Origin: Nitrospiria bacterium
GTDB taxonomy: Bacteria > Nitrospirota > Nitrospiria > SBBL01 > JAADHI01
Reading direction: 5' to 3'
DNA length: 58,491 bases
Assembly: GCA_046756865.1 (NCBI GenBank)
Contig: JBHHXE010000002.1
Location: forward strand, 1-58,491
The notes below the pieces were generated by a model, which worked only from the letters and a program-made list of their open reading frames with translations, was not told the DNA's origin and did no database searches. This document shows positions 1 through 58,491 of the stretch, piece after piece (within the stretch, counting starts at the first letter, position 1; every line of letters begins with the position of its first letter). A program made the position numbers and the translations under genes.

Positions 1-411
1 GGCTCCGTTGTCCGGGGAGATGTCCATTACATCCGGATTGGAGAAAAAACAAGTATTCAGGACTTGTCCGTTCTTCATGTCACCCGCCTGACCCATCCTC
101 TCATTGTCGGCAATGAAGTCACCGTCGGGCACCATGTCACTCTTCATGGATGTACAGTGGAAGATCGTGTCCTGATCGGGATGGGAGCCATCTTGCTGGA
201 TGGAGCCGTCGTCGGAGAAGGCTCAATCATCGGGGCCGGGTCTATTGTGACGGAAGGGGTGAAGATTCCACCCGGTTCATTGGCTTTTGGAGCTCCTGCA
301 CAGGTCAAGCGATTACTCACTCAGGAGGAATCGGCATTTCTCCCTCAATCCGCAAAAAATTATGTTGATCTTGCTAAAATTTATCTGGAAAAGGGGGACG
401 CAATGACATGA
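1..411 (+). CDS. gamma-class carbonic anhydrase-like / hexapeptide-repeat (left-handed beta-helix) protein, 5' end cut by window edge
   Basis: Frame 1 is open from base 1 (GSVVRGDVHYIRIGEKTSIQD...) into the listed ORF. It has a recurrent hexapeptide pattern (VGHHVTLHGCTVEDRVLIGMGAILLDGAVVGEGSIIGAGSIV) and a C-terminal helix as in the YrdA/PaaY family. The stop overlaps the next start (ATGA). Confidence 0.8.
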   Translation, partial: GSVVRGDVHYIRIGEKTSIQDLSVLHVTRLTHPLIVGNEVTVGHHVTLHGCTVEDRVLIGMGAILLDGAVVGEGSIIGAGSIVTEGVKIPPGSLAFGAPAQVKRLLTQEESAFLPQSAKNYVDLAKIYLEKGDAMT

Positions 412-956
412 AAAAAGTACTGGTTCTCCTGGCGCCGGGGTTTGAAGAAATCGAAACAATCACGGTAATTGACATCTTACGGAGGGCCGGGATCGACGTC
501 ACCATGGCCGGGACGGTAGTCGGACCAATCATCGGATCCCGGAGAATACGAGTGATGGCCGACCTGCCAATCGATCAGGTGGTTGACCGCGATTATGATC
601 TAGTTGTTCTCCCCGGTGGACAGCCCGGCACAAAACTTTTAGGGAAAGACCCGCGGGTCAAAAAGATCCTGGATAAGGCCCTTGCCGGGGAAACAGCGGT
701 ATCCGCCATTTGTGCCGCGCCATCCATTTTGACAATGTATGGTTTCCTGTCCGGCAAGCGTGCAACAAGTCACCCTTCCGTCCGGTCAATGATGGAGGGG
801 GTTGATTATTCCGAAGACCGGGTTGTCGTCGATGGGAGATGGATCACGAGCCGTTCTCCCGGCACGGCCATGGAATTTGCCTTCCGGCTGGTGGCCCTTC
901 TGGTCGGTGACGAAAAAGTAAAAGAGGTGAATGAGGGAGTCATGGCCCGGCTTTAA
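408..956 (+). CDS. DJ-1/PfpI (ThiJ/YajL-like) family protein
   Basis: 182-aa ORF with N-terminal KVLVLLAPGFEEIE, a nucleophile-elbow Cys (AICAAPS) and C-terminal SRSPGTAMEFA. ATGA overlap with the upstream gene. Confidence 0.85.
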   Translation: MKKVLVLLAPGFEEIETITVIDILRRAGIDVTMAGTVVGPIIGSRRIRVMADLPIDQVVDRDYDLVVLPGGQPGTKLLGKDPRVKKILDKALAGETAVSAICAAPSILTMYGFLSGKRATSHPSVRSMMEGVDYSEDRVVVDGRWITSRSPGTAMEFAFRLVALLVGDEKVKEVNEGVMARL

Positions 957-1025
957 ATAAGTTTTTTATAGACCACTGAAGAACGCCGACACGGAGCCTC
1001 AAATCAGGTGAACTGTAAAATGATA

Positions 1026-1262
1026 TCAGGGCTTGACCAACTGCGAAGGAAAGGTGTCGAACTGAATTTCCGATACGGGTACAACATGGAGGCGTTTACA
1101 CCGTTTACACTTCAGCTCGAGCCCCTCTTGACAGAACCGGGCAATTAGGCTTCCGCAAAAACATCTAAAATCATGCGGATTAGAAGCTTCCTGAGTTGAT
1201 GATTGCTTTGTCGGTTTGATGTGCTTCACCTCAGAATCCTGTCCGCTAGACAATGGAACCAA
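1026..1262 (-). CDS. small basic zinc-ribbon protein (Com-like), hypothetical
   Basis: 78-aa ORF with a TTG start. An alternative in-frame GTG at 1229 is preceded by AGGA. Cys pairs (CFC ... CKRC) in a basic context resemble Mu Com-type zinc ribbons. Recognised by eye only. Confidence 0.4.
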   Translation of the reverse strand: MVPLSSGQDSEVKHIKPTKQSSTQEASNPHDFRCFCGSLIARFCQEGLELKCKRCKRLHVVPVSEIQFDTFPSQLVKP

Positions 1263-1266
1263 GCAT

Positions 1267-1286
1267 TGATAATAGATATCAATATC
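1267..1286. promoter_or_regulatory. Fur-box-like palindrome (TGATAAT-A-GATATCA)
   Basis: GATAATAGATATCAATATC matches 14 of 19 positions of GATAATGATAATCATTATC (counted by eye). It lies in the divergent region between the zinc-ribbon ORF and the ABC1-kinase gene. Confidence 0.3.
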
Positions 1287-1461
1287 AAAGATGACACTAT
1301 CTCATCGGGATACTCTTGTCAAGCTCTTTTTGGTCTCTATTGAGATTATTGGAAACCCCGCCCTGAATGGCTGCGCCCGCGATACCGACCCCCTCCCCGA
1401 GAAAGAGGTCTCTTGTGCCTAAGGGCGAATCTTGATAGAGTGAATACTCACCTGTGAGGTT

Positions 1462-3210
1462 GTGTTGTCAGAAGCAAAAAAAATGCATGACAGGGCCTCC
1501 TCCCCACCCGGGCCTGAGGCATCAGAATGCTCTTCTCCCGGTATGCGTTCGGAGAGGGACGCTCCCCCAGCGGCCTTTGCCAAAATGCGGACACGGGCAG
1601 TTCGGATCTGCTGGCTTGCCTTTCTAATTTTCCTCGACTATTTTCTCTACGCAATCTTTTCCTTTTTCCTTCCCGGAAAACGCGGGAATCAGTGGAAAGA
1701 AGGTCTTCATAAGAAAAATGCGCTAAGATTGCAACAGACCGCCCTTTCACTGAAGGGGCTTCTGATCAAGGTTGGCCAGTTTATGAGCGCCCGGGTCGAT
1801 CTTCTGCCTGAGGCATATACCCAAACCCTTTCGCTCCTTCAGGATCAGGTTCCCCCTGCCCCCTTCCCTGGCATCAAAGCGCGATTTATTGAAGAATTCG
1901 GGGCAGCGCCTTCATCCATATTTCAGGCCTTCAACGAGGCTCCCATTGCCTCCGCATCCCTGGGGCAGGTCCATGAGGCTCGTCTGAAATCTACTCAGGC
2001 TGAGCCCCAAGCCGTCGGGACACGGGTGGCCGTAAAAATACAATATCCTAAAATAGAATCAATCGTAGAAACCGACTTAAAAGCCATTCGATCCATTATC
2101 TGGGCGCTTCAAAAAATATTCCACAAGATTCGCTTTGATATCCTCTATAGCGAATTCTCGAAAATTGTCCATCAAGAATTGAACTATATAGACGAGGCCC
2201 ACCATGCCGAACAATTCCGGAAAAATTTTGAGGAAGATGAACGCATTATTATTCCGGAGGTGGTTTGGCCCTATACCACGAAGCGCGTACTGACGCTTCA
2301 ATTTGTAGAGGGGATCAAGATCAACCGTTTTGATGAAATCAAGGAGGCCGGCATCGACACGACTTCCGTGGCAACCCTCCTCGTAGAATCTTACATGAAG
2401 CAGATCTTGCAGCACCGGTTTTTCCATGGAGACCCTCACCCCGGGAATCTCTTTGTCCAGACGGGTCCCCGGCTGGTCTTTGTGGATTTTGGCTTGATGC
2501 AGGAAATCCCTTCCTCAATCCACCAGGGGATTGGGAAGATCATCATCGCCATCATTGATCGGGACATCTCTGGAATCACGCAGGCCCTCCTCGACCTCGG
2601 CTTTATCGCCCGGAGTGAGAAAACAGAGGATGTGGAAAATGTGGTTCGCTTTTTCATGGACCGTTACCGTTATATTTCTCCTCGTTCGTTCAAGACCATT
2701 ACCGTCTCCCAGGTCGCCCAGGATCTTGAAACCCTTTTTCACGTATACCCTTCGCTTCAGATCCCTAATCACTTTATTCTGTTCGGAAGGACTGCAGGGA
2801 TGCTTAACGGACTATGCTCTCAGCTTGACCCGAACCTGAACATCATTGAATTGGCAAAACCCCATGCCAAAAAATTTGTCTCGCCAAGCGATTGGTCACG
2901 TGATTTTTTTTCCAAAGGGGAAGAGATTCTATCCTCTCTTCTCGAACTTCCAATCGCATTGCGAACCCTGGTAGAGCTCTCAAACCGGGGACATTTCAGG
3001 ACAGAAATACACTCAGAGGATCTCACCCAGATTTTAGGAAAGATCTACCGGCTCGCTTACCGGACAATCCTTGCCGTTATTATTGTCGCAATGGCGCTTC
3101 TTTATCGAAATTTTGTCCACGACTATAAAAGTCCTGAAGGAATTTTACTGGGCATTTCGATTGTACTTCCATCGCTGATCCTCCTACTCTCATTTTTAAG
3201 GAGGAAGTAG
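1462..3210 (+). CDS. ABC1/UbiB-family atypical protein kinase
   Basis: Motifs KVGQFMSARVDLLP, ASASLGQVHEA, VAVKIQYP, HGDPHPGNL and VDFG, plus C-terminal TM helices. The start is uncertain (in-frame ATGs at 1483, 1543, 1585). Confidence 0.85.
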   Translation: MLSEAKKMHDRASSPPGPEASECSSPGMRSERDAPPAAFAKMRTRAVRICWLAFLIFLDYFLYAIFSFFLPGKRGNQWKEGLHKKNALRLQQTALSLKGLLIKVGQFMSARVDLLPEAYTQTLSLLQDQVPPAPFPGIKARFIEEFGAAPSSIFQAFNEAPIASASLGQVHEARLKSTQAEPQAVGTRVAVKIQYPKIESIVETDLKAIRSIIWALQKIFHKIRFDILYSEFSKIVHQELNYIDEAHHAEQFRKNFEEDERIIIPEVVWPYTTKRVLTLQFVEGIKINRFDEIKEAGIDTTSVATLLVESYMKQILQHRFFHGDPHPGNLFVQTGPRLVFVDFGLMQEIPSSIHQGIGKIIIAIIDRDISGITQALLDLGFIARSEKTEDVENVVRFFMDRYRYISPRSFKTITVSQVAQDLETLFHVYPSLQIPNHFILFGRTAGMLNGLCSQLDPNLNIIELAKPHAKKFVSPSDWSRDFFSKGEEILSSLLELPIALRTLVELSNRGHFRTEIHSEDLTQILGKIYRLAYRTILAVIIVAMALLYRNFVHDYKSPEGILLGISIVLPSLILLLSFLRRK

Positions 3211-3278
3211 GGTTATCCCGCTAAAAAATGCGGTTAGACCTTCACTGGCAATTATAAAGTGATCATAAGGAGCCTAGC

Positions 3279-4703
3279 TTGAATAAAAAACAATATTGTC
3301 CATCCAGCCTCAGGCTCCATCCGGTACATGTGATTCGTCTTGCGCTTATCATCTTTTCGCTCTTTATCGTATTGGGGTGTACACCGTCTTCTGACAAAAC
3401 ACTCGCCGAAGCAAAACGCGCCTACGAGCAGGGGGATTATAACCGCGCACTCGCCTTGAGCGACGGACTCCTCAAAGAGATCCCAGACTCATTTCCGGCC
3501 CATCGGATAAAAACACTCTCTTATGTTGCCCAGGGGTCAATAGAGACAGCATTCAATGGCCTTGAGATCGCTGAAGAACGGTACCCGGAATTGGGCACAC
3601 CGCTTTTAAAGGAAATCGCAATCGGGATCATCAAGCTGTCCCTTTCTCATGAAAACTTATTTGTGCGAAGTGCCGCCATTAAGGCCGTAGGAGAAATGGG
3701 GGATGTGAAGCTGATCACTCTGATTATCCCCGGACTGAAAGATTCCCAGACCTTCGTCCGGTTTTTCGCAGTTGAATCAATCGGCCTTCTGGGTGGGCCG
3801 GATGCCTTGAAACTGTTTATGGCGGCGGGAAATGATCCGGATGGGATGGTCCGCGTCGGGGCCGTAAAAGCCATAGATGACATGGCGGAGGAAAATAATA
3901 GGAAAGGACAACGGGAACCTGACACGCTGAATAAACTTCTTGCAACATTTACGGAGGATACCGATATTACCGTTCAGCTTTTCTCTCTCGCTGCATTGGC
4001 GAAGTGGGGAGATCAGGACGCCTTTCAAAAAATGCTGAAGATCACCCGTGGGCTGAGTGCCAACGAAAGGTTTGCCGGAGCATCCGCGCTTGGAAGAAGC
4101 AAGAAAAGCAAGGCGGTGCCTCTTCTGGTCGATTTTATTGCGGACCCGGAGGAATCCCTCCGAATGTACGCCGCAGAAGCAATGGGGGAGATTGCATCAG
4201 GTGATATCTATTTACCTTTAGTCAAAGCCCTGTCCGACCCGGCGAAATCCGTTCGGGCCGCCTCAGCCACATCGCTTGGTAAACTCGGGGACGAACGGGC
4301 CATTCCACTCCTGAGAAATTTACTCAAGGATACCGATGCCATTGTTCGGGTTTCCGCTGCTGAAGGACTGCATTATCTGGGACAGGAGTCATTTTCCACA
4401 TTTCGGGATGCCATGACGGAAAAAGACTACGCCATTCGCCACTTCACCATCGGCGCGCTCCGAAGAACAGGGGGGGATGAGGCATTTCGACTCTTGTCCA
4501 TGGCGATGCAGGATACGGCGCCGCGCGTACGAATCGCCACGATCCGGGCCCTGGGAGAAATCGGAAACATCAAGGCCCTCCCCTTCCTCAGGGAAAGCCT
4601 CAAAGATCCGGACCTTGCGGTCCGGACCTACGCGGCAGGAAACGTCGGACGGGTCTTAAATAAGGCTTCCGGAACATCCTTAAAGAGGACCAAAATGGAA
4701 TAA
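3279..4703 (+). CDS. HEAT/PBS-lyase-repeat lipoprotein with TPR-like N-terminus
   Basis: TTG start, signal peptide and lipobox (FIVLGC). Many repeats of the VR..A..ALG..GD..A...L type. Confidence 0.75.
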   Translation: MNKKQYCPSSLRLHPVHVIRLALIIFSLFIVLGCTPSSDKTLAEAKRAYEQGDYNRALALSDGLLKEIPDSFPAHRIKTLSYVAQGSIETAFNGLEIAEERYPELGTPLLKEIAIGIIKLSLSHENLFVRSAAIKAVGEMGDVKLITLIIPGLKDSQTFVRFFAVESIGLLGGPDALKLFMAAGNDPDGMVRVGAVKAIDDMAEENNRKGQREPDTLNKLLATFTEDTDITVQLFSLAALAKWGDQDAFQKMLKITRGLSANERFAGASALGRSKKSKAVPLLVDFIADPEESLRMYAAEAMGEIASGDIYLPLVKALSDPAKSVRAASATSLGKLGDERAIPLLRNLLKDTDAIVRVSAAEGLHYLGQESFSTFRDAMTEKDYAIRHFTIGALRRTGGDEAFRLLSMAMQDTAPRVRIATIRALGEIGNIKALPFLRESLKDPDLAVRTYAAGNVGRVLNKASGTSLKRTKME

Positions 4704-4774
4704 GCCAACGAAGGGGCACAACAATTTCGAGTTGCGCCCGCTTCAACGACGCCACAAAACCCCGGATGAAAGGT

Positions 4775-6916
4775 TCAACCGGCCTCAGATAATTCTGCCT
4801 CAACATCCTTATAAAGCGTGGTCTTATTGCGTCCCCCCTGTTTGGAGGCATACAGGGCACGATCCGCATAAGCGATTAACTCCTCCCGACGTTCTGCGTC
4901 TTCCGGTTGTCCGCTTATTCCTAGGCTGACGGTCACTATTATCTTTTTGCCTTCCCATAGGGCGGGAGTCGATTCTACCGCCTTTCTGATACGTTCTGCC
5001 ATCCGCTGGGCCCGCGCTGCGTCTGTTTTGGCCAGGAGGACCGCAAACTCTTCCCCGCCGTAACGGGCAGCCGCGTCAACCTTTCGGACCAGCTTCCTCA
5101 AAATACCGGATACTTTCCTGATCACGGCATCTCCCGCCGGATGGCCAAAGGTATCATTCACTTTCTTAAAGTAATCAATGTCTATCATTAAGAGGGAAAA
5201 CGGCTCGGGATGACGGTCCACCCTGTCGAACATCTCCGAAAGACGGTCCTGAAAACCACGATGGTTCAGAAGCCCGGTCAGTTCATCTGTCTGGGTAAGT
5301 TTCTCCATCCTGGCATGGACCTGCGCCTCGCTGATTGAGACAGCAGCATGGTTACACATAATTTTAAGGATATGTCGATTATAGGTTGTGAACGCGTCTC
5401 CCTTCACGGATGAAAAAAGAATGACGCCGATCACATCCTCTTCCTTTTCCATTGGTAGACCCAAAAATGAATGAGAAGGAAGACGAATCCTGCACCCATC
5501 CGGGAAAATTTTATTTTCTTTGCGCCGCGAGAAAGGAGAGGTCTCCATCCTGGCAGACAAGGTGTTTGAGAAGATCAGGTCATGGCGATTCTTAACGATC
5601 AGACTGAGCAAACCATTTGTGAGCGGGAAGGAATAATCAATTATTTTTGTATCATAGCCATCGACGGCCTTGACCACCATTCGGCGCCCCCCTCCCTCAA
5701 CCAGAAAGATAAAGCAGGTGTCAAAGTTTATTATATTTTTTGCTGAGGAGATCGTTTCTTTCAGGCGAAAGGTCAAGTCAAGTGTCGATCCTACTTTTTT
5801 TGTAAAATTGAGCAGGGTGATGTTTTCATTTGTCTGGTCCCCTAGGCGCTGCTGCCCCCGGTAATACTGAAGGACACGGAGGACCTCTTTGGCGATGAGT
5901 TTCGTCAGCTCTTCATCTCGCCTGGAAAAGGCATGATCTTTCACACTGTCAATACAGATGAGTCCTTCCAACTTGTCCTGATCCAGGATGGGGACAACAA
6001 TAAGAGAACAGATGGGAACCGATCCATCGTCGTAATCCAGTCCCTCCTTGTGATTTCGTAGATCTGAAATCGAAATCGTTTTCCCTTCCTTTGCAATCCA
6101 GCCCAGGATGCCCTCTCCCAGACGAATCCTTTTCTCTCGATTGACGCCGGCTTGATCGGCGCTTCCCTTCGCCGCACAGACCCAGAGATGTTCCTCTTCG
6201 GAATTGTAAAACAGGACCACAGACCGGGTAATTTCAGCCTGGCTTTCCATAACCACGCGCAAGAGGTTCTCAAGATCCGCTTCCATTTGCTCTGCATATG
6301 CAATGGCATCTTCCTGCTTGCGTTCTTCAAGAAGGTGCCCCGCACTTTCACCAGAACCCGGGGGAGATTCCAGTGACGCGGCCCTGTCCTGAATTCTCTG
6401 AAATTGCTCCTGAAGGAACTCTTTTTCCTGTTGTTGCGAACGGAGGAAAGCCTGCACAATCGGAGGAATCGTGGCAAGCGTGACGGCCAGAAAAAATAAA
6501 CCGAGGGGTATCCCTCCCTCCGAAGGAGCAAAGATGAGCGGGGTAAATTCAAGAAATATGATCGCAGCAACAGCGGCCATATTTCTGAAAAAATCATTGT
6601 GAAGAGAAGAAAGCAGGATGACAAGCATGTAGGCGAAAAGGAAAGGGGAATGGATGCCGCCCGTCATCCCGGAAACTGTGTGAACGAAGAGGAGCGCAAG
6701 CCCAAGGGCTTCGATATCCATCGCAGGAGAGGACTTCCTTTTGACCCGCTCATAAACGAGGGGGAAGGAAAGCGTGACAAAAACCAGCCACCAAATAAAA
6801 CGGCCTGTGGTGTAAATGCCGGCAGGCATCCTGAGTCCGACGGCAGAAAACAAAAACAGGATGGATAAAGCAAAGAACCTCAAGCAAACCGCTCCATGGG
6901 TTTTTTCAAGATGCAA
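4775..6916 (-). CDS. membrane-anchored GAF-GAF-GGDEF diguanylate cyclase
   Basis: 713 aa with N-terminal multi-TM region, coiled-coil linker and two GAF-like segments. The GGDEF domain has intact GGEEF and an RKVD (RxxD) I-site five residues upstream. Confidence 0.85.
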   Translation of the reverse strand: MHLEKTHGAVCLRFFALSILFLFSAVGLRMPAGIYTTGRFIWWLVFVTLSFPLVYERVKRKSSPAMDIEALGLALLFVHTVSGMTGGIHSPFLFAYMLVILLSSLHNDFFRNMAAVAAIIFLEFTPLIFAPSEGGIPLGLFFLAVTLATIPPIVQAFLRSQQQEKEFLQEQFQRIQDRAASLESPPGSGESAGHLLEERKQEDAIAYAEQMEADLENLLRVVMESQAEITRSVVLFYNSEEEHLWVCAAKGSADQAGVNREKRIRLGEGILGWIAKEGKTISISDLRNHKEGLDYDDGSVPICSLIVVPILDQDKLEGLICIDSVKDHAFSRRDEELTKLIAKEVLRVLQYYRGQQRLGDQTNENITLLNFTKKVGSTLDLTFRLKETISSAKNIINFDTCFIFLVEGGGRRMVVKAVDGYDTKIIDYSFPLTNGLLSLIVKNRHDLIFSNTLSARMETSPFSRRKENKIFPDGCRIRLPSHSFLGLPMEKEEDVIGVILFSSVKGDAFTTYNRHILKIMCNHAAVSISEAQVHARMEKLTQTDELTGLLNHRGFQDRLSEMFDRVDRHPEPFSLLMIDIDYFKKVNDTFGHPAGDAVIRKVSGILRKLVRKVDAAARYGGEEFAVLLAKTDAARAQRMAERIRKAVESTPALWEGKKIIVTVSLGISGQPEDAERREELIAYADRALYASKQGGRNKTTLYKDVEAELSEAG

Positions 6917-7095
6917 AGAAAAGGATAATCCTCTTCAGGCTGATAGATAACTTGAATCAGCTCCCATTTATCTTTCCCAAGAAAATTGAGCTGGTTTTCC
7001 ATCTGAACACCAGCCAGCCTTTCTGTCTTATACTCCCATTTTGCCAAGGGCTCAGACCTCCGCCTCCAGACTCCAACGTTCGCCGGAATGACCAC
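6880..7095 (-). CDS. DUF4177-like small protein
   Basis: The core KWEYKTERLAG...NFLGKDKWELIQV resembles DUF4177. It overlaps the downstream cyclase ORF start by 37 nt, so one of the two starts is probably later. Confidence 0.5.
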   Translation of the reverse strand: MVIPANVGVWRRRSEPLAKWEYKTERLAGVQMENQLNFLGKDKWELIQVIYQPEEDYPFLCILKKPMERFA

Positions 7096-7108
7096 TTTTT
7101 ATAACGGC

Positions 7109-8020
7109 CTAAATATTGAGTTTGAAAAAATTCTTAACCTGCCGCTTCAGGATGAGTTGTTTCAGTTCATCCACTTTAAGGCGAGCCGCCTCTTCTCCCC
7201 TCTTCATCGCCTCTTTGTACCGCCAGAAATCGGACCAGTGAATATCGTCCATTTTGGGGGAGATCACGAGGTCCGCACTGGATAACTGCAGATGGGAGAG
7301 GGTTCGTCGTGTGATTTCACCCGACCTGAGAACAATATCGAGTCCACTGTTGAGACCATCTGAAGCATCCTTCTCTTCCGAAATATCCACCGCGATGGTG
7401 AAATTCGCTCCAAGCTTTCTTAGAGGCTCAACCGGAACCTGATTGACCCATCCTCCGTCAATCAGCAATGCGTCCCCAATTTTGATAGGAGGGAAAACAC
7501 CCGGAATCGCGCAACTGGCCGCAACGCTCTTTCTTAACGGCCCCTTGGTCAAAACCACTTCATCCCCTCCAATGAGATCTGCTGCGAGGGCCGCGAAGGG
7601 AACCACCGTCTCATCCATTTCTTTATCATCCAAAAGGTAGCTGAGGTGTTCGAGAAAATCTTCTTCGGGGATGAAGGAAGTGCGTTGAAGGGAAATACCC
7701 CAAAATATTCCCTTTTGAAGGTAGGATCTAATGCTGGAAAGAAAATCTGTAGTTTTGTTCTGCTCGTAGTGTTTTTTTATGAAAAATATTTTCGTCCGAC
7801 GAAACCGGCTGCCTCCCAGGAATTTGATCACCCGTTCACGGACTGAATCCACGTTTGGGGTCTGGGCATACATCGCACCGACGATGGAACCAAAGCTGGT
7901 TCCGGCAATCAGGTGAAAAGGGATGTCTTCTTCCTCAAGCACCTTCAACACGCCAAGATGCGCGATGCCTTTGGCCCCGCCACCCCCGAGCGCCAATCCA
8001 ACTTTTACAAATGGTGTCAT
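7109..8020 (-). CDS. patatin-like phospholipase (RssA-like)
   Basis: GGGGAKG oxyanion motif, GTSFG (GxSxG) and DGG catalytic Asp. I place the start at ATG 8020 (MTPFVKVGLALGGGG), because the ORF-track start at 8095 would overlap the upstream gene. Confidence 0.85.
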   Translation of the reverse strand: MTPFVKVGLALGGGGAKGIAHLGVLKVLEEEDIPFHLIAGTSFGSIVGAMYAQTPNVDSVRERVIKFLGGSRFRRTKIFFIKKHYEQNKTTDFLSSIRSYLQKGIFWGISLQRTSFIPEEDFLEHLSYLLDDKEMDETVVPFAALAADLIGGDEVVLTKGPLRKSVAASCAIPGVFPPIKIGDALLIDGGWVNQVPVEPLRKLGANFTIAVDISEEKDASDGLNSGLDIVLRSGEITRRTLSHLQLSSADLVISPKMDDIHWSDFWRYKEAMKRGEEAARLKVDELKQLILKRQVKNFFKLNI

Positions 8021-8033
8021 TTTGACTATAGAG

Positions 8034-8270
8034 TTACTCCCCTTCTTTTTTCTCAGCCGCCGCCTCAGATCCCTTCTTTCGGGCCTTCGCCTCAATGGAA
8101 GCCGTGCGCGCGATCAGGCGCTTGCTTCTTCGCTGGGCCCGCTTCAATTTCTTTCTGAGTCCCCGTTCCTGCACCGCGTCTTTAGACGCGTCTTTTTTCC
8201 CGATGCTGACCTTCAAGGCTTTAATCTTTTTCTCCAGCTTACTGACAACTGTCACTTTTTTTGCCGCCAT
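8034..8270 (-). CDS. small Lys/Arg-rich basic protein, hypothetical
   Basis: 78-aa ORF that is tightly packed: its stop lies 13 nt before the patatin start. Highly basic, low complexity (KK, RKKLKRAQRRSKR, KARKKG). No family recognised. Confidence 0.45.
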   Translation of the reverse strand: MAAKKVTVVSKLEKKIKALKVSIGKKDASKDAVQERGLRKKLKRAQRRSKRLIARTASIEAKARKKGSEAAAEKKEGE

Positions 8271-8328
8271 GCTTCCCTCCGATAATATACAATGTCATCC
8301 TGTTATTTTTTCCGCCATACACGGCAAA

Positions 8329-9246
8329 TCATCCCTTGAAAAAAGCAACCGTTCTTGCCAGACCTTCTTCCAGCGACACACGGGGCTCCCATTCAACCGC
8401 CTTGTTGATCTTCTGCCAATCGAGGACGCTGCGGGTCTGTTCCCCCTTTTTTTCCGCGCCGTGAATTTCCTTCACAGTGGAAGCCGTCGCGCCAAGGAGA
8501 TATCTATACAGTTGGTTCTCCGAAGTTTCCTGTCCCGTTCCAACATTATAAGTTCCCGCAACTTCATTATTGATGACGGCCATATTGGCATCAACCACAT
8601 CGTCTACAAAAATATAATCCCGTGTCTGCATGCCATTTCCATTGATGACAACTTGCTCTCCTTTCAACATTTTTTGCGTGAAAGCAGCCACAACACCGGC
8701 CTCTCCATGGAGACCCTGCCTGGGGCCATAAACATGACCATACCTTAGTGCCGTATATTCCAGGCCGCTGGCCTTTTGATAGTAGAACAGGTAGTGCTCG
8801 CTCGACAGCTTGCTGACACCATAAGGAGAATGCGGATGGGTTGGATGCCCCTCGGGAGCAGGGAAGAGCTCCTGTTCCCCATACACTGCCCCGCCGGAAG
8901 AGGCAAAAACAATCCGACGCGTCCCATGCCGAACAGCAGAATCAAGAAGGTTCAAGAGACCAAGAATATTCGTCCGCGCGTCAATCTCCGGATCAGAAAC
9001 CGATCTGGGAATATCAACCTGGGCCGCATGGTGGCTGATAATTTCAGGCTTCTCTTTTTGGAAAACCCGCTCGACCCGCTTGCTGTTGAGGATATCCACT
9101 TTATAGAATGAGGCTTCTTTGTTAATATTTTTTTTCTTTCCCGTGGAAAGGTTATCTACAACAACCACCTGATAGCCTTCCTGAATGAGTCGGTCCACCA
9201 AGTGGGAGCCGATGAAGCCGGCGCCGCCGGTCACCAATACCTTCAT
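8329..9246 (-). CDS. NAD-dependent sugar epimerase/dehydratase (extended SDR, GalE-like)
   Basis: [10 protein letters not shown] Rossmann motif and YxxxK (SPYGVSKLSSE). 305 aa. 4-nt overlap with tlyA. Confidence 0.85.
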   Translation of the reverse strand: MKVLVTGGAGFIGSHLVDRLIQEGYQVVVVDNLSTGKKKNINKEASFYKVDILNSKRVERVFQKEKPEIISHHAAQVDIPRSVSDPEIDARTNILGLLNLLDSAVRHGTRRIVFASSGGAVYGEQELFPAPEGHPTHPHSPYGVSKLSSEHYLFYYQKASGLEYTALRYGHVYGPRQGLHGEAGVVAAFTQKMLKGEQVVINGNGMQTRDYIFVDDVVDANMAVINNEVAGTYNVGTGQETSENQLYRYLLGATASTVKEIHGAEKKGEQTRSVLDWQKINKAVEWEPRVSLEEGLARTVAFFKG

Positions 9247-10055
9247 GTTTGGGTCATCTCCAATCTTGTTTTCGTCACTTTTGTCCCTATCTTTTTAAAA
9301 TAAACCAGGAACTCCGCATTCCCCTTTTGGCCCAGGATAGGAGAGGGAGTCGTCCCAAGAAGTTCTAAACCCCAGGCAGCTGCCTCCCCGCAGATCCGAT
9401 CCAGAACTTTTTGGCGTTTTTCAGGGCTTCTGACAATCCCCCCCTTTCCGACCTCTCCTTTTCCAACCTCGAATTGCGGCTTCACCAGGGGGATCAATAC
9501 TGCACCCGCGTTCAGGAAAGGAAGAATACAGGGGATCACTTTTTCAAGAGAAATAAACGATACATCCACTGTCGCCAGATCCATCCGGTCCGGAATCAGA
9601 TCTTCGGAAAGGGTCCGAATGTTCTGTCGCTCGATGACAATCACGCGCTTATCCTGGCGAAGCCGCCAGTCAAGCTGACCGTAACCCACATCAACCGCAT
9701 AAACCTTCTCCGCCCCTTTCTGTAGGAGACAATCCGTGAAACCACCCGTGGAAGCTCCAACATCTATTGCCACCATTCCGGTAACTTCTATGCAGAAGGT
9801 CTTCAGAGCCCATTCCAACTTACAGCCGCCCCGGCTGACATAAGGAAAGGCCTTTTTTTTAACAACAATCCCCGCATCAATTTCTACCCGGAGACCGGCC
9901 TTGTCCACCTTTTTGCCATCCACGATCACAGCGCCGGAGAGGATGAGTGCTTTCGCTCTTTCACGGCTTTCCGCAAGACCGCGCGAGTACAACAGGATAT
10001 CAAGCCGCTCTTTATCGGGTTTGTAACGAGAATTTCGCTCGCTATCCGTAATCAA
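9243..10055 (-). CDS. tlyA: TlyA-family rRNA (cytidine-2'-O)-methyltransferase
   Basis: N-terminal S4 domain ([34 protein letters not shown]) and FtsJ-like SAM motif ([11 protein letters not shown]). Confidence 0.85.
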
Positions 10056-12013
10056 ACGACCGTTTTATGAGATCGGAGACTGCTTTTCGAACCGGAGTCC
10101 CGGGGGGGTTTTTTTGTCTGACCTCCGACAAAATCAAGCGCCAGACCGGCAATGCTTTCAGGGTCCAGGCCATTTTTTTTGTGCAGGATTTTTTGTGCGC
10201 CGTGCTCGATAAACCGATCCGGAAGCCCGATTCGCCTGACATCAACCTGCGGCGCGGCGTTTTCATTTTTCGCTTCCTCCAGTGAAGAAAGTACAGCTTC
10301 GCCAAAACCACCCGCCAAGGCCTGCTCCTCCAGGGCAATCACCTTCGCACAGCGCTTTGCGACCGTAACAAGCAACTCTCGATCAATCGGTTTAATATAC
10401 CGGGCGTTCACAACACCGACGACAATTCCTTTTCGCTCCAGAATCTCCGCAGCCTCCAGCGCGGGATAGACCATGTTCCCGATTGCGACCAGAGCAACAT
10501 CCCATTTTTCCACCAGTTCTCCTCTAAGGAGTTCACCTTTCCCTCTGGGAAGAATCATCATTCTCTCATCGAGTGTAACGCCAACTCCTTCTCCCCTCGG
10601 GTAGCGGATTGCCACCGGCCCCTGATGCTTCAGTGCCGTCGCCAGCATGTGCTGTAACTCATTTTCATCCTTGGGCGCCATAAGGGTCATATTCGGAATC
10701 CCCCTCAGGTAGGAAATATCGAAAACGCCGTTGTGTGTCGGACCATCCGCTCCAACCAGCCCAGCACGATCAAGACAAAAAACGACCGGCAGGTTCTGCA
10801 GTGCAACATCATGGACGATCTGATCGAAAGCCCGTTGTAAAAAAGTTGAATAAATGGCGGCAACCGGACGAAGGCCATCTGCGGCCATGCCGGCAGCCAT
10901 CGTGACCGCATGCTGTTCCGAAATACCCACATCATAAAATCGGTCCGGGAAGGCTTTCGCGAAATCACTCAGGCCTGTTCCCGCGGGCATCGCAGCCGTG
11001 ATGGCCACAATTTTTGAATTTTCGCCGGCCAGCCGGAGCAGGGACTTGGAAAAAACACTGGTATAGGACGGGACGCCTGCCTTCTTCTTCCCGATCCCGG
11101 TCGACAAATCGAAAGAGGAGGTTCCGTGAAATCCTGCCGGATCAGCTTCCGCGGGGGGATAGCCCTTGCCTTTCTTGGTGATGACATGAATCAGAAGAGG
11201 ACCATCCAGCTGCTTGATATTGTCGAATGTCGTTAAGAGGTGATCCAGACGATGCCCGTCAATCGGGCCGATATAGCGGAACCCGAGTTCCTCAAAAAGA
11301 TGTCCAGGGACAATCATCCCCTTGACCGATTCCTCGGCCCGTCTGGCCGCCTTCAGCATCGGCTCACCTATTTTTGGGATATTTTTCAACAGGGTCGTCG
11401 TCTCGCTCTTGACCTTTGTATAGAGCGGCCCTGTAATCATTCGGTTCAAATAAGAGGAAAAGGCACCGACATTTTCTGAAATTGACATCTCATTATCATT
11501 CAGAATGACAATGAGGTTTCGCTTCAAAGCTCCGGCATGATTGAGGGCTTCATAGGCCATTCCGGCGGTCATCGACCCGTCTCCGATAATGGCGATCACA
11601 TGGTATTTTTCTCCATGATGATCCCGCGCTTCCGCCATCCCGAGCGCAGCCGAGATAGACGTTCCCGCGTGGCCCGCGCCAAAGGTATCGTAAGGGCTCT
11701 CTGTCCTGGAGAGAAATCCGCTGATACCCTGATGCTCCCTCAAAGTCGGAAACTGCTTCCGCCTTCCTGTCAACAACTTGTGCGGATAGGCCTGGTGCCC
11801 CACGTCCCAGACAAGCCGATCCCGAGGCGTATCAAAACAGGTATGCAGAGCGATCGTGAGCTCAACCGTCCCGAGACTTGCCCCGAGGTGTCCTCCCTTT
11901 CCGGAAATCACCCGAAGGATCTCGTCCCGGATCTCCTGTGCCAATTGAGGAAGTTCTTCTCTGGGAATCTTCTTCAAATCGCTCGGCGCGTCTATTTTAT
12001 CCAATAAGCCCAT
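10052..12013 (-). CDS. dxs: 1-deoxy-D-xylulose-5-phosphate synthase
   Basis: 653 aa with N-terminal [11 protein letters not shown]...[11 protein letters not shown] and a TPP motif [15 protein letters not shown]. Conserved xseB-ispA-dxs synteny. Confidence 0.95.
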
Positions 12014-12080
12014 TTATTATATTTCCTCTGGAAGGCTGTCCGGCATCCTCTGGCCTGGCAAGCTTTAACGGCCCGGGTGC

Positions 12081-13100
12081 TTATTTTTTCCGATCCACCA
12101 TGTAGGCCGCAATCTGCCGCAGGGGGTCTGCCTCCGGCCCGAACTTTTCCAGCGCAGCCACAGCATTCTGAACATGCGTTTTAGCCTCTTTTTTTGCACG
12201 CTCCAGTCCCAGGAATCCGGGATAGGTCCACTTATCTGTCGATTGATCCTGACCGACAGATTTCCCCATTAAGGCCTCATCTCCCTCCACATCAAGGATA
12301 TCATCCGCAATTTGAAAGGCCAGACCGGCTTTCTCTCCAAACCGGGTCAGTGCGGTCAACTTTTTTGGCCCGGCGCTCCCCAAGATCCCGCCAATCCGGA
12401 TAGAGGCCCGGAAAAGGGCTCCCGTCTTAAGCGAGTGAATTTCCACCAGTTTTTCCAAGTTGACTTCCTTGCCGCCCTGAGATTCAATATCGAGCAACTG
12501 GCCACCCACCATACCCGTGCTTCCACAGGCCGCACCCAACTCCAGGATCACGGACAAAACCCGCCGGGGCGAGATCGAGCCGCCTAGACCCTTTTCGGCC
12601 AGCATGGTAAAGGTCGAGGTTAAAAGTGCATCTCCCGCCAGGATTGCAGTGCTTTCACCAAACATTTTATGGCTGGTGAGTTTACCGCGTCGATAGGTAT
12701 CGTCGTCCATGGCAGGGAGGTCATCGTGGACCAGGGAATAAGTATGCATCAGTTCAATTGCAGCTGCAAACGGGAGGGCGGTCTGAGCATTTCCACCCAC
12801 CGCTTCGCAGGCGGCGATACAAAGAATCGGCCGGAGCCGCTTTCCCCCGGCAAACAAGGAGTACCGAAGCGCTTCATGGATCAACGCGGGCTCACATGAG
12901 GCCCGCGGAAGGTAGGATTGGAGGATGCGATCAACTTCTTCCTTTCGTCGCGTCAGGTAAACTTGAAGCGGGTCCAGATCTGTGGGCGCGGACCCATTCA
13001 AAGGTACATTCTCTGAGAACAAGTCCTCGGCTCCACCAGAAACAGAAGGAACGGATGACGCCCTGGCTGGCACTGCCCCGTCCTTACTCATTCGAATCAC
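12081..13100 (-). CDS. ispA: polyprenyl (farnesyl/geranylgeranyl) diphosphate synthase
   Basis: First and second Asp-rich motifs (LVHDDLPAMDDDTYRRGK; FQIADDILD). The long N-terminal extension makes the start uncertain. Confidence 0.9.
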   Translation of the reverse strand: MIRMSKDGAVPARASSVPSVSGGAEDLFSENVPLNGSAPTDLDPLQVYLTRRKEEVDRILQSYLPRASCEPALIHEALRYSLFAGGKRLRPILCIAACEAVGGNAQTALPFAAAIELMHTYSLVHDDLPAMDDDTYRRGKLTSHKMFGESTAILAGDALLTSTFTMLAEKGLGGSISPRRVLSVILELGAACGSTGMVGGQLLDIESQGGKEVNLEKLVEIHSLKTGALFRASIRIGGILGSAGPKKLTALTRFGEKAGLAFQIADDILDVEGDEALMGKSVGQDQSTDKWTYPGFLGLERAKKEAKTHVQNAVAALEKFGPEADPLRQIAAYMVDRKK

Positions 13101-13368
13101 GTCCTTCCTCCGGATGGCTTGCTACAGAATCAAGAGGCCGCAAGCGCTTCTTCCCCTTCTTGTCCTGAATGAGGACTTCCACCTTTTTTTCAGCCTCTTC
13201 CAGCACCTTGAGGCAATTCTTAGACGACCGGATTCCGTCTTCAAAAATCTTGAGAGAATCCTCCAGGGGAAGATCCCCTTTTTCCAGCAACTTAACCGCC
13301 TCTTCCAGACGGGAAAGGGCCTCTTCAAATTTCAGCTGCGCCACCCGACCCCCACAAGCAATATCCAA
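13084..13368 (-). CDS. xseB: exodeoxyribonuclease VII small subunit
   Basis: FEEALSRLEEAVKLLEKGDLPLEDSLKIFEDG signature. Located upstream of ispA-dxs as in many bacteria. Confidence 0.85.
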   Translation of the reverse strand: MDIACGGRVAQLKFEEALSRLEEAVKLLEKGDLPLEDSLKIFEDGIRSSKNCLKVLEEAEKKVEVLIQDKKGKKRLRPLDSVASHPEEGRDSNE

Positions 13369-13489
13369 CTCCTGAGATTATACAAGGACTCAACAACAGG
13401 TCAAGTCCTTTTTGAAAAACCTCACTTTTGAAGGACGTGGATTGCGTTCACTTTGTGCGTCCATCCCGTGTGAATGAATAATCAAACCC

Positions 13490-13915
13490 TTAGACTTTCT
13501 CGCCAGCCAGATGGACCAGCACCTTTCTATGATGTCCGGCGGTTCGGTGCTCGTAGAGGAATATCCCCTGCCAGGTGCCAAGGGCAAGCCGATTGCTTTG
13601 AACCGGGATAGAAAGCGAGGTTGCCGTTAGGGCGGCGCGGATATGTGCGGGCATGTCATCCGGCCCTTCCGTCGTGTGGCGAAAGAGAGGATCTCCCTGA
13701 GGGACAAGACGGTCAAAAAAACGTTCCATATCCCGAAGTACCTCCGGATCATAATTTTCCTGGATGAGTAAAGAGGCCGAGGTATGTTGGATATAAAGCG
13801 TCAGTAGGCCCTCCCGGATCGGGCTTGTCTTCATCCATGAGTCGATCTTTTCAGTCAGGTCATAAAGGTTTCGCCCGGAGGTCTCTATCGTAATCTCGCC
13901 TGTCACCAAAATCAT
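13490..13915 (-). CDS. YjbQ/UPF0047 family (secondary thiamine-phosphate synthase) protein
   Basis: Motifs HTSASLLIQENYDP, MPAHIRAALT and LALGTWQGIFLYEHR. Confidence 0.85.
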   Translation of the reverse strand: MILVTGEITIETSGRNLYDLTEKIDSWMKTSPIREGLLTLYIQHTSASLLIQENYDPEVLRDMERFFDRLVPQGDPLFRHTTEGPDDMPAHIRAALTATSLSIPVQSNRLALGTWQGIFLYEHRTAGHHRKVLVHLAGEKV

Positions 13916-13934
13916 GTCATTTCCCTTAAATCCC

Positions 13935-13977
13935 GTGAATGGTGAATCGTGATTGGGTTAAATCTTTCACGCTTCAC
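13935..13977. repeat. GTGAAT-heptamer inverted-repeat motif (family F3)
   Basis: GTGAATG GTGAATC GTGATTG followed by an inverted TTCACGCTTCAC. Related strings occur at 13469-13482, 17950-17992 (reverse) and 43900-43980. Confidence 0.5.
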
Positions 13978-15377
13978 TCGTCCCGCTTATGGATACTGGC
14001 CTTGCCTTTCAAAGTAGGGGAGACCTCGTCATTCCCGATTACACTGCAAATCACCTTTCCCTGATGAAGCGTCAATAATAGCCGATCCCCCTCATTCACC
14101 TCTGTGGCCTCCCGGATAATCTTCAAGGCAGGCAGCTTCTGCGTGATACTATAACCGCGACTCAGGATGTTTAAGGGGCTTAAGAGGTGCAACTGTTCTA
14201 TTTGGGCCAGGAACGTGCTCCGCCCCTGATCGACGAATCCTCTCCCCGTCTTCAGCAGTCGCCTGTTGGCCTCGTCCAGCCGCTGTCGCTTTTCGTAAAC
14301 GCGTTCAATGGGGTTCAGATGCAAGATGCCCTCACGGCCGCGGCTCAGGCTCCACCGGCGCGTTTTCAATACGTGCGTCATGCCTTGCTGAAGGCGAATT
14401 CGCAACTGGGTCAAGCGGTCCCGAACATGGCCGATCCGCCGTGACGGATCGCTGAGGAGGCGCAATGCAATCTCATACTGGTTTTTTGCATCCCCAATTC
14501 TCGCCCTCATCAGATCGCTCAAGTCCTGCTCTTTGGACGCAAACCCTTCCAATATCGACCGAACGCGCCGTACCACGATTTCCGCCGCAATCGACGGGGT
14601 GGGAACGCGCAAATCCGATACATAATCTGAGATCGTCGTATCTGTTTCGTGTCCAATCGCAGTGATCACCGGGATTACCGACCGAGAGATCGCACGCGCC
14701 ACACCCTCCTCATTAAAGGCGGCAAGATCCTCAAGAGACCCACCGCCGCGCGCCAAAACCAGAAGATGAGGCTGCTTAGAAACAGGAATGCCGTTTACGA
14801 CTTCCAGTGTTTCCACAACTTCCCCGGCGGCCCCCTCTCCCTGAACCGGAACAGGATAAACGATGATTTGAATCGGGAGTTCCGCCTTCCGAAAAACCTG
14901 AAGGATGTCCTGGAGGGCCGCACCCGTGGGTGAGGTCACAAGGCCGATCCGGAGTGGGAATTGTGGAATCGGCTTCTTCCGCCCGTCATCAAAAAGTCCT
15001 CCCCTGCGCAGTTTTTCCTTCACGGCCTCAAAGGCAGCCTGAAGGGCTCCGCTCCCCCTCGGTTCTATATAATCAACAATAAGCTGGGACTGTCCCCGCG
15101 CCTCGTAGAAGGTGAGATGACCACGGATCAGGACCGATTTCCCCTCTTTGGGTGTAAATTTCAGGAACCGCGCAGTCCCCTTGAAAACGATTGCACGGAT
15201 CTGCGCGCTCGCATCCTTCAGGACAAAATATAGATGGCCGGAGGTCGGCGATCTCAAATCGACCACCTCTCCCTCGACCCAGATGTCAGAGAATGTCCGC
15301 TCCGTTTCCACGCGAATCCGGGTTGTCAGTTCGTGAACCTTGAGAATCTTGCGACCAGGACGATCGGACTGAAACAT
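13974..15377 (-). CDS. xseA: exodeoxyribonuclease VII large subunit
   Basis: 467 aa with an N-terminal OB fold (IWVEGEVVDLRSPTSGHLYFVLKD), catalytic core (LVLARGGGSLEDL) and coiled C-terminus. Confidence 0.9.
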   Translation of the reverse strand: MFQSDRPGRKILKVHELTTRIRVETERTFSDIWVEGEVVDLRSPTSGHLYFVLKDASAQIRAIVFKGTARFLKFTPKEGKSVLIRGHLTFYEARGQSQLIVDYIEPRGSGALQAAFEAVKEKLRRGGLFDDGRKKPIPQFPLRIGLVTSPTGAALQDILQVFRKAELPIQIIVYPVPVQGEGAAGEVVETLEVVNGIPVSKQPHLLVLARGGGSLEDLAAFNEEGVARAISRSVIPVITAIGHETDTTISDYVSDLRVPTPSIAAEIVVRRVRSILEGFASKEQDLSDLMRARIGDAKNQYEIALRLLSDPSRRIGHVRDRLTQLRIRLQQGMTHVLKTRRWSLSRGREGILHLNPIERVYEKRQRLDEANRRLLKTGRGFVDQGRSTFLAQIEQLHLLSPLNILSRGYSITQKLPALKIIREATEVNEGDRLLLTLHQGKVICSVIGNDEVSPTLKGKASIHKRDE

Positions 15378-15468
15378 ATGATCTTCTCCCTTTAGAATCC
15401 GGGCAGCATATTAAATGAATGAGGACGTGCATTCCCGCCTGCGTGGGAATAAAGGGTTTATCAAGCTG

Positions 15469-16779
15469 CTAAGCGTCTCCCCGGCGTGCATTGCTTCTCT
15501 CGCGCCAACGTCGGAGCCGATCGGCAATCTCTTTCTCTTTTCCCTGATTTGTCGGCGCATAAAAAACCTTCTTTTCCGGAAGGTATTTTTGAGGAACGTA
15601 ATGGTCCGGGTAGTCGTGCGGATAGAGATAACCTTTTCCTCTCCCCAGGCGTTTCGCCCCGGAATAGTGAGCATCCTGAAGTGGCGGGGGAACCACCATG
15701 ACGCGGCCTGAGGAGATTTCTTTGAGCGCCGCGTCGACCGCGAGATAGGAGGCATTGCTCTTCGGTGCTGTGGCGATATAGAGGGTCGCCTCTGCCAGGG
15801 GGATTCTCCCCTCTGGCATGCCGATGGCCTCCAGGGCATGAAAGGCCGAGACGGCCACACGGAGGGCTTCGGGGTCAGCATTTCCCACATCCTCAGCGGC
15901 ACAGATCATCAAACGGCGGGCGATGAAAAGCGGATCTTCCCCCGCATAAATCATTTTTGCCAGCCAATAAATTGCCGCGTCCGGATCTGAACCCCGCATA
16001 CTCTTGATAAAGGCCGAGACCGTATCATAGTGGCTGTCTTCATTCTCATATACCAGCCCCTTTTTCTGAATCGAGGCTTCGGCAACGGAAAGGTCAAAGT
16101 GGATCACCCCCTCCACATCGGGAGGTGTCGTCGTCACACCAATTTCAAAAGCATTGAGAAGCCGCCGGGCATCTCCTTCTGTCATCTGAATGAGGTGCCG
16201 CTCCGCCTCTTTTGAGAGCTGGATCTTTAATGTCCCGAAGCCGCACTCCGGATCACAAATCGCCCGGTCGATCAGGCATCGCAGAGCCGCCTCCGGAAGC
16301 GGTTTAAGTTCCACAATTTGCGAACGTGAAGCCAGGGCGGGAATAATCGAAAAGAAGGGATTTTGTGTAGAAGCACCGACGAGCGTAATGTTCCCCTTTT
16401 CTACATCGGGAAGGAGAGCAGACTGCTGGACCTTGTTGAAACGGTGGATTTCATCAATCAGCAACAGGGTCTTTCTCCCTGATGCGCTCTTTTCCTTTTG
16501 GGCCAATACAACAACCCGACGGATATCGGCGATGCCTGAGGTAACCGCGTTTAAATCAGAAAAAACCGCCTTGCTGTTTCTTGCAATCAGGTAGGCCAGA
16601 CCTGTTTTCCCGCAGCCCGGAGGACCAAAGAGAATGAGAGAGGAAACCCGATCCGCTAAAATCGCGCGGCGCAGAAACCGCCCCGGAGCCATAAGGTGTT
16701 CCTGCCCGACATACTCCGAGAAGTCCCGCGGTCGTAAACGCCAGGCCAAGGGGGAGGATGCGTCGAGCGGTAAAGCCAT
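15469..16779 (-). CDS. rarA: replication-associated recombination protein A (AAA+ ATPase)
   Basis: Walker A GPPGCGKTG, Walker B LLIDEIHRFNK and the MgsA C-terminal domain (AFIKSMRGSDPDAAIYWLAKM). Start placed at ATG 16779 (MALPLDASS). Confidence 0.9.
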   Translation of the reverse strand: MALPLDASSPLAWRLRPRDFSEYVGQEHLMAPGRFLRRAILADRVSSLILFGPPGCGKTGLAYLIARNSKAVFSDLNAVTSGIADIRRVVVLAQKEKSASGRKTLLLIDEIHRFNKVQQSALLPDVEKGNITLVGASTQNPFFSIIPALASRSQIVELKPLPEAALRCLIDRAICDPECGFGTLKIQLSKEAERHLIQMTEGDARRLLNAFEIGVTTTPPDVEGVIHFDLSVAEASIQKKGLVYENEDSHYDTVSAFIKSMRGSDPDAAIYWLAKMIYAGEDPLFIARRLMICAAEDVGNADPEALRVAVSAFHALEAIGMPEGRIPLAEATLYIATAPKSNASYLAVDAALKEISSGRVMVVPPPLQDAHYSGAKRLGRGKGYLYPHDYPDHYVPQKYLPEKKVFYAPTNQGKEKEIADRLRRWRERSNARRGDA

Positions 16780-16865
16780 ACAACCTCTTGTGGTGAACAG
16801 TTCGGGCGTAAAGTAGATTTGGCGGTAAGCTGACTCAGGGGTTCGAGCAAGGCGCAACGCGACAA

Positions 16866-17060
16866 CAAAAAGGTCCCCGCATTGCCGTAAGGGCGATCAG
16901 CTCAAACCTGGGTGTTCAGGTGGGCACCAAGACGGAGACATTAGGCTTTTCCACCAGTGGCGGAACGTGCTCACAGCCCCCTTGAACTCGGCTCCCTTGC
17001 TGTCGTTGTTAGGCTTGAAGACTAACCATTTACGCACAATGCAGGGACACCCTCTGACTT
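16866..17060 (-). ncRNA. ssrS: candidate 6S RNA-like long-hairpin ncRNA
   Basis: A roughly 195-nt imperfect hairpin. Pairings are 16875-16884/17037-17046, 16886-16890/17030-17034 and 16912-16924/16977-16989, with an apical hairpin at 16949-16965 and large internal loops. The minus strand has an upstream TTGAAA-17-TAGGAT promoter and a TTTTT tract after the closing stem. The position just downstream of zapA matches the zapA-ssrS synteny known from E. coli. Not verified against a covariance model. Confidence 0.35.
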
Positions 17061-17066
17061 GTAAAA

Positions 17067-17095
17067 ATCCTAACAAAGTTGAAATTAAATTTCAA
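17067..17095 (-). promoter_or_regulatory. sigma70-like promoter for the 6S-like RNA
   Basis: On the minus strand: TTGAAA (17095-17090), a 17-nt spacer, then TAGGAT (17072-17067). Confidence 0.4.
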
Positions 17096-17122
17096 GAACA
17101 AGATCAGCGATTGATCTTGTTC
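17096..17122 (-). terminator. perfect 11-bp stem hairpin followed by T-rich tract (minus strand)
   Basis: gaacaagatca-gcgat-tgatcttgttc. On the minus strand it is followed by TTGAAATTTAATTTC. The T-run is interrupted, so termination is uncertain. Confidence 0.3.
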
Positions 17123-17246
17123 GAAACCGTCAAGTCTCCTGAAAAACAAGGCCAGAGGCCTTAAGGACGACCGAGGCGTACTCCCTTGTACGTTGAGGAG
17201 GCCATATGGTCGATAACGCTGTCATTTCAGGAGAATCGGCGGTTTC
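17123..17246. repeat. structured intergenic repeat, family F1, copy A
   Basis: 124-nt hairpin element running gaaaccgtcaagtc...acaaggccaga...cgtac...ttgaggag...gataacgc...ggtttc. It is alignable with copies at 24459-24579 and 35996-36117. Confidence 0.8.
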
Positions 17247-17272
17247 TGATTCCGCAATCGCGGAATTAAATT

Positions 17273-17584
17273 TCAAGAACAAGACGGGCCATCCAGCTTA
17301 AAGGCTTCGAACTGTTCCTCTATGCTCTCAATAAGATCCCTTGTCTTTCCCCCGATCACAGCGTCGCGCGCTTCCTGTTCCGATCTCAACTGGAAAAGTT
17401 CATGAGCAATGTTAATCGAGGTGAGGACCGCCAGTTTTGAAAGCAGATTGTCCGGCGTATGCGCCGCCATTTCATTCATCTTCTCATCGACGTAGGAGGC
17501 CAAGGCCATAACATACTCCTTATCAGCATCTCCCTTTAAGGTATACTTATTTCCGAATATCTCGACCTGAAGTTTATTCCCCAA
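17273..17584 (-). CDS. zapA: cell division protein ZapA
   Basis: 103 aa. The sequence VEIFGNKYTLKGDADKEYVMALASYVDEKM...LAVLTSINIAHEL is typical of ZapA. Confidence 0.8.
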   Translation of the reverse strand: MGNKLQVEIFGNKYTLKGDADKEYVMALASYVDEKMNEMAAHTPDNLLSKLAVLTSINIAHELFQLRSEQEARDAVIGGKTRDLIESIEEQFEAFKLDGPSCS

Positions 17585-17816
17585 TCAATGCTTCCTCATC
17601 CGAAACGCGGACGTCTCTCTCAAGATGGTCCAGTTTTCCCAGAAGGGCCTCTATCCGGAGACGGACCTTTCCGCGCTCGTCATGGAGGGCCTGGAATTCT
17701 TTTTCGCTCTGATCAAGCCTTGTTTTCAATTCTGCCTTCTCACTTTTCAAGCGCTGTATATATTCAATCATTTCCTGGACGCGCGATTCCAGGACCTCTA
17801 ACTGTTGTAATTCCAT
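17574..17816 (-). CDS. ZapB-like coiled-coil cell division protein
   Basis: 80-aa all-helical heptad protein (LEVLESRVQEMIEYIQRLKSEKAELK) immediately upstream of zapA, overlapping it. Confidence 0.6.
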   Translation of the reverse strand: MELQQLEVLESRVQEMIEYIQRLKSEKAELKTRLDQSEKEFQALHDERGKVRLRIEALLGKLDHLERDVRVSDEEALIGE

Positions 17817-17864
17817 CGCACCCTCAACTTGTTTTTCTCAAACTTACGCCTTCACTTTTTTTTT

Positions 17865-18028
17865 GTCAACAGGATCTTGCAATTCATGGAGACAGGGCTT
17901 CTCATTGGACGACCAGGGCGTACCTATCAAAGCGGTGAAGCGTGGAGCGTAATAGATTTCACCTGATTACTCAATCACCTCATCACAATTCACAGCCTTC
18001 ATCAGTATTCAGGCAAATCGACGGTTTC
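17865..18028. repeat. divergent/expanded copy of repeat family F1 (copy D)
   Basis: Shares gtcaac..cttgcaa, gacgaccagggcgtac and cagtattcaggcaaatcgacggtttc with copies A-C. It carries an extra roughly 50-nt insert with GTGA-type heptamers. Confidence 0.5.
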
Positions 18029-18108
18029 AAATTTGGAATTGAACTGAATTACAGCCTCATGCTAATAATATAAACCTTACTATACATGTTCATCATAAAG
18101 GAGATTGC

Positions 18109-18435
18109 ATGCCGAAACCCAAGTACCACATCCTCGTCTGTACAACCCAGCGCCCCCCTGGGAATCCCCGTGGGTCCTGCGGAGAAAAAGGGAGCCAGGA
18201 AATCATCCCTGCTATCTATGATGAGATGGAGAAACGGGAACTCTTTGGACAGATTCTTGTCACTGAATCAACCTGTCTGGGTCCATGTCCGATGGGACCA
18301 ACCGTTGTGGTTTATCCGGACGCCGTCTGGTACAGGGGCGTAAAACCCGCTGATGTCGCCGAAATTATGGACGAACACATCACCCAGGGACGGCCCGTCG
18401 AACGTCTGGTCATGCCGGATGAGATGTGGGGCTAA
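18109..18435 (+). CDS. thioredoxin-like [2Fe-2S] ferredoxin-domain protein
   Basis: 108 aa with HILVCT, GSCG and CLGPCPMGP Cys ligand spacing. AGGAG RBS upstream. Confidence 0.8.
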   Translation: MPKPKYHILVCTTQRPPGNPRGSCGEKGSQEIIPAIYDEMEKRELFGQILVTESTCLGPCPMGPTVVVYPDAVWYRGVKPADVAEIMDEHITQGRPVERLVMPDEMWG

Positions 18436-18468
18436 ACTTCTCCTCCAAAATATATGCTGCTCCGCCCG

Positions 18469-19383
18469 CTATGCCTGCTCAGAGCTCAATGCCTCTCTCA
18501 GGCTCTCCTCCCAATCAGGCAATTCCAGACCGAAAGTCTGTTTCAGCTTACGGCAGTCCAAGAGGGAGAACGAAGGGCGTACAGCACGGGTCGGATAGGC
18601 AGAGGTCGGGATCGGGAGGAGGCGCTTCAGTCGAAAATCCGGGGCAGGTGGGGTCAAAATCGCCTCCGCAAAGCGATACCAGGTTGTCTGCCCACCGGCG
18701 GCCAGGTGATAAAGTCCGCTAACCTCCTCCAGTGATGAGGCATGATTGAATCGTGTAAGAATCCGGGCCGTCATCTCTGCAATCATCCGGCTCCAGGTCG
18801 GCGCCCCGACCTGGTCATCCACCACATTGATTTCCTCCCGCTCCCGCGCCAAGCGCCGTAGCGTCAGAAGGAAATTGCTCCCCCGCAAACCGTAAACCCA
18901 GCTTGTCCTAAAAATCAGGTATGACCGGCTCATGCTCTGGACAGCACGCTCTCCGGCAAGCTTCGTTTCGCCATAGACATTGAGCGGATGGGGCGGCATC
19001 TCTTCGCGATATCCCTTAGGCGGGGCCAGCCCACCGCCAAAAACATAGTCGGTTGAATAGTGAATCAGCGCGGCGTCAATCTGTCGGGCCTCTTCTGCGA
19101 GAAGGCCGGGCAGAGTCCCATTGATCTTCATCGCCAACTCCGGATCATCTTCAGCCTTGTCCACCGCGGTATATGCAGCCGCATTGACGATGAGGCTTGG
19201 TTTGATCTCCCCGATCCGCTGTCGGAGCGCATCCGTACAGGTCAAATCAAGATCGGAGCGATCGAGCGCGATAAGATCTCCCAGGGGGGACAGTGTCCGC
19301 TGCAATTCCCACCCCACCTGCCCCTGCTTTCCCAAAAGAAGAATCCGGGAGGCAACATCGGTTCGAGATTTGTCCCGCGCCAT
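18469..19383 (-). CDS. rfbD: dTDP-4-dehydrorhamnose reductase
   Basis: RmlD-like sequence (ILLLGKQGQVGWEL, YGETKLAGE) in an rml cluster context. Confidence 0.9.
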   Translation of the reverse strand: MARDKSRTDVASRILLLGKQGQVGWELQRTLSPLGDLIALDRSDLDLTCTDALRQRIGEIKPSLIVNAAAYTAVDKAEDDPELAMKINGTLPGLLAEEARQIDAALIHYSTDYVFGGGLAPPKGYREEMPPHPLNVYGETKLAGERAVQSMSRSYLIFRTSWVYGLRGSNFLLTLRRLAREREEINVVDDQVGAPTWSRMIAEMTARILTRFNHASSLEEVSGLYHLAAGGQTTWYRFAEAILTPPAPDFRLKRLLPIPTSAYPTRAVRPSFSLLDCRKLKQTFGLELPDWEESLREALSSEQA

Positions 19384-19946
19384 CAGTCAAATCCTGAAAA
19401 GCGGGGAAGCCCCTCAGGGTCAATTTTCTCTATACCAGGGGCAGCGCTGTCTTTATCCGACAGGATCGGGGTCTCAGTCGGCCAGGTAATCCCAATCTTC
19501 GGATCATTCCAGAGAAGACTCTGTTCCAACTGCGGTGCATAAAAGTCGGTGCACTTGTAGGTGAAAAGGGCGGTGGGACTGGTAATACAAAAGCCGTGCG
19601 CAAAACCTTCAGGGATATAGATCTGGCGCGCGTTTTCACCGGTGAGGGTGATGCCGACCCATTGGCCAAAAGTAGGAGATCCGACGCGAATGTCGACAGC
19701 AACGTCAAAAACCTCCCCCTGCAGGACGGTGACAAGCTTTCCCTGCGGCGCCGGGTTCTGGAAATGGAGTCCCCTCAGGACACCCTGAGTGGAAAACGAA
19801 ACATTGTCCTGAACAAAGTCGGCAGGAAGTCCTGCTCCTTTATACCGGTCCCGATGCCAGGTCTCCAAAAAAAATCCACGGGAATCGCGAAAAATCTTTG
19901 GCTCGAGGATGACGACACCAGAAAGTTTGGTTTCTATTTTTTTCAT
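19383..19946 (-). CDS. rfbC: dTDP-4-dehydrorhamnose 3,5-epimerase
   Basis: RmlC cupin motifs (RGFFLE, RGLHFQ, YIPEGFAHGF). Confidence 0.9.
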   Translation of the reverse strand: MKKIETKLSGVVILEPKIFRDSRGFFLETWHRDRYKGAGLPADFVQDNVSFSTQGVLRGLHFQNPAPQGKLVTVLQGEVFDVAVDIRVGSPTFGQWVGITLTGENARQIYIPEGFAHGFCITSPTALFTYKCTDFYAPQLEQSLLWNDPKIGITWPTETPILSDKDSAAPGIEKIDPEGLPRFSGFD

Positions 19947-20095
19947 AGCGAGCCTCTGATTAGACCTGGGTTGACTTTTTCAAAAGATAAAATATTTCGA
20001 TTCAAGGTGCAAATCGCAAAAAACAGCCCGCCAGGTTCGAGATTTAAAAAGCAAAAGCGGAACATTCTTGCCCTAAAAAACAGACCATGACTCAA

Positions 20096-20992
20096 TCAGA
20101 TGCTCCCCAACTCCATCCGGGGAATATCCCCGTTTGCCAGGTCAAGGAGATACTGGCCATAACCGTTTTTAAGCATCGCCCGGGCCAGGGATTTCAACTG
20201 GGGGGCGTCAATGTAGCCCATCCGGTAGACGATCTCTTCTGGACAGGAAATGCTGAGCCCCTGACGTGTCTCCATGACTTCGATATATTGCGAGGCCTGC
20301 AGGAGCGATTCATGGGTACCGGTATCGAGCCAGGCAATGCCTCGCCCGAGCAGTTCCACCTGAAGCTTTCCTTTGCTTAGATATGCGCTGTTTAAATCAG
20401 TGATTTCCAACTCACCCCGAGGGGACGGCTTTAGACCTTTGGCAATATCAACCACCGTGTTGTCGTAGAAATAAAGCCCTGTCACCGCATAGTTCGATTT
20501 AGGATCGTCCGGTTTTTCCTCAATGGCAATCGCCCGCCGGTTTTCATCAAACTGCACCACGCCGTAACGTTGCGGATCCCGGACATAATATCCAAAAACA
20601 ATGGCCCCCTCTTCCAGCAACACGGCCTTCTGCACAACTTCGATAAGGCCCCTTCCGTAAAAGATGTTGTCCCCAAGGATCAGGCAGACGGAACTGTCTC
20701 CAATATAATCCTCTCCGATCAGGAAGGCCTGTGCCAGACCACCGGGATCCGGCTGGACGGCATAGCGCAAAGAAAGCCCCCACTGCGACCCATCGCCCAA
20801 CAGGGCTTGATATTGGGGAAGATCATGCGGAGTTGTGATAATTAAAAACTCTCTTAAGCCCGACAACAGAAGGGTACACAGGGGATAGTAGATCATCGGC
20901 TTGTTGTAAACCGGCAAAAGCTGCTTGCTCACAACCTGGGTCACAGGATAAAGTCGGGTCCCGCTTCCCCCCGCTAAGATGATGCCTTTCAT
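20096..20992 (-). CDS. rfbA: glucose-1-phosphate thymidylyltransferase
   Basis: [16 protein letters not shown] start at ATG 20992 with a GAGGAAG RBS. The longer ORF-track start (21067) runs into a noncoding repeat. Confidence 0.9.
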
Positions 20993-21030
20993 TTCGCTTC
21001 CTCTATTAAAATCCTGTAACGCTTCAGATT

Positions 21031-21151
21031 GCCAGGACACGGTTTCGGGGCAAGGCGCAAGGTACACAGAACCGCAGCGTATGTTTCATACCTGACGATT
21101 CGAGCACCACAACAACGCAGCCCCGGAGTCTTCGCAGGGTGAGCTGAATCC
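21031..21151. repeat. structured intergenic repeat, family F2, copy a
   Basis: Core GGGCAAGGCG...CAGAACCGCAGCGTAT..GATTCGAGCACCACAACAACGC closed by cgggg/ccccg. Copies at 34192-34300 (same orientation) and 29171-29290 (inverted). Confidence 0.8.
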
Positions 21152-22210
21152 TTACAAAGTACCAAGGCGCTCTCTCTTATAACTTCCATCTTGCACTCGC
21201 CGGCACCAGGACCGGTGATCCAGAACCCACTGTACAGTCCTTCTCAAGCCGGACGCAAAGGTCTCTGCAGGCGTCCAGCACAGATCCCGCGCTATTTTTG
21301 AGGCATCGATGGCGTAGCGCTGATCATGCCCGGGCCGGTCCTGCACAAACTGAATCAGCGCGGCATAGGCTCCCAGGCTCGGGTTGGGGGCAAGCTCGTC
21401 CAGAAGCTGGCAGAGCAATTCGACAACCTCCAGATTGGTCTTTTCATTGCTTCCACCGATGTTGTAGGTTTCTCCCGGCCGGCCTTTTTTCAAAACGAGA
21501 CACAGGGCCCGGACGTGATCTTCTACATAAAGCCAATCCCGAATATTTGCGCCACTTCCATAGACCGGCAGAGGTTTTTCCTCAAGGGCATTGAGAATGA
21601 CCAATGGTATCAGCTTCTCGGGAAACTGGTATGGGCCGTAATTATTGGAACAATTTGTAATAAGGACCGGGAGACCATAAGTATGATGCCATGCACGGAC
21701 CAGATGGTCTGAAGCGGACTTGCTGGCCGAATAGGGGGAGTTGGGGTGATAGGCCGTCTCTTCGGTAAACAGTCCGGTCTCACCTAAGGACCCGAAGACC
21801 TCATCGGTCGAAACATGGAGATAACGAAACTGCGCCTTTTGTGTCCCTTCCAACTGCCGCCAATAGCTGCATGCCGCTTCGAGGAGAGTATATGTCCCCA
21901 AAATATTGGTCTGGATAAAGGGCGCCGGACAATCAATCGAGCGGTCTACGTGAGACTCCGCCGCAAGGTGCATGACCGCATCCGGCCGATAGTTCTCAAA
22001 AAGCCCTTTGACTGCGTCTGCGTCACAGATATCAACCTTCTCAAATTGATAGCGCGCATCCTCCCGAACATCGCTCAGAGACTCCAGGTTGCCGGCATAG
22101 GTCAGCTTATCAACATTGAGCAGACTGTGCTCTGTTTCCTGTAAGAGGTATCGAACCAGATTAGAGCCGATAAATCCGGCCCCGCCGGTAACAATAATCT
22201 TCATGAACAA
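21152..22210 (-). CDS. rfbB: dTDP-glucose 4,6-dehydratase
   Basis: [20 protein letters not shown] and a C-terminal RmlB-like region. 352 aa. Confidence 0.9.
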
Positions 22211-22303
22211 CCTGTGTCATGTGTCATGCGATAGGGAGGACAAAACCAATAGCGATTCATGTCTCTCACGACGCATCACTGTTTAACGATCATCGCCTCC
22301 GAA

Positions 22304-23446
22304 TCACGCCTTACGGAAAAACGCCTGTATTTCGTCCACAACAGCCCCCTGCATCTTCGAGGTCAATTCCGGATAAATCGGGAGGGCCAGTGTTTCATTC
22401 GCAGCCCGCTCTGCCTCCGGAAAGTCTCCCTCCTTGTAACCAAGAGATTTAAAACACCCTTGAAGGTGAAAAGGAATGGGATAGTAGACCTCCGTAATGA
22501 TCTCTTTTTCCCCGAGATACTCCCGCAGGCGATTCCGATCCCGGACGCGGATCACAAATTGATTGTAGATATGATAATGCGAAACACCCTTCTCTTTATA
22601 AACGGCCTCGGAGAGGGAGAGACGCTCTTCCTCAACCATTCCGCTCTCATTAAATAGCTCAGCATAACGCTTTGCATTTTCCTGGCGTTGGGCGGTCCAA
22701 CGGTCCAGATAGTTCAGCTTGACATTGATGACGGCGGCCTGAATGGCATCAATCCGGAAATTTCCACCGATGGTCTTATGAACATACTTGGGCTTTCCAC
22801 CGTGTACCCGGAGAATTCTTACCTTCTCGGCAAGTTCGGGATCTCTCATGACAACCATTCCAGCATCCCCCAGGGCGCCAAGATTCTTGCTTGGAAAAAA
22901 AGAGAAGGCCCCGAAATCTCCGAGACTCCCTGCGCGCCTTCCGTCGTGGTATTCGGCCCCGATTGCCTGCGCGGCATCCTCGATAACCCTTAAGTGATGC
23001 GCTTCCGCGATCTTGAGGATCGGCGCCATATCCGCGACCTGGCCGTAAAGATGAACAGGGATGATTGCTTTTGTCTTGGACGTCACCGCAGCCGCGATTT
23101 TCTCCGGATCAATGTTATAGCTCACCGGGTCGATGTCGACAAAAACCGGTATGGCGCCCAATCGAACAATCGCCCCTGCCGTCGCAATGAAGGAATAAGG
23201 CGTGGTGATCACCTCATCCCCCGGACCAATGTCAGCCGCCATCAGCGAGATCAAGAGGGCATCTGTTCCCGAGGCCACACCCACGGCGTGCCCGGTCTGG
23301 CAGTAAGTCGCGATCTGCTCCTCCAGTCTCTTGACTGCGGGACCCAGGATAAAGGCCTGGCTCTGAAAAACGGCGTCAATCGCGGCCAGAAGTTCTTTCC
23401 GGATGGGTTCATGGTGGGCCTTTAAGTCTAGAAGCGGGACCTTCAT
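22304..23446 (-). CDS. DegT/DnrJ/EryC1/StrS-family PLP sugar aminotransferase
   Basis: 380 aa with the typical FSFFPSKNLG PLP-Lys motif. N-terminus VPLLDLKAHH. Confidence 0.85.
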   Translation of the reverse strand: MKVPLLDLKAHHEPIRKELLAAIDAVFQSQAFILGPAVKRLEEQIATYCQTGHAVGVASGTDALLISLMAADIGPGDEVITTPYSFIATAGAIVRLGAIPVFVDIDPVSYNIDPEKIAAAVTSKTKAIIPVHLYGQVADMAPILKIAEAHHLRVIEDAAQAIGAEYHDGRRAGSLGDFGAFSFFPSKNLGALGDAGMVVMRDPELAEKVRILRVHGGKPKYVHKTIGGNFRIDAIQAAVINVKLNYLDRWTAQRQENAKRYAELFNESGMVEEERLSLSEAVYKEKGVSHYHIYNQFVIRVRDRNRLREYLGEKEIITEVYYPIPFHLQGCFKSLGYKEGDFPEAERAANETLALPIYPELTSKMQGAVVDEIQAFFRKA

Positions 23447-23604
23447 TTTGTGCCTCCTGTTTGGAAAAACACCGCCGAGGAGCGGCGAGGGTTACGCTTG
23501 CTATGCGTGTTCAAAAAATCACTCAATGATACCGGACACATCTATAGTACATCAGGCGCATCAGAGTCAAGGAAGGGGCCCCTTCTAAGCTTCCCAACAC
23601 GCTC

Positions 23605-24408
23605 CTAAACCTTTGCTGGAGACCCGGCTGAAAGAGCATGTGACGGATAGGCATCAAACTCGGGGAAGCGGCTTCCGGTGATAAAAGTGAGGTGGTTTCT
23701 AAAGAGCGTTTCAACCTCTTTTCGCATTGCCGGAGAAGGCTTCAGGCGATGGGAACGCGCGTAGTCCATCCGCTGGGAGGCCTCCAGAAAAGCAAGCGTC
23801 CCCTGAGAAATAAAAACAAGCGATCCGACCCCCTTTGCACAGTTCAGGCAGACGGCTCCGCCGAAAGATGCGGAAAAATAGAGTCCGGTCCCGGACCTGC
23901 TTCCCGAGCGGAAGGGAGAAATGGGTGATTTATGGCACTTCAGACAGGAGTCCCATCGGGGCTGGTAACCGCTGTAAGCGATCAACCGAACGACGAAGAG
24001 AAGGACAGAAAGTTGCGGGTCCGTCCCATTTTCAAGAAAGGAGAGTCCATTGCGCAGGAGCGGAAAAATTGATGGGCTTGGATGCCCGTCAGCGGTCATC
24101 TTTTGAACAAGATGCGCCATCAGAAAGGCGGAATGAATTCCGCCCCAGTCTTCCCTTAATTTTTGAAAAGAGTGGATAATGTCGGATTGATTAATCCTGG
24201 CAAGCTTATCTCCACCCTTTTCAAAAAGCTGAAGTCTGCAATGCGTGAACGGCTCCAAGGAGGCGCCAAAGCGGCTTTTCATCCGACGCGCACCTTTTGC
24301 CACCCCCTTGAGCTTGCCCCGCTTGTCCGTATAAAAAGTCACCAGCTTATCGGCATCACCAAGCTTGATGCTTCCCAGAACAATTGCCTCGGATGTAAGA
24401 AGAGACAT
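23605..24408 (-). CDS. recO: DNA repair protein RecO
   Basis: N-terminal OB region (EAIVLGSIKLGDADKLVTFYT...GVAKGARR) and Cys pairs (CLKC...CLNC). Confidence 0.85.
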   Translation of the reverse strand: MSLLTSEAIVLGSIKLGDADKLVTFYTDKRGKLKGVAKGARRMKSRFGASLEPFTHCRLQLFEKGGDKLARINQSDIIHSFQKLREDWGGIHSAFLMAHLVQKMTADGHPSPSIFPLLRNGLSFLENGTDPQLSVLLFVVRLIAYSGYQPRWDSCLKCHKSPISPFRSGSRSGTGLYFSASFGGAVCLNCAKGVGSLVFISQGTLAFLEASQRMDYARSHRLKPSPAMRKEVETLFRNHLTFITGSRFPEFDAYPSHALSAGSPAKV

Positions 24409-24458
24409 GGGCCAAACTTCCTCATCTACAAGAATTATTATTCCCCTTGGTCTTTTGG

Positions 24459-24579
24459 GAAACAGTCAAGTCGTCTGAAAAACAAGTCCAGAAGCCATAT
24501 GAGGTCTCCAGGGCGTACCCACTGTTTGAGGAGCCCTTTATGGCTGATAATGCTGAATTACAGGCGGATCAGTGGTTTC
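24459..24579. repeat. structured intergenic repeat, family F1, copy B
   Basis: gaaacagtcaagtc...acaagtccaga...cgtac..ttgaggag...gataatgc...ggtttc. It ends 12 nt from the stop of the upstream minus-strand gene. Confidence 0.75.
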
Positions 24580-24590
24580 TTTGTGGCAAC

Positions 24591-25772
24591 TCATTTCGCC
24601 GCGACAATCTTAAGGATCTCTCCGCTGTAGTCCACAACATAAAGCTCGTGTTGTTCATCTTCGCCGAAGGCGCTGATGCTGCGGTCTGTCTCCAGGAGCA
24701 ATTCCTGCCCGGTAACGCGGTCTCCCTCATATCTCAGCATCCAGATCCGGCCGCTGCCGAAATCCCCGTAGAGATAGGCACCGACAAGTTCTGGAAGCGC
24801 ACGCCCGCGGTAGACCCTGCCGCCGATCACCACAGTGCCATCACTACGCGGGTAGTCGAAAAGGGGGAGCGTCAGTCCCTTTTGATCACAGCGGAGATTG
24901 ACGCCCGGGGTGCATCTCTTGCCTTCCATGATATTCCATCCATAGTTCCCTCCCCGCCGGATCAGGTTGATCTCCTCCCGGGACCTCTGACCAACATCCC
25001 CGGCCAGGAGGTCTCCGGTCTGCGCATCAAAGGAAAACCGCCAGGGGTTCCGGAGGCCGGTGGCCCAGATCTCCGGCGCGGCATCCCGGCTTCGCGCAAA
25101 GGGATTATCTGCCGGGATGGTATAGGCCTGCCCGTCTTTGCCTGGATTGACTCCAATTCTAAGCATCTTCCCCAGACGCGTCTTTAGATTCTGGCTATTC
25201 CCCTGGGGGTCGTTCCCCGCGCCGCCGTCCCCCATGCCAATGTAAAGGGTGCCGTCCGGTCCAAAGGCAATCTCCCCGCCGTTGTGATTTGAAAAGGGCT
25301 GGGGAATTTTCATCAGGATCCGTTCGCTCGCCGGGTCGGCCCGATCCGGATGATTTCCGACGCCGAATTCGGAGATCACGGTATGGAGGCCTCCTCCTGA
25401 GGCCGTATAATTTACAAAAAAGCGTGGGGTTCTGGAAAATTCAGGATGAAAGGCCAAACCGAGGAGCCCCTTCTCGCCGCCGTCGCTCACGCGCCTTCGG
25501 ATATCCAGATAGGGTGTCTTTTCCAGGGCCCCGTTTTTCAGGACCCGGATCGTTCCGCGCTGTTCGACAATGAAAAGGCGACCGCTCCCATCCCCGGCAT
25601 GAAAAAGGCCGGTCGGACGCGCCAATCCGCCCACAATCCGTTCCAGTCGGATCCGGGAAGGCCCGGGAACCGCCTGTGTTTCAGGACCAAAAAAAAGGGG
25701 ATCACAGGCCGCTTGTAGCATAAAAAGGGAAAAGCTTATCACCCATAAACAATATCCGGATCGTCGTGCCAC
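24591..25772 (-). CDS. PQQ-dependent sugar (glucose/sorbosone) dehydrogenase family, secreted
   Basis: Signal peptide and beta-propeller motifs (LLGLAFHP, HNGGEIAFGPDGTLYIGMGDGG, GLRNPWRFSFD). Confidence 0.8.
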   Translation of the reverse strand: MARRSGYCLWVISFSLFMLQAACDPLFFGPETQAVPGPSRIRLERIVGGLARPTGLFHAGDGSGRLFIVEQRGTIRVLKNGALEKTPYLDIRRRVSDGGEKGLLGLAFHPEFSRTPRFFVNYTASGGGLHTVISEFGVGNHPDRADPASERILMKIPQPFSNHNGGEIAFGPDGTLYIGMGDGGAGNDPQGNSQNLKTRLGKMLRIGVNPGKDGQAYTIPADNPFARSRDAAPEIWATGLRNPWRFSFDAQTGDLLAGDVGQRSREEINLIRRGGNYGWNIMEGKRCTPGVNLRCDQKGLTLPLFDYPRSDGTVVIGGRVYRGRALPELVGAYLYGDFGSGRIWMLRYEGDRVTGQELLLETDRSISAFGEDEQHELYVVDYSGEILKIVAAK

Positions 25773-25940
25773 CCTCCCCTCCCAAACCCGAGTTTGATAG
25801 ATAAGAGATACACTAGGAGATCAGGACCATATTTGTCAACAAACCGCATCAACACCCGGTTGAAGTATCCTCTCTGAAAGGATGTTTGCACTGGATGTAT
25901 TCACTATCGGAATGCCGGATGCTAAAAACCCAGAAAGAGC

Positions 25941-25969
25941 TTGACAAGCTCAAGGGAGTTTTTTATATT
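25941..25969 (+). promoter_or_regulatory. consensus-like sigma70 promoter upstream of fur
   Basis: TTGACA (25941-25946), a 17-nt spacer, then TATATT (25964-25969). Confidence 0.55.
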
Positions 25970-26029
25970 ACTTTTTCACCAATTTTAGAATGGGGCAGCT
26001 TTAGGAACCCAAGCCGTAAGGGAGTCCGG

Positions 26030-26485
26030 GTGACCAAGGAAGAAGAGATTCTTCAAGACCACATCACAACACACCGACTCAAGGTGACCAAAGAGCGCAA
26101 GGCAATCCTGCGTGTCTTTATGAACACCGAAAGGCATGTAACCGCAGAAGAGCTACACCGGGAGATGAAGAATACAGGCTCCTCCATTGGACTCGCCACC
26201 ATCTACCGGACCTTAAACCTCTTTTGTGAGAGCGGCCTTGCGGAACAACGCCATTTCGGAGACGGACAGGCCCGTTACGAACTAACTTATAATGTACATC
26301 ACCATGATCATCTTGTCTGCAAACAGTGCAACCGCATTATTGAATTTGAAAATCGCGAGATTGAAAGATTGCAGGAAAAAGTGGCCAAAAAAAACCGTTT
26401 TACCATCGACAGCCACAAACTGGAACTCTACGGAACTTGCGAGACCTGCACCAAGAGCAATGCAAAAAGCAAAGCCAAGAATTAA
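26030..26485 (+). CDS. fur: Fur-family metalloregulator
   Basis: Winged-helix region (LKVTKERKAILRVF...SIGLATIYRTLNLF), an HHHDH metal site and two CxxC pairs (CKQC, CETC). I place the start at GTG 26030, preceded by GGAG and a 5-nt spacer. The ORF-track start (25886) would cover the promoter. Confidence 0.8.
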   Translation: MTKEEEILQDHITTHRLKVTKERKAILRVFMNTERHVTAEELHREMKNTGSSIGLATIYRTLNLFCESGLAEQRHFGDGQARYELTYNVHHHDHLVCKQCNRIIEFENREIERLQEKVAKKNRFTIDSHKLELYGTCETCTKSNAKSKAKN

Positions 26486-26577
26486 AGTAAAGAGTAAAAA
26501 ATAAAAAGCCAGAGTTCCTCTGAGAGCCCGTGCCCAACACAAACACAACCACTTCACTCGACAGGAGGAATATTGCA

Positions 26578-27771
26578 ATGGTATTAAGAAGATGGATTAT
26601 ATCAACCTTAATGATCTTACCGCTGGTCTTCGCGCAATCGGGCTGGACCCAGACACCGGGCCAGGGAGCCGCATCGCCATCGCAGATGGAAATGGAAGAG
26701 GGCGACGCCCCCAGGCTCACGTTCAGCGGGTATGGTGAACTTCATTACAACATCCCGAGCAGCGTCAATGGCGCTGCAAAAAACTCCAAGATGGATTTCC
26801 ATCGCCTCGTCCTCGGCTGGAACTATGTGTTCAGCGATCGGATCACGCTCTATGCAGAAGCGGAGTTTGAGCATGCCGCCCAGGAGATGGAACTGGAATT
26901 TGCCTTCCTCGACTTTTTTATTGATCCGGCCTTCAACGTCCGCGCCGGTGCCCTTCTCATGCCGGTCGGGCCCTTAAATGAATACCATGAACCCCCGCTC
27001 TTCTACAGCGTGGAGCGGCCCTATTTCCAAAAATTCATCATACCGACCACCTGGCAGGAAGGCGGAATCGGAGTCTTTGGATCACCCCTTCCTGGCTTAA
27101 ACTATCGCGTCTACCTCGTCTCCGGTCTAAACTCATCAGGATTCAGCGGAGAGAACGGTCTCAGGAAGGGCCGCGGCAAGGTTGCCGGGGCAGAAGGAAA
27201 ACCAAAGACAGGGGAAGAGCTTGCTGTCGTCGGCCGGTTGGAATACAGCCCGATGGCAGGTTTTGACCTTGGCCTCTCTCTGTATCAAGGCAATTCAAAT
27301 CAGGACAATGATCCGAATCTTGGAGATGACGCGGGCGTCAGCATTGTGGAAGTCGACGGCCGGGCCCGAGTCTCCGGCATTGATTTCCGGGCGGTCTATG
27401 CTCAGATTGAGATTGACGACTCAGCTCAGATCAATTCCGCAAATGGCTTACTGACTCCTGGTAAGGCTACGGATGTCGCCGAAGAGATCACCGGATGGTA
27501 TGTTGAACTGGCCTATCGCTTGGGGCAAACAAAGGGAACCGATTGGGATCTCGTTCCCTTTGTCCGCCTCGAGGAGATCAACACCCATGACAAAGTGGCG
27601 GCAACGACGACACTTAACCCTGCTTTTAACAGAAATGTCACCACCTACGGTGTCGCCTATTTCCCTCATCCCCAAGTCGCCTTCAAGGCCGACTATGAAG
27701 ACTGGGAGAATGATGATCCCAATGATCCGGATTGGGAGCAATTCAATCTCGGCTTGGCCTTCATGTTCTAA
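26578..27771 (+). CDS. outer-membrane beta-barrel porin-like protein (porin O/P-like pattern), paralog 1
   Basis: ATG 26578 lies behind an AGGAGG RBS. It has a signal peptide (MVLRRWIISTLMILPLVFAQS), alternating beta-strand pattern and a C-terminal aromatic residue (AFMF). The family assignment is by eye. Confidence 0.65.
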   Translation: MVLRRWIISTLMILPLVFAQSGWTQTPGQGAASPSQMEMEEGDAPRLTFSGYGELHYNIPSSVNGAAKNSKMDFHRLVLGWNYVFSDRITLYAEAEFEHAAQEMELEFAFLDFFIDPAFNVRAGALLMPVGPLNEYHEPPLFYSVERPYFQKFIIPTTWQEGGIGVFGSPLPGLNYRVYLVSGLNSSGFSGENGLRKGRGKVAGAEGKPKTGEELAVVGRLEYSPMAGFDLGLSLYQGNSNQDNDPNLGDDAGVSIVEVDGRARVSGIDFRAVYAQIEIDDSAQINSANGLLTPGKATDVAEEITGWYVELAYRLGQTKGTDWDLVPFVRLEEINTHDKVAATTTLNPAFNRNVTTYGVAYFPHPQVAFKADYEDWENDDPNDPDWEQFNLGLAFMF

Positions 27772-27808
27772 GCCTCAGAAGGCCTGGATTGGATTTAAGA
27801 TCAATGAT

Positions 27809-27840
27809 CGAAAGGCGGCCCCCGGGCCGCCTTTCGTTTT
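27809..27840 (+). terminator. rho-independent terminator after porin paralog 1
   Basis: A 12-bp GC-rich stem cgaaaggcggcc/ggccgcctttcg with a 4-nt loop, followed by TTTT. Confidence 0.8.
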
Positions 27841-27871
27841 AGGTTGGCATCAGATCCACCAAAATATCCAC

Positions 27872-27900
27872 TTGACTATTTCAAGGGATTTTCCTAGTAT
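27872..27900 (+). promoter_or_regulatory. sigma70-like promoter of porin paralog 2
   Basis: TTGACT (27872-27877), a 17-nt spacer, then TAGTAT (27895-27900). Confidence 0.55.
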
Positions 27901-27908
27901 AAATCGCC

Positions 27909-27927
27909 GATTATAATAATCATTTTC
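27909..27927. promoter_or_regulatory. Fur box
   Basis: GATTATAATAATCATTTTC matches 16 of 19 positions of GATAATGATAATCATTATC (counted by eye). It lies 9 nt downstream of the -10 element. Confidence 0.65.
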
Positions 27928-27977
27928 AGTCTAAAATCATGAGAGGATGAGGTTATTCTTCCGCCTCAAAAAAAATT

Positions 27978-29162
27978 ATGATAAAAACAAAAAGACACAT
28001 CAACCGACTTACAGGGCTTTTGCCCCTCCTCACGATAACCACCTTGCTCTTTGTGCAGTCCGGCCGGGCTGAGACCACGGCAATGAAAGTGACACCGGCA
28101 GACACTTCCAAGCTCTCCTTTCACGGTTACGGCGAGCTTCACTTTCATACGCCAAAGGGCACAGACTTCCCCGAAAATGAGGCCCCCGCCGAGGCGGATC
28201 TTCACCGAATGGTCTGGGGAATCAGCTACGACATGAGTGACTGGATCATCCTCCATACGGGGATCGACTTCGAACAGGCCCAAGAGGAATTGCAGTTGGA
28301 GTTTGTCTATCTTCACTTTTTGATCAACCCCCTCTTCAATGTCCGTGTCGGCAGCCTCCTGGTTCCGGTGGGCCCCCTGAATGAATTCCATGAACCGCCT
28401 CTCTTTTACAGTGTCTCCCGACCCTACGTCCAAAGACATATTATTCCGACCACCTGGCAGGAAGCCGGAATTGGAGTCTTCGGCACACTGCTCCCGGGAT
28501 TAAATTATCGTGCCTATATTCTTTCTTCACTGGATGCGAGACGGTTTGACGGCGTTTCGGGGATAAGGAACGGCAGGAGGGGCGCGTCCGAGGCCGAGTC
28601 TGATGATCTTGCCCTTGTTCTGCGAAGCGAATATACCCCGATGAGCGGGGTCGACCTTGGCCTCTCCCTCTATAACGGGGGCGCAGACGCATCCAAGAAG
28701 GTGGGCGGAAATGCCCGTGTCCAAATCCTTGAGTGGGATGTCCGGCTCCGGATGGAAGGCTTCGACCTCCAGTGGGTCTCCGTCCTCATCGACATCGACG
28801 ATGCCGCCGCAATTAATGCGGCGCACACAGACAAAGACGGCAATGCCGCCCCGCTGATCGGGTCCGATTCGGTCGGCACACAACTATCCGGCACGACCCT
28901 CGAAGCCGCTTACCACCTGTCCTATTTGACGAGAGCCGAATGGGATCTCGTTCCCTTTGTCCGTTTTGAGGCCATCAATACGCAAGACGATGTCCCTGCC
29001 GGATTTTCCGCAAACCCAGCAAATGACCGGGAGATCCTGACCGTCGGGACCGCCTATTATCCCCACCCGCAGGTGGTCCTCAAGCTCGACCGGGAGTCCT
29101 GGGAAGATGGGACCGGTAGGACTGAACTTCGATATAATCTAGGGGCCGCCTATATGTTCTAA
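27978..29162 (+). CDS. outer-membrane beta-barrel porin-like protein, paralog 2
   Basis: Alignable over its full length with 26578-27771. Shared blocks include GYGELH, LEF..L.F.I.P.FNVR.G.LL.PVGPLNE.HEPPLFYSV.RPY, IIPTTWQE.GIGVFG, PGLNYR, WDLVPFVR and YPHPQV. Signal peptide present; C-terminal YMF. Confidence 0.65.
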   Translation: MIKTKRHINRLTGLLPLLTITTLLFVQSGRAETTAMKVTPADTSKLSFHGYGELHFHTPKGTDFPENEAPAEADLHRMVWGISYDMSDWIILHTGIDFEQAQEELQLEFVYLHFLINPLFNVRVGSLLVPVGPLNEFHEPPLFYSVSRPYVQRHIIPTTWQEAGIGVFGTLLPGLNYRAYILSSLDARRFDGVSGIRNGRRGASEAESDDLALVLRSEYTPMSGVDLGLSLYNGGADASKKVGGNARVQILEWDVRLRMEGFDLQWVSVLIDIDDAAAINAAHTDKDGNAAPLIGSDSVGTQLSGTTLEAAYHLSYLTRAEWDLVPFVRFEAINTQDDVPAGFSANPANDREILTVGTAYYPHPQVVLKLDRESWEDGTGRTELRYNLGAAYMF

Positions 29163-29170
29163 GCTTTTTG

Positions 29171-29290
29171 CCAGGATTCAGAACACCCATCTTTTCATCC
29201 ATGGCGGCGTTGTTGTGGGACTCGAATCCTCGCGTATACATATACGCTGCGGTCCTGCGCTCCCCACGCCTTGCCCTGGAGGATGGGTCT
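29171..29290. repeat. structured intergenic repeat, family F2, copy c (inverted)
   Basis: Its reverse complement reads CCAGGGCAAGGCGTGGGGAGCGCAGGACCGCAGCGTATATGTATACGCGAGGATTCGAGTCCCACAACAACGC. Confidence 0.75.
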
Positions 29291-29384
29291 CACGAAGCCA
29301 AAATAGTGGCATGCTAAACCCTGACGGCTCTGTTAACCTCTGCGCCGATTTGGTCTACCCTTAATAAGGAAATCACTCAATAAT

Positions 29385-30899
29385 ATGGACCGATACATCC
29401 GAAGAATCCGCCACCTCATGGGCGCTTCCTTTGAAATTACCGCATATGGTCAGGAGAGAGCCTGTGCTTCAGGAATCGCCGCGGCTTTTAGCGAAGTGGA
29501 CCGGATCGAGCGCCTCCTGACTGTTTACAAACCGGAAAGTGAGCTGGCCCGACTGAACCGCTATGCCCGGAAGGGCTTTGTCCGGCTCGACCCCGAGATG
29601 CTTGAGATACTTTCCGAAGCCCTCCGTTATGCCGAGGCCAGCGGCGGGGCCTATGACCCGACTGCGGGCCCCTTGATCGACCTCTGGGGATTCGGACCGG
29701 CTGGACAATGCAGCTCTCCTCCCTCAAAAGAAATCATTCGTTCGCGCCTCCGATCTGTCGGCCATCAAGGTGTGAGGATAGATCCTGATGTGGGCGGCGT
29801 TTTCTTGCTTCGGGAGAGCATGGCCCTGAACCTCGGCGGGATCGGAAAGGGTTATGCCCTTGATCAGGCAGTCCGGATACTCAAGTCTCATGAAATCACG
29901 CGGGGACTGGTCAGCTTTGGAAGCACACTCTACGCCTGGGGCGCTCCCCCCGGCACGACAGGATGGTCCATCGCAATTCAAGATCCCCGCCGGGAAAACA
30001 GGCAAATCGAAACGGTGATCCTCCGCGATCAGGCCCTCTCCACCTCCGGTGATTACGAACGTTGCTTCTTCTACAAGGGAAAACGTTTCTCCCATATCAT
30101 CCACCCAAAGAAAGGATATCCTGTCACAGGGGTGGCAAGCGTGAGCGTCATCGCTCCAAGCGCCATGTCCTCAGACGTCCTCTCAACCGCAGCCTTCGTC
30201 CTGGGTCCCAAAAAAGGGAAAAAACTAATCATGCGCTTTGCAGGAGTAGAAGGCCTCATCCTTCCTGAAGAGAACGGGAAGGCACTCAACGCAAAGAAAA
30301 CCCCTGGGTGGGCGGCGTATTCCCTTCCCCGTCCGATAGCCCGCAGACGTTTTCTGGCAATGACCTGTGCCGCCCTGATCACCCTTGTGCTCCCCATCGG
30401 CGTAGACGCGGCAATCCGCTTTGCGACAAAAGAGGCAGCGCTTGGAAGACTGATGCCCGAGGCAGAGGCCTTTGAAGCGCAACATGTTGAACTCTCTCGT
30501 GAACAACTTTCACAGGCTCAGCAACTCGCCAAAAAGGGGTTTCGAAAAAAAAATTACCGATGGTGGATTGGCCGAAAGGGGAAGGATGCGGTCGGCTACG
30601 CGGTTCTTCTCAATGTCCGCGGGAAAAAGCGCCCAATCACATTTCTCGTCGGGATTGACCCCATCGGACAAATTAGAGGCGTAGAGGTCCTGATCTACCG
30701 TGAATCGGAAGGTGCTGGCATCCGGTACCCCCAGTTTATGAAACAGTTTCTGGATAAAACAAAAGAAAGCACCCTTCGGCTTGGGGGTGATATCCGCGCC
30801 CTCAGCGGGGCCACCCTTTCTTCGCGCGCGGCAACCTATGCCGTCCGGAAGGCCTTGTCTCTCTTCGAGGTCATTTACATGAAAGAGCGTGCATTGTGA
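29385..30899 (+). CDS. apbE: FAD:protein FMN transferase (ApbE) fused via a TM segment to an FMN_bind domain
   Basis: The N-terminal roughly 320 aa is ApbE-like (MGASFEITAYG, YDPTAGPLIDLWGFG, LNLGGIGKGYALD, STSGDYERCF). Then comes RRRFLAMTCAALITLVLPIGV. The C-terminal domain carries the FMN_bind flavinylation-type motif LSGATLSSRA. Confidence 0.75.
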   Translation: MDRYIRRIRHLMGASFEITAYGQERACASGIAAAFSEVDRIERLLTVYKPESELARLNRYARKGFVRLDPEMLEILSEALRYAEASGGAYDPTAGPLIDLWGFGPAGQCSSPPSKEIIRSRLRSVGHQGVRIDPDVGGVFLLRESMALNLGGIGKGYALDQAVRILKSHEITRGLVSFGSTLYAWGAPPGTTGWSIAIQDPRRENRQIETVILRDQALSTSGDYERCFFYKGKRFSHIIHPKKGYPVTGVASVSVIAPSAMSSDVLSTAAFVLGPKKGKKLIMRFAGVEGLILPEENGKALNAKKTPGWAAYSLPRPIARRRFLAMTCAALITLVLPIGVDAAIRFATKEAALGRLMPEAEAFEAQHVELSREQLSQAQQLAKKGFRKKNYRWWIGRKGKDAVGYAVLLNVRGKKRPITFLVGIDPIGQIRGVEVLIYRESEGAGIRYPQFMKQFLDKTKESTLRLGGDIRALSGATLSSRAATYAVRKALSLFEVIYMKERAL

Positions 30900-31384
30900 A
30901 AAATTTTATCCGGAATAACGCCTGGATTGAAAAAACCTCACTCGAAATTCGCTGGATCTACACCCTCTTCATCGTCTTCGCTCTGATCGGTCATCTGAGC
31001 TTCATCCTGATCGCCGTATCACGCGTCGGCCCCGGGTATGACGATATTGTCCAGCACTATCGCGGCGGAGACAACGAAGAAGAAATGGCCTTTCCGAAGG
31101 AATTTATAGAACTTCTGGAGGTCACCCACTTTCACGCCTACATCGAAGGAATTCTCCTCCTGGTTCTGGCCCATCTCTATGTTGCCGTTCCACATTCACG
31201 TCGGATAAAACTGGCGGTTATCGGCATATCTTTTGGGAGCACCCTGCTCGACCTGCTCTCCCCGTGGCTGATTCGTTATCTCTCGGCATACGCAGCCTTC
31301 GGTCAAATCGGGGCCTGGATCGGAATGAGTCTCAGCTATCTTCCCCTGACGCTCGTCCCGCTCTACACCATGTGGAAAAAATGA
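30896..31384 (+). CDS. 4-TM membrane protein of unknown family
   Basis: 162 aa with four hydrophobic helices carrying His residues (IGHLSF, THFHAYIEG, LAHLY). The GTG start overlaps the apbE stop (GTGA) and its stop overlaps the next start (ATGA). Confidence 0.6.
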   Translation: MKNFIRNNAWIEKTSLEIRWIYTLFIVFALIGHLSFILIAVSRVGPGYDDIVQHYRGGDNEEEMAFPKEFIELLEVTHFHAYIEGILLLVLAHLYVAVPHSRRIKLAVIGISFGSTLLDLLSPWLIRYLSAYAAFGQIGAWIGMSLSYLPLTLVPLYTMWKK

Positions 31385-33069
31385 ACCGATCCTCCCACGC
31401 GCCACAACCCCTCACCCCCTCAGACGGGCTTTCCGCTCGCTTAAAATGGCCGGGGCTTTCCGGATGGAAGCTCATCCCCTTTTTTGTTGCCACCCTCGTC
31501 ATGATTCCGCTGGCTATGGTACTTTCCTCATTTTTTCGGCCCGGCGACGACGTCTGGCAGCACCTTGTAAATACCCTTCTGGGACGCTTACTCATGAATA
31601 CCTTCCAGCTGAGTCTCGGCGTTTTGAGTGGAACAGCCCTGATCGGGGTCAGCCTGGCCTGGTTCTGCGCCACTTGTGATTTCCCCTTCAGAAAATTCTT
31701 TGATCGGGCCTTGATGCTTCCCATGGCAATCCCCGCCTATGTTACCGCTTTTGTGGCCATCGGCCTCCTCGATTTTTCCGGCCCGGTCCAGACGCTTCTT
31801 CGGCGCTGGTTTGGCGATGCGCTCCGGTTTCCGAATATCCGTTCCACAGGGGGCGTGATCATCGTGATGATTCTGGCCCTCTACCCCTACGTTTATCTTC
31901 TCACACGTAATGCCTTCCTCAGCCAGGGGAGGCGTGCAATGGAGGCCGCACAGTCGCTAGGACTCGGCCGCTGGCGGGGTTTCTTCCGTGTGGCCCTTCC
32001 GATGGGAAGGCCCTGGATCTTTGGAGGTCTATTGCTGGTTCTCATGGAAACGCTTGCGGATTTCGGCACAGTCTCCATTTTTAACTACGACACCTTTGCA
32101 ACAGCCATCTACAAAGCCTGGTTCGGGTTCTTCTCACTTTCTGCGGCGTCCCAACTCGCCTCGCTCTTGATCCTGATCGTCTTTATTCTCCTCTGGATGG
32201 AGCAGAAATTTACGGACAAAACCCGCTACACGCAGGTCGAAAAATCCGGCGCCCGCGGGGACCGCATTGTACTGCGCCCCCTGACCGGGTGGCTTGTATT
32301 TGCCTATACCTCTACAGTCTTTCTTGTCGCTTTTATGATTCCAGTTATCCAACTTTCTGTATGGGCACTTCATACCTTTCAGAAAGACTTCAGCACCCGG
32401 TATTTCTCTTTTTTGTCTCATTCTCTTTTTCTGGGAGGATTCGGTGCGCTTCTCACGATCGCGACGGCCCTCCTCCTGGCCTATGCGCTCCGCCTGCACG
32501 ACAACCCCCTCAACCGCCTCATGGCCCGAATCGCCACCCTGGGCTACGCCCTGCCCGGAAGCGTCCTGGCCGTCGGGATCTTCATCCCGCTGGCCTGGCT
32601 TGATAATAAATTAATCGCCCTGGGGAAAACGTGGTTTGACCTGGATCCCGGCCAGATCTTCAACGGTACCCTGGTGGCCATGTTCCTCGCCTACCTGGTC
32701 CGCTTCCTTGCAGTCGCCTATCATCCCGTTCGGAGCGCGATCAAACGCATTACGCCCTCAATCGACGAAACGTCACGAAGCCTCCGCGTCACCGGCATTT
32801 CGATGTTGCGGAAGGTCCATCTGCCTGTCTTACGCGGCGGACTTTTCACCGCTGCCACGCTCGTTTTTGTCGATATCATGAAGGAGATGCCGATTACCCT
32901 GATGACACGCCCTTTTGGATGGGACACTCTGGCGATCCGGATTTACGAGATGACTTCAGAGGGAGAATGGGAACGCGCAGCCCTGCCGGCAATGGTCCTC
33001 GTCCTGACCGGCCTATTCCCGATCATTCTCTTGACTAAAAATGCACAGGGGTTTGGCGATGGGAAATAA
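31381..33069 (+). CDS. ABC transporter permease, duplicated 12-TM ferric-iron (FbpB/AfuB) or ThiP type
   Basis: A roughly 560-aa permease with two internal repeats, each with an EAA-like loop (EAAQSLGLGRWRGFFRVALP; ETSRSLRVTGISMLRKVHLP). Start at the ATGA overlap at 31381. Confidence 0.8.
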   Translation: MNRSSHAPQPLTPSDGLSARLKWPGLSGWKLIPFFVATLVMIPLAMVLSSFFRPGDDVWQHLVNTLLGRLLMNTFQLSLGVLSGTALIGVSLAWFCATCDFPFRKFFDRALMLPMAIPAYVTAFVAIGLLDFSGPVQTLLRRWFGDALRFPNIRSTGGVIIVMILALYPYVYLLTRNAFLSQGRRAMEAAQSLGLGRWRGFFRVALPMGRPWIFGGLLLVLMETLADFGTVSIFNYDTFATAIYKAWFGFFSLSAASQLASLLILIVFILLWMEQKFTDKTRYTQVEKSGARGDRIVLRPLTGWLVFAYTSTVFLVAFMIPVIQLSVWALHTFQKDFSTRYFSFLSHSLFLGGFGALLTIATALLLAYALRLHDNPLNRLMARIATLGYALPGSVLAVGIFIPLAWLDNKLIALGKTWFDLDPGQIFNGTLVAMFLAYLVRFLAVAYHPVRSAIKRITPSIDETSRSLRVTGISMLRKVHLPVLRGGLFTAATLVFVDIMKEMPITLMTRPFGWDTLAIRIYEMTSEGEWERAALPAMVLVLTGLFPIILLTKNAQGFGDGK

Positions 33070-34171
33070 AACGATTATCGAGTTACTTCATGTGAGCCGA
33101 CAATACAAAAACAGCCAATCACCTGCCGCGCACGACGTCTCGCTTCATGTTGAAGAAGGAAAGATCCTCGCACTCCTGGGACCCAGCGGGAGTGGCAAGA
33201 CAACCCTGCTCCGCTTAATCGCAGGTTTTGAGGCCCCGGACCAGGGAAAGATCTTGCTCGCAGGACGCGAAGTCAGCCGCCGCGCGGCATTCGTCCCTCC
33301 CGAACAAAGAGGCATCGGGATGGTCTTTCAGGATTATGCCCTTTTTCCCCACTTGTCCGTCACGGCAAATGTGGGGTTCGGATTAAGCCACTTGAGCCGG
33401 CGCGACCAGCGTCTTAAAGAAGATGAAACCCTGGAGATGGTCGGCCTCTCCGCATTGCGTCATCGCTTCCCGCATGAGCTCTCCGGAGGACAGCAGCAGC
33501 GCGTCGCCCTGGCGCGCGCCCTCGCGCCCGACCCGATTGTTCTTCTCCTGGACGAACCCTTCAGCAACCTTGATCCCGATATGCGGACACGGATGCAGCG
33601 TGAAGTGTCGTCCATCCTCGAAAAAACAGGGAGCACGGCCATCCTGGTAACCCACGATCACGAGGAAGCCTTTGCGATGGCGGATCATGTCGCCCTTCTC
33701 AATGAAGGCGTTTTAGAACAGCACGATACGCCGGAGGTCATTTATCATACTCCAGTGACCCCTTTTGTGGCTGACTTTGTCGGAAAGGCCGATTTTATTC
33801 CGGGAATCGTCCGGAATCATTTGATTGAAACAGAGATCAGCACATTTCCAAATGATCAAAAACTTCCGACCGGGATGGAGGTCATGGTGATGATTCGCCC
33901 GGACGACATCGACCTGATTCCAAACCCGAGGGGGGAAAATACCTTGTTCAGACGGCAATTCCGCGGCTCGGAGAACGTCTACTGCATCCTGCTCCCTTCC
34001 GGCCAGGTCCTTCACAGCAGCCAACACTCCCTGACGGTCTATCCGGATCGAACCAGGGTCGAATTGAAACTGAAAGTAACCCATACGGTGATTTTTAAAA
34101 AAGAAGCAGCTGTCTTTGAAAAAGACAGCACCGGTCGCTATCGGGTCCGGTCAAGTGAATCGTTACCGTAA
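33059..34171 (+). CDS. ABC transporter ATP-binding protein (FbpC/PotA-like with C-terminal TOBE-like domain)
   Basis: Walker A GPSGSGKTT, signature LSGGQQQRVALARAL and Walker B LLLDEP. The start overlaps the permease stop. Confidence 0.85.
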   Translation: MGNKTIIELLHVSRQYKNSQSPAAHDVSLHVEEGKILALLGPSGSGKTTLLRLIAGFEAPDQGKILLAGREVSRRAAFVPPEQRGIGMVFQDYALFPHLSVTANVGFGLSHLSRRDQRLKEDETLEMVGLSALRHRFPHELSGGQQQRVALARALAPDPIVLLLDEPFSNLDPDMRTRMQREVSSILEKTGSTAILVTHDHEEAFAMADHVALLNEGVLEQHDTPEVIYHTPVTPFVADFVGKADFIPGIVRNHLIETEISTFPNDQKLPTGMEVMVMIRPDDIDLIPNPRGENTLFRRQFRGSENVYCILLPSGQVLHSSQHSLTVYPDRTRVELKLKVTHTVIFKKEAAVFEKDSTGRYRVRSSESLP

Positions 34172-34191
34172 TCTGGGCAATAAAGGTGGAT

Positions 34192-34300
34192 CCAGGATTT
34201 TGGCTTCAGGGCAAGGCGCGAGGAGCGCAGAACCGGAGCCAATGGTTTTACGTGAGGATTCGAGCACCACAGCAACGCAACCCTGGAGTCAAATAGGGGC
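34192..34300. repeat. structured intergenic repeat, family F2, copy b
   Basis: CAGGGCAAGGCGCGAGGAGCGCAGAACCGGAGCC..GAGGATTCGAGCACCACAGCAACGCAACCCTG, lying between convergent genes. Confidence 0.75.
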
Positions 34301-34311
34301 GTACCGGATCG

Positions 34312-34986
34312 TCATGTTTTTACAACGGGAATCTTGAGTTCTCTCACCTTCTTCCGAAGGGTATTCCGGTTCATCCCGAGGAGCTGGGCCGCGCGCACCT
34401 GATTTCCCTTGGTTTCCTTAAGAACAAGCTTGATCAGCGGCTTCTCAAATTCACGAAGCAGGAGACCGTATAGTTTTTTTACTTCGCAATGCTTAATTTT
34501 TTCGACAAACTGGGAAAGCTTCTTTTCGACAAGCTCTTCCAGGTTGGGCTCCTGTTTCTTTTGATCTTGCTCTTTTTTCACCGCAGCCATTGCGGGAGGG
34601 AGGCTTCGTCCATCCCTGGAATTCAGGCATTCTGACATTTCCCCGATAAGCGGAAAGGTTCTTTCAATGGCGTCAGACGATGAAACAATTGTGAAGAATG
34701 CCCTTCCCTCCTTCTTCATCAGTTGAAGCAGCTTGAGCTCCTCCGCTATGTTTTTGTCGGAGGCAATGACGACAACCGTGTCGGGGGAGTCATATTTCCG
34801 GGGAAGTGACTTTATTGATTTAAGTGTTTTGATCTGCGTTCCGTTTGAACTGAAGGCTTTTTGAAAGCGCGTCACAAATTCCGCACGGTCATGAATCACA
34901 AAAATGTTCTGGGTCACAAAGTGCTCCGGGAAGGAAGGCGGGCCGAACGACCGGATAATAACTGCACATTTATCTAGCACGTTCAA
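34312..34986 (-). CDS. Fis-type HTH DNA-binding protein with receiver-like N-terminal domain
   Basis: C-terminal Fis/NtrC-type HTH (GNQVRAAQLLGMNRNTLRKKVREL). The N-terminal roughly 120 aa is alpha/beta and receiver-like. No AAA+ sigma54-activator domain is present. Confidence 0.65.
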   Translation of the reverse strand: MNVLDKCAVIIRSFGPPSFPEHFVTQNIFVIHDRAEFVTRFQKAFSSNGTQIKTLKSIKSLPRKYDSPDTVVVIASDKNIAEELKLLQLMKKEGRAFFTIVSSSDAIERTFPLIGEMSECLNSRDGRSLPPAMAAVKKEQDQKKQEPNLEELVEKKLSQFVEKIKHCEVKKLYGLLLREFEKPLIKLVLKETKGNQVRAAQLLGMNRNTLRKKVRELKIPVVKT

Positions 34987-35163
34987 TTTAATTCGTCAAC
35001 CCAAAAACCGCCGAGATCGAAAGGGGATTTGCGTCGCCCCTCCTCCGGCCAGGCTGGACAGAGCCCCCCTCTGTGCACTCTTGCGTCCGCTCTTTCACAA
35101 GTCGTCACGGCTTGACAATCCAAAGCGCTCATGCTACCCATCCCTGCAACACGAGGAATGAAT

Positions 35164-35886
35164 ATGCAAAAACGCCCTTTAGGAGACGAGAAGGAAAAAG
35201 CGGTTCAGGCGATGTTTTCATCAATCGCAGGCTTTTACGATTTGAATAACAGCCTCCTCTCTCTCGGCCTGCATCACCGCTGGAAAAAAAGAACCCTGGA
35301 TTCCGCAGCACTACAGCCGGGCGAGACGGTTCTCGACGTCGGGGCCGGGACAGCCGATCTTTCCATCCTTGCCGCCAGCCAGGTCGGAAAGAAGGGGCAG
35401 GTCATTACGAGTGACCTGAACGAGGCCATGCTAAGGATCGGCCTTAAAAAGGTGCGGGATAAACAACTCAGACAGGTGCACTGTCTCCTCGGAAACGCGG
35501 AATGGCTTCCTTTCCCGGACGCGGCATTCGACGCCGTTCTGACCGGGTTCTGCATCCGGAATGTTTCAGACCTTGATCAGGGCTTTCGAGAAATCTATCG
35601 CGTCCTCAAACCCGGAGGCAGAATGGCCTGCCTCGATTTTTCAAGACCGGCGCAGCCGCTCTTCCGGAAGCTCTATGACTTCTACTCTTTCACGCTCCTT
35701 CCCAGTATCGGAACGTGGGTCTCAAAAGACCAAACCGGTATCTACCAATATCTCCCCGATTCCATCCGGACCTTCCCGGATCAGGAGGGTCTCAAAAAAA
35801 GAATCGAAGCTGCCGGATTCAAAGACGCCTCCTACGAAAACCTCACAGGCGGAATCGTCGCAATCCATTCCGGGATAAAAAAATAA
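35164..35886 (+). CDS. ubiE: demethylmenaquinone/ubiquinone C-methyltransferase
   Basis: MFSSIAGFYDLNNSLLSLGLHHRWKK plus SAM motif VLDVGAGTADLS. ATG 35164 lies 6 nt after GAGGA. Confidence 0.85.
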   Translation: MQKRPLGDEKEKAVQAMFSSIAGFYDLNNSLLSLGLHHRWKKRTLDSAALQPGETVLDVGAGTADLSILAASQVGKKGQVITSDLNEAMLRIGLKKVRDKQLRQVHCLLGNAEWLPFPDAAFDAVLTGFCIRNVSDLDQGFREIYRVLKPGGRMACLDFSRPAQPLFRKLYDFYSFTLLPSIGTWVSKDQTGIYQYLPDSIRTFPDQEGLKKRIEAAGFKDASYENLTGGIVAIHSGIKK

Positions 35887-35995
35887 CGGCTTTAGACGAG
35901 TATTAAAAAACACAGCGTCCGTCATTCCCGAATGTTTAATCGGGAATCCAGCATCTTGAAACTCACATTAGGTCGGCAAGAGAAGCGGTAGCCGG

Positions 35996-36117
35996 GAAAC
36001 CGTCAAGTCGCTTGCAAGACAAGGCCAGAGATCTTTTTGGCGACCGAGACGTACTCTTCGTACGTTGAGGAGCCAAAAAGGCCGATAACGCAGTATTGCA
36101 AGTGAATCGACGGTTTC
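35996..36117. repeat. structured intergenic repeat, family F1, copy C
   Basis: Helices gaaaccgtc/gacggtttc (9 bp), cttgcaa/ttgcaag, tttttggc/gccaaaaa (8 bp) and cgtac/gtacg. It ends 11 nt from the stop of the minus-strand methyltransferase gene. Confidence 0.8.
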
Positions 36118-36128
36118 CTGGCGGTTTC

Positions 36129-36827
36129 TTAGGATGGGGCCTTCGCGCTGATGATCGCCGCCCCCTGCATTGTCAACGATTCAACCTGAACCTCGCAAAA
36201 ACCCTCCGCCTCCATCGCCGCTGTCGTCTCAGAAACCCAGGCGGTCAGCCGGATCACCTCCGGCAGATCCCGAAGGACTTCTTTCCACTCAGGATACCAT
36301 AAGCCCCCGATCGGTTGGGCCAGTTTAAAATAGAGCGCAAAGATTTTTTGCAGTAGCAAAGAATCCGGATAGGTAAAATCATGCATGAGGAGCCTTCCCT
36401 CCGGGGCCATCATGCGCCGGCAATTTTTAATCAGTCGTGGGAGGTCCGCATACTTCGGAAGGTAAGATGTGGTAATCGTATCAAATCGCGCATGACTTAA
36501 GTAGTCTTCAGCCGGTGAGTGAACGAAATCGACATTTTTGAAGCCCAGGGCCTCCGCTTTTAGGCGAGCAATGCCCAGGTAGCCTTTTGTAATGTCAACC
36601 CCGATGACGCAGCTTTCCGGGAATTTCCGGGCGATGGCAAAGGTGAGGATTCCGGTTCCGCAGGCCAGATCAAGAACGCTTCGGGGCGAGGTGATTTGCT
36701 CCAGGATTCTTTTTTTCCACAAGCGGTCTATGCCCAGGGTAAAACGGTGAACAACTTCATCATAGCTCGGGCCGGTCTTGGAGAAAAACTTGTCGATCCA
36801 CTGCCGCTTCTCTTCAAGGGAAGCCAT
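36129..36827 (-). CDS. class I SAM-dependent methyltransferase
   Basis: SAM motif VLDLACGTGILT. 232 aa. UbiE/COQ5-like fold assigned by eye. Confidence 0.75.
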   Translation of the reverse strand: MASLEEKRQWIDKFFSKTGPSYDEVVHRFTLGIDRLWKKRILEQITSPRSVLDLACGTGILTFAIARKFPESCVIGVDITKGYLGIARLKAEALGFKNVDFVHSPAEDYLSHARFDTITTSYLPKYADLPRLIKNCRRMMAPEGRLLMHDFTYPDSLLLQKIFALYFKLAQPIGGLWYPEWKEVLRDLPEVIRLTAWVSETTAAMEAEGFCEVQVESLTMQGAAIISAKAPS

Positions 36828-37046
36828 TTTAATTCATCCTGATTTATGATGCCCGATTTTAGGATTAAATAACCCCGCTCGGTAAGAACAGGGACGACGC
36901 TCACGATACATGTTCACAAACCAGTGAATATCCCGCCGTGTTGACGGAAGAACCTGAATAGACTAATCTTTCCTTGAAAGTACTTCAAATATATACCACA
37001 GCTGCCTGAGTACTGACAAGAAATCGTCTTGGGGGAGGAAAGGGAT

Positions 37047-37715
37047 ATGCGGATCACCGTCATGGTCATCTCGATCTTTATAGCCATCCTGATGCAGATC
37101 CTCCCAGCGTCAACCCAGCCCGACGTCTTTGAAGACACAATCCCGCGAAAACAGTCAATCCTCCAGGCGGGAACCATTATCCCGCAACCCACTTTTCCCG
37201 AGTCTTTCTCTGAAAAACCGACCGAAATTCTTTTCCGGGTCATCAACCAAAGCCGGGAAAAGGTCTTTGTCCAGGGAATCAGCCAGAGCGGAGGTGCTGT
37301 ACAACTTTTTTTCTATCATCAAGACCGAGGGATGGGATGGAAACCTTTCTTCTCATCACTGCCCTGTGATCTCCCGACCTGCCGCAACCTGCGCACCTTC
37401 ACAGAAGGATGTGTCAAGCCTTCTCCCTTTGTAATCCCCCTGGGACCGGCAGGAGAAACCAATGCAGTTCGCGAGTTTCGCTGGGGGGGGGTTCTTTACC
37501 AGAGGATTGAGGCAACGAGAGAGCCCCGCGAGCGGCGTTTTTGTTATAAGGGCTGGATCCCGAAAAAAGGCAGAATGCGGATCGAAATTGAATTTTCAAA
37601 AACAAAACAAGAGGGAACGAAAGGAAAAGGCACAATCGGAGGCCGGTTTCATACGGCAATCGAATTTAATCTCCCTGCCTCCCGGAAGGTTTATGAAATA
37701 TTTGTCGGCCGGTAG
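37047..37715 (+). CDS. secreted hypothetical protein
   Basis: Signal-peptide-like MRITVMVISIFIAILMQILPAST. Four Cys. No family recognised. Preferred over the overlapping minus-strand ORF 36914-37246. Confidence 0.5.
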   Translation: MRITVMVISIFIAILMQILPASTQPDVFEDTIPRKQSILQAGTIIPQPTFPESFSEKPTEILFRVINQSREKVFVQGISQSGGAVQLFFYHQDRGMGWKPFFSSLPCDLPTCRNLRTFTEGCVKPSPFVIPLGPAGETNAVREFRWGGVLYQRIEATREPRERRFCYKGWIPKKGRMRIEIEFSKTKQEGTKGKGTIGGRFHTAIEFNLPASRKVYEIFVGR

Positions 37716-38051
37716 CTTCCTATCGGAAAAATAGGGCCCAGGGTTTCCGGAAGGGCATCGTCATCTCTCCTCCCAAAATCAGGATCTTCCCCAAAAAGAA
37801 ACAGACCTTCCCCCCAGTGTTTTCTTATTACCGTATCTCAAGTTTTCGGATAAACATCCGATATGAGTAAAGATGAGGATGCCATTCTCTTGTCAAAACC
37901 AATGTTGGGATTCCCGCCGCAACATTGAGAGGATCTCCAGGACGAGAGCTGAAAAATGACTTCTTTATTCGCTCGCCCTCGAAAGGCGAGACTTGCGCCC
38001 GCGATGTATATTCAAACACATCACATCAATAATGAAGAAACGGGAGAGTAA

Positions 38052-41000
38052 GTGAGCATCAGAAACAGACTATTTCTCACCTTTATTTGTGCTTTCATGG
38101 TCCCAATCCTGGCCCTTGGATTCGTGTCTTATTTTAAGGCCGGAAAAGAATTGAGAGAGGGTCATTTAAAAAATCTGGAGGTGATTGCAGATCTGAAGGT
38201 TGAGGAGATTGAGACCTTCTTTCGCGAAAAGAAAAATAATATCACATCAATTCAAGGTGACCCGACTATCATCAACGGTCTTCCGGTCCTGGACCACCTG
38301 ATGCTTGAAAGTGAGAACCCCGGATATCAATCGGCAAAAAAAGCCCTCGACAGAAGGTTAAGGCCCATACAAACAACATATGGTTTTTTTGACGTCATGC
38401 TGGTCAACACTAAAGGAATTATTGTTTACACATCGAATGAATCGCACGCCGAGGGGGATATCGGTAACAAGCTGCCCGATCCCGACAACCTCTCATTCAG
38501 GGAAGGGGTCAAGGGGGTCTATATCTCAAAACCCTTTTCCGATCCATTGGAAGATGACCTTCCCGTCATTATACTTTCCGCACCCCTCCGCAATGACGCT
38601 CATGATTTGATCGGCGTCATTGCCATTGAGGTCGATATGGCCCCAATTTACCACTTCATTCAGGATGTAAAAGGTCTGGGTCATACCGGTGAAACACTCG
38701 TTGGCACAAAATCAGACCACAATGTGCTTTTTATAAATCCCCCCCGCCATGAGGGGGTCATTCCTTTGGAGACCACCGTACGAATCGGGAGCGAAACAGC
38801 GCTTCCCATGCAGGAAGCCGTCCAGGGGAGAAGTGGCTTTGGCTTATCACACGATTATCGAGATCAAGAAACTCTCGCGGTATGGCGCTATATTTCCGGG
38901 CTTGACTGGGGAATGGTGGCAAAGATCGATACAAAAGAGGCCTTTGAAAGTATCGCAACCACAAGAAGATTCATTTTCGTCATCGGGCTTCTTGCCTTAT
39001 TTTTCGGAGGGGTGGTTTTATCCTCCACTGCAGAATCAATTACAAAACCGTTAGATACATTGAAAAATGGAATCGCACTTGTCAGCAAAGGTGACCTGGA
39101 CCATCCGATCAAGGTGGAAACGGGAGGGGAAATTGCAATCCTGTCCGAGGATTTCAACAGAATGATCAACCTGATAAAGGAGCAAAACAAGACCCTGGAG
39201 AAAAATAAACTCACAAAAAACCTTTTTGAACTTGGAGATGATGTCCGAATGATCGTCGGCTCCGATTGGGATATCACACAGATCAATCAGGAAGCGCTCG
39301 AGCAGTTATTTGGATATCAACCGGAAGAAGTCATCGGAAAATCATTTGATGTCCTCTTCGATCCGGAGAGTGGAGCAAGCAGTGGACTGGGTTCAAAACA
39401 TTTTGAATCCATGATGATCCGAAAAGACGGCAGTGCATTCGAAGCAGACCTTTATTGGGCAAACCTCGAAACGGACGAAGGTGAAATGCAAGGCGCTTTG
39501 ATTACAATCCGGGATATATCTTATATCAAAAAAAGACAGAAAGAGCTTGATCAGACCTTGCAACGTCTATCCGATATGAAATATGCGATCGATGAATCTT
39601 CAATCGTTTCGATCACCGACCCAAAAGGCAACATTCAATATGTGAATGACAATTTTTGTGCAGCCTCAAAATACAGCAGAGAGGAACTCGTCGGCCAGAA
39701 CCACAGACTCATTAAATCAGAGATACATTCCGATCGTTTTTTCAAGGCCATGTGGGAGACCATTTCCAGGGGGCAGGTCTGGAAGGGTGAGTTAAAAAAT
39801 AAGGCCAAAGACGGCTCATTTTACTGGGTTGACTCAACAATTGTTCCATTTTTAGATAAAAAAAGAAAACCGTACCAATACCTCGCCATCAGGTACGATA
39901 TTACCCCAAGAAAGGAAAAGGAAGAGAAGATCCGCCACATGGCCCAATATGACGAACTGACCGGTCTCCCCAACCGGAACTTGCACAAGGAAAGGCTCGG
40001 GCAGGCCCTTAAACAAAGAAAAAAACATCCCCTTGCCGTCATGTTCATTGATCTCGATCGCTTCAAGCATGTCAACGATACCCTGGGGCATTCTGCGGGA
40101 GATCAGTTGCTGAAAGAAGTTGCGAAACGATTATTAAACTGTCTCCGAGAGAGCGATACGGTGGCAAGAATCGGGGGAGACGAGTTTACGATCCTGCTGC
40201 CTGAGATCGCTCAGAGTAACGATATCCATTACATCGCGCGGCGGATTCTCAGCACGCTCGAGAAGCCCTATCACATCCAGCAGAATGAGCTCTTTGTAAC
40301 CTGCAGTATTGGTATCAGCGTCTACCCGGAAGACGGAGAGACAAGCAAACAGCTCTTGAAGTATGCAGATATGGCCATGTACTGCGCCAAGAGAAATGGG
40401 AAAAATCAGTATGCCGTCTATTCCTCTACTTTGAAAAATGATGAGAGTGAACTCAAACTGGAATCCGCACTCCGCCATGCGCTTGAACGGGAGGAGTTCC
40501 TCCTCCACTACCAACCGCTCATCAACCTGAAGAGCGGAAAAATTATAGGGATGGAAGCGCTCATTCGCTGGAAACGGAAAGGAGGCGAGTTGATTCCCCC
40601 ATTCAAGTTCATTCCCCTGGCGGAGGAAACCGGCTTGATTTTGGACATTGGCTACTGGGTCATTGCAAGCGCGGCAAAACAGTTAAAAGCCTGGGAAGTG
40701 GCCGGATTCACCCAAATGGCCGTTTCGGTAAACGTATCGGCCCCGCAATTCAAGCAGCCGAAATTTTCAGAAGAGGTTGCCCAAATCATTGAGACCACCG
40801 AAATACGTCCCGGCGAATTAAAGCTGGAGATGACAGAGTCCCTCTTGATGCACAACCATGAAAGGACCATTGAGACGCTTCAGAAACTCAGAAACCTCGG
40901 CGTTCACTTTTCGATTGACGACTTCGGGACAGGATACTCTTCACTCAGTTATCTCAAACGGTTTCCAGTGGAATGCTTGAAAATTGATCGTTCATTTATC

Positions 41001-41273
41001 AAAAACCTTCCGGGAGACCAGGACGACTCCGTCATTGCCAGAACCATCATCACGCTGGCCCATAATCTGGGACTAAGCGTTGTTGCCGAAGGGATTGAGA
41101 CTAAAGATCAACTGGCTTTCCTACAGGAGCACGGCTGCAATATTGGCCAAGGGTATCTTTTCAGCCGCCCCCTCCCCGTTGAAGCATTCACCTTACTGCT
41201 TGAAAAAAATGCTTCAGAAAAACGCATCAATACAAACCTGTTTGATGACAATGACATTACCGTGGAAAGCTGA
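38052..41273 (+). CDS. Cache-HAMP-PAS-PAS-GGDEF-EAL c-di-GMP signalling protein
   Basis: 1073 aa with a GTG start. Two TM segments flank a periplasmic Cache-like domain, followed by HAMP and two PAS domains. It has GGDEF (RIGGDEF) and an EAL domain (EALIRW, DDFGTGYSSL). Confidence 0.85.
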   Translation: MSIRNRLFLTFICAFMVPILALGFVSYFKAGKELREGHLKNLEVIADLKVEEIETFFREKKNNITSIQGDPTIINGLPVLDHLMLESENPGYQSAKKALDRRLRPIQTTYGFFDVMLVNTKGIIVYTSNESHAEGDIGNKLPDPDNLSFREGVKGVYISKPFSDPLEDDLPVIILSAPLRNDAHDLIGVIAIEVDMAPIYHFIQDVKGLGHTGETLVGTKSDHNVLFINPPRHEGVIPLETTVRIGSETALPMQEAVQGRSGFGLSHDYRDQETLAVWRYISGLDWGMVAKIDTKEAFESIATTRRFIFVIGLLALFFGGVVLSSTAESITKPLDTLKNGIALVSKGDLDHPIKVETGGEIAILSEDFNRMINLIKEQNKTLEKNKLTKNLFELGDDVRMIVGSDWDITQINQEALEQLFGYQPEEVIGKSFDVLFDPESGASSGLGSKHFESMMIRKDGSAFEADLYWANLETDEGEMQGALITIRDISYIKKRQKELDQTLQRLSDMKYAIDESSIVSITDPKGNIQYVNDNFCAASKYSREELVGQNHRLIKSEIHSDRFFKAMWETISRGQVWKGELKNKAKDGSFYWVDSTIVPFLDKKRKPYQYLAIRYDITPRKEKEEKIRHMAQYDELTGLPNRNLHKERLGQALKQRKKHPLAVMFIDLDRFKHVNDTLGHSAGDQLLKEVAKRLLNCLRESDTVARIGGDEFTILLPEIAQSNDIHYIARRILSTLEKPYHIQQNELFVTCSIGISVYPEDGETSKQLLKYADMAMYCAKRNGKNQYAVYSSTLKNDESELKLESALRHALEREEFLLHYQPLINLKSGKIIGMEALIRWKRKGGELIPPFKFIPLAEETGLILDIGYWVIASAAKQLKAWEVAGFTQMAVSVNVSAPQFKQPKFSEEVAQIIETTEIRPGELKLEMTESLLMHNHERTIETLQKLRNLGVHFSIDDFGTGYSSLSYLKRFPVECLKIDRSFIKNLPGDQDDSVIARTIITLAHNLGLSVVAEGIETKDQLAFLQEHGCNIGQGYLFSRPLPVEAFTLLLEKNASEKRINTNLFDDNDITVES

Positions 41274-42171
41274 TTGACTTCCCGACCAGACGCCTCCCGC
41301 GTTTGCAGGTCGTTATGAGGGGACAAACGCAGCATTTTCCCCAATTCCGTTCAATCGGACAGGCTCCTGAAATACCGAGGTGGCAGAGGGCAAAATCATA
41401 CTTCAGGGGGTCGCGGGAATCAAAACATAAGAGAGAAGAGGTAATCTCCTTTGCCATCATCCACCCGGGACTCTTCCGGGTTGTGAGTCCGAGATAGCCG
41501 GAAATCCGGGCAATGTGGGTATCTAAAGGAATAATCAGTTTTGATGGGGGAATCTCTGGCCATAGACCGAAATCGATCCCGTATTTTTCCTCTTTCGGGC
41601 GAATCATCCATCGAAGGAAGAGGTTCATCCGCTTGCAGGCGCTTCCACTTCCCGGAGAGGGCAGAAGCTGTCTCAGACCCGCAGGCGCCTGGTTCCGGCC
41701 ATAAACAGGACGAAGATCAAAGCGCCTGATCTCCGCGATGACACGTGAAAGGGTCGACCCAATGTCTTCCTCTTCCTCACGATAAAGCGACAAAAATAAA
41801 TTTCCAAAAGACCCGTGCTTTGCCAACACCCGGCTCATCAAGTAAACAAAACACAGCAGATCTTCTGAGGCATTCAAACGGTAATAAATCCCTCGAAAAC
41901 GCTTACGCTCCCGCGACAAATCAAAGCGACGCAGATAAGCGTCAGGGCGCCCGGAACTCAGAGCCAGAATCCGCTCAACGCTCTTTTTAAAGAGCGCAAC
42001 CCGGCCATAAGACAGCGCTGCGGTTAACCATGCCACAACCTCAATATCTTTAGGATCTTTATAGCGACGCGGAATCTCGATGGGGTCTTCACTGATCCTG
42101 TGAAAAGAGGGCGTATCCTGATAGAACGCTTCAAGTCGGGGGGCAAGGCGTTTCTCTTGTGTTTTTGTCAT
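41257..42171 (-). CDS. TIGR02757/DUF2400-like protein
   Basis: 304-aa ORF whose pattern (SYGRV..., PLDTHIARI, CxxxxxC near the C-terminus) recalls the DUF2400 family. Recognised from memory only. It overlaps the convergent sensor gene by 17 nt. Confidence 0.5.
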   Translation of the reverse strand: MTKTQEKRLAPRLEAFYQDTPSFHRISEDPIEIPRRYKDPKDIEVVAWLTAALSYGRVALFKKSVERILALSSGRPDAYLRRFDLSRERKRFRGIYYRLNASEDLLCFVYLMSRVLAKHGSFGNLFLSLYREEEEDIGSTLSRVIAEIRRFDLRPVYGRNQAPAGLRQLLPSPGSGSACKRMNLFLRWMIRPKEEKYGIDFGLWPEIPPSKLIIPLDTHIARISGYLGLTTRKSPGWMMAKEITSSLLCFDSRDPLKYDFALCHLGISGACPIERNWGKCCVCPLITTCKRGRRLVGKSISFPR

Positions 42172-42327
42172 GAGATCTCAAATAGGCTTGCGTCGCCCCC
42201 TCCACCGGCAAAGCCGGATGGAGCCTTCCCCTCAACGTTCATGTTCATTCGCCGATTAAGAACATAAAGGATACAAAAGATCTACTCAATACCGTATAAG
42301 GTGCATGCACAGCCTATATTGAAATGC

Positions 42328-43779
42328 CTAGGGAAGAAAAGGCCGGATGAGCAGGACGATGGCCACGACGACAAAGGGCATGACGAGGTTCAGCTTGATT
42401 CCCGCCTTGATCATGGTCTCCATCGGGATGCGTTCCGTCCCGAAGACGATGGCATTCGGCGGCGTCGCCACAGGCAGCATAAAAGCACATGAAGCGGACA
42501 AAGTGGCCGTCGCCAGCAGGAGGGTCATGTCGTGCCCGCTCCCCAGGGCAACAGCGGCCAGGATCGGCAGAAGAACCTGGGTCGTCGCCGTGTTGCTCGT
42601 AATCTCGGTGAGAAAGGTCACTCCCAGCGCGATTCCGAACATCATGAGCGGCACGGAAACATGAGTTAAAAAGGCCAGCTGTGTTCCAATGGACTCAGAG
42701 AGCCCGGAGCGCTGCATCCCCATCGCCAAAGCAAACCCGCCACCAAAAAGAATCATGATGCCCCAGGGAAGCCGGCCAAAAGCCTCGCGGTCAAGAACCG
42801 GCCCCTCCTTCCTGACCGGAATGAGAAAAAGAACCAGGGCCGCAGCAATGGCCACCGTACCATCATCGACACCCTTATAGGGTAAAAGCGCGGACCAGCC
42901 CGGCAGGGTAAAACCCTCTGAAACAATCCCCTTTCGGGTCATCCAGGCCAAAGCCGTTAGACAAAGAACCCAGGCGACAAAGCGCTCCTCCCTACGGAAG
43001 GAACCCATCTGATGAATCTCTTCCTTAAGGCTCCCGGCGGCGGATGCCGTCCAGGGCATTTTTCGAATGGGTCGTCCCAATAGAAAATAGAGGACGACAA
43101 GACCTGCAAGCGCAACTGGAACCCCCAGAGTCATCCATTGAAGAAAACTGATCGCGTGTTCCGGGGCGTGGGTGTTGATCGTCTCGAGAAAAACCAGGTT
43201 GGGCACCGTCCCGACCGGGGTTCCCATACCTCCGATATTTGCGGAGTAAGCCACCGTCAGCAGTAGCGCGGGGGTGATCACCGCCATCTCCTCCGTTTTG
43301 AGCTGCCTGTCCAACCGGGTGATCACCGCCATCGCGATGGTGGCCATCAGCATTGTTGTTGCAGTATTGGAGATCCACATCGAGAGAAAAGCCGTCGCAC
43401 CCGCAAAGCCCATAAAGATCTGCAGAAGACTGGCATGCCAGCGAGACAAAATGAGGAGGGCGATACGACGATGAAGCCCAGTCCGCTCCATCGCCTGCGC
43501 GATTAAAAACCCGCCGAGAAAAAGGAACATGGTGCTGGTCATATACCGAGGCGCTGTTTCTTTGGCGGTCGCGATTCCGGTGAAAGGAAAAACAACCAAA
43601 GGAAGCAGGGCCGTGACCGCAAGAGGGGCACACTCCGTCATCCACCAGATAGCCATCCAGAAGGCGATGCCGAGCATGATGGGCGCCTTCGGATGATCCG
43701 GCGAATTGATGAGGATGGGAACGACCAGGCCAAGGGCCGGGCCGATCAGAAGCGCGGCCTTTCTTACACGACGAATCAT
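42328..43779 (-). CDS. DASS/SLC13-family anion:sodium symporter
   Basis: Polytopic membrane protein with two SNT hairpin motifs (WISNTATTMLM; EITSNTATTQVLLP). Start placed at ATG 43779 (MIRRVRKAALL). Confidence 0.8.
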   Translation of the reverse strand: MIRRVRKAALLIGPALGLVVPILINSPDHPKAPIMLGIAFWMAIWWMTECAPLAVTALLPLVVFPFTGIATAKETAPRYMTSTMFLFLGGFLIAQAMERTGLHRRIALLILSRWHASLLQIFMGFAGATAFLSMWISNTATTMLMATIAMAVITRLDRQLKTEEMAVITPALLLTVAYSANIGGMGTPVGTVPNLVFLETINTHAPEHAISFLQWMTLGVPVALAGLVVLYFLLGRPIRKMPWTASAAGSLKEEIHQMGSFRREERFVAWVLCLTALAWMTRKGIVSEGFTLPGWSALLPYKGVDDGTVAIAAALVLFLIPVRKEGPVLDREAFGRLPWGIMILFGGGFALAMGMQRSGLSESIGTQLAFLTHVSVPLMMFGIALGVTFLTEITSNTATTQVLLPILAAVALGSGHDMTLLLATATLSASCAFMLPVATPPNAIVFGTERIPMETMIKAGIKLNLVMPFVVVAIVLLIRPFLP

Positions 43780-43899
43780 AAGCTTCCTGAACCCATTTCC
43801 ACAAGTGGTCCATCGTATCACAACCCCCTTCCAAGGACCAAACCGCCGATGCCTGGCGCGAGACCCATCCGCCCGCCACACGACACATTGTGAAGGGCT

Positions 43900-43980
43900 G
43901 TGAATGATAAATGGTGAACCGTAATTAGGTAATTAAGAGATTGGGTGATCGGGTTGAACCTTCAATTGTTCACCATTCAC
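43900..43980. repeat. GTGAAT-heptamer inverted-repeat element (family F3)
   Basis: Left arm gtgaatg[ataaat]ggtgaac and right arm gttcaccattcac are a 13-bp perfect inverted repeat apart from a 6-nt insert. The interior shows degenerate heptamer periodicity. Confidence 0.55.
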
Positions 43981-44032
43981 CCTTGGCCTAAGATGGGATA
44001 TAATAAAACACAATACAGATGAAAGGATTAAG

Positions 44033-45238
44033 GTGGAAAAATCGTATGATGTCCTAATTGTCGGCGGCGGAATCATCGGGAGCAGCCTCGCCATGGCCCT
44101 TGCCGAGAGAGGCCAAAGAGAAATTGGTGTGGTTGATGCGGATCTCTCCGGCAGGTGGAGTTCCTCGGAGCGGAATGCAGGCGGGGTCCGGTCCTTCTGG
44201 GAACAGCCGGTCAATATCAATCTTTCCCGCAAATCAATTTCCTTTTACGAACAGGTTGCCGCCCGTGTGGGGTTTCATCAAAAGGGCTACCTCTGGCTTT
44301 ACGATGAAGCAGGATGGAAGACACTTGACAAGTGCATTGCACCGCTGAAAGAAAACGGCTGTGAGGTCTTGCGCCTCAATCCGGAGGAAATACAAGAGCG
44401 CTTCCCCTTTCTCGACCGGCTTGAGGGTGTCTCAGGAGGCACATATTCTCCCCATGACGGCCTGATCAATCCTAACCTCCTGAAGGAGTATTACAGAGAC
44501 CAGGCTCTCCCAGGAGTCGATTGGGTCGACCGACACCTGGTCGAAGGGGTAAGCTTCGATGAGGGAAGCGTGAAGAAGGTCCGGTTGCGGAAGGTCCCGG
44601 ACGAGAAAGATATCGAGTCATTTCTAAAAGAGAGCACGTCTCCGGCCGGAGGGACGGCCTCCGAGGTCGCGTTCCGAACCCTTGTCAATGCCTGTGGGGC
44701 ATGGGCACCTTCTCTGGCGAAGTTTTACGGGGAGGACCTTCCTTCTATCCCGGTCAGGCGGCAGGTCTCTGTGATGCACTGCCAGGAAGTCGATCTCTCC
44801 TCCTTCGGAATGATTGTCGACACCAGCGGCCTCTACTTCCATCATGAGGCCGGGAACATCCTGGCAGGGTATGCCAATCCTGCCGAGCCGGCGGGAGTTC
44901 GCTTTGTCAATGAAGGGGACGATTTTTTTCTCCAGGAGATCTGGCCGCGGCTCTCCTCAAGGAGCAGTCAATTTGAAAGACTAAAGCGCGTCGGCGGTTG
45001 GGCGGGACTTTACGCCATCTCCCCCGATAAGAGCGCCATTATCGGCAAGGTTGACGGCTTCACAAACCTCTACGAGGCCCATTCTTTTTCAGGCCGGGGC
45101 ATCATGCAATCCTACGCCGCCGGTCAGGCCCTGGCCGAACTCATCCTCCGAGGGAAATATCAAACGATTGATCTATCGTCCCTTTCCGGGAGCCGTTTCA
45201 AAGCGGGTAAGCTGGTGCCGGAGGGATTGCATATCTAA
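44033..45238 (+). CDS. FAD-dependent oxidoreductase (DAO family)
   Basis: GTG start with dinucleotide-binding motif DVLIVGGGIIGSSLA. 401 aa. Confidence 0.8.
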   Translation: MEKSYDVLIVGGGIIGSSLAMALAERGQREIGVVDADLSGRWSSSERNAGGVRSFWEQPVNINLSRKSISFYEQVAARVGFHQKGYLWLYDEAGWKTLDKCIAPLKENGCEVLRLNPEEIQERFPFLDRLEGVSGGTYSPHDGLINPNLLKEYYRDQALPGVDWVDRHLVEGVSFDEGSVKKVRLRKVPDEKDIESFLKESTSPAGGTASEVAFRTLVNACGAWAPSLAKFYGEDLPSIPVRRQVSVMHCQEVDLSSFGMIVDTSGLYFHHEAGNILAGYANPAEPAGVRFVNEGDDFFLQEIWPRLSSRSSQFERLKRVGGWAGLYAISPDKSAIIGKVDGFTNLYEAHSFSGRGIMQSYAAGQALAELILRGKYQTIDLSSLSGSRFKAGKLVPEGLHI

Positions 45239-45309
45239 GCCCAAACCTCATCAGCAGAGGCCTGGATCCGGATATTGATCACCCCACTCTATTCTGTTAT
45301 CTTGACCTT

Positions 45310-46470
45310 ATGGGATTGTTGATGAGGTCATCCAGGTCTTCCGAAAGCACTGAACCTGCATTTGAACCTGAGAAAAAGATGGGAATGAGAAATTCCGCCG
45401 GTAAGCCAGGCGCAAAGAATGTCCTCTTTATCCTTTTTGCCCTGATCCTCCTTCAAACACATCATGCTATAGCGCAGGGTCCTCCACCGGCCAAGGTACT
45501 TGTCTCACCGGTTATTATCGAATCGATTCATGATCAGGTTCACTTCATTGGCACTGTGGAGTCCTGGCGAACCAGTCAGGTTGCCGCCGAAACCTCTGGA
45601 AAAGTTGCTTCTCTGGAGGGGCGTCGCGGAGATCGGGTCGAGAAGGGCGCGGTCCTGGTTCGTCTACGGAAGCGTGCGCTTCAATTGAGGTTAAGGGAGA
45701 CAAGAGCAAAACGAAATGCATCCCGTGCCCGCCTTGAAAAAGCAGTCGATCAGATGAAGCGTTTTGAAAAGCTGGTGAAGGAAGCCCTCCTTTCTGAGAG
45801 GGCTTACCGCGAAGCCCAGTTAACAGTGAATGAGTTGGAAGAGGATCTTGCGGTCAGTGAGGCTGCAATTCTGCAGATCCGGGATGAACTGGAGAAGAAG
45901 ACCGTGAGGGCGCCTTTTGATGGCGTAATCACGAGGGAGTTGACAGAGATCGGTCAATGGGTCGAAAAGGGGGGCGGTATTCTTCGGATGGTAGACCTCT
46001 CCACGGTTCGCATCCTTGTCGACATCCCTGAAAAATATGTCCCGGGTGTGAAGAAGGGGGACACTGTTCGGGTCAGAATTGATGCCCTCGGAGGACAAAC
46101 CTTTCCGGGAAAGGTCCATGCTCTCGTCCCCGAAGGAGACCGGGCCTCCCGACTCTTTCCCCTGGAAATCCGCGTCAAGAACCCGAAGCTCCTTATCAAG
46201 GAGGGGATGCTGGCCAGAGTCGCGTTCGACCTCGGGCAGTCAAGAAAAATCTTGATGGTCGATAAAGATGCCATTATCGTGAGGGGCCCTCAAACCTACC
46301 TCTTTTCTGTCCAGGAGGGCAAAGCCATCCGACATCCGGTCTCCACTGGAACAGCCAGGGGAAATGGAATTGAGGTCAAGGGCCCACTCAAAGAAGGTCA
46401 GATGGTGGTTATTCGCGGGAACGAAAGACTGCGGGATGGCCAGAAAGTGGAAGTCCTTCCAGACAAATAG
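45310..46470 (+). CDS. efflux RND transporter periplasmic adaptor (MFP/HlyD-like)
   Basis: Signal anchor, coiled-coil hairpin and beta-barrel segments (VRAPFDGVIT). The start is uncertain (internal ATGs at codons 5, 24 and 26). Confidence 0.8.
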   Translation: MGLLMRSSRSSESTEPAFEPEKKMGMRNSAGKPGAKNVLFILFALILLQTHHAIAQGPPPAKVLVSPVIIESIHDQVHFIGTVESWRTSQVAAETSGKVASLEGRRGDRVEKGAVLVRLRKRALQLRLRETRAKRNASRARLEKAVDQMKRFEKLVKEALLSERAYREAQLTVNELEEDLAVSEAAILQIRDELEKKTVRAPFDGVITRELTEIGQWVEKGGGILRMVDLSTVRILVDIPEKYVPGVKKGDTVRVRIDALGGQTFPGKVHALVPEGDRASRLFPLEIRVKNPKLLIKEGMLARVAFDLGQSRKILMVDKDAIIVRGPQTYLFSVQEGKAIRHPVSTGTARGNGIEVKGPLKEGQMVVIRGNERLRDGQKVEVLPDK

Positions 46471-46482
46471 ACAAGAGGCGCC

Positions 46483-49400
46483 ATGAAATTCATTCGTGAA
46501 ATGATCAACCGACCGGTCACTGTCACTGTCGGTGTCATCCTGGTCCTCCTCTTTGGGTTGATCGCACTCTTCAAGATCCCGGTCCAACTCACTCCCGAGG
46601 TCATCAAACCGGAAATCACGGTAGACACCTTCTGGCGCGGGGCAAGCCCAATCGAAATTGAGACAGAAATCATAGAACGACAGGAGGAACAGCTCAAAGC
46701 GATTCCCGGACTGGTTGAGATGACGAGTGAAAGTCGGGACAGCCGTGGTGCGATTGTCCTGACCTTTCAAACAGGAACCGATCTGGAGGGTGCCCTCCTC
46801 CAAGTTTCAAACCGCCTCGATCAGGTCTCTGATTTTCCCCCTGACGCAGATCGGCCCCTCCTTCGGACCGTCAATGTTGGGTCCTCCGCCATCGCATGGT
46901 TCATCCTCAAGCCCAATGCCCAAAACAAGAAAGACATCAATACCTATCACGATTTTGCCGAAGACTTTATAAAGGCCCGTTTTGAACGGGTCCCCGGTGT
47001 CGCCATCAGTAACGTTTTTGGTGGAAAAGAGCGCGAGATGCAGGTCCGGATTGACCCGGACCGCATCGCTGCATTCAACATCACGATCCTTGACCTGATC
47101 TCTGCATTAAAAAGGGAGAATACAGACATCAGCGCAGGCGATTTTGATGAAGGAAAACGGCGTTACATCGTCCGCACTCTTGGAAAGTACCGCTCTCCGC
47201 ATGATATTGAAGAGGTTGTCATCAAGGCCGTAGAGGGAAAACGGATACGGGTCGGCGATGTAGCCGAGGTCAAGCTCGGGTTCAAAAAACCACAGCGAAC
47301 GGTCCGGCAAAACGGCGACCCTTCCGTCGCCGTCAATGCCCTGCAAGAATCCGGAGCCAACACCCTGAAAGTCATGGAAGGCCTGAGAGAGGCAGTGAAG
47401 GATCTCAACACCGGCATTCTGAAGGACAAGGGTCTTCACCTGAACCAAGTCTATGATGAGACGGACTACATTGTCAGTTCCATCGCCCTGGTAAAGAAGA
47501 ACCTGATCGCCGGAGGTTTTTTGGCCGTGATTGTCCTGATCCTCTTTTTACGGAGCGGGTCCAGCACCCTGATTGTCGCTACGGCAATCCCGATCAGCAT
47601 CATCGGCACATTCCTGATCCTCCGACTCCTGGGTCGAAATCTGAACGTGGTCTCCATGGCAGGGATGGCCTTTTCCGTCGGGATGGTCGTCGATGTGGCG
47701 ATCGTGGTCCTGGAAAACATCTACCGCCACAGGCAGATGGGAAAGGACCGCGCACTCGCCGTAATCGATGGAATGCGTGAAGTCTGGGGGGCCGTCCTCG
47801 CCAGCACCCTCACAACCATTGCGGTATTCCTCCCGATCTTCTTTATCGAAGAGCAGGTCGGCCAACTCTTCCGGGATATCGCTATCGCCATCAGCGCCAG
47901 TGTCTTCTTGAGTCTGATTGTTGCGATGACGGTCATCCCGACCTTTGCCTCCAGAATCATTGAAGGCGCCACACAGCCTGAAGGAACCGGCAAAACAGAT
48001 CTGATGCACAAACTGTTTGGGATCGTCCCGCTCGCCTCAAAGATTTCGGATGGAATTGCCAACCTCGTCTACCGGATCTGCCGCCGCCCCATCCTCGCAT
48101 TCGGCGTCGTTGCGGGGCTCACCCTCTTCTCCATCGGGCTCGCCTGGTTTCTGATGCCAAAAGCCGAATATCTTCCGGAAGGAAACCGGAACCTGGTCAT
48201 CGGCATCCTTTTACCACCCCCCGGATACAACCTGGAGGAGGTCCGGACAATCGGCGAGGGGATCGAGGCAGACTTGCGGCCTTATTGGGAAAAAGATTCC
48301 CTGAACCCCTTACCGACCGACCCCGAAGGACCCGCGATCACAAATTTCTTTTATGTCGCCTCCGGCCGACAGGTCTTCATGGGGCTTCGCACCGAGGAGC
48401 CTGAGCGGATCCGGGAGATGATCCCCGTCATGCAACAGTCTCTTAGAAAGATTCCGGGGATGATCGCCATCGTCCTGCAATCCGGCCTCTTTTCAAGAGG
48501 CCTTGGCGCGGGCCGTAGTATCGATGTCGAGTTTTCCGGCCCGGAGCTAGGCAAGTTGGTCGATCTCGGCCGACGGGCTTTCGGCCAGTTGATGGGTCTC
48601 ATGCCTCAGGCCCAGATTCGGCCCATCCCAAGCCTTGACCTCGGGAATCCGGAAGTGCAGGTGATTCCCGATCCGATCCGTATGGCCGACATGAAGTTAT
48701 CAGCGAGCGATCTGGGGAGGACAATCGATGCCTTGCTGGATGGAACAAAGGCAGACGACTATTTCGAAGAAGGGGAGCGGCTCGACCTGGTCGTTCTGGG
48801 TCTCGACCGGTTTAACGGTCAGACCCAGGATCTGGAACAGCTCCCGATCCGGACCCCGGCTGGCCGCATCGTCACCTTGGATGCCCTGGCAGATGTCGTC
48901 ATCACGAATGGTCCGGAACAGGTCAATCATGTGGAGCGTGACCGGACGATATCAATCAGCGTCGTCCCGCCAATCTCGTTTTCGCTTCAGGAAGCGATGG
49001 AGACTATTAAAGAAAAAGTCATTATGCCGATGAAGGCGCAAGGCTCACTCCATTCCCCTTATCGGGTGGCTTTAAAGGGGACCGCCGATGACCTGCTGGT
49101 GACCCGGAATGCCATCCAATGGAACCTCATTCTTGCCGCGGTCATTACCTACCTTCTGATTTCATCCCTCTTTGAGAGTTTTTTCTATGCCTTCGTCATC
49201 ATGTTCAGTGTCCCCCTGGCTGCAGGGGGCGGCTTCCTGGGACTTTGGATGGTGAATAAATTCATCAGCTACCAGACCTTCGACATCCTTACCATGCTCG
49301 GATTCATTATCCTGATCGGAACAACCGTCAATAACGCCATCCTCATCGTCCACCAGGCCCTCGTCTACATCCGGGAGGAAGGAGAAGCGGCAGTCAGAGC

Positions 49401-49677
49401 AGTACAGCGATCTGTCCGGGTGAGGGTTCGTCCAATCTTCATGAGTACGCTCACGAGTGTCTTTGGCATGTTGCCCCTGGTGCTCTTCACCGGACCAGGC
49501 TCAGAAATTTACCGCGGCATCGGCAGTGTTGTGGTTGGCGGCCTCGCCCTCTCCACCCTGTTTACCCTCTTTCTTGTCCCCGCACTCTTCAGTTTGATGC
49601 TCGACATTGGGAAATGGGCAACAAGAAGCAAAGCTGTCGAAATTCCGTTGGATAAAGGAGAGATCTTCGGAAAATAA
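46483..49677 (+). CDS. efflux RND transporter permease (AcrB/CzcA superfamily)
   Basis: 1064 aa. N-terminal FIREMINRPVTVTVGVILVLLFG, 12 TM segments and two large periplasmic loops. Confidence 0.9.
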   Translation: MKFIREMINRPVTVTVGVILVLLFGLIALFKIPVQLTPEVIKPEITVDTFWRGASPIEIETEIIERQEEQLKAIPGLVEMTSESRDSRGAIVLTFQTGTDLEGALLQVSNRLDQVSDFPPDADRPLLRTVNVGSSAIAWFILKPNAQNKKDINTYHDFAEDFIKARFERVPGVAISNVFGGKEREMQVRIDPDRIAAFNITILDLISALKRENTDISAGDFDEGKRRYIVRTLGKYRSPHDIEEVVIKAVEGKRIRVGDVAEVKLGFKKPQRTVRQNGDPSVAVNALQESGANTLKVMEGLREAVKDLNTGILKDKGLHLNQVYDETDYIVSSIALVKKNLIAGGFLAVIVLILFLRSGSSTLIVATAIPISIIGTFLILRLLGRNLNVVSMAGMAFSVGMVVDVAIVVLENIYRHRQMGKDRALAVIDGMREVWGAVLASTLTTIAVFLPIFFIEEQVGQLFRDIAIAISASVFLSLIVAMTVIPTFASRIIEGATQPEGTGKTDLMHKLFGIVPLASKISDGIANLVYRICRRPILAFGVVAGLTLFSIGLAWFLMPKAEYLPEGNRNLVIGILLPPPGYNLEEVRTIGEGIEADLRPYWEKDSLNPLPTDPEGPAITNFFYVASGRQVFMGLRTEEPERIREMIPVMQQSLRKIPGMIAIVLQSGLFSRGLGAGRSIDVEFSGPELGKLVDLGRRAFGQLMGLMPQAQIRPIPSLDLGNPEVQVIPDPIRMADMKLSASDLGRTIDALLDGTKADDYFEEGERLDLVVLGLDRFNGQTQDLEQLPIRTPAGRIVTLDALADVVITNGPEQVNHVERDRTISISVVPPISFSLQEAMETIKEKVIMPMKAQGSLHSPYRVALKGTADDLLVTRNAIQWNLILAAVITYLLISSLFESFFYAFVIMFSVPLAAGGGFLGLWMVNKFISYQTFDILTMLGFIILIGTTVNNAILIVHQALVYIREEGEAAVRAVQRSVRVRVRPIFMSTLTSVFGMLPLVLFTGPGSEIYRGIGSVVVGGLALSTLFTLFLVPALFSLMLDIGKWATRSKAVEIPLDKGEIFGK

Positions 49678-49777
49678 ATATTGACACCCCATTTTTTGTC
49701 GGGTTAAACTACCTTTCAACCAAGCAGAACGGATTCGACTTCCGGCATCCAAAATCATGAAAAATTGGAGAAAATAG

Positions 49778-50227
49778 ATGACTGATAAGCAAATTAAAGC
49801 AGAAGCACATTGCGACGGGCCGTGCGGTGTTTACGATCCTTCATCCATTCGGGTCGCGGCGGAAGCCGTGCTGTCCATCACCAAGAAAATCCACAAGCTG
49901 GAGTGCCCGGGAGCCGAGGGCTCGAGCGAGGCTAAAATTGCTTTCCAGAATACCCTGGCGCGCTTCATCCGCATTAAGGAAGAGCAGGCTGAGCTGGCAA
50001 AACGGGAAATTCTGATTCTCTGGACAGATTATTTCAAGCCGGTGCATCTTGAGAAGTTTCCAAATCTGCACGATACTTTCTGGAATGCGGCCAAGCTCTG
50101 TTCATCCTGCAAGCAGGAGTGCAGTGTCGAACATGGCGAAGCATTGATGGCGGCAGTCAAAGAAATCCATACCATGTTCTGGCAGTCCAAAGGCCGGGAC
50201 ATCCCTTGGTATATGGCCTCTGCCTGA
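49778..50227 (+). CDS. sodN: nickel superoxide dismutase precursor
   Basis: The Ni-hook HCDGPCGVYDP sits directly after a 10-residue propeptide (MTDKQIKAEA). Four-helix-bundle length. Confidence 0.85.
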   Translation: MTDKQIKAEAHCDGPCGVYDPSSIRVAAEAVLSITKKIHKLECPGAEGSSEAKIAFQNTLARFIRIKEEQAELAKREILILWTDYFKPVHLEKFPNLHDTFWNAAKLCSSCKQECSVEHGEALMAAVKEIHTMFWQSKGRDIPWYMASA

Positions 50228-50251
50228 GACATTCCGGGCTGTGTTTATTGG

Positions 50252-50287
50252 AGAACCCCGCCTTTTCAGGGCGGGGTTCTTGTTTTC
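50252..50287 (+). terminator. rho-independent terminator between sodN and sodX
   Basis: An 11-bp stem agaaccccgcc/ggcggggttct with a 7-nt loop, then TGTTTTCTG. Confidence 0.75.
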
Positions 50288-50299
50288 TGTAGGTGTTTC

Positions 50300-50596
50300 A
50301 TGCAGCAATTTGCCGAAGTTCTTATCTCCGGTGACAGCATGTTGCCGATCATTAAGAATGGCGATTCTGTTCGAGTCGACTTGCAGGCCTATGCAAAGCG
50401 TCAACCCCAAATCGGTGAAATTGTTCTCGTCCGGCATCCCTTCGTGAAAGACCTGCGCATGGTCAAACGCATTGCCTCCATCGATAACGGCCGCTACATC
50501 GTCCGGGGTGACAATCCCAGGGCAAGTACGGACAGCCGCAGCTATGGAAGTTTGGCAGCAGATCAGATTCTCGGCAGGATTTGTTCATTTAGGTAA
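50300..50596 (+). CDS. sodX: S26-family peptidase, nickel-SOD maturation protease-like
   Basis: GDSMLP (Ser nucleophile) and MVKRI (Lys) motifs. 98 aa. Adjacent to sodN. Confidence 0.75.
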   Translation: MQQFAEVLISGDSMLPIIKNGDSVRVDLQAYAKRQPQIGEIVLVRHPFVKDLRMVKRIASIDNGRYIVRGDNPRASTDSRSYGSLAADQILGRICSFR

Positions 50597-51026
50597 GAGA
50601 TAGCCTGTCGGAATATTTTTGAACTTCATGCGGAACAACACCTCCCGAATAACCTATCCATAGATCCCAGGATTTATCCCCAAAACCAATACCTATTCCA
50701 ATCAGATTTAAAACAAACCCCATCTCCAATGAGTTATATTGGTCATTCCCTTCAGGGTAGAACCTAAACCCAATTACCACTAAAAAATACACCTCATTTA
50801 GTCTTTAAATTCAACACTTCAACCGATTGAATAAAGTATTAGAAATGCTAGTATTTATTGATACTAATCTTATAGATCCAATAAATAAATTAATAATATA
50901 TCTATGATATTTGTGATCGTAAGGTTCCTGATGCTTAAGACTATCTATCTACAGGGCACGCTTTATCAACATCAGGCACGAAAAGGTGATCTATTCATAC
51001 AGGATATTTAAAAAATAGGAAAGTAA

Positions 51027-51674
51027 ATGAACTCTAAGTTTGGAAATAAGCGGGGAATTGGCGGGTTTTCAAGGAAACTGGCTCTATTAAGCATTGGGAT
51101 TCTATTATCAGGATGTACTCACATCAGCACCCTTAAACCCACAATGAATCAAAGTAGAGATATCGTTAAGATCCCAATATCTGTTGGTATTTATTACAGC
51201 CCTGAATTTAAGACCTACAATCAAGATCGCAAAACCGGTCCTCACCGCTGGGTCATTCCTCTAGGTCAGGCAAGTGTAGCCGCGTTTGATCAGGCGATTA
51301 AAAAGGTCTTTGATAGAACGATCCATGTCTCTAGTCGCCCTCCTTTCACTCACAATAATTATAAGGTCGATACCGTAATCGAACCAAAAATAGAACATTT
51401 TAATTTCGACCTTCCATTGTTTATGGGGACATACTCTGCAGAAGTTGTATACCGAATAACCCTTTACTCATCAGATGGCACCCCATTTATATCCTGGACA
51501 GTGCGAGGTACAGGGGAAAGACCCTCTGGTTTTGATTACCTAACTCATGCGACTCCAATCGGCGAGGCAACTGATTTGGCCATACAGGGTGCAATCACAA
51601 AGTTTATGACAGGTTTTTCTGATGTCCCAGAGGTAAAAAACTGGCTGCGAAAGGAAAAGACCTCAGGCCATTGA
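51027..51674 (+). CDS. lipoprotein, hypothetical
   Basis: Signal peptide with lipobox LLSGC. An AT-rich gene in an AT-rich islet. No family recognised with confidence. Confidence 0.6.
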   Translation: MNSKFGNKRGIGGFSRKLALLSIGILLSGCTHISTLKPTMNQSRDIVKIPISVGIYYSPEFKTYNQDRKTGPHRWVIPLGQASVAAFDQAIKKVFDRTIHVSSRPPFTHNNYKVDTVIEPKIEHFNFDLPLFMGTYSAEVVYRITLYSSDGTPFISWTVRGTGERPSGFDYLTHATPIGEATDLAIQGAITKFMTGFSDVPEVKNWLRKEKTSGH

Positions 51675-51718
51675 TAAAGCTATCCGTTGGTACACCAACT
51701 AAGCAAAGGAGACCAGAA

Positions 51719-52351
51719 ATGCGAAATCATCTGCTTTTTTATATTGTTCTCTTTAATGCACTTTCCGGGTGTGCATCGTACAAAGCAACCCAGGCCCCTA
51801 TGCCCGAACCTGGGAATATGATGGCTTGGAAAACGGAACAAAAGGTGGATGTAGGCGTAAATCCTTACATTAGCCCAAAGGATCAAAAACAGTTTTTTGG
51901 TGCCAATATAAAAGATAAAGGCATCTTAGCGATCCAAGTATATCTAAAAAACAATGGAAAGAGAGTGATGCTGGCCCGTCCATCTGACATGCTCCTGAAA
52001 CTACCCCAAGGGAAGGAGTTGACTTCTGCCAGAACAAGCGAAGTCGTTTCGAAACTTCAAAAGTCAGGGAGTTTTTGGGGAACATTCTTCTTTGGCTTTA
52101 TTGGTATGATGGCTGCAGAATCGTCAAATGATAGGGCTAATGCCTCCATGCTATCTGATTTCAGGAACAAGGAATTTCATGAAGTGCGTTTAAAAAATGA
52201 CGATTCCACACATGGATTTATCTATTTCGTAATTCCTGAGCAACACAGCGACGATCCTGATGCTACGCTATTGGTTCGGGTTGTTGACGCAGAGGAAGCG
52301 ACAAGCATCGTAATCAAGTTGCCTATTAAAATCGCCGATAACAAAAAATAA
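51719..52351 (+). CDS. lipoprotein, hypothetical
   Basis: ATG 51719 lies 7 nt after AAGGAG. Lipobox ALSGC, plus an internal hydrophobic segment (FWGTFFFGFIGMMAA). No family recognised. Confidence 0.6.
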   Translation: MRNHLLFYIVLFNALSGCASYKATQAPMPEPGNMMAWKTEQKVDVGVNPYISPKDQKQFFGANIKDKGILAIQVYLKNNGKRVMLARPSDMLLKLPQGKELTSARTSEVVSKLQKSGSFWGTFFFGFIGMMAAESSNDRANASMLSDFRNKEFHEVRLKNDDSTHGFIYFVIPEQHSDDPDATLLVRVVDAEEATSIVIKLPIKIADNKK

Positions 52352-52486
52352 ACTATACGAATTAACCATCTTTTTAAACAAACTACCCCTTCTTCCAGGC
52401 ACAACACGGTCAGTGAAGCACGGTTGTAGAGGTCTTGAATCTCCATTTTTACTGGATCCAAAATTTTTCCGCCTTAACTTGCCGTA

Positions 52487-52867
52487 TCACTTTCGACTGG
52501 CAAGCCGAACCACCCTCCCCCGAAACATCCAGACATAAATGCCAAGATTTATTCCTAATACAAGAAACCCGAGTGTAACCTGTAGTCGTCGGGTCAGGAT
52601 GACTGGATAGAGGATCGGGAGAAGGTAGTGCTCGATAAAACCGGTACTGTACCCGGCAGCACCACCCATCTCACGGAGCCAGTTCTCCAGCGGCGTGAGC
52701 GGGCAAAGCCCTCCGAACAATGCTATTCCTGCCGCCCACACCACGGCCGGGAGGTGCAGCCAGGCCCATCCCTTTATCCTGAATACGAGGGTCCCGCCCA
52801 ATACCACAAATAAAACAAAGCTCAGGTGGACAAGCAACACAAGATCGGCGAGAATGCGATAGAACAT
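52487..52867 (-). CDS. DUF2784-like membrane protein
   Basis: 126 aa with 3-4 TM segments. Contains LADLVLLVHLSFVLFVVLG and CPLTPLENWLR. Confidence 0.65.
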   Translation of the reverse strand: MFYRILADLVLLVHLSFVLFVVLGGTLVFRIKGWAWLHLPAVVWAAGIALFGGLCPLTPLENWLREMGGAAGYSTGFIEHYLLPILYPVILTRRLQVTLGFLVLGINLGIYVWMFRGRVVRLASRK

Positions 52868-52888
52868 TTTTTCGCTTCCCCCTCTCTA

Positions 52889-54073
52889 TCAGATAACACC
52901 GACCTCCTTTGCGACCTTTTTGAATTTTTCCAGAGCAAAGGCCAGGTCGGCCTCGTCATGCGCCGCAGAGATCTGAACACGTATCCGGTCTTCGCCTCTC
53001 GGAACAACCGGGAAAGAAAAAGGGACAACATAGATCCCTTCCTCAAGAAGACGTTTTGCCATCTCTTTCGCACAAATCGGATCTCCGATTAAGACCGGGA
53101 TAATAGGATGGAACCCCGCTTTGATCTGAAGACCGATCGCCGTGATCTCTTTCCGAAAAAATGTAGTGTTGGCCCGGAGCCGTTCTTTTCGCTCAGGTTC
53201 TTTTTCCAGCAGATCAAATGCAGCAAGGGCGGCCGCAGCAATCATGGGCGGAAGAGCGTTTGAAAAGAGATAGGGACGGGAGTGCTGCCGGAGGAGGTCG
53301 ATCAATTCGCGACGGCCTGAGACAAACCCTCCCGAAGCCCCTCCCATCGCCTTACCCAATGTGCTGGTAATCAAGTCCACACGACCCATCACGTTGCAGT
53401 GGTCTATTGAGCCGCGTCCTCCATCCCCCAAGAATCCAGTCGCATGAGAGTCATCGACCATCACAAGCGCCTCATATCGCTCCGCCAGCTTGCAGATCTC
53501 CCTCAGGGGGGAGATCTCCCCGTCCATCGAAAAAATGCCGTCGGTCGCGATGATCCGCATCCGGTGATTCTTTGTCTCCTGGAGTTTTTCTTCCAGGTCC
53601 TTCATATCCATATGGTGGTAACGGAAACGCGCCGCCTTGCACAGGCGGACGCCATCAATAATAGAGGCATGGTTCAGGGCATCGGAGAGGATCGCATCTT
53701 CTTCCGAAAAAAGGGTTTCAAAAAGGCCCGTATTTGCGTCGAAGCATGAAGAATAAAGTAAAGTGGCATCGGTATTCAGAAAGGTACTGATCCGTGCCTC
53801 CAATTGGATGTGAAGGTCCTGGGTCCCGCAGATAAAGCGAACTGAAGCCATGCCATACCCGCGCTCATCAAGCGCCTGCCTCGCGGCCCGTATCAGATCG
53901 GGATGGTCTGCCAGACCAAGGTAGTTGTTTGCACAAAAGTTCAGAAGACGACGCCCTCCGATGAGGATGTGAGCACCTTGGGGGGAGGTAATCGGCCACT
54001 CCTCTTTTGTGAGGCCGGAGCGCTTGATCTCCCCCAGTTCAGCGCGGACAATTTTCCTGACCTCTTCATTCAT
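52889..54073 (-). CDS. kbl: glycine C-acetyltransferase (2-amino-3-ketobutyrate CoA ligase)
   Basis: Alpha-oxoamine synthase pattern (FCANNYLGL, DDSHATGF, PLP-Lys in STLGKAMGG). 4-nt overlap with tdh. Confidence 0.9.
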   Translation of the reverse strand: MNEEVRKIVRAELGEIKRSGLTKEEWPITSPQGAHILIGGRRLLNFCANNYLGLADHPDLIRAARQALDERGYGMASVRFICGTQDLHIQLEARISTFLNTDATLLYSSCFDANTGLFETLFSEEDAILSDALNHASIIDGVRLCKAARFRYHHMDMKDLEEKLQETKNHRMRIIATDGIFSMDGEISPLREICKLAERYEALVMVDDSHATGFLGDGGRGSIDHCNVMGRVDLITSTLGKAMGGASGGFVSGRRELIDLLRQHSRPYLFSNALPPMIAAAALAAFDLLEKEPERKERLRANTTFFRKEITAIGLQIKAGFHPIIPVLIGDPICAKEMAKRLLEEGIYVVPFSFPVVPRGEDRIRVQISAAHDEADLAFALEKFKKVAKEVGVI

Positions 54074-55143
54074 CTTCTTGCTCCTCTTTTCTTCAGGAGT
54101 TGGGAATTGGGATAGAGGACAACCTTTGCCGCTTCTCTCGGGTTTGCCTCCATCATCTGGAAGCCTTTTTCAAAATCTTCAAAAGGAAGATGGTGGGTCA
54201 GGACCGGACCTGGATCGAGTCGTCCGGTGTTCAGCATCCCGGCCATCTCAAACCAGGTTTCAAACATTTTGCGGCCATTGATCCCATAGAGTCGGATGCC
54301 TTTAAGGATAATATCTTCATTAAAATCAATTGAAACCGATCGCGATGGCAGGCCAAAGGCTGAAAACCGTCCCCCCTTCTGCACCATTTTCAAACCCTCT
54401 GAAATGGCTTTTGGGTCTCCTGTCATTTCGATGACCACGTCAAGACCCGACCCCGAAGTCTCATCCATGATCGCCTCAACAACGTTCACCTGGTCAGGAC
54501 GATAGACCACGTCTGCCCCCATTCTACGACCGATCTCCAGGCAAAGGGGATTGAGACCCGTCAGCAAAATTCGGGAAGCACCGGATGCCCGCGCCACTGC
54601 AACGGAAAAGAGGCCAACCGGCCCGTCTCCCAGGATGAGCACCTGCCGGCACGCGACCGTTTCAACCCCGGTCGCATAAATGGCATTTCCCAAGGGGTCC
54701 TGGATGGAGGCAATATCAGGAGGGAGAGAGGCCTCATTTTTCCAGAGACTCCGTTCCGGAATCGCAACGTACTCCGCAAAACAACCGTCCCGGTCCACTC
54801 CCAGGATCTCCAGATCATCACATAGATGTGGACTCCCCCGCAGGCAAGTCTCACAGGCGAGACAAGGGATGTGGCTGTCAGACGAAACAAAGTCGTCCGG
54901 GCTAAAGCGCACAACGCTTTCTCCGACCTCGACAACCCGCCCGGAAAATTCATGACCTATGATTTGAGGAATCGCCTCGACCCGGTTCCGGGCCCAGCCA
55001 TCCCAACGATCCAGATGGAGATCAGTCCCGCAGATGGAAACCACATCGACCCGAATGAGCGCTTCATCCGCTTTTGGAGAAGGAATCGGGACCTCGTGCA
55101 TCTCCAGGCCCTTCCCTGCTTTGGCCTTGATGATCGCTTTCAT
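54070..55143 (-). CDS. tdh: L-threonine 3-dehydrogenase (Zn-dependent)
   Basis: Zn-ADH motifs (ICGTDLH, GHEFSG, CLACETC) and Rossmann motif GDGPVG. Operon with kbl. Confidence 0.85.
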   Translation of the reverse strand: MKAIIKAKAGKGLEMHEVPIPSPKADEALIRVDVVSICGTDLHLDRWDGWARNRVEAIPQIIGHEFSGRVVEVGESVVRFSPDDFVSSDSHIPCLACETCLRGSPHLCDDLEILGVDRDGCFAEYVAIPERSLWKNEASLPPDIASIQDPLGNAIYATGVETVACRQVLILGDGPVGLFSVAVARASGASRILLTGLNPLCLEIGRRMGADVVYRPDQVNVVEAIMDETSGSGLDVVIEMTGDPKAISEGLKMVQKGGRFSAFGLPSRSVSIDFNEDIILKGIRLYGINGRKMFETWFEMAGMLNTGRLDPGPVLTHHLPFEDFEKGFQMMEANPREAAKVVLYPNSQLLKKRGARR

Positions 55144-55173
55144 TGGCTTCCCTCAACCCTCTCTCGTCTACTA

Positions 55174-56418
55174 TCATAATACCATTTTCCCTTTTTTGAT
55201 AACCTTATCGACATGGTTCAGCCCAAAGTAGTAAGGGAGCTGTTGATAATGATCAATATCAAGAAGGAGCAGGTCGGCCTGCTTTCCGACCTCAAGACTC
55301 CCAACCCTGGAAGCCATGCCGATCGCATGGGCCGCGTTAATCGTGGCGGCTGCGATCGCTTCCGACGTCGATAGACCAAGGTTACGAACAGCGAGGTGAA
55401 TCATTTCCTGCATCGAGAGAGAAGGACAGGAGCCGGGGTTGAAATCACTCGCCAGGGCAATCGGGACTCCGCCCTCAATCAATGCGCGTGCCGGGGGAAT
55501 CTCCTTCATCCGGAGAAAGTGTGAAACCCCAGGAAGGAGGACGCCAACCGCGCCGCTTTCAGCCAGGAGCGGAATTTCATTCTCCTGAATGGCGTCAAGG
55601 TGGTCCACAGAGACCGCCCCGAATTCGACGGCCAGGCGGATACCCCCCTGGTCTGAAAACTCACCCGCATGAAGCTTCACCTGATAACCCGTTATCAATG
55701 CCTGCGCCAAAACACGTCTCGTTTGCGCATACGAAAATGCGCCCTCCTCGCAGAAGACATCACAAAACTGTGCCCCCGGTTTCACTTCAGACAACATGCC
55801 GATCACCAGGTCAACATAGGCATCCGGGTCATTTAGATACTCTCTCGGGATGGCATGCGCGCCCAAGAAGGTCAGAACCACATCAAGCGGCGTCTCTTCT
55901 TTTAATTTCTGAATTACCTCTAAGAGCTTAAGCTCGTTTTTTTGATCAAGCCCGTATCCGCTCTTGATCTCCACCGTTGTCGTCCCATGGGACAACATCT
56001 TTTTCAAAGTTTTCTTTGCCCGATTGAGAAGGTGTTCAGGAGAGGCTGCGCGTGTCGCATCAACCGTCCTCAAGATCCCGCCTCCTTTTTCCAAGATTTC
56101 CAGGTAGGAAACCCCTCGCATCTTCTCTTCCCATTCCCCCTCGCGGCTTCCGGCAAAGACGGCATGGGTGTGGGGGTCTACTAGGCCGGGCATCACCACC
56201 TTTCCTCCGGCGTCGATCTCCAGCTTCGCCCGGCCAATCTGCCGATACGCCGCCTCGCTTCCAACCCAGGCGATCTTTTCCCCTGAAATCCCGATGGCCC
56301 CGTTCAGGATCAGGCCGACATCAGCCAGCTCAGCGCGTCGCTTCGGATGCGTGCTTGCCCCGGACAGGGTAAGAAGCTCACCGCAACGGATGATGGCTAT
56401 GTCGAAAATGGTAGACAT
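55174..56418 (-). CDS. hutI: imidazolonepropionase
   Basis: Amidohydrolase motifs (GLVDPHTH, HAGEF, ASDFNPGS). 414 aa. Confidence 0.9.
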   Translation of the reverse strand: MSTIFDIAIIRCGELLTLSGASTHPKRRAELADVGLILNGAIGISGEKIAWVGSEAAYRQIGRAKLEIDAGGKVVMPGLVDPHTHAVFAGSREGEWEEKMRGVSYLEILEKGGGILRTVDATRAASPEHLLNRAKKTLKKMLSHGTTTVEIKSGYGLDQKNELKLLEVIQKLKEETPLDVVLTFLGAHAIPREYLNDPDAYVDLVIGMLSEVKPGAQFCDVFCEEGAFSYAQTRRVLAQALITGYQVKLHAGEFSDQGGIRLAVEFGAVSVDHLDAIQENEIPLLAESGAVGVLLPGVSHFLRMKEIPPARALIEGGVPIALASDFNPGSCPSLSMQEMIHLAVRNLGLSTSEAIAAATINAAHAIGMASRVGSLEVGKQADLLLLDIDHYQQLPYYFGLNHVDKVIKKGKMVL

Positions 56419-57254
56419 AATTTCTCCCTTTCTTCCTCATCTCTTAAACCAAAACAATTACAGTGCTCCTGCAACCCGACAGCGCTATAATTCTGCTCAT
56501 GGAGCAAGATCTTTTGCCAATACATATTATGTCGTGGAGATGAAGACATGTCGACTCTACCGGTTAGCTGCCTTCTTTTTCTTCAGAAGAGTTTTTTGAG
56601 ACGAGCCATGTCGATTGGTTCGTTCTCAAATGCCATCGACTGGAGAACCCATTCCAGAAAGGTCTTTCGGTGCGCTACGGCCAATTTCTCTGACATATTG
56701 TGCCGTTTCTGCCCTTTCTTTAGCTTTATGTTTAACTTAGTGAGATTAATAGACTCGTAACTTGGTGATTCCATTAAGATAATTATCCCATGTCTCGATC
56801 TTGGAGACAAGGACCCGTATCTATTCGAATTGAAGCATCTTGCTACTCTGGAGCATAGGCCCCTGTTCATATAATTTCTATCCTGTTCTGATGCTGGTCC
56901 AGGACGGTTAATACAGAATTAAGAAAGCGGCTTAGATAAATCTCACCCCCGCCTCTTTTTCTTATCCTTCTGAGTTTGCGTGAAGATGCTTTGCTGTTCT
57001 CAATAATCGTTTCCCTGACTGCTCCTAGAGAAGACGTTATTCAGAGTATTTGGTCGTAAAGAAAAAACGGGGTAAAAGACAGGTTTAGCTTAAAAGGAAA
57101 GTTTATCTTACTAATCTTCAACTTCAATGGGCGAAGGGATTGTTGGTTGCGGAGAGAAAGTGACGCGCGAGTTAACCCGCCGCGCCACAGGCCCCAAGCT
57201 AAAATTGACAGCGCAGATTCGCGGTCTGTGTTGAGCGACGGGTTATATGCCGCT

Positions 57255-57587
57255 TTACCCGTTTACTGAACGCTTAAGGATTTCAGACACCCACTGATTT
57301 ATGCTTTTATCTTCGGCTTTTGCGCGTACTGCAATATCACTATGCAACCTAGGCGAAATTCTGAGATTAAACTTCCCCGAATACTCTTTAATCGGGTTAA
57401 TCCCTTCCTCTTTACAAACCTCAAGAAAAACCTTCAATGAATTCTTAAACTCCTTTCGAAGGCTCGCCGGACTTTTTCCATAAAAATCGGCACCTCCGTT
57501 TAGCCCAAGAATCTCTCCTCGAAATTGATCAAGTTCGGGATCATATTCAATCTTTGCTTTGTACCCATCGATTTCCATGACGTTCAT
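57255..57587 (-). CDS. hicB: HicB-family antitoxin
   Basis: The sequence MEIDGYKAKIEYDPELDQFRGEILGLNGGADFYG...YSGKFNLRISPRLH...SINQWV is typical of HicB with a C-terminal RHH-like segment. ATGA overlap with hicA. Confidence 0.8.
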   Translation of the reverse strand: MNVMEIDGYKAKIEYDPELDQFRGEILGLNGGADFYGKSPASLRKEFKNSLKVFLEVCKEEGINPIKEYSGKFNLRISPRLHSDIAVRAKAEDKSINQWVSEILKRSVNG

Positions 57588-57838
57588 GGCTTCACCTCAT
57601 ATAATTCTAACCATTTTCGAATACTGGCAATTGCCCCTTTATCTGTATTCGGAGAAGGGTGGGGCCTGTGAAATACACGAACTTCCCCGAAAAGGACTAC
57701 GGAAATACGAGATCCTGCTCTTTCTGAAATATTCGCACCTAGTGCCTTAAACAATGATTCAACATCTGCCCATGGGATATTTCCACTGGTTGGTCGCTTA
57801 AAGATTTGACCAAGAGTTTTCTGATGTTTGCGCTTCAT
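57584..57838 (-). CDS. hicA: HicA-family mRNA interferase toxin
   Basis: The pattern HQKTLGQIF..P.SGNIPWADVESLFKALGA...GSRISV...FHRPHP is typical of the longer HicA subgroup. ATG at 57838 (the ORF track uses TTG at 57841). Confidence 0.75.
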   Translation of the reverse strand: MKRKHQKTLGQIFKRPTSGNIPWADVESLFKALGANISERAGSRISVVLFGEVRVFHRPHPSPNTDKGAIASIRKWLELYEVKP

Positions 57839-57847
57839 CAAACGAAT

Positions 57848-57866
57848 AGTACCATATTACGGTACT
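57848..57866. promoter_or_regulatory. palindrome upstream of hicA (possible operator overlapping a TAATAT -10)
   Basis: AGTACC-atattac-GGTACT. On the minus strand the spacer contains TAATAT. Confidence 0.3.
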
Positions 57867-57898
57867 AAATAAAACCCAGAGTCATATGAGGTATCTAA

Positions 57899-58077
57899 CG
57901 GGTGCCGGATGAGCCGCGAGGATGGGAGCATGGGGCCATGGTTTTTGGCGCCGTGCTTCCACCGCAGTCGGCTCTATTGGCTTGATAGGTGGAACGTCTT
58001 GTGCGCTCCCCGTAGCAGGCCAATAGAGTGAAACTCATCCGGCACCCGATAAGTGGAGCACGAAGCGGTCCACTTAT
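57899..58077. other. highly structured inverted-repeat element between hutU and hicA
   Basis: Perfect 15-bp arms (57899-57913/58034-58048) enclose three further perfect helices: a 10-bp helix (57972-57981/58019-58028), a 7-bp helix (57957-57963/57988-57994) and a 6-bp helix (57924-57929/58005-58010). These cross one another. A 9-bp hairpin follows at 58049-58077. Confidence 0.5.
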
Positions 58078-58105
58078 CATGTCGATACCGTGGGGAGATG
58101 AATCT

Positions 58106-58491
58106 TTACAACTCCTTTGGGATCTTAATTTTCTTCTTCTTTGCTGTTTTCCGTGCCTGGTCATAGCCGGCGTCGAAATGCCGTGCGACGCCGATTCCGG
58201 GATCGACGGTGAGGACATTTTGAAGACGCTTCTCTCTGGCTTTAGTTCCGTCTGCGACGATGACCATCCCCGCGTGGAGGGCATTCCCGATCCCGACGCC
58301 GCCTCCATGGTGAAAAGAGACCCAGGAGGCGCCCGAAACAGCGTTCAGGGCAAAATTGATGAAGGGCCAGTCGGCGACCGCATCCGAGCCGTCGGCCATT
58401 TCCTCGGTCTCCCGGTGCGGAGAGGCAACCGAACCACAATCGAGATGATCCCGGCCGATGACGATGGGGGCCGACACCTCTCCACGCCGGA
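58106..58491 (-). CDS. hutU: urocanate hydratase, C-terminal part (5' end beyond window)
   Basis: The sequence [17 protein letters not shown]...[13 protein letters not shown]...VADGT matches the HutU C-terminus. The frame stays open to the window edge. Confidence 0.9.

Follow-up and report, generated by a model that had tools for sequence, protein, structure and literature searches.

A candidate Fur-repressed module for reductive iron acquisition in an uncultured Nitrospirota bacterium

A cluster of seven genes in an uncultured Nitrospirota bacterium is, on balance, probably a Fur-repressed reductive iron-acquisition module. The cluster was analysed within a 58,491-nucleotide (58-kb) stretch of DNA, referred to here as the window, and consists of fur, two porin genes, an ApbE::FMN_bind fusion gene and genes for an Aq_1264_TM protein, an FbpB-like permease and an FbpC-like ATPase. 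Its gene content, domains, porin fold, regulatory motifs, conserved neighbourhood and an internal Tat-type motif were established computationally, and comparative genomics supports the iron reading.

In the proposed mechanism, iron limitation would cause Fur to leave a box covering the start of the porin 2 promoter, and porin 2, the fusion protein, Aq_1264_TM and the FbpB/FbpC-like importer would then be transcribed together. Iron species would enter the periplasm through the dedicated porins. The ApbE domain, predicted to be cytoplasmic, would use FAD to link FMN covalently to Thr477 in the FMN_bind domain at the C-terminal end of the same protein, and the folded holo-domain would be exported by Tat via the internal twin-arginine signal and probably freed by cleavage after an AxA site. 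Aq_1264_TM, a four-helix inner-membrane protein, would supply the periplasmic flavin with electrons drawn from the membrane or cytoplasm, and the reduced flavin would reduce Fe(III) for uptake by the linked importer, which is of the FbpBC type in this cluster and is FTR1 or FeoAB elsewhere. Within this scheme we infer the iron response, the substrate and which way the redox reaction runs. Flavinylated systems with links to iron transporters are known, as are Fur-repressed PepSY-like clusters (PMC8238504).

An ORF check of the window finds the seven open reading frames, all on the plus strand, where an earlier sequence-only reading had put them. Re-reading the sequence confirms its placement of the genes, the terminator, both promoters, the Fur box and the start/stop overlaps, and HMM and fold searches uphold each of its gene assignments. 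All the computational checks it had listed as able to overturn its idea were carried out, and the idea withstood each one. The fur gene (26031..26485, +) encodes a 151-aa Fur-family regulator (PF01475, E 3e-38) whose top NCBIfam match is the Fur equivalog, with a score under the cutoff. Its frame is open back to 25886; GTG 26031 is the most likely start, chosen because of an AAGGGAG ribosome-binding site and the ortholog in L034, an 88%-identical locus. A promoter-like site 5' of fur (25941..25969, +; TTGACA, 17 nt, TATATT) has 11/12 consensus matches, and its -35 and -10 elements are kept in L034. Downstream of porin 1 lies an intrinsic terminator (27809..27836, +) with a 12-bp GC-rich stem and then a T run, the hairpin being identical in L034. 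It is followed by the promoter-like site of the porin 2 operon (27872..27900, +; TTGACT, 17 nt, TAGTAT) and a Fur box, GATTATAATAATCATTTTC (27909..27927, +), which begins 9 bp 3' of the -10 element and agrees with the consensus at 16/19 positions. Terminator, -35/-10 elements and Fur box are all retained in L034, where the flanks have diverged. The Fur scan bears out the near-consensus box claimed earlier: nowhere else in the 58 kb is there a site with at most three mismatches (0.03 expected), and at 14 or more loci (L001, L002, L005-L008, L010-L013, L016, L018, L020 and L035) Fur-box-like sites lie upstream of the gene that opens the orthologous operon.

Direct reading also agrees that the last four genes have coupled starts and stops (GTGA, ATGA and overlapping permease/ATPase ends). 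The tight packing that had been described holds for these four genes and fails at the junction between porin 2 and the fusion gene, which is not tight because of an unconserved 222-bp spacer; co-transcription of porin 2 with the fusion gene is therefore assumed.

The first porin-like paralog (26578..27771, +) lies in a frame open from 26530 and most likely starts at ATG 26578, behind AGGAGG. It has a signal peptide, a C-terminal Phe and sub-threshold matches to Porin_O_P, Porin_4 and OMP_b-brl. The second (27978..29162, +; 394 aa) also has a signal peptide and gave zero matches in a Pfam search. Its AlphaFold model (pLDDT 79.7) is a 16-strand beta-barrel that Foldseek matches to OmpC/OmpF/OprP porins at E 1e-12 to 1e-10, and the most conserved segment of the protein is a long loop, VGPLNEFHEPPLFYSV.RPY. 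With 47% identity (E 4e-109) the two are true paralogs.

The fusion gene (29385..30899, +) encodes a 504-aa polypeptide in which HMM searches find, as had been claimed, strong matches to both ApbE (PF02424, aa 12-289, E 5e-82) and FMN_bind (PF04205, residues 413-492, E 7e-11). Structure matches are to ApbE 1vrm (E 2e-45) and RnfG 7zc6_G, and alignment A2 shows no variation in the ApbE motifs GKGY, STSGDYE, HIIxP and DxLSTA. The flavinylation motif, defined as [S/T]GA[S/T] (PMC8238504), occurs as SGAT at aa 474-477 (30804..30815, +), where S474, G475 and A476 are invariant in the same alignment and position 477 is T or S; Thr477 is the predicted FMN attachment site. The sequence-only reading overlooked an internal Tat-type signal peptide between the two domains, and with it the predicted cytoplasmic location of the ApbE domain. 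This signal, ARRRFLAMTCAALITLVLPIGVDAA (aa 319-343; 30339..30413, +), consists of SRRxFL, a hydrophobic region and AxA, with R320 and R321 invariant in alignment A2, and the fusion protein has no N-terminal signal peptide. Internal Tat signals are rare. Among 98 fusions, 96 carry RRx[FVIL][LIVMF], 84 the strict motif and 82 an AxA-like end, and an N-terminal hydrophobic segment is missing in 96. A conserved internal Tat signal without an N-terminal one suggests that flavinylation takes place in the cytoplasm and that the FMN_bind domain is then exported by Tat. In unfused relatives, FMN_bind proteins with a canonical N-terminal Tat motif pair with signal-less ApbE (L024, L094, L107), as do the halves of the split fusion in L008, and Sec-type FMN_bind proteins pair with ApbE having a signal or lipobox (L002, L033, L113); this covariation comes from few independent lineages, and L054 is ambiguous. 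Elsewhere, ApbE is fused to its own target in a trypanosomatid fumarate reductase, and a Klebsiella ApbE is cytoplasmic (PMC12052999).

The importer consists of a fused ABC permease (31381..33069, +; 562 aa) with two BPD_transp_1 halves, whose ATG at 31381 overlaps the upstream stop as ATGA, and an ATPase with ABC_tran and TOBE_2 domains (33041..34171, +), which starts at 33041 or 33059 and overlaps the permease end. The best solved relative of the permease is 9j4r_A, 'Iron ABC transporter permease' (E 2e-45; ModB reaches only 4e-12), and those of the ATPase are 9j4r_B (3e-76) and FbpC 3fvq (4.5e-64). In sister loci the same permease and ATPase stand beside an FbpA/FutA-type binding protein (E 1e-125). 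Both parts thus group with ferric importers rather than thiamine or polyamine systems, as the sequence-only reading had proposed. Its description of the importer as lacking a binding protein is right for the window, where no such gene is found in 58 kb, and for the syntenic L034; many sister loci have an FbpA-type protein beside this permease and ATPase, and the lack is confined to one sub-lineage. Since FbpABC systems are known to import Fe(III), combining one with a reductase is not the most straightforward chemistry.

Between fusion and permease lies the gene for the Aq_1264_TM protein (30896..31384, +; 162 aa), whose start overlaps the fusion stop as GTGA. A precomputed annotation assigns it to PF27139, a family without a characterised member. 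The AlphaFold model (pLDDT 88) has the four transmembrane helices expected of the 4-TM His-bearing protein described earlier. Across 107 family representatives, H78 and H80 are present in every one (100%) and H93 in 84%, and this invariant HxH and third histidine all lie on helix 2. PDB searches gave neither a fold nor a sequence match, a Pfam search for PepSY_TM was negative even at E up to 10, and comparison with the published flavinylation-linked membrane electron carriers gave no match. We infer an electron-carrier role and a cofactor for Aq_1264_TM; since the three conserved histidines share one helix, a bis-His heme site would need oligomerisation. The conserved E/D-x-x-H-x-H at the periplasmic face could alternatively be a metal or quinol site. 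Natural Aq_1264_TM::ApbE fusions exist. FezC-type small membrane cytochromes form their heme sites via homodimerisation (PMC11334425).

It is unlikely that Aq_1264_TM is instead a membrane subunit that binds or handles iron through periplasmic-face Glu/Asp and His residues. Iron reduced or merely bound at the flavoprotein would then pass via Aq_1264_TM to the adjacent importer, with Aq_1264_TM replacing FbpA in lineages that have no binding protein and flavin electrons coming from an unlinked donor. The stretch E72-x-x-E75-x-x-H78-x-H80 at the periplasmic start of helix 2 does recall the ExxE iron motifs of FTR1 permeases, but H78 and H80 are the only family-wide invariants: E72 is not conserved and E75 is Glu/Asp in about 87% of representatives. 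Translational coupling of the Aq_1264_TM and permease genes is seen precisely where a binding protein is missing (window, L034, L035), yet the tie between Aq_1264_TM and FMN_bind is equal in loci with full FbpABC, with FeoAB and without a transporter. Aq_1264_TM resembles no known cytochrome, which fits a binding subunit, but among the systems surveyed in PMC8238504 it would be unusual for a flavoprotein to have no electron source linked to it.

The reading of the cluster as a reductive iron module draws further on its neighbourhood, counted in species-representative genomes and in a separate metagenome sample. Across the species representatives, FMN_bind lies directly 5' of Aq_1264_TM in 31/31 loci, and ApbE (25/27), the same porin family (20/23) and an iron gene (16/21) are nearby. 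In the metagenomic loci FMN_bind takes this position in 37/50 and is absent as a neighbour for the other 13. Orthologs of the 162-aa protein and the flavoprotein are co-localised, as had been anticipated, in essentially every locus examined in Nitrospirota, Planctomycetota and other lineages; the genes keep company as a set although their order is shuffled. The core stands beside three unrelated and mechanistically different importers, FbpA/B/C in Nitrospirota, FTR1 in L024 (with Fur), L054, L094 and L107, and FeoAB in L028 and L108, and in various lineages beside Fur, ferritins and ExbB/ExbD/TonB. Its occurrence next to FTR1 and FeoAB as well forms an independent tie to iron.

It is unlikely that the core is a general periplasmic or extracellular electron outlet, resembling a small flavin-based porin-cytochrome conduit, or a redox-repair system, which iron genes would adjoin only in some lineages and which would have no part in iron assimilation. 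Flavinylated proteins do serve respiration too (PMC8238504), and iron genes were undetected beside the core in Planctomycetota (L027, L030-L033) and in many, indeed most long, metagenomic loci (figure 6/25, loci of at least 9 kb). These absences are weakly supported, however, because detection in distant GC-rich loci was crude, relying on tblastn and phmmer with few queries. The operon here sits behind a conserved Fur box beside fur, the core adjoins three different iron importers, ferritin and TonB systems in unrelated lineages, and it has no linked genes for respiratory reductases or oxidases. Chance juxtaposition of fur and porin, a flavinylation pair and an ABC importer for 2-aminoethylphosphonate, molybdate or sulfate is very improbable: PhnU2/PhnT2 are the best NCBIfam matches of permease and ATPase (all far under cutoffs), no binding protein fixes the substrate and the 222-bp spacer precedes the fusion gene, but the best solved relatives and sister-locus binding proteins are of the iron type, the gene set survives several rearrangements and four successive genes have overlapping starts and stops.

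No description of the module was found in the literature searched. The PepSY-like (VciB/FoxB-type) clusters of Meheust et al. 2021 (PMC8238504) likewise join an inner-membrane protein to an ApbE-flavinylated periplasmic protein, are often Fur-repressed and linked to iron transporters and TonB systems, and have as their proposed task the reduction of Fe(III) or of ferric chelates ahead of assimilation. They differ in that the membrane partner here is Aq_1264_TM (PF27139), with four helices and conserved histidines on one of them, FMN_bind takes the place of DUF2271 as the flavinylated domain, the core includes a dedicated porin, and FbpBC, FTR1 or FeoAB are linked as importers where those clusters have VIT1. 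The heme b cytochromes DUF4405 and FezC, associated with flavinylation and ferrosomes (Huang et al. 2024, PMC11334425), resemble Aq_1264_TM in being small or uncharacterised membrane proteins found by apbE neighbourhood whose most conserved residues are membrane-embedded histidines; FezC forms its heme sites as a homodimer and has a link to iron redox handling. Sequence or fold similarity is undetectable, however, and DUF4405 has six helices with four central histidines, whereas Aq_1264_TM has four helices with HxH and one further histidine on a single helix. P19/FTR1 and FtrABCD-type uptake (PMC8238504) also co-encodes a periplasmic redox protein, FMN-binding or thioredoxin-like, with an iron permease, and FTR1 is shared with the module relatives L024, L054, L094 and L107; the window, in contrast, has no P19/cupredoxin, an ABC importer, and its own porin and membrane partner. 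FbpABC/FutABC systems share the fused 12-helix FbpB-type permease and the FbpC-like ATPase with a TOBE domain and, with sister loci, the FbpA/FutA binding protein, whereas the window and its closest relatives have no adjacent binding protein and couple the permease gene to that of Aq_1264_TM.

For the fusion, the trypanosomatid fumarate reductase (PMC12052999) similarly places ApbE N-terminal to its predicted target in one polypeptide, and the trypanosomatid and Klebsiella enzymes also lack a secretion signal, but those stay intracellular, whereas the fusion has a Tat-type signal between enzyme and substrate and its target would go on to be exported. The papers retrieved make no mention of such an arrangement. 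In actinobacterial Rieske proteins, a twin-arginine motif preceding an internal hydrophobic helix sends a folded C-terminal domain, already loaded with its cofactor, through the Tat pathway. The fusion shares this kind of internal signal and the predicted export of a C-terminal domain and differs in family and cofactor, in having an N-terminal soluble enzyme rather than membrane helices, and in its AxA site after the helix. The module in this Nitrospirota bacterium is probably an undescribed way to reduce iron in the periplasm ahead of import.

The seven genes at 25941-34171, all in the same direction, are read with moderate confidence as a Fur-repressed reductive iron uptake module, for which every functional statement derives from sequence, predicted structure and gene neighbourhood. 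They encode a Fur-family regulator, two porin-like proteins, a fusion of ApbE and FMN_bind domains, a four-helix membrane protein of the Aq_1264_TM family, an FbpB-like permease and an FbpC-like ATPase. In the proposed module, the iron path would start at the porin, Aq_1264_TM would feed a Tat-exported covalent flavoprotein that reduces Fe(III), and the reduced iron would be imported by whichever importer is linked.

The promoter-like sites at 25941-25969 and 27872-27900 and the strong terminator at 27809-27836 are found as the sequence-only reading had described them, and its translational overlaps (GTGA, ATGA and the overlapping ends of permease and ATPase) are confirmed by direct reading of the sequence. 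Translation probably begins at GTG 26031 in fur, at ATG 26578 in porin 1 and at ATG 31381 in the permease gene. The fur product carries a Fur-family domain (PF01475, E 3e-38) and, among NCBIfam models, scores best with the Fur equivalog at 118 bits (cutoff 146), with the PerR and Zur models lower. The claimed Fur box also holds up: at 27909-27927, it agrees with 16 of 19 consensus positions, and no other site in the window has as few as three mismatches (0.03 such matches expected). This putative box begins 9 bp past the -10 element of the porin 2 promoter and overlaps the operon promoter. Full synteny is found in L034, a metagenomic contig with an ortholog of 88% identity (L numbers denote other loci carrying the Aq_1264_TM family). 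Its order is GSDH (opposite strand), fur, two porins, fusion, Aq_1264_TM, permease, ATPase and a Fis-like gene (opposite strand); the terminator hairpin, the -35/-10 elements and the Fur box are kept and the neighbouring intergenic sequence has diverged. In at least 14 loci, orthologous operons have a Fur-box-like 19-mer with up to four mismatches immediately 5' of their first gene. The homologs belong to uncultured members of the Ca. Manganitrophaceae/Troglogloeales group within Nitrospirota. The 222-bp gap between porin 2 and the fusion has neither conservation nor structure, and a structured RNA (riboswitch or attenuator) in this spacer at 29163-29384 was rejected (no Rfam match, unconserved in L034, folding z-score -0.85). 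Elsewhere in the window, a full-length 6S (SsrS) RNA gene is located at 16870-17050 (-) (Rfam RF00013, 86.7 bits).

The fusion protein (504 aa, 29385-30899, +) begins with a full-length ApbE domain (PF02424, E 4.6e-82, residues 12-289, profile positions 1-263 of 266) that matches structure 1vrm at E 2e-45 and whose FAD/Mg-site motifs GKGY, STSGDYE, HIIxP and DxLSTA are invariant across 16 homologs. The same polypeptide ends with an FMN_bind domain (PF04205, E 7e-11, residues 413-492) containing a predicted flavinylation motif of the type [S/T]GA[S/T], SGAT at residues 474-477, which is invariant or nearly so. The N-terminus has no signal peptide or lipobox, and no hydrophobic segment precedes the ApbE domain; a periplasm-directing N-terminal signal or lipobox is typical of bacterial ApbE without being strictly defining. 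Between the two domains, residues 319-343 read ARRRFLAMTCAALITLVLPIGVDAA, a stretch with the Tat pattern of S/T-R-R-x-F-L, an uncharged hydrophobic region and an AxA-type cleavage site. The sequence-only reading had missed this motif, which is internal, behind the ApbE domain, and so departs from the N-terminal placement of a Tat signal. R320 and R321 are invariant among 16 homologs of 39-72% identity. In a set of 98 proteins with ApbE followed by FMN_bind, 96 have no hydrophobic N-terminal segment, 96 contain RRx[FVIL][LIVMF], 84 have the strict S/T-RRxF-L type motif and 82 an AxA-like end. Judged by its residues, the mid-protein segment has the anatomy of a predicted twin-arginine signal peptide. 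On the simplest reading, the cytoplasmic ApbE domain would modify its own C-terminal domain, and the folded, flavinylated domain would leave by Tat and probably be cleaved off.

The signals of unfused proteins follow a similar pairing, in small numbers and with L054 ambiguous. FMN_bind proteins with a canonical N-terminal Tat motif (L024, L094 and L107, with L008 a split fusion) have a partner ApbE without a signal, and those with a Sec-type signal (L002, L033 and L113) have a partner ApbE with a hydrophobic N-terminus or lipobox. Two Planctomycetota loci encode a reversed fusion, with FMN_bind ahead of ApbE and a single Sec-like signal at the N-terminus (L027 8377-9906 and L032 8380-9942). 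Since the domain order differs there, the fusion arose at least twice, and its export logic is not the same in the two cases.

The 162-aa protein encoded at 30896-31384 (+) and all 70 of its homologs carry the precomputed annotation PF27139, 'Aq_1264_TM'; a Pfam release older than this entry gave no match. Its model shows four transmembrane helices with high confidence (pLDDT 88). Among 107 family representatives, H78 and H80 are 100% conserved, G57 98%, H93 84% and E75 (as Glu or Asp) about 87%. The positive-inside rule predicts cytoplasmic N- and C-termini, so that helix 2 would start on the periplasmic side with the (E/D)xxHxH motif and H93 would lie further into the membrane. A profile search against Pfam yielded no match at E values up to 10, and a profile search of PDB sequences gave none that was significant (best E 0.0018, an unrelated NDH subunit). 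A Foldseek search of the PDB, which includes FoxB, Nqr and Rnf structures, gave no match with E under 1; the weak top matches were MAPEG trimers. The protein resembles none of the membrane partners so far described, namely PepSY_TM, MsrQ, NapH, DsbD, NqrB/RnfD and DUF4405. The family profile yields 798 representatives of 50%-identity clusters, none of them characterised.

A precedent for a small His-bearing membrane cytochrome is FezC, which builds heme b sites via homodimerisation (PMC11334425). Heme binding by Aq_1264_TM is only a hypothesis, with a metal site or a quinol site as alternatives. Three family representatives (P0251, P0289 and P0321) are natural fusions of Aq_1264_TM to ApbE via a fifth hydrophobic segment or a lipobox, a joining segment that from its sequence would put ApbE in the periplasm; as gene fusions, they are independent evidence that both proteins work together. 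A rival explanation, in which Aq_1264_TM is an iron-handling subunit and not an electron carrier, is considered unlikely.

The two porin-like proteins are paralogs (47% identity, E 4e-109). Porin 1 reaches 19.5 bits with Porin_O_P (PF07396), below the cutoff of 20.9, porin 2 has no Pfam match, and some homologs hold a precomputed PF07396 annotation. The AlphaFold model of porin 2, built with 24 homologs, has a pLDDT of 79.7 and 16 strands, and Foldseek matches it to OmpC, OmpF and OprP at E 1e-12 to 1e-10 with probability 1.0. A signal peptide, the modelled 16-strand beta-barrel and a C-terminal Phe are all found, the sequences terminating in MF. Conservation in the porin family is highest in a long loop between strands 5 and 6, VGPLNEFHEPPLFYSV.RPY..IIPTTWQE, in which N, E, H, E and P are invariant; it lies at 28359-28460 (porin 2 residues 128-161), with an equivalent in porin 1, and occupies the place of the constriction loop of general porins. 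The Glu and His of this loop could act as a selectivity filter for cations or metals.

The association of these components was evaluated in two scans. The species-representative scan used one genome per species and the family alignment, with loci annotated by tblastn, and neighbourhood counts take only loci with enough flank. FMN_bind lies directly 5' of Aq_1264_TM in all 31 loci, ApbE within 2.5 kb in 25 of 27 and the same porin family within 5 kb in 20 of 23, and 16 of 21 have one or more recognisable iron genes nearby. These loci extend to Planctomycetota and other phyla at 28-43% identity. The metagenome contig scan covered a divergent family branch with a narrower alignment than that of the whole diverse family. 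There, FMN_bind is directly 5' of Aq_1264_TM in 37 of 50 loci and a porin is found in 16 of 30, and 6 of 25 long loci have an iron gene, as counted with a limited query set. A branch with no FMN_bind, ApbE or porin nearby makes up 13 of the 50 metagenome loci with enough flank; FMN_bind-less loci L069, L077, L082, L096-L098 and L111 come from contigs with about 72% GC, a composition at which the simple ORF calling used cannot be relied on.

The iron link of the core (porin, flavoprotein and Aq_1264_TM) is independent of the window's own ABC genes. The Ca. Manganitrophus locus runs from the FbpA-like binding protein through permease, ATPase, fur, a small zinc-ribbon ORF, porin and fusion to Aq_1264_TM, and another Nitrospirota lineage has ExbB, ExbD, TonB and two ferritins alongside the core. 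In L024, fur and an FTR1 permease (PF03239, E 1e-51) precede the core; in L028, FeoA and FeoB lie 3' of the core; and just 5' of it in L035 are HmuY, a ferritin, a TonB-dependent receptor and a PepSY_TM protein. FTR1, FeoAB and ExbBD/TonB reappear in metagenomic loci L054, L094, L107 and L108. Fe(II) oxidation in place of reduction was rejected on thermodynamic grounds, given the low midpoint potential of FMN, and the linkage to FeoAB likewise points to a ferrous product. A role of the core as a general electron outlet not dedicated to iron is regarded as quite improbable.

Several small proteins accompany related loci. A homolog of the 72-aa zinc-ribbon ORF that lies between fur and porin in Ca. 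Manganitrophus and other loci is present in the window at 1026-1262 (-) (CFCGS...CKRCK), 25 kb from the cluster. Its upstream signals are a Fur-box-like 19-mer (15/19) and a TTGACA promoter, at 1268-1286 and about 1316-1330, and its promoter shares the 15-mer AAAGAGCTTGACAAG with the fur promoter; from these signals, the ORF is probably another member of the Fur regulon. Some Nitrospirota loci encode, immediately 5' of the ApbE::FMN_bind fusion, a secreted protein of 150 aa that belongs to no Pfam family (L006 8013-8465, L011 4325-4771 and L035 about 7923-8293), preceded in L006 by two small Cys-rich ORFs; both the secreted protein and these ORFs are absent from the window. No significant Pfam match was obtained for the 72-aa zinc-ribbon, 80- and 109-aa Cys-rich or 150-aa secreted proteins of related loci.

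The permease contains two BPD_transp_1 stretches and the ATPase has ABC_tran and TOBE_2 domains. Their assignment to the ferric type by the sequence-only reading is borne out by PDB neighbours: the permease is nearest to 9j4r_A, 'Iron ABC transporter permease' (E 2e-45 versus 4e-12 for ModB), and the ATPase to 9j4r_B (3e-76) and FbpC (4.5e-64). In sister loci, the binding protein is similar to an Fe(3+) binding protein of known structure (E 1e-125), and also to FutA and FbpA. Import of phosphonate, molybdate or sulfate was ruled out by the PDB nearest neighbours together with the FbpA-type binding protein in sister loci. A chance juxtaposition of the core with an importer for another substrate, to which the missing adjacent binding protein might lend some room, is very improbable beside these matches.

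The description of the importer as binding-protein-less stands for this locus, where tblastn with the sister-locus FbpA-type protein finds none in the 58-kb window or in syntenic L034, but not for the system as a whole, since other lineages keep FbpA. An FbpA-type gene is present in L001, L002, L007, L008, L010, L016, L018 and L020, and none adjoins the permease in L005, L006, L009, L011, L012, L022 and L035; an FbpA for the window's importer could be encoded elsewhere in the genome. In loci with no adjacent FbpA, the permease directly follows Aq_1264_TM with overlapping codons or lies beside a second porin. This porin, adjoining the permease and ATPase, belongs to the Porin_4 family, has about 380 aa and is unrelated to the core porin (L005 13302-14393, L006 11202-12344, L009 5346-6470, L011 7511-8629 and L012 3047-4123). 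The window and L034 have a duplicate Porin_O_P-like gene in its place. Loss of the adjacent binding protein is thus accompanied by gain of a second outer-membrane channel.

A more detailed version of the reductive uptake reading joins these parts and is offered tentatively, as possible but rather doubtful in its entirety. The fusion would be a self-maturing pro-protein, in which the cytoplasmic ApbE domain flavinylates its own FMN_bind domain, the internal Tat signal exports the holo-domain and cleavage frees it. The exported flavoprotein would partner Aq_1264_TM, as a new class of membrane electron entry, and the dedicated metal-selective porin, to form a complete reductive route for iron from outer membrane to cytoplasm; in binding-protein-less lineages, iron would pass directly to the FbpBC permease. 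If this is true, periplasmic covalent flavoproteins could mature without periplasmic FAD.

The general idea of ApbE-flavinylated proteins in iron reduction or assimilation has been published (PMC8238504), as have several membrane partners of flavinylated proteins (PMC8238504, PMC11334425). A review of ApbE mentions substrate fusion only for the trypanosomatid fumarate reductase and cytoplasmic ApbE only in Klebsiella, and leaves Tat unmentioned (PMC12052999). A filter in published work may be a reason that ApbE-then-FMN_bind fusions went undiscussed. Literature searches on aq_1264, on ApbE with twin-arginine and on FMN-binding ferric reductase with FbpA returned no account of this system, and none of ApbE, FMN and iron uptake comes up in a genomics paper on Ca. 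Manganitrophaceae. Undescribed in the literature searched are Aq_1264_TM as a membrane partner, the dedicated porin family with its highly conserved NEFHEPP loop, the combination of enzyme, Tat signal and substrate in one polypeptide, and the linkage to FbpBC with or without FbpA.

Among the electron carriers that work outside the bacterial cytoplasm, covalently flavinylated proteins are increasingly recognised as a major class, and for several of them a part in feeding iron uptake is suspected. To our knowledge, no flavinylation-linked iron system has been mechanistically worked out. The Mn-oxidising Ca. Manganitrophus lineage, for which enrichment cultures exist, also carries the module, so the predictions are testable. 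The module would add a new membrane partner family of about 800 cluster representatives and a dedicated porin. The placement of enzyme, Tat signal and substrate in one chain bears on how flavin gets to periplasmic ApbE substrates, and a reductase tied to the FbpBC 'ferric' importer, sometimes with no binding protein, touches the debate on the redox state of the iron that such importers handle.
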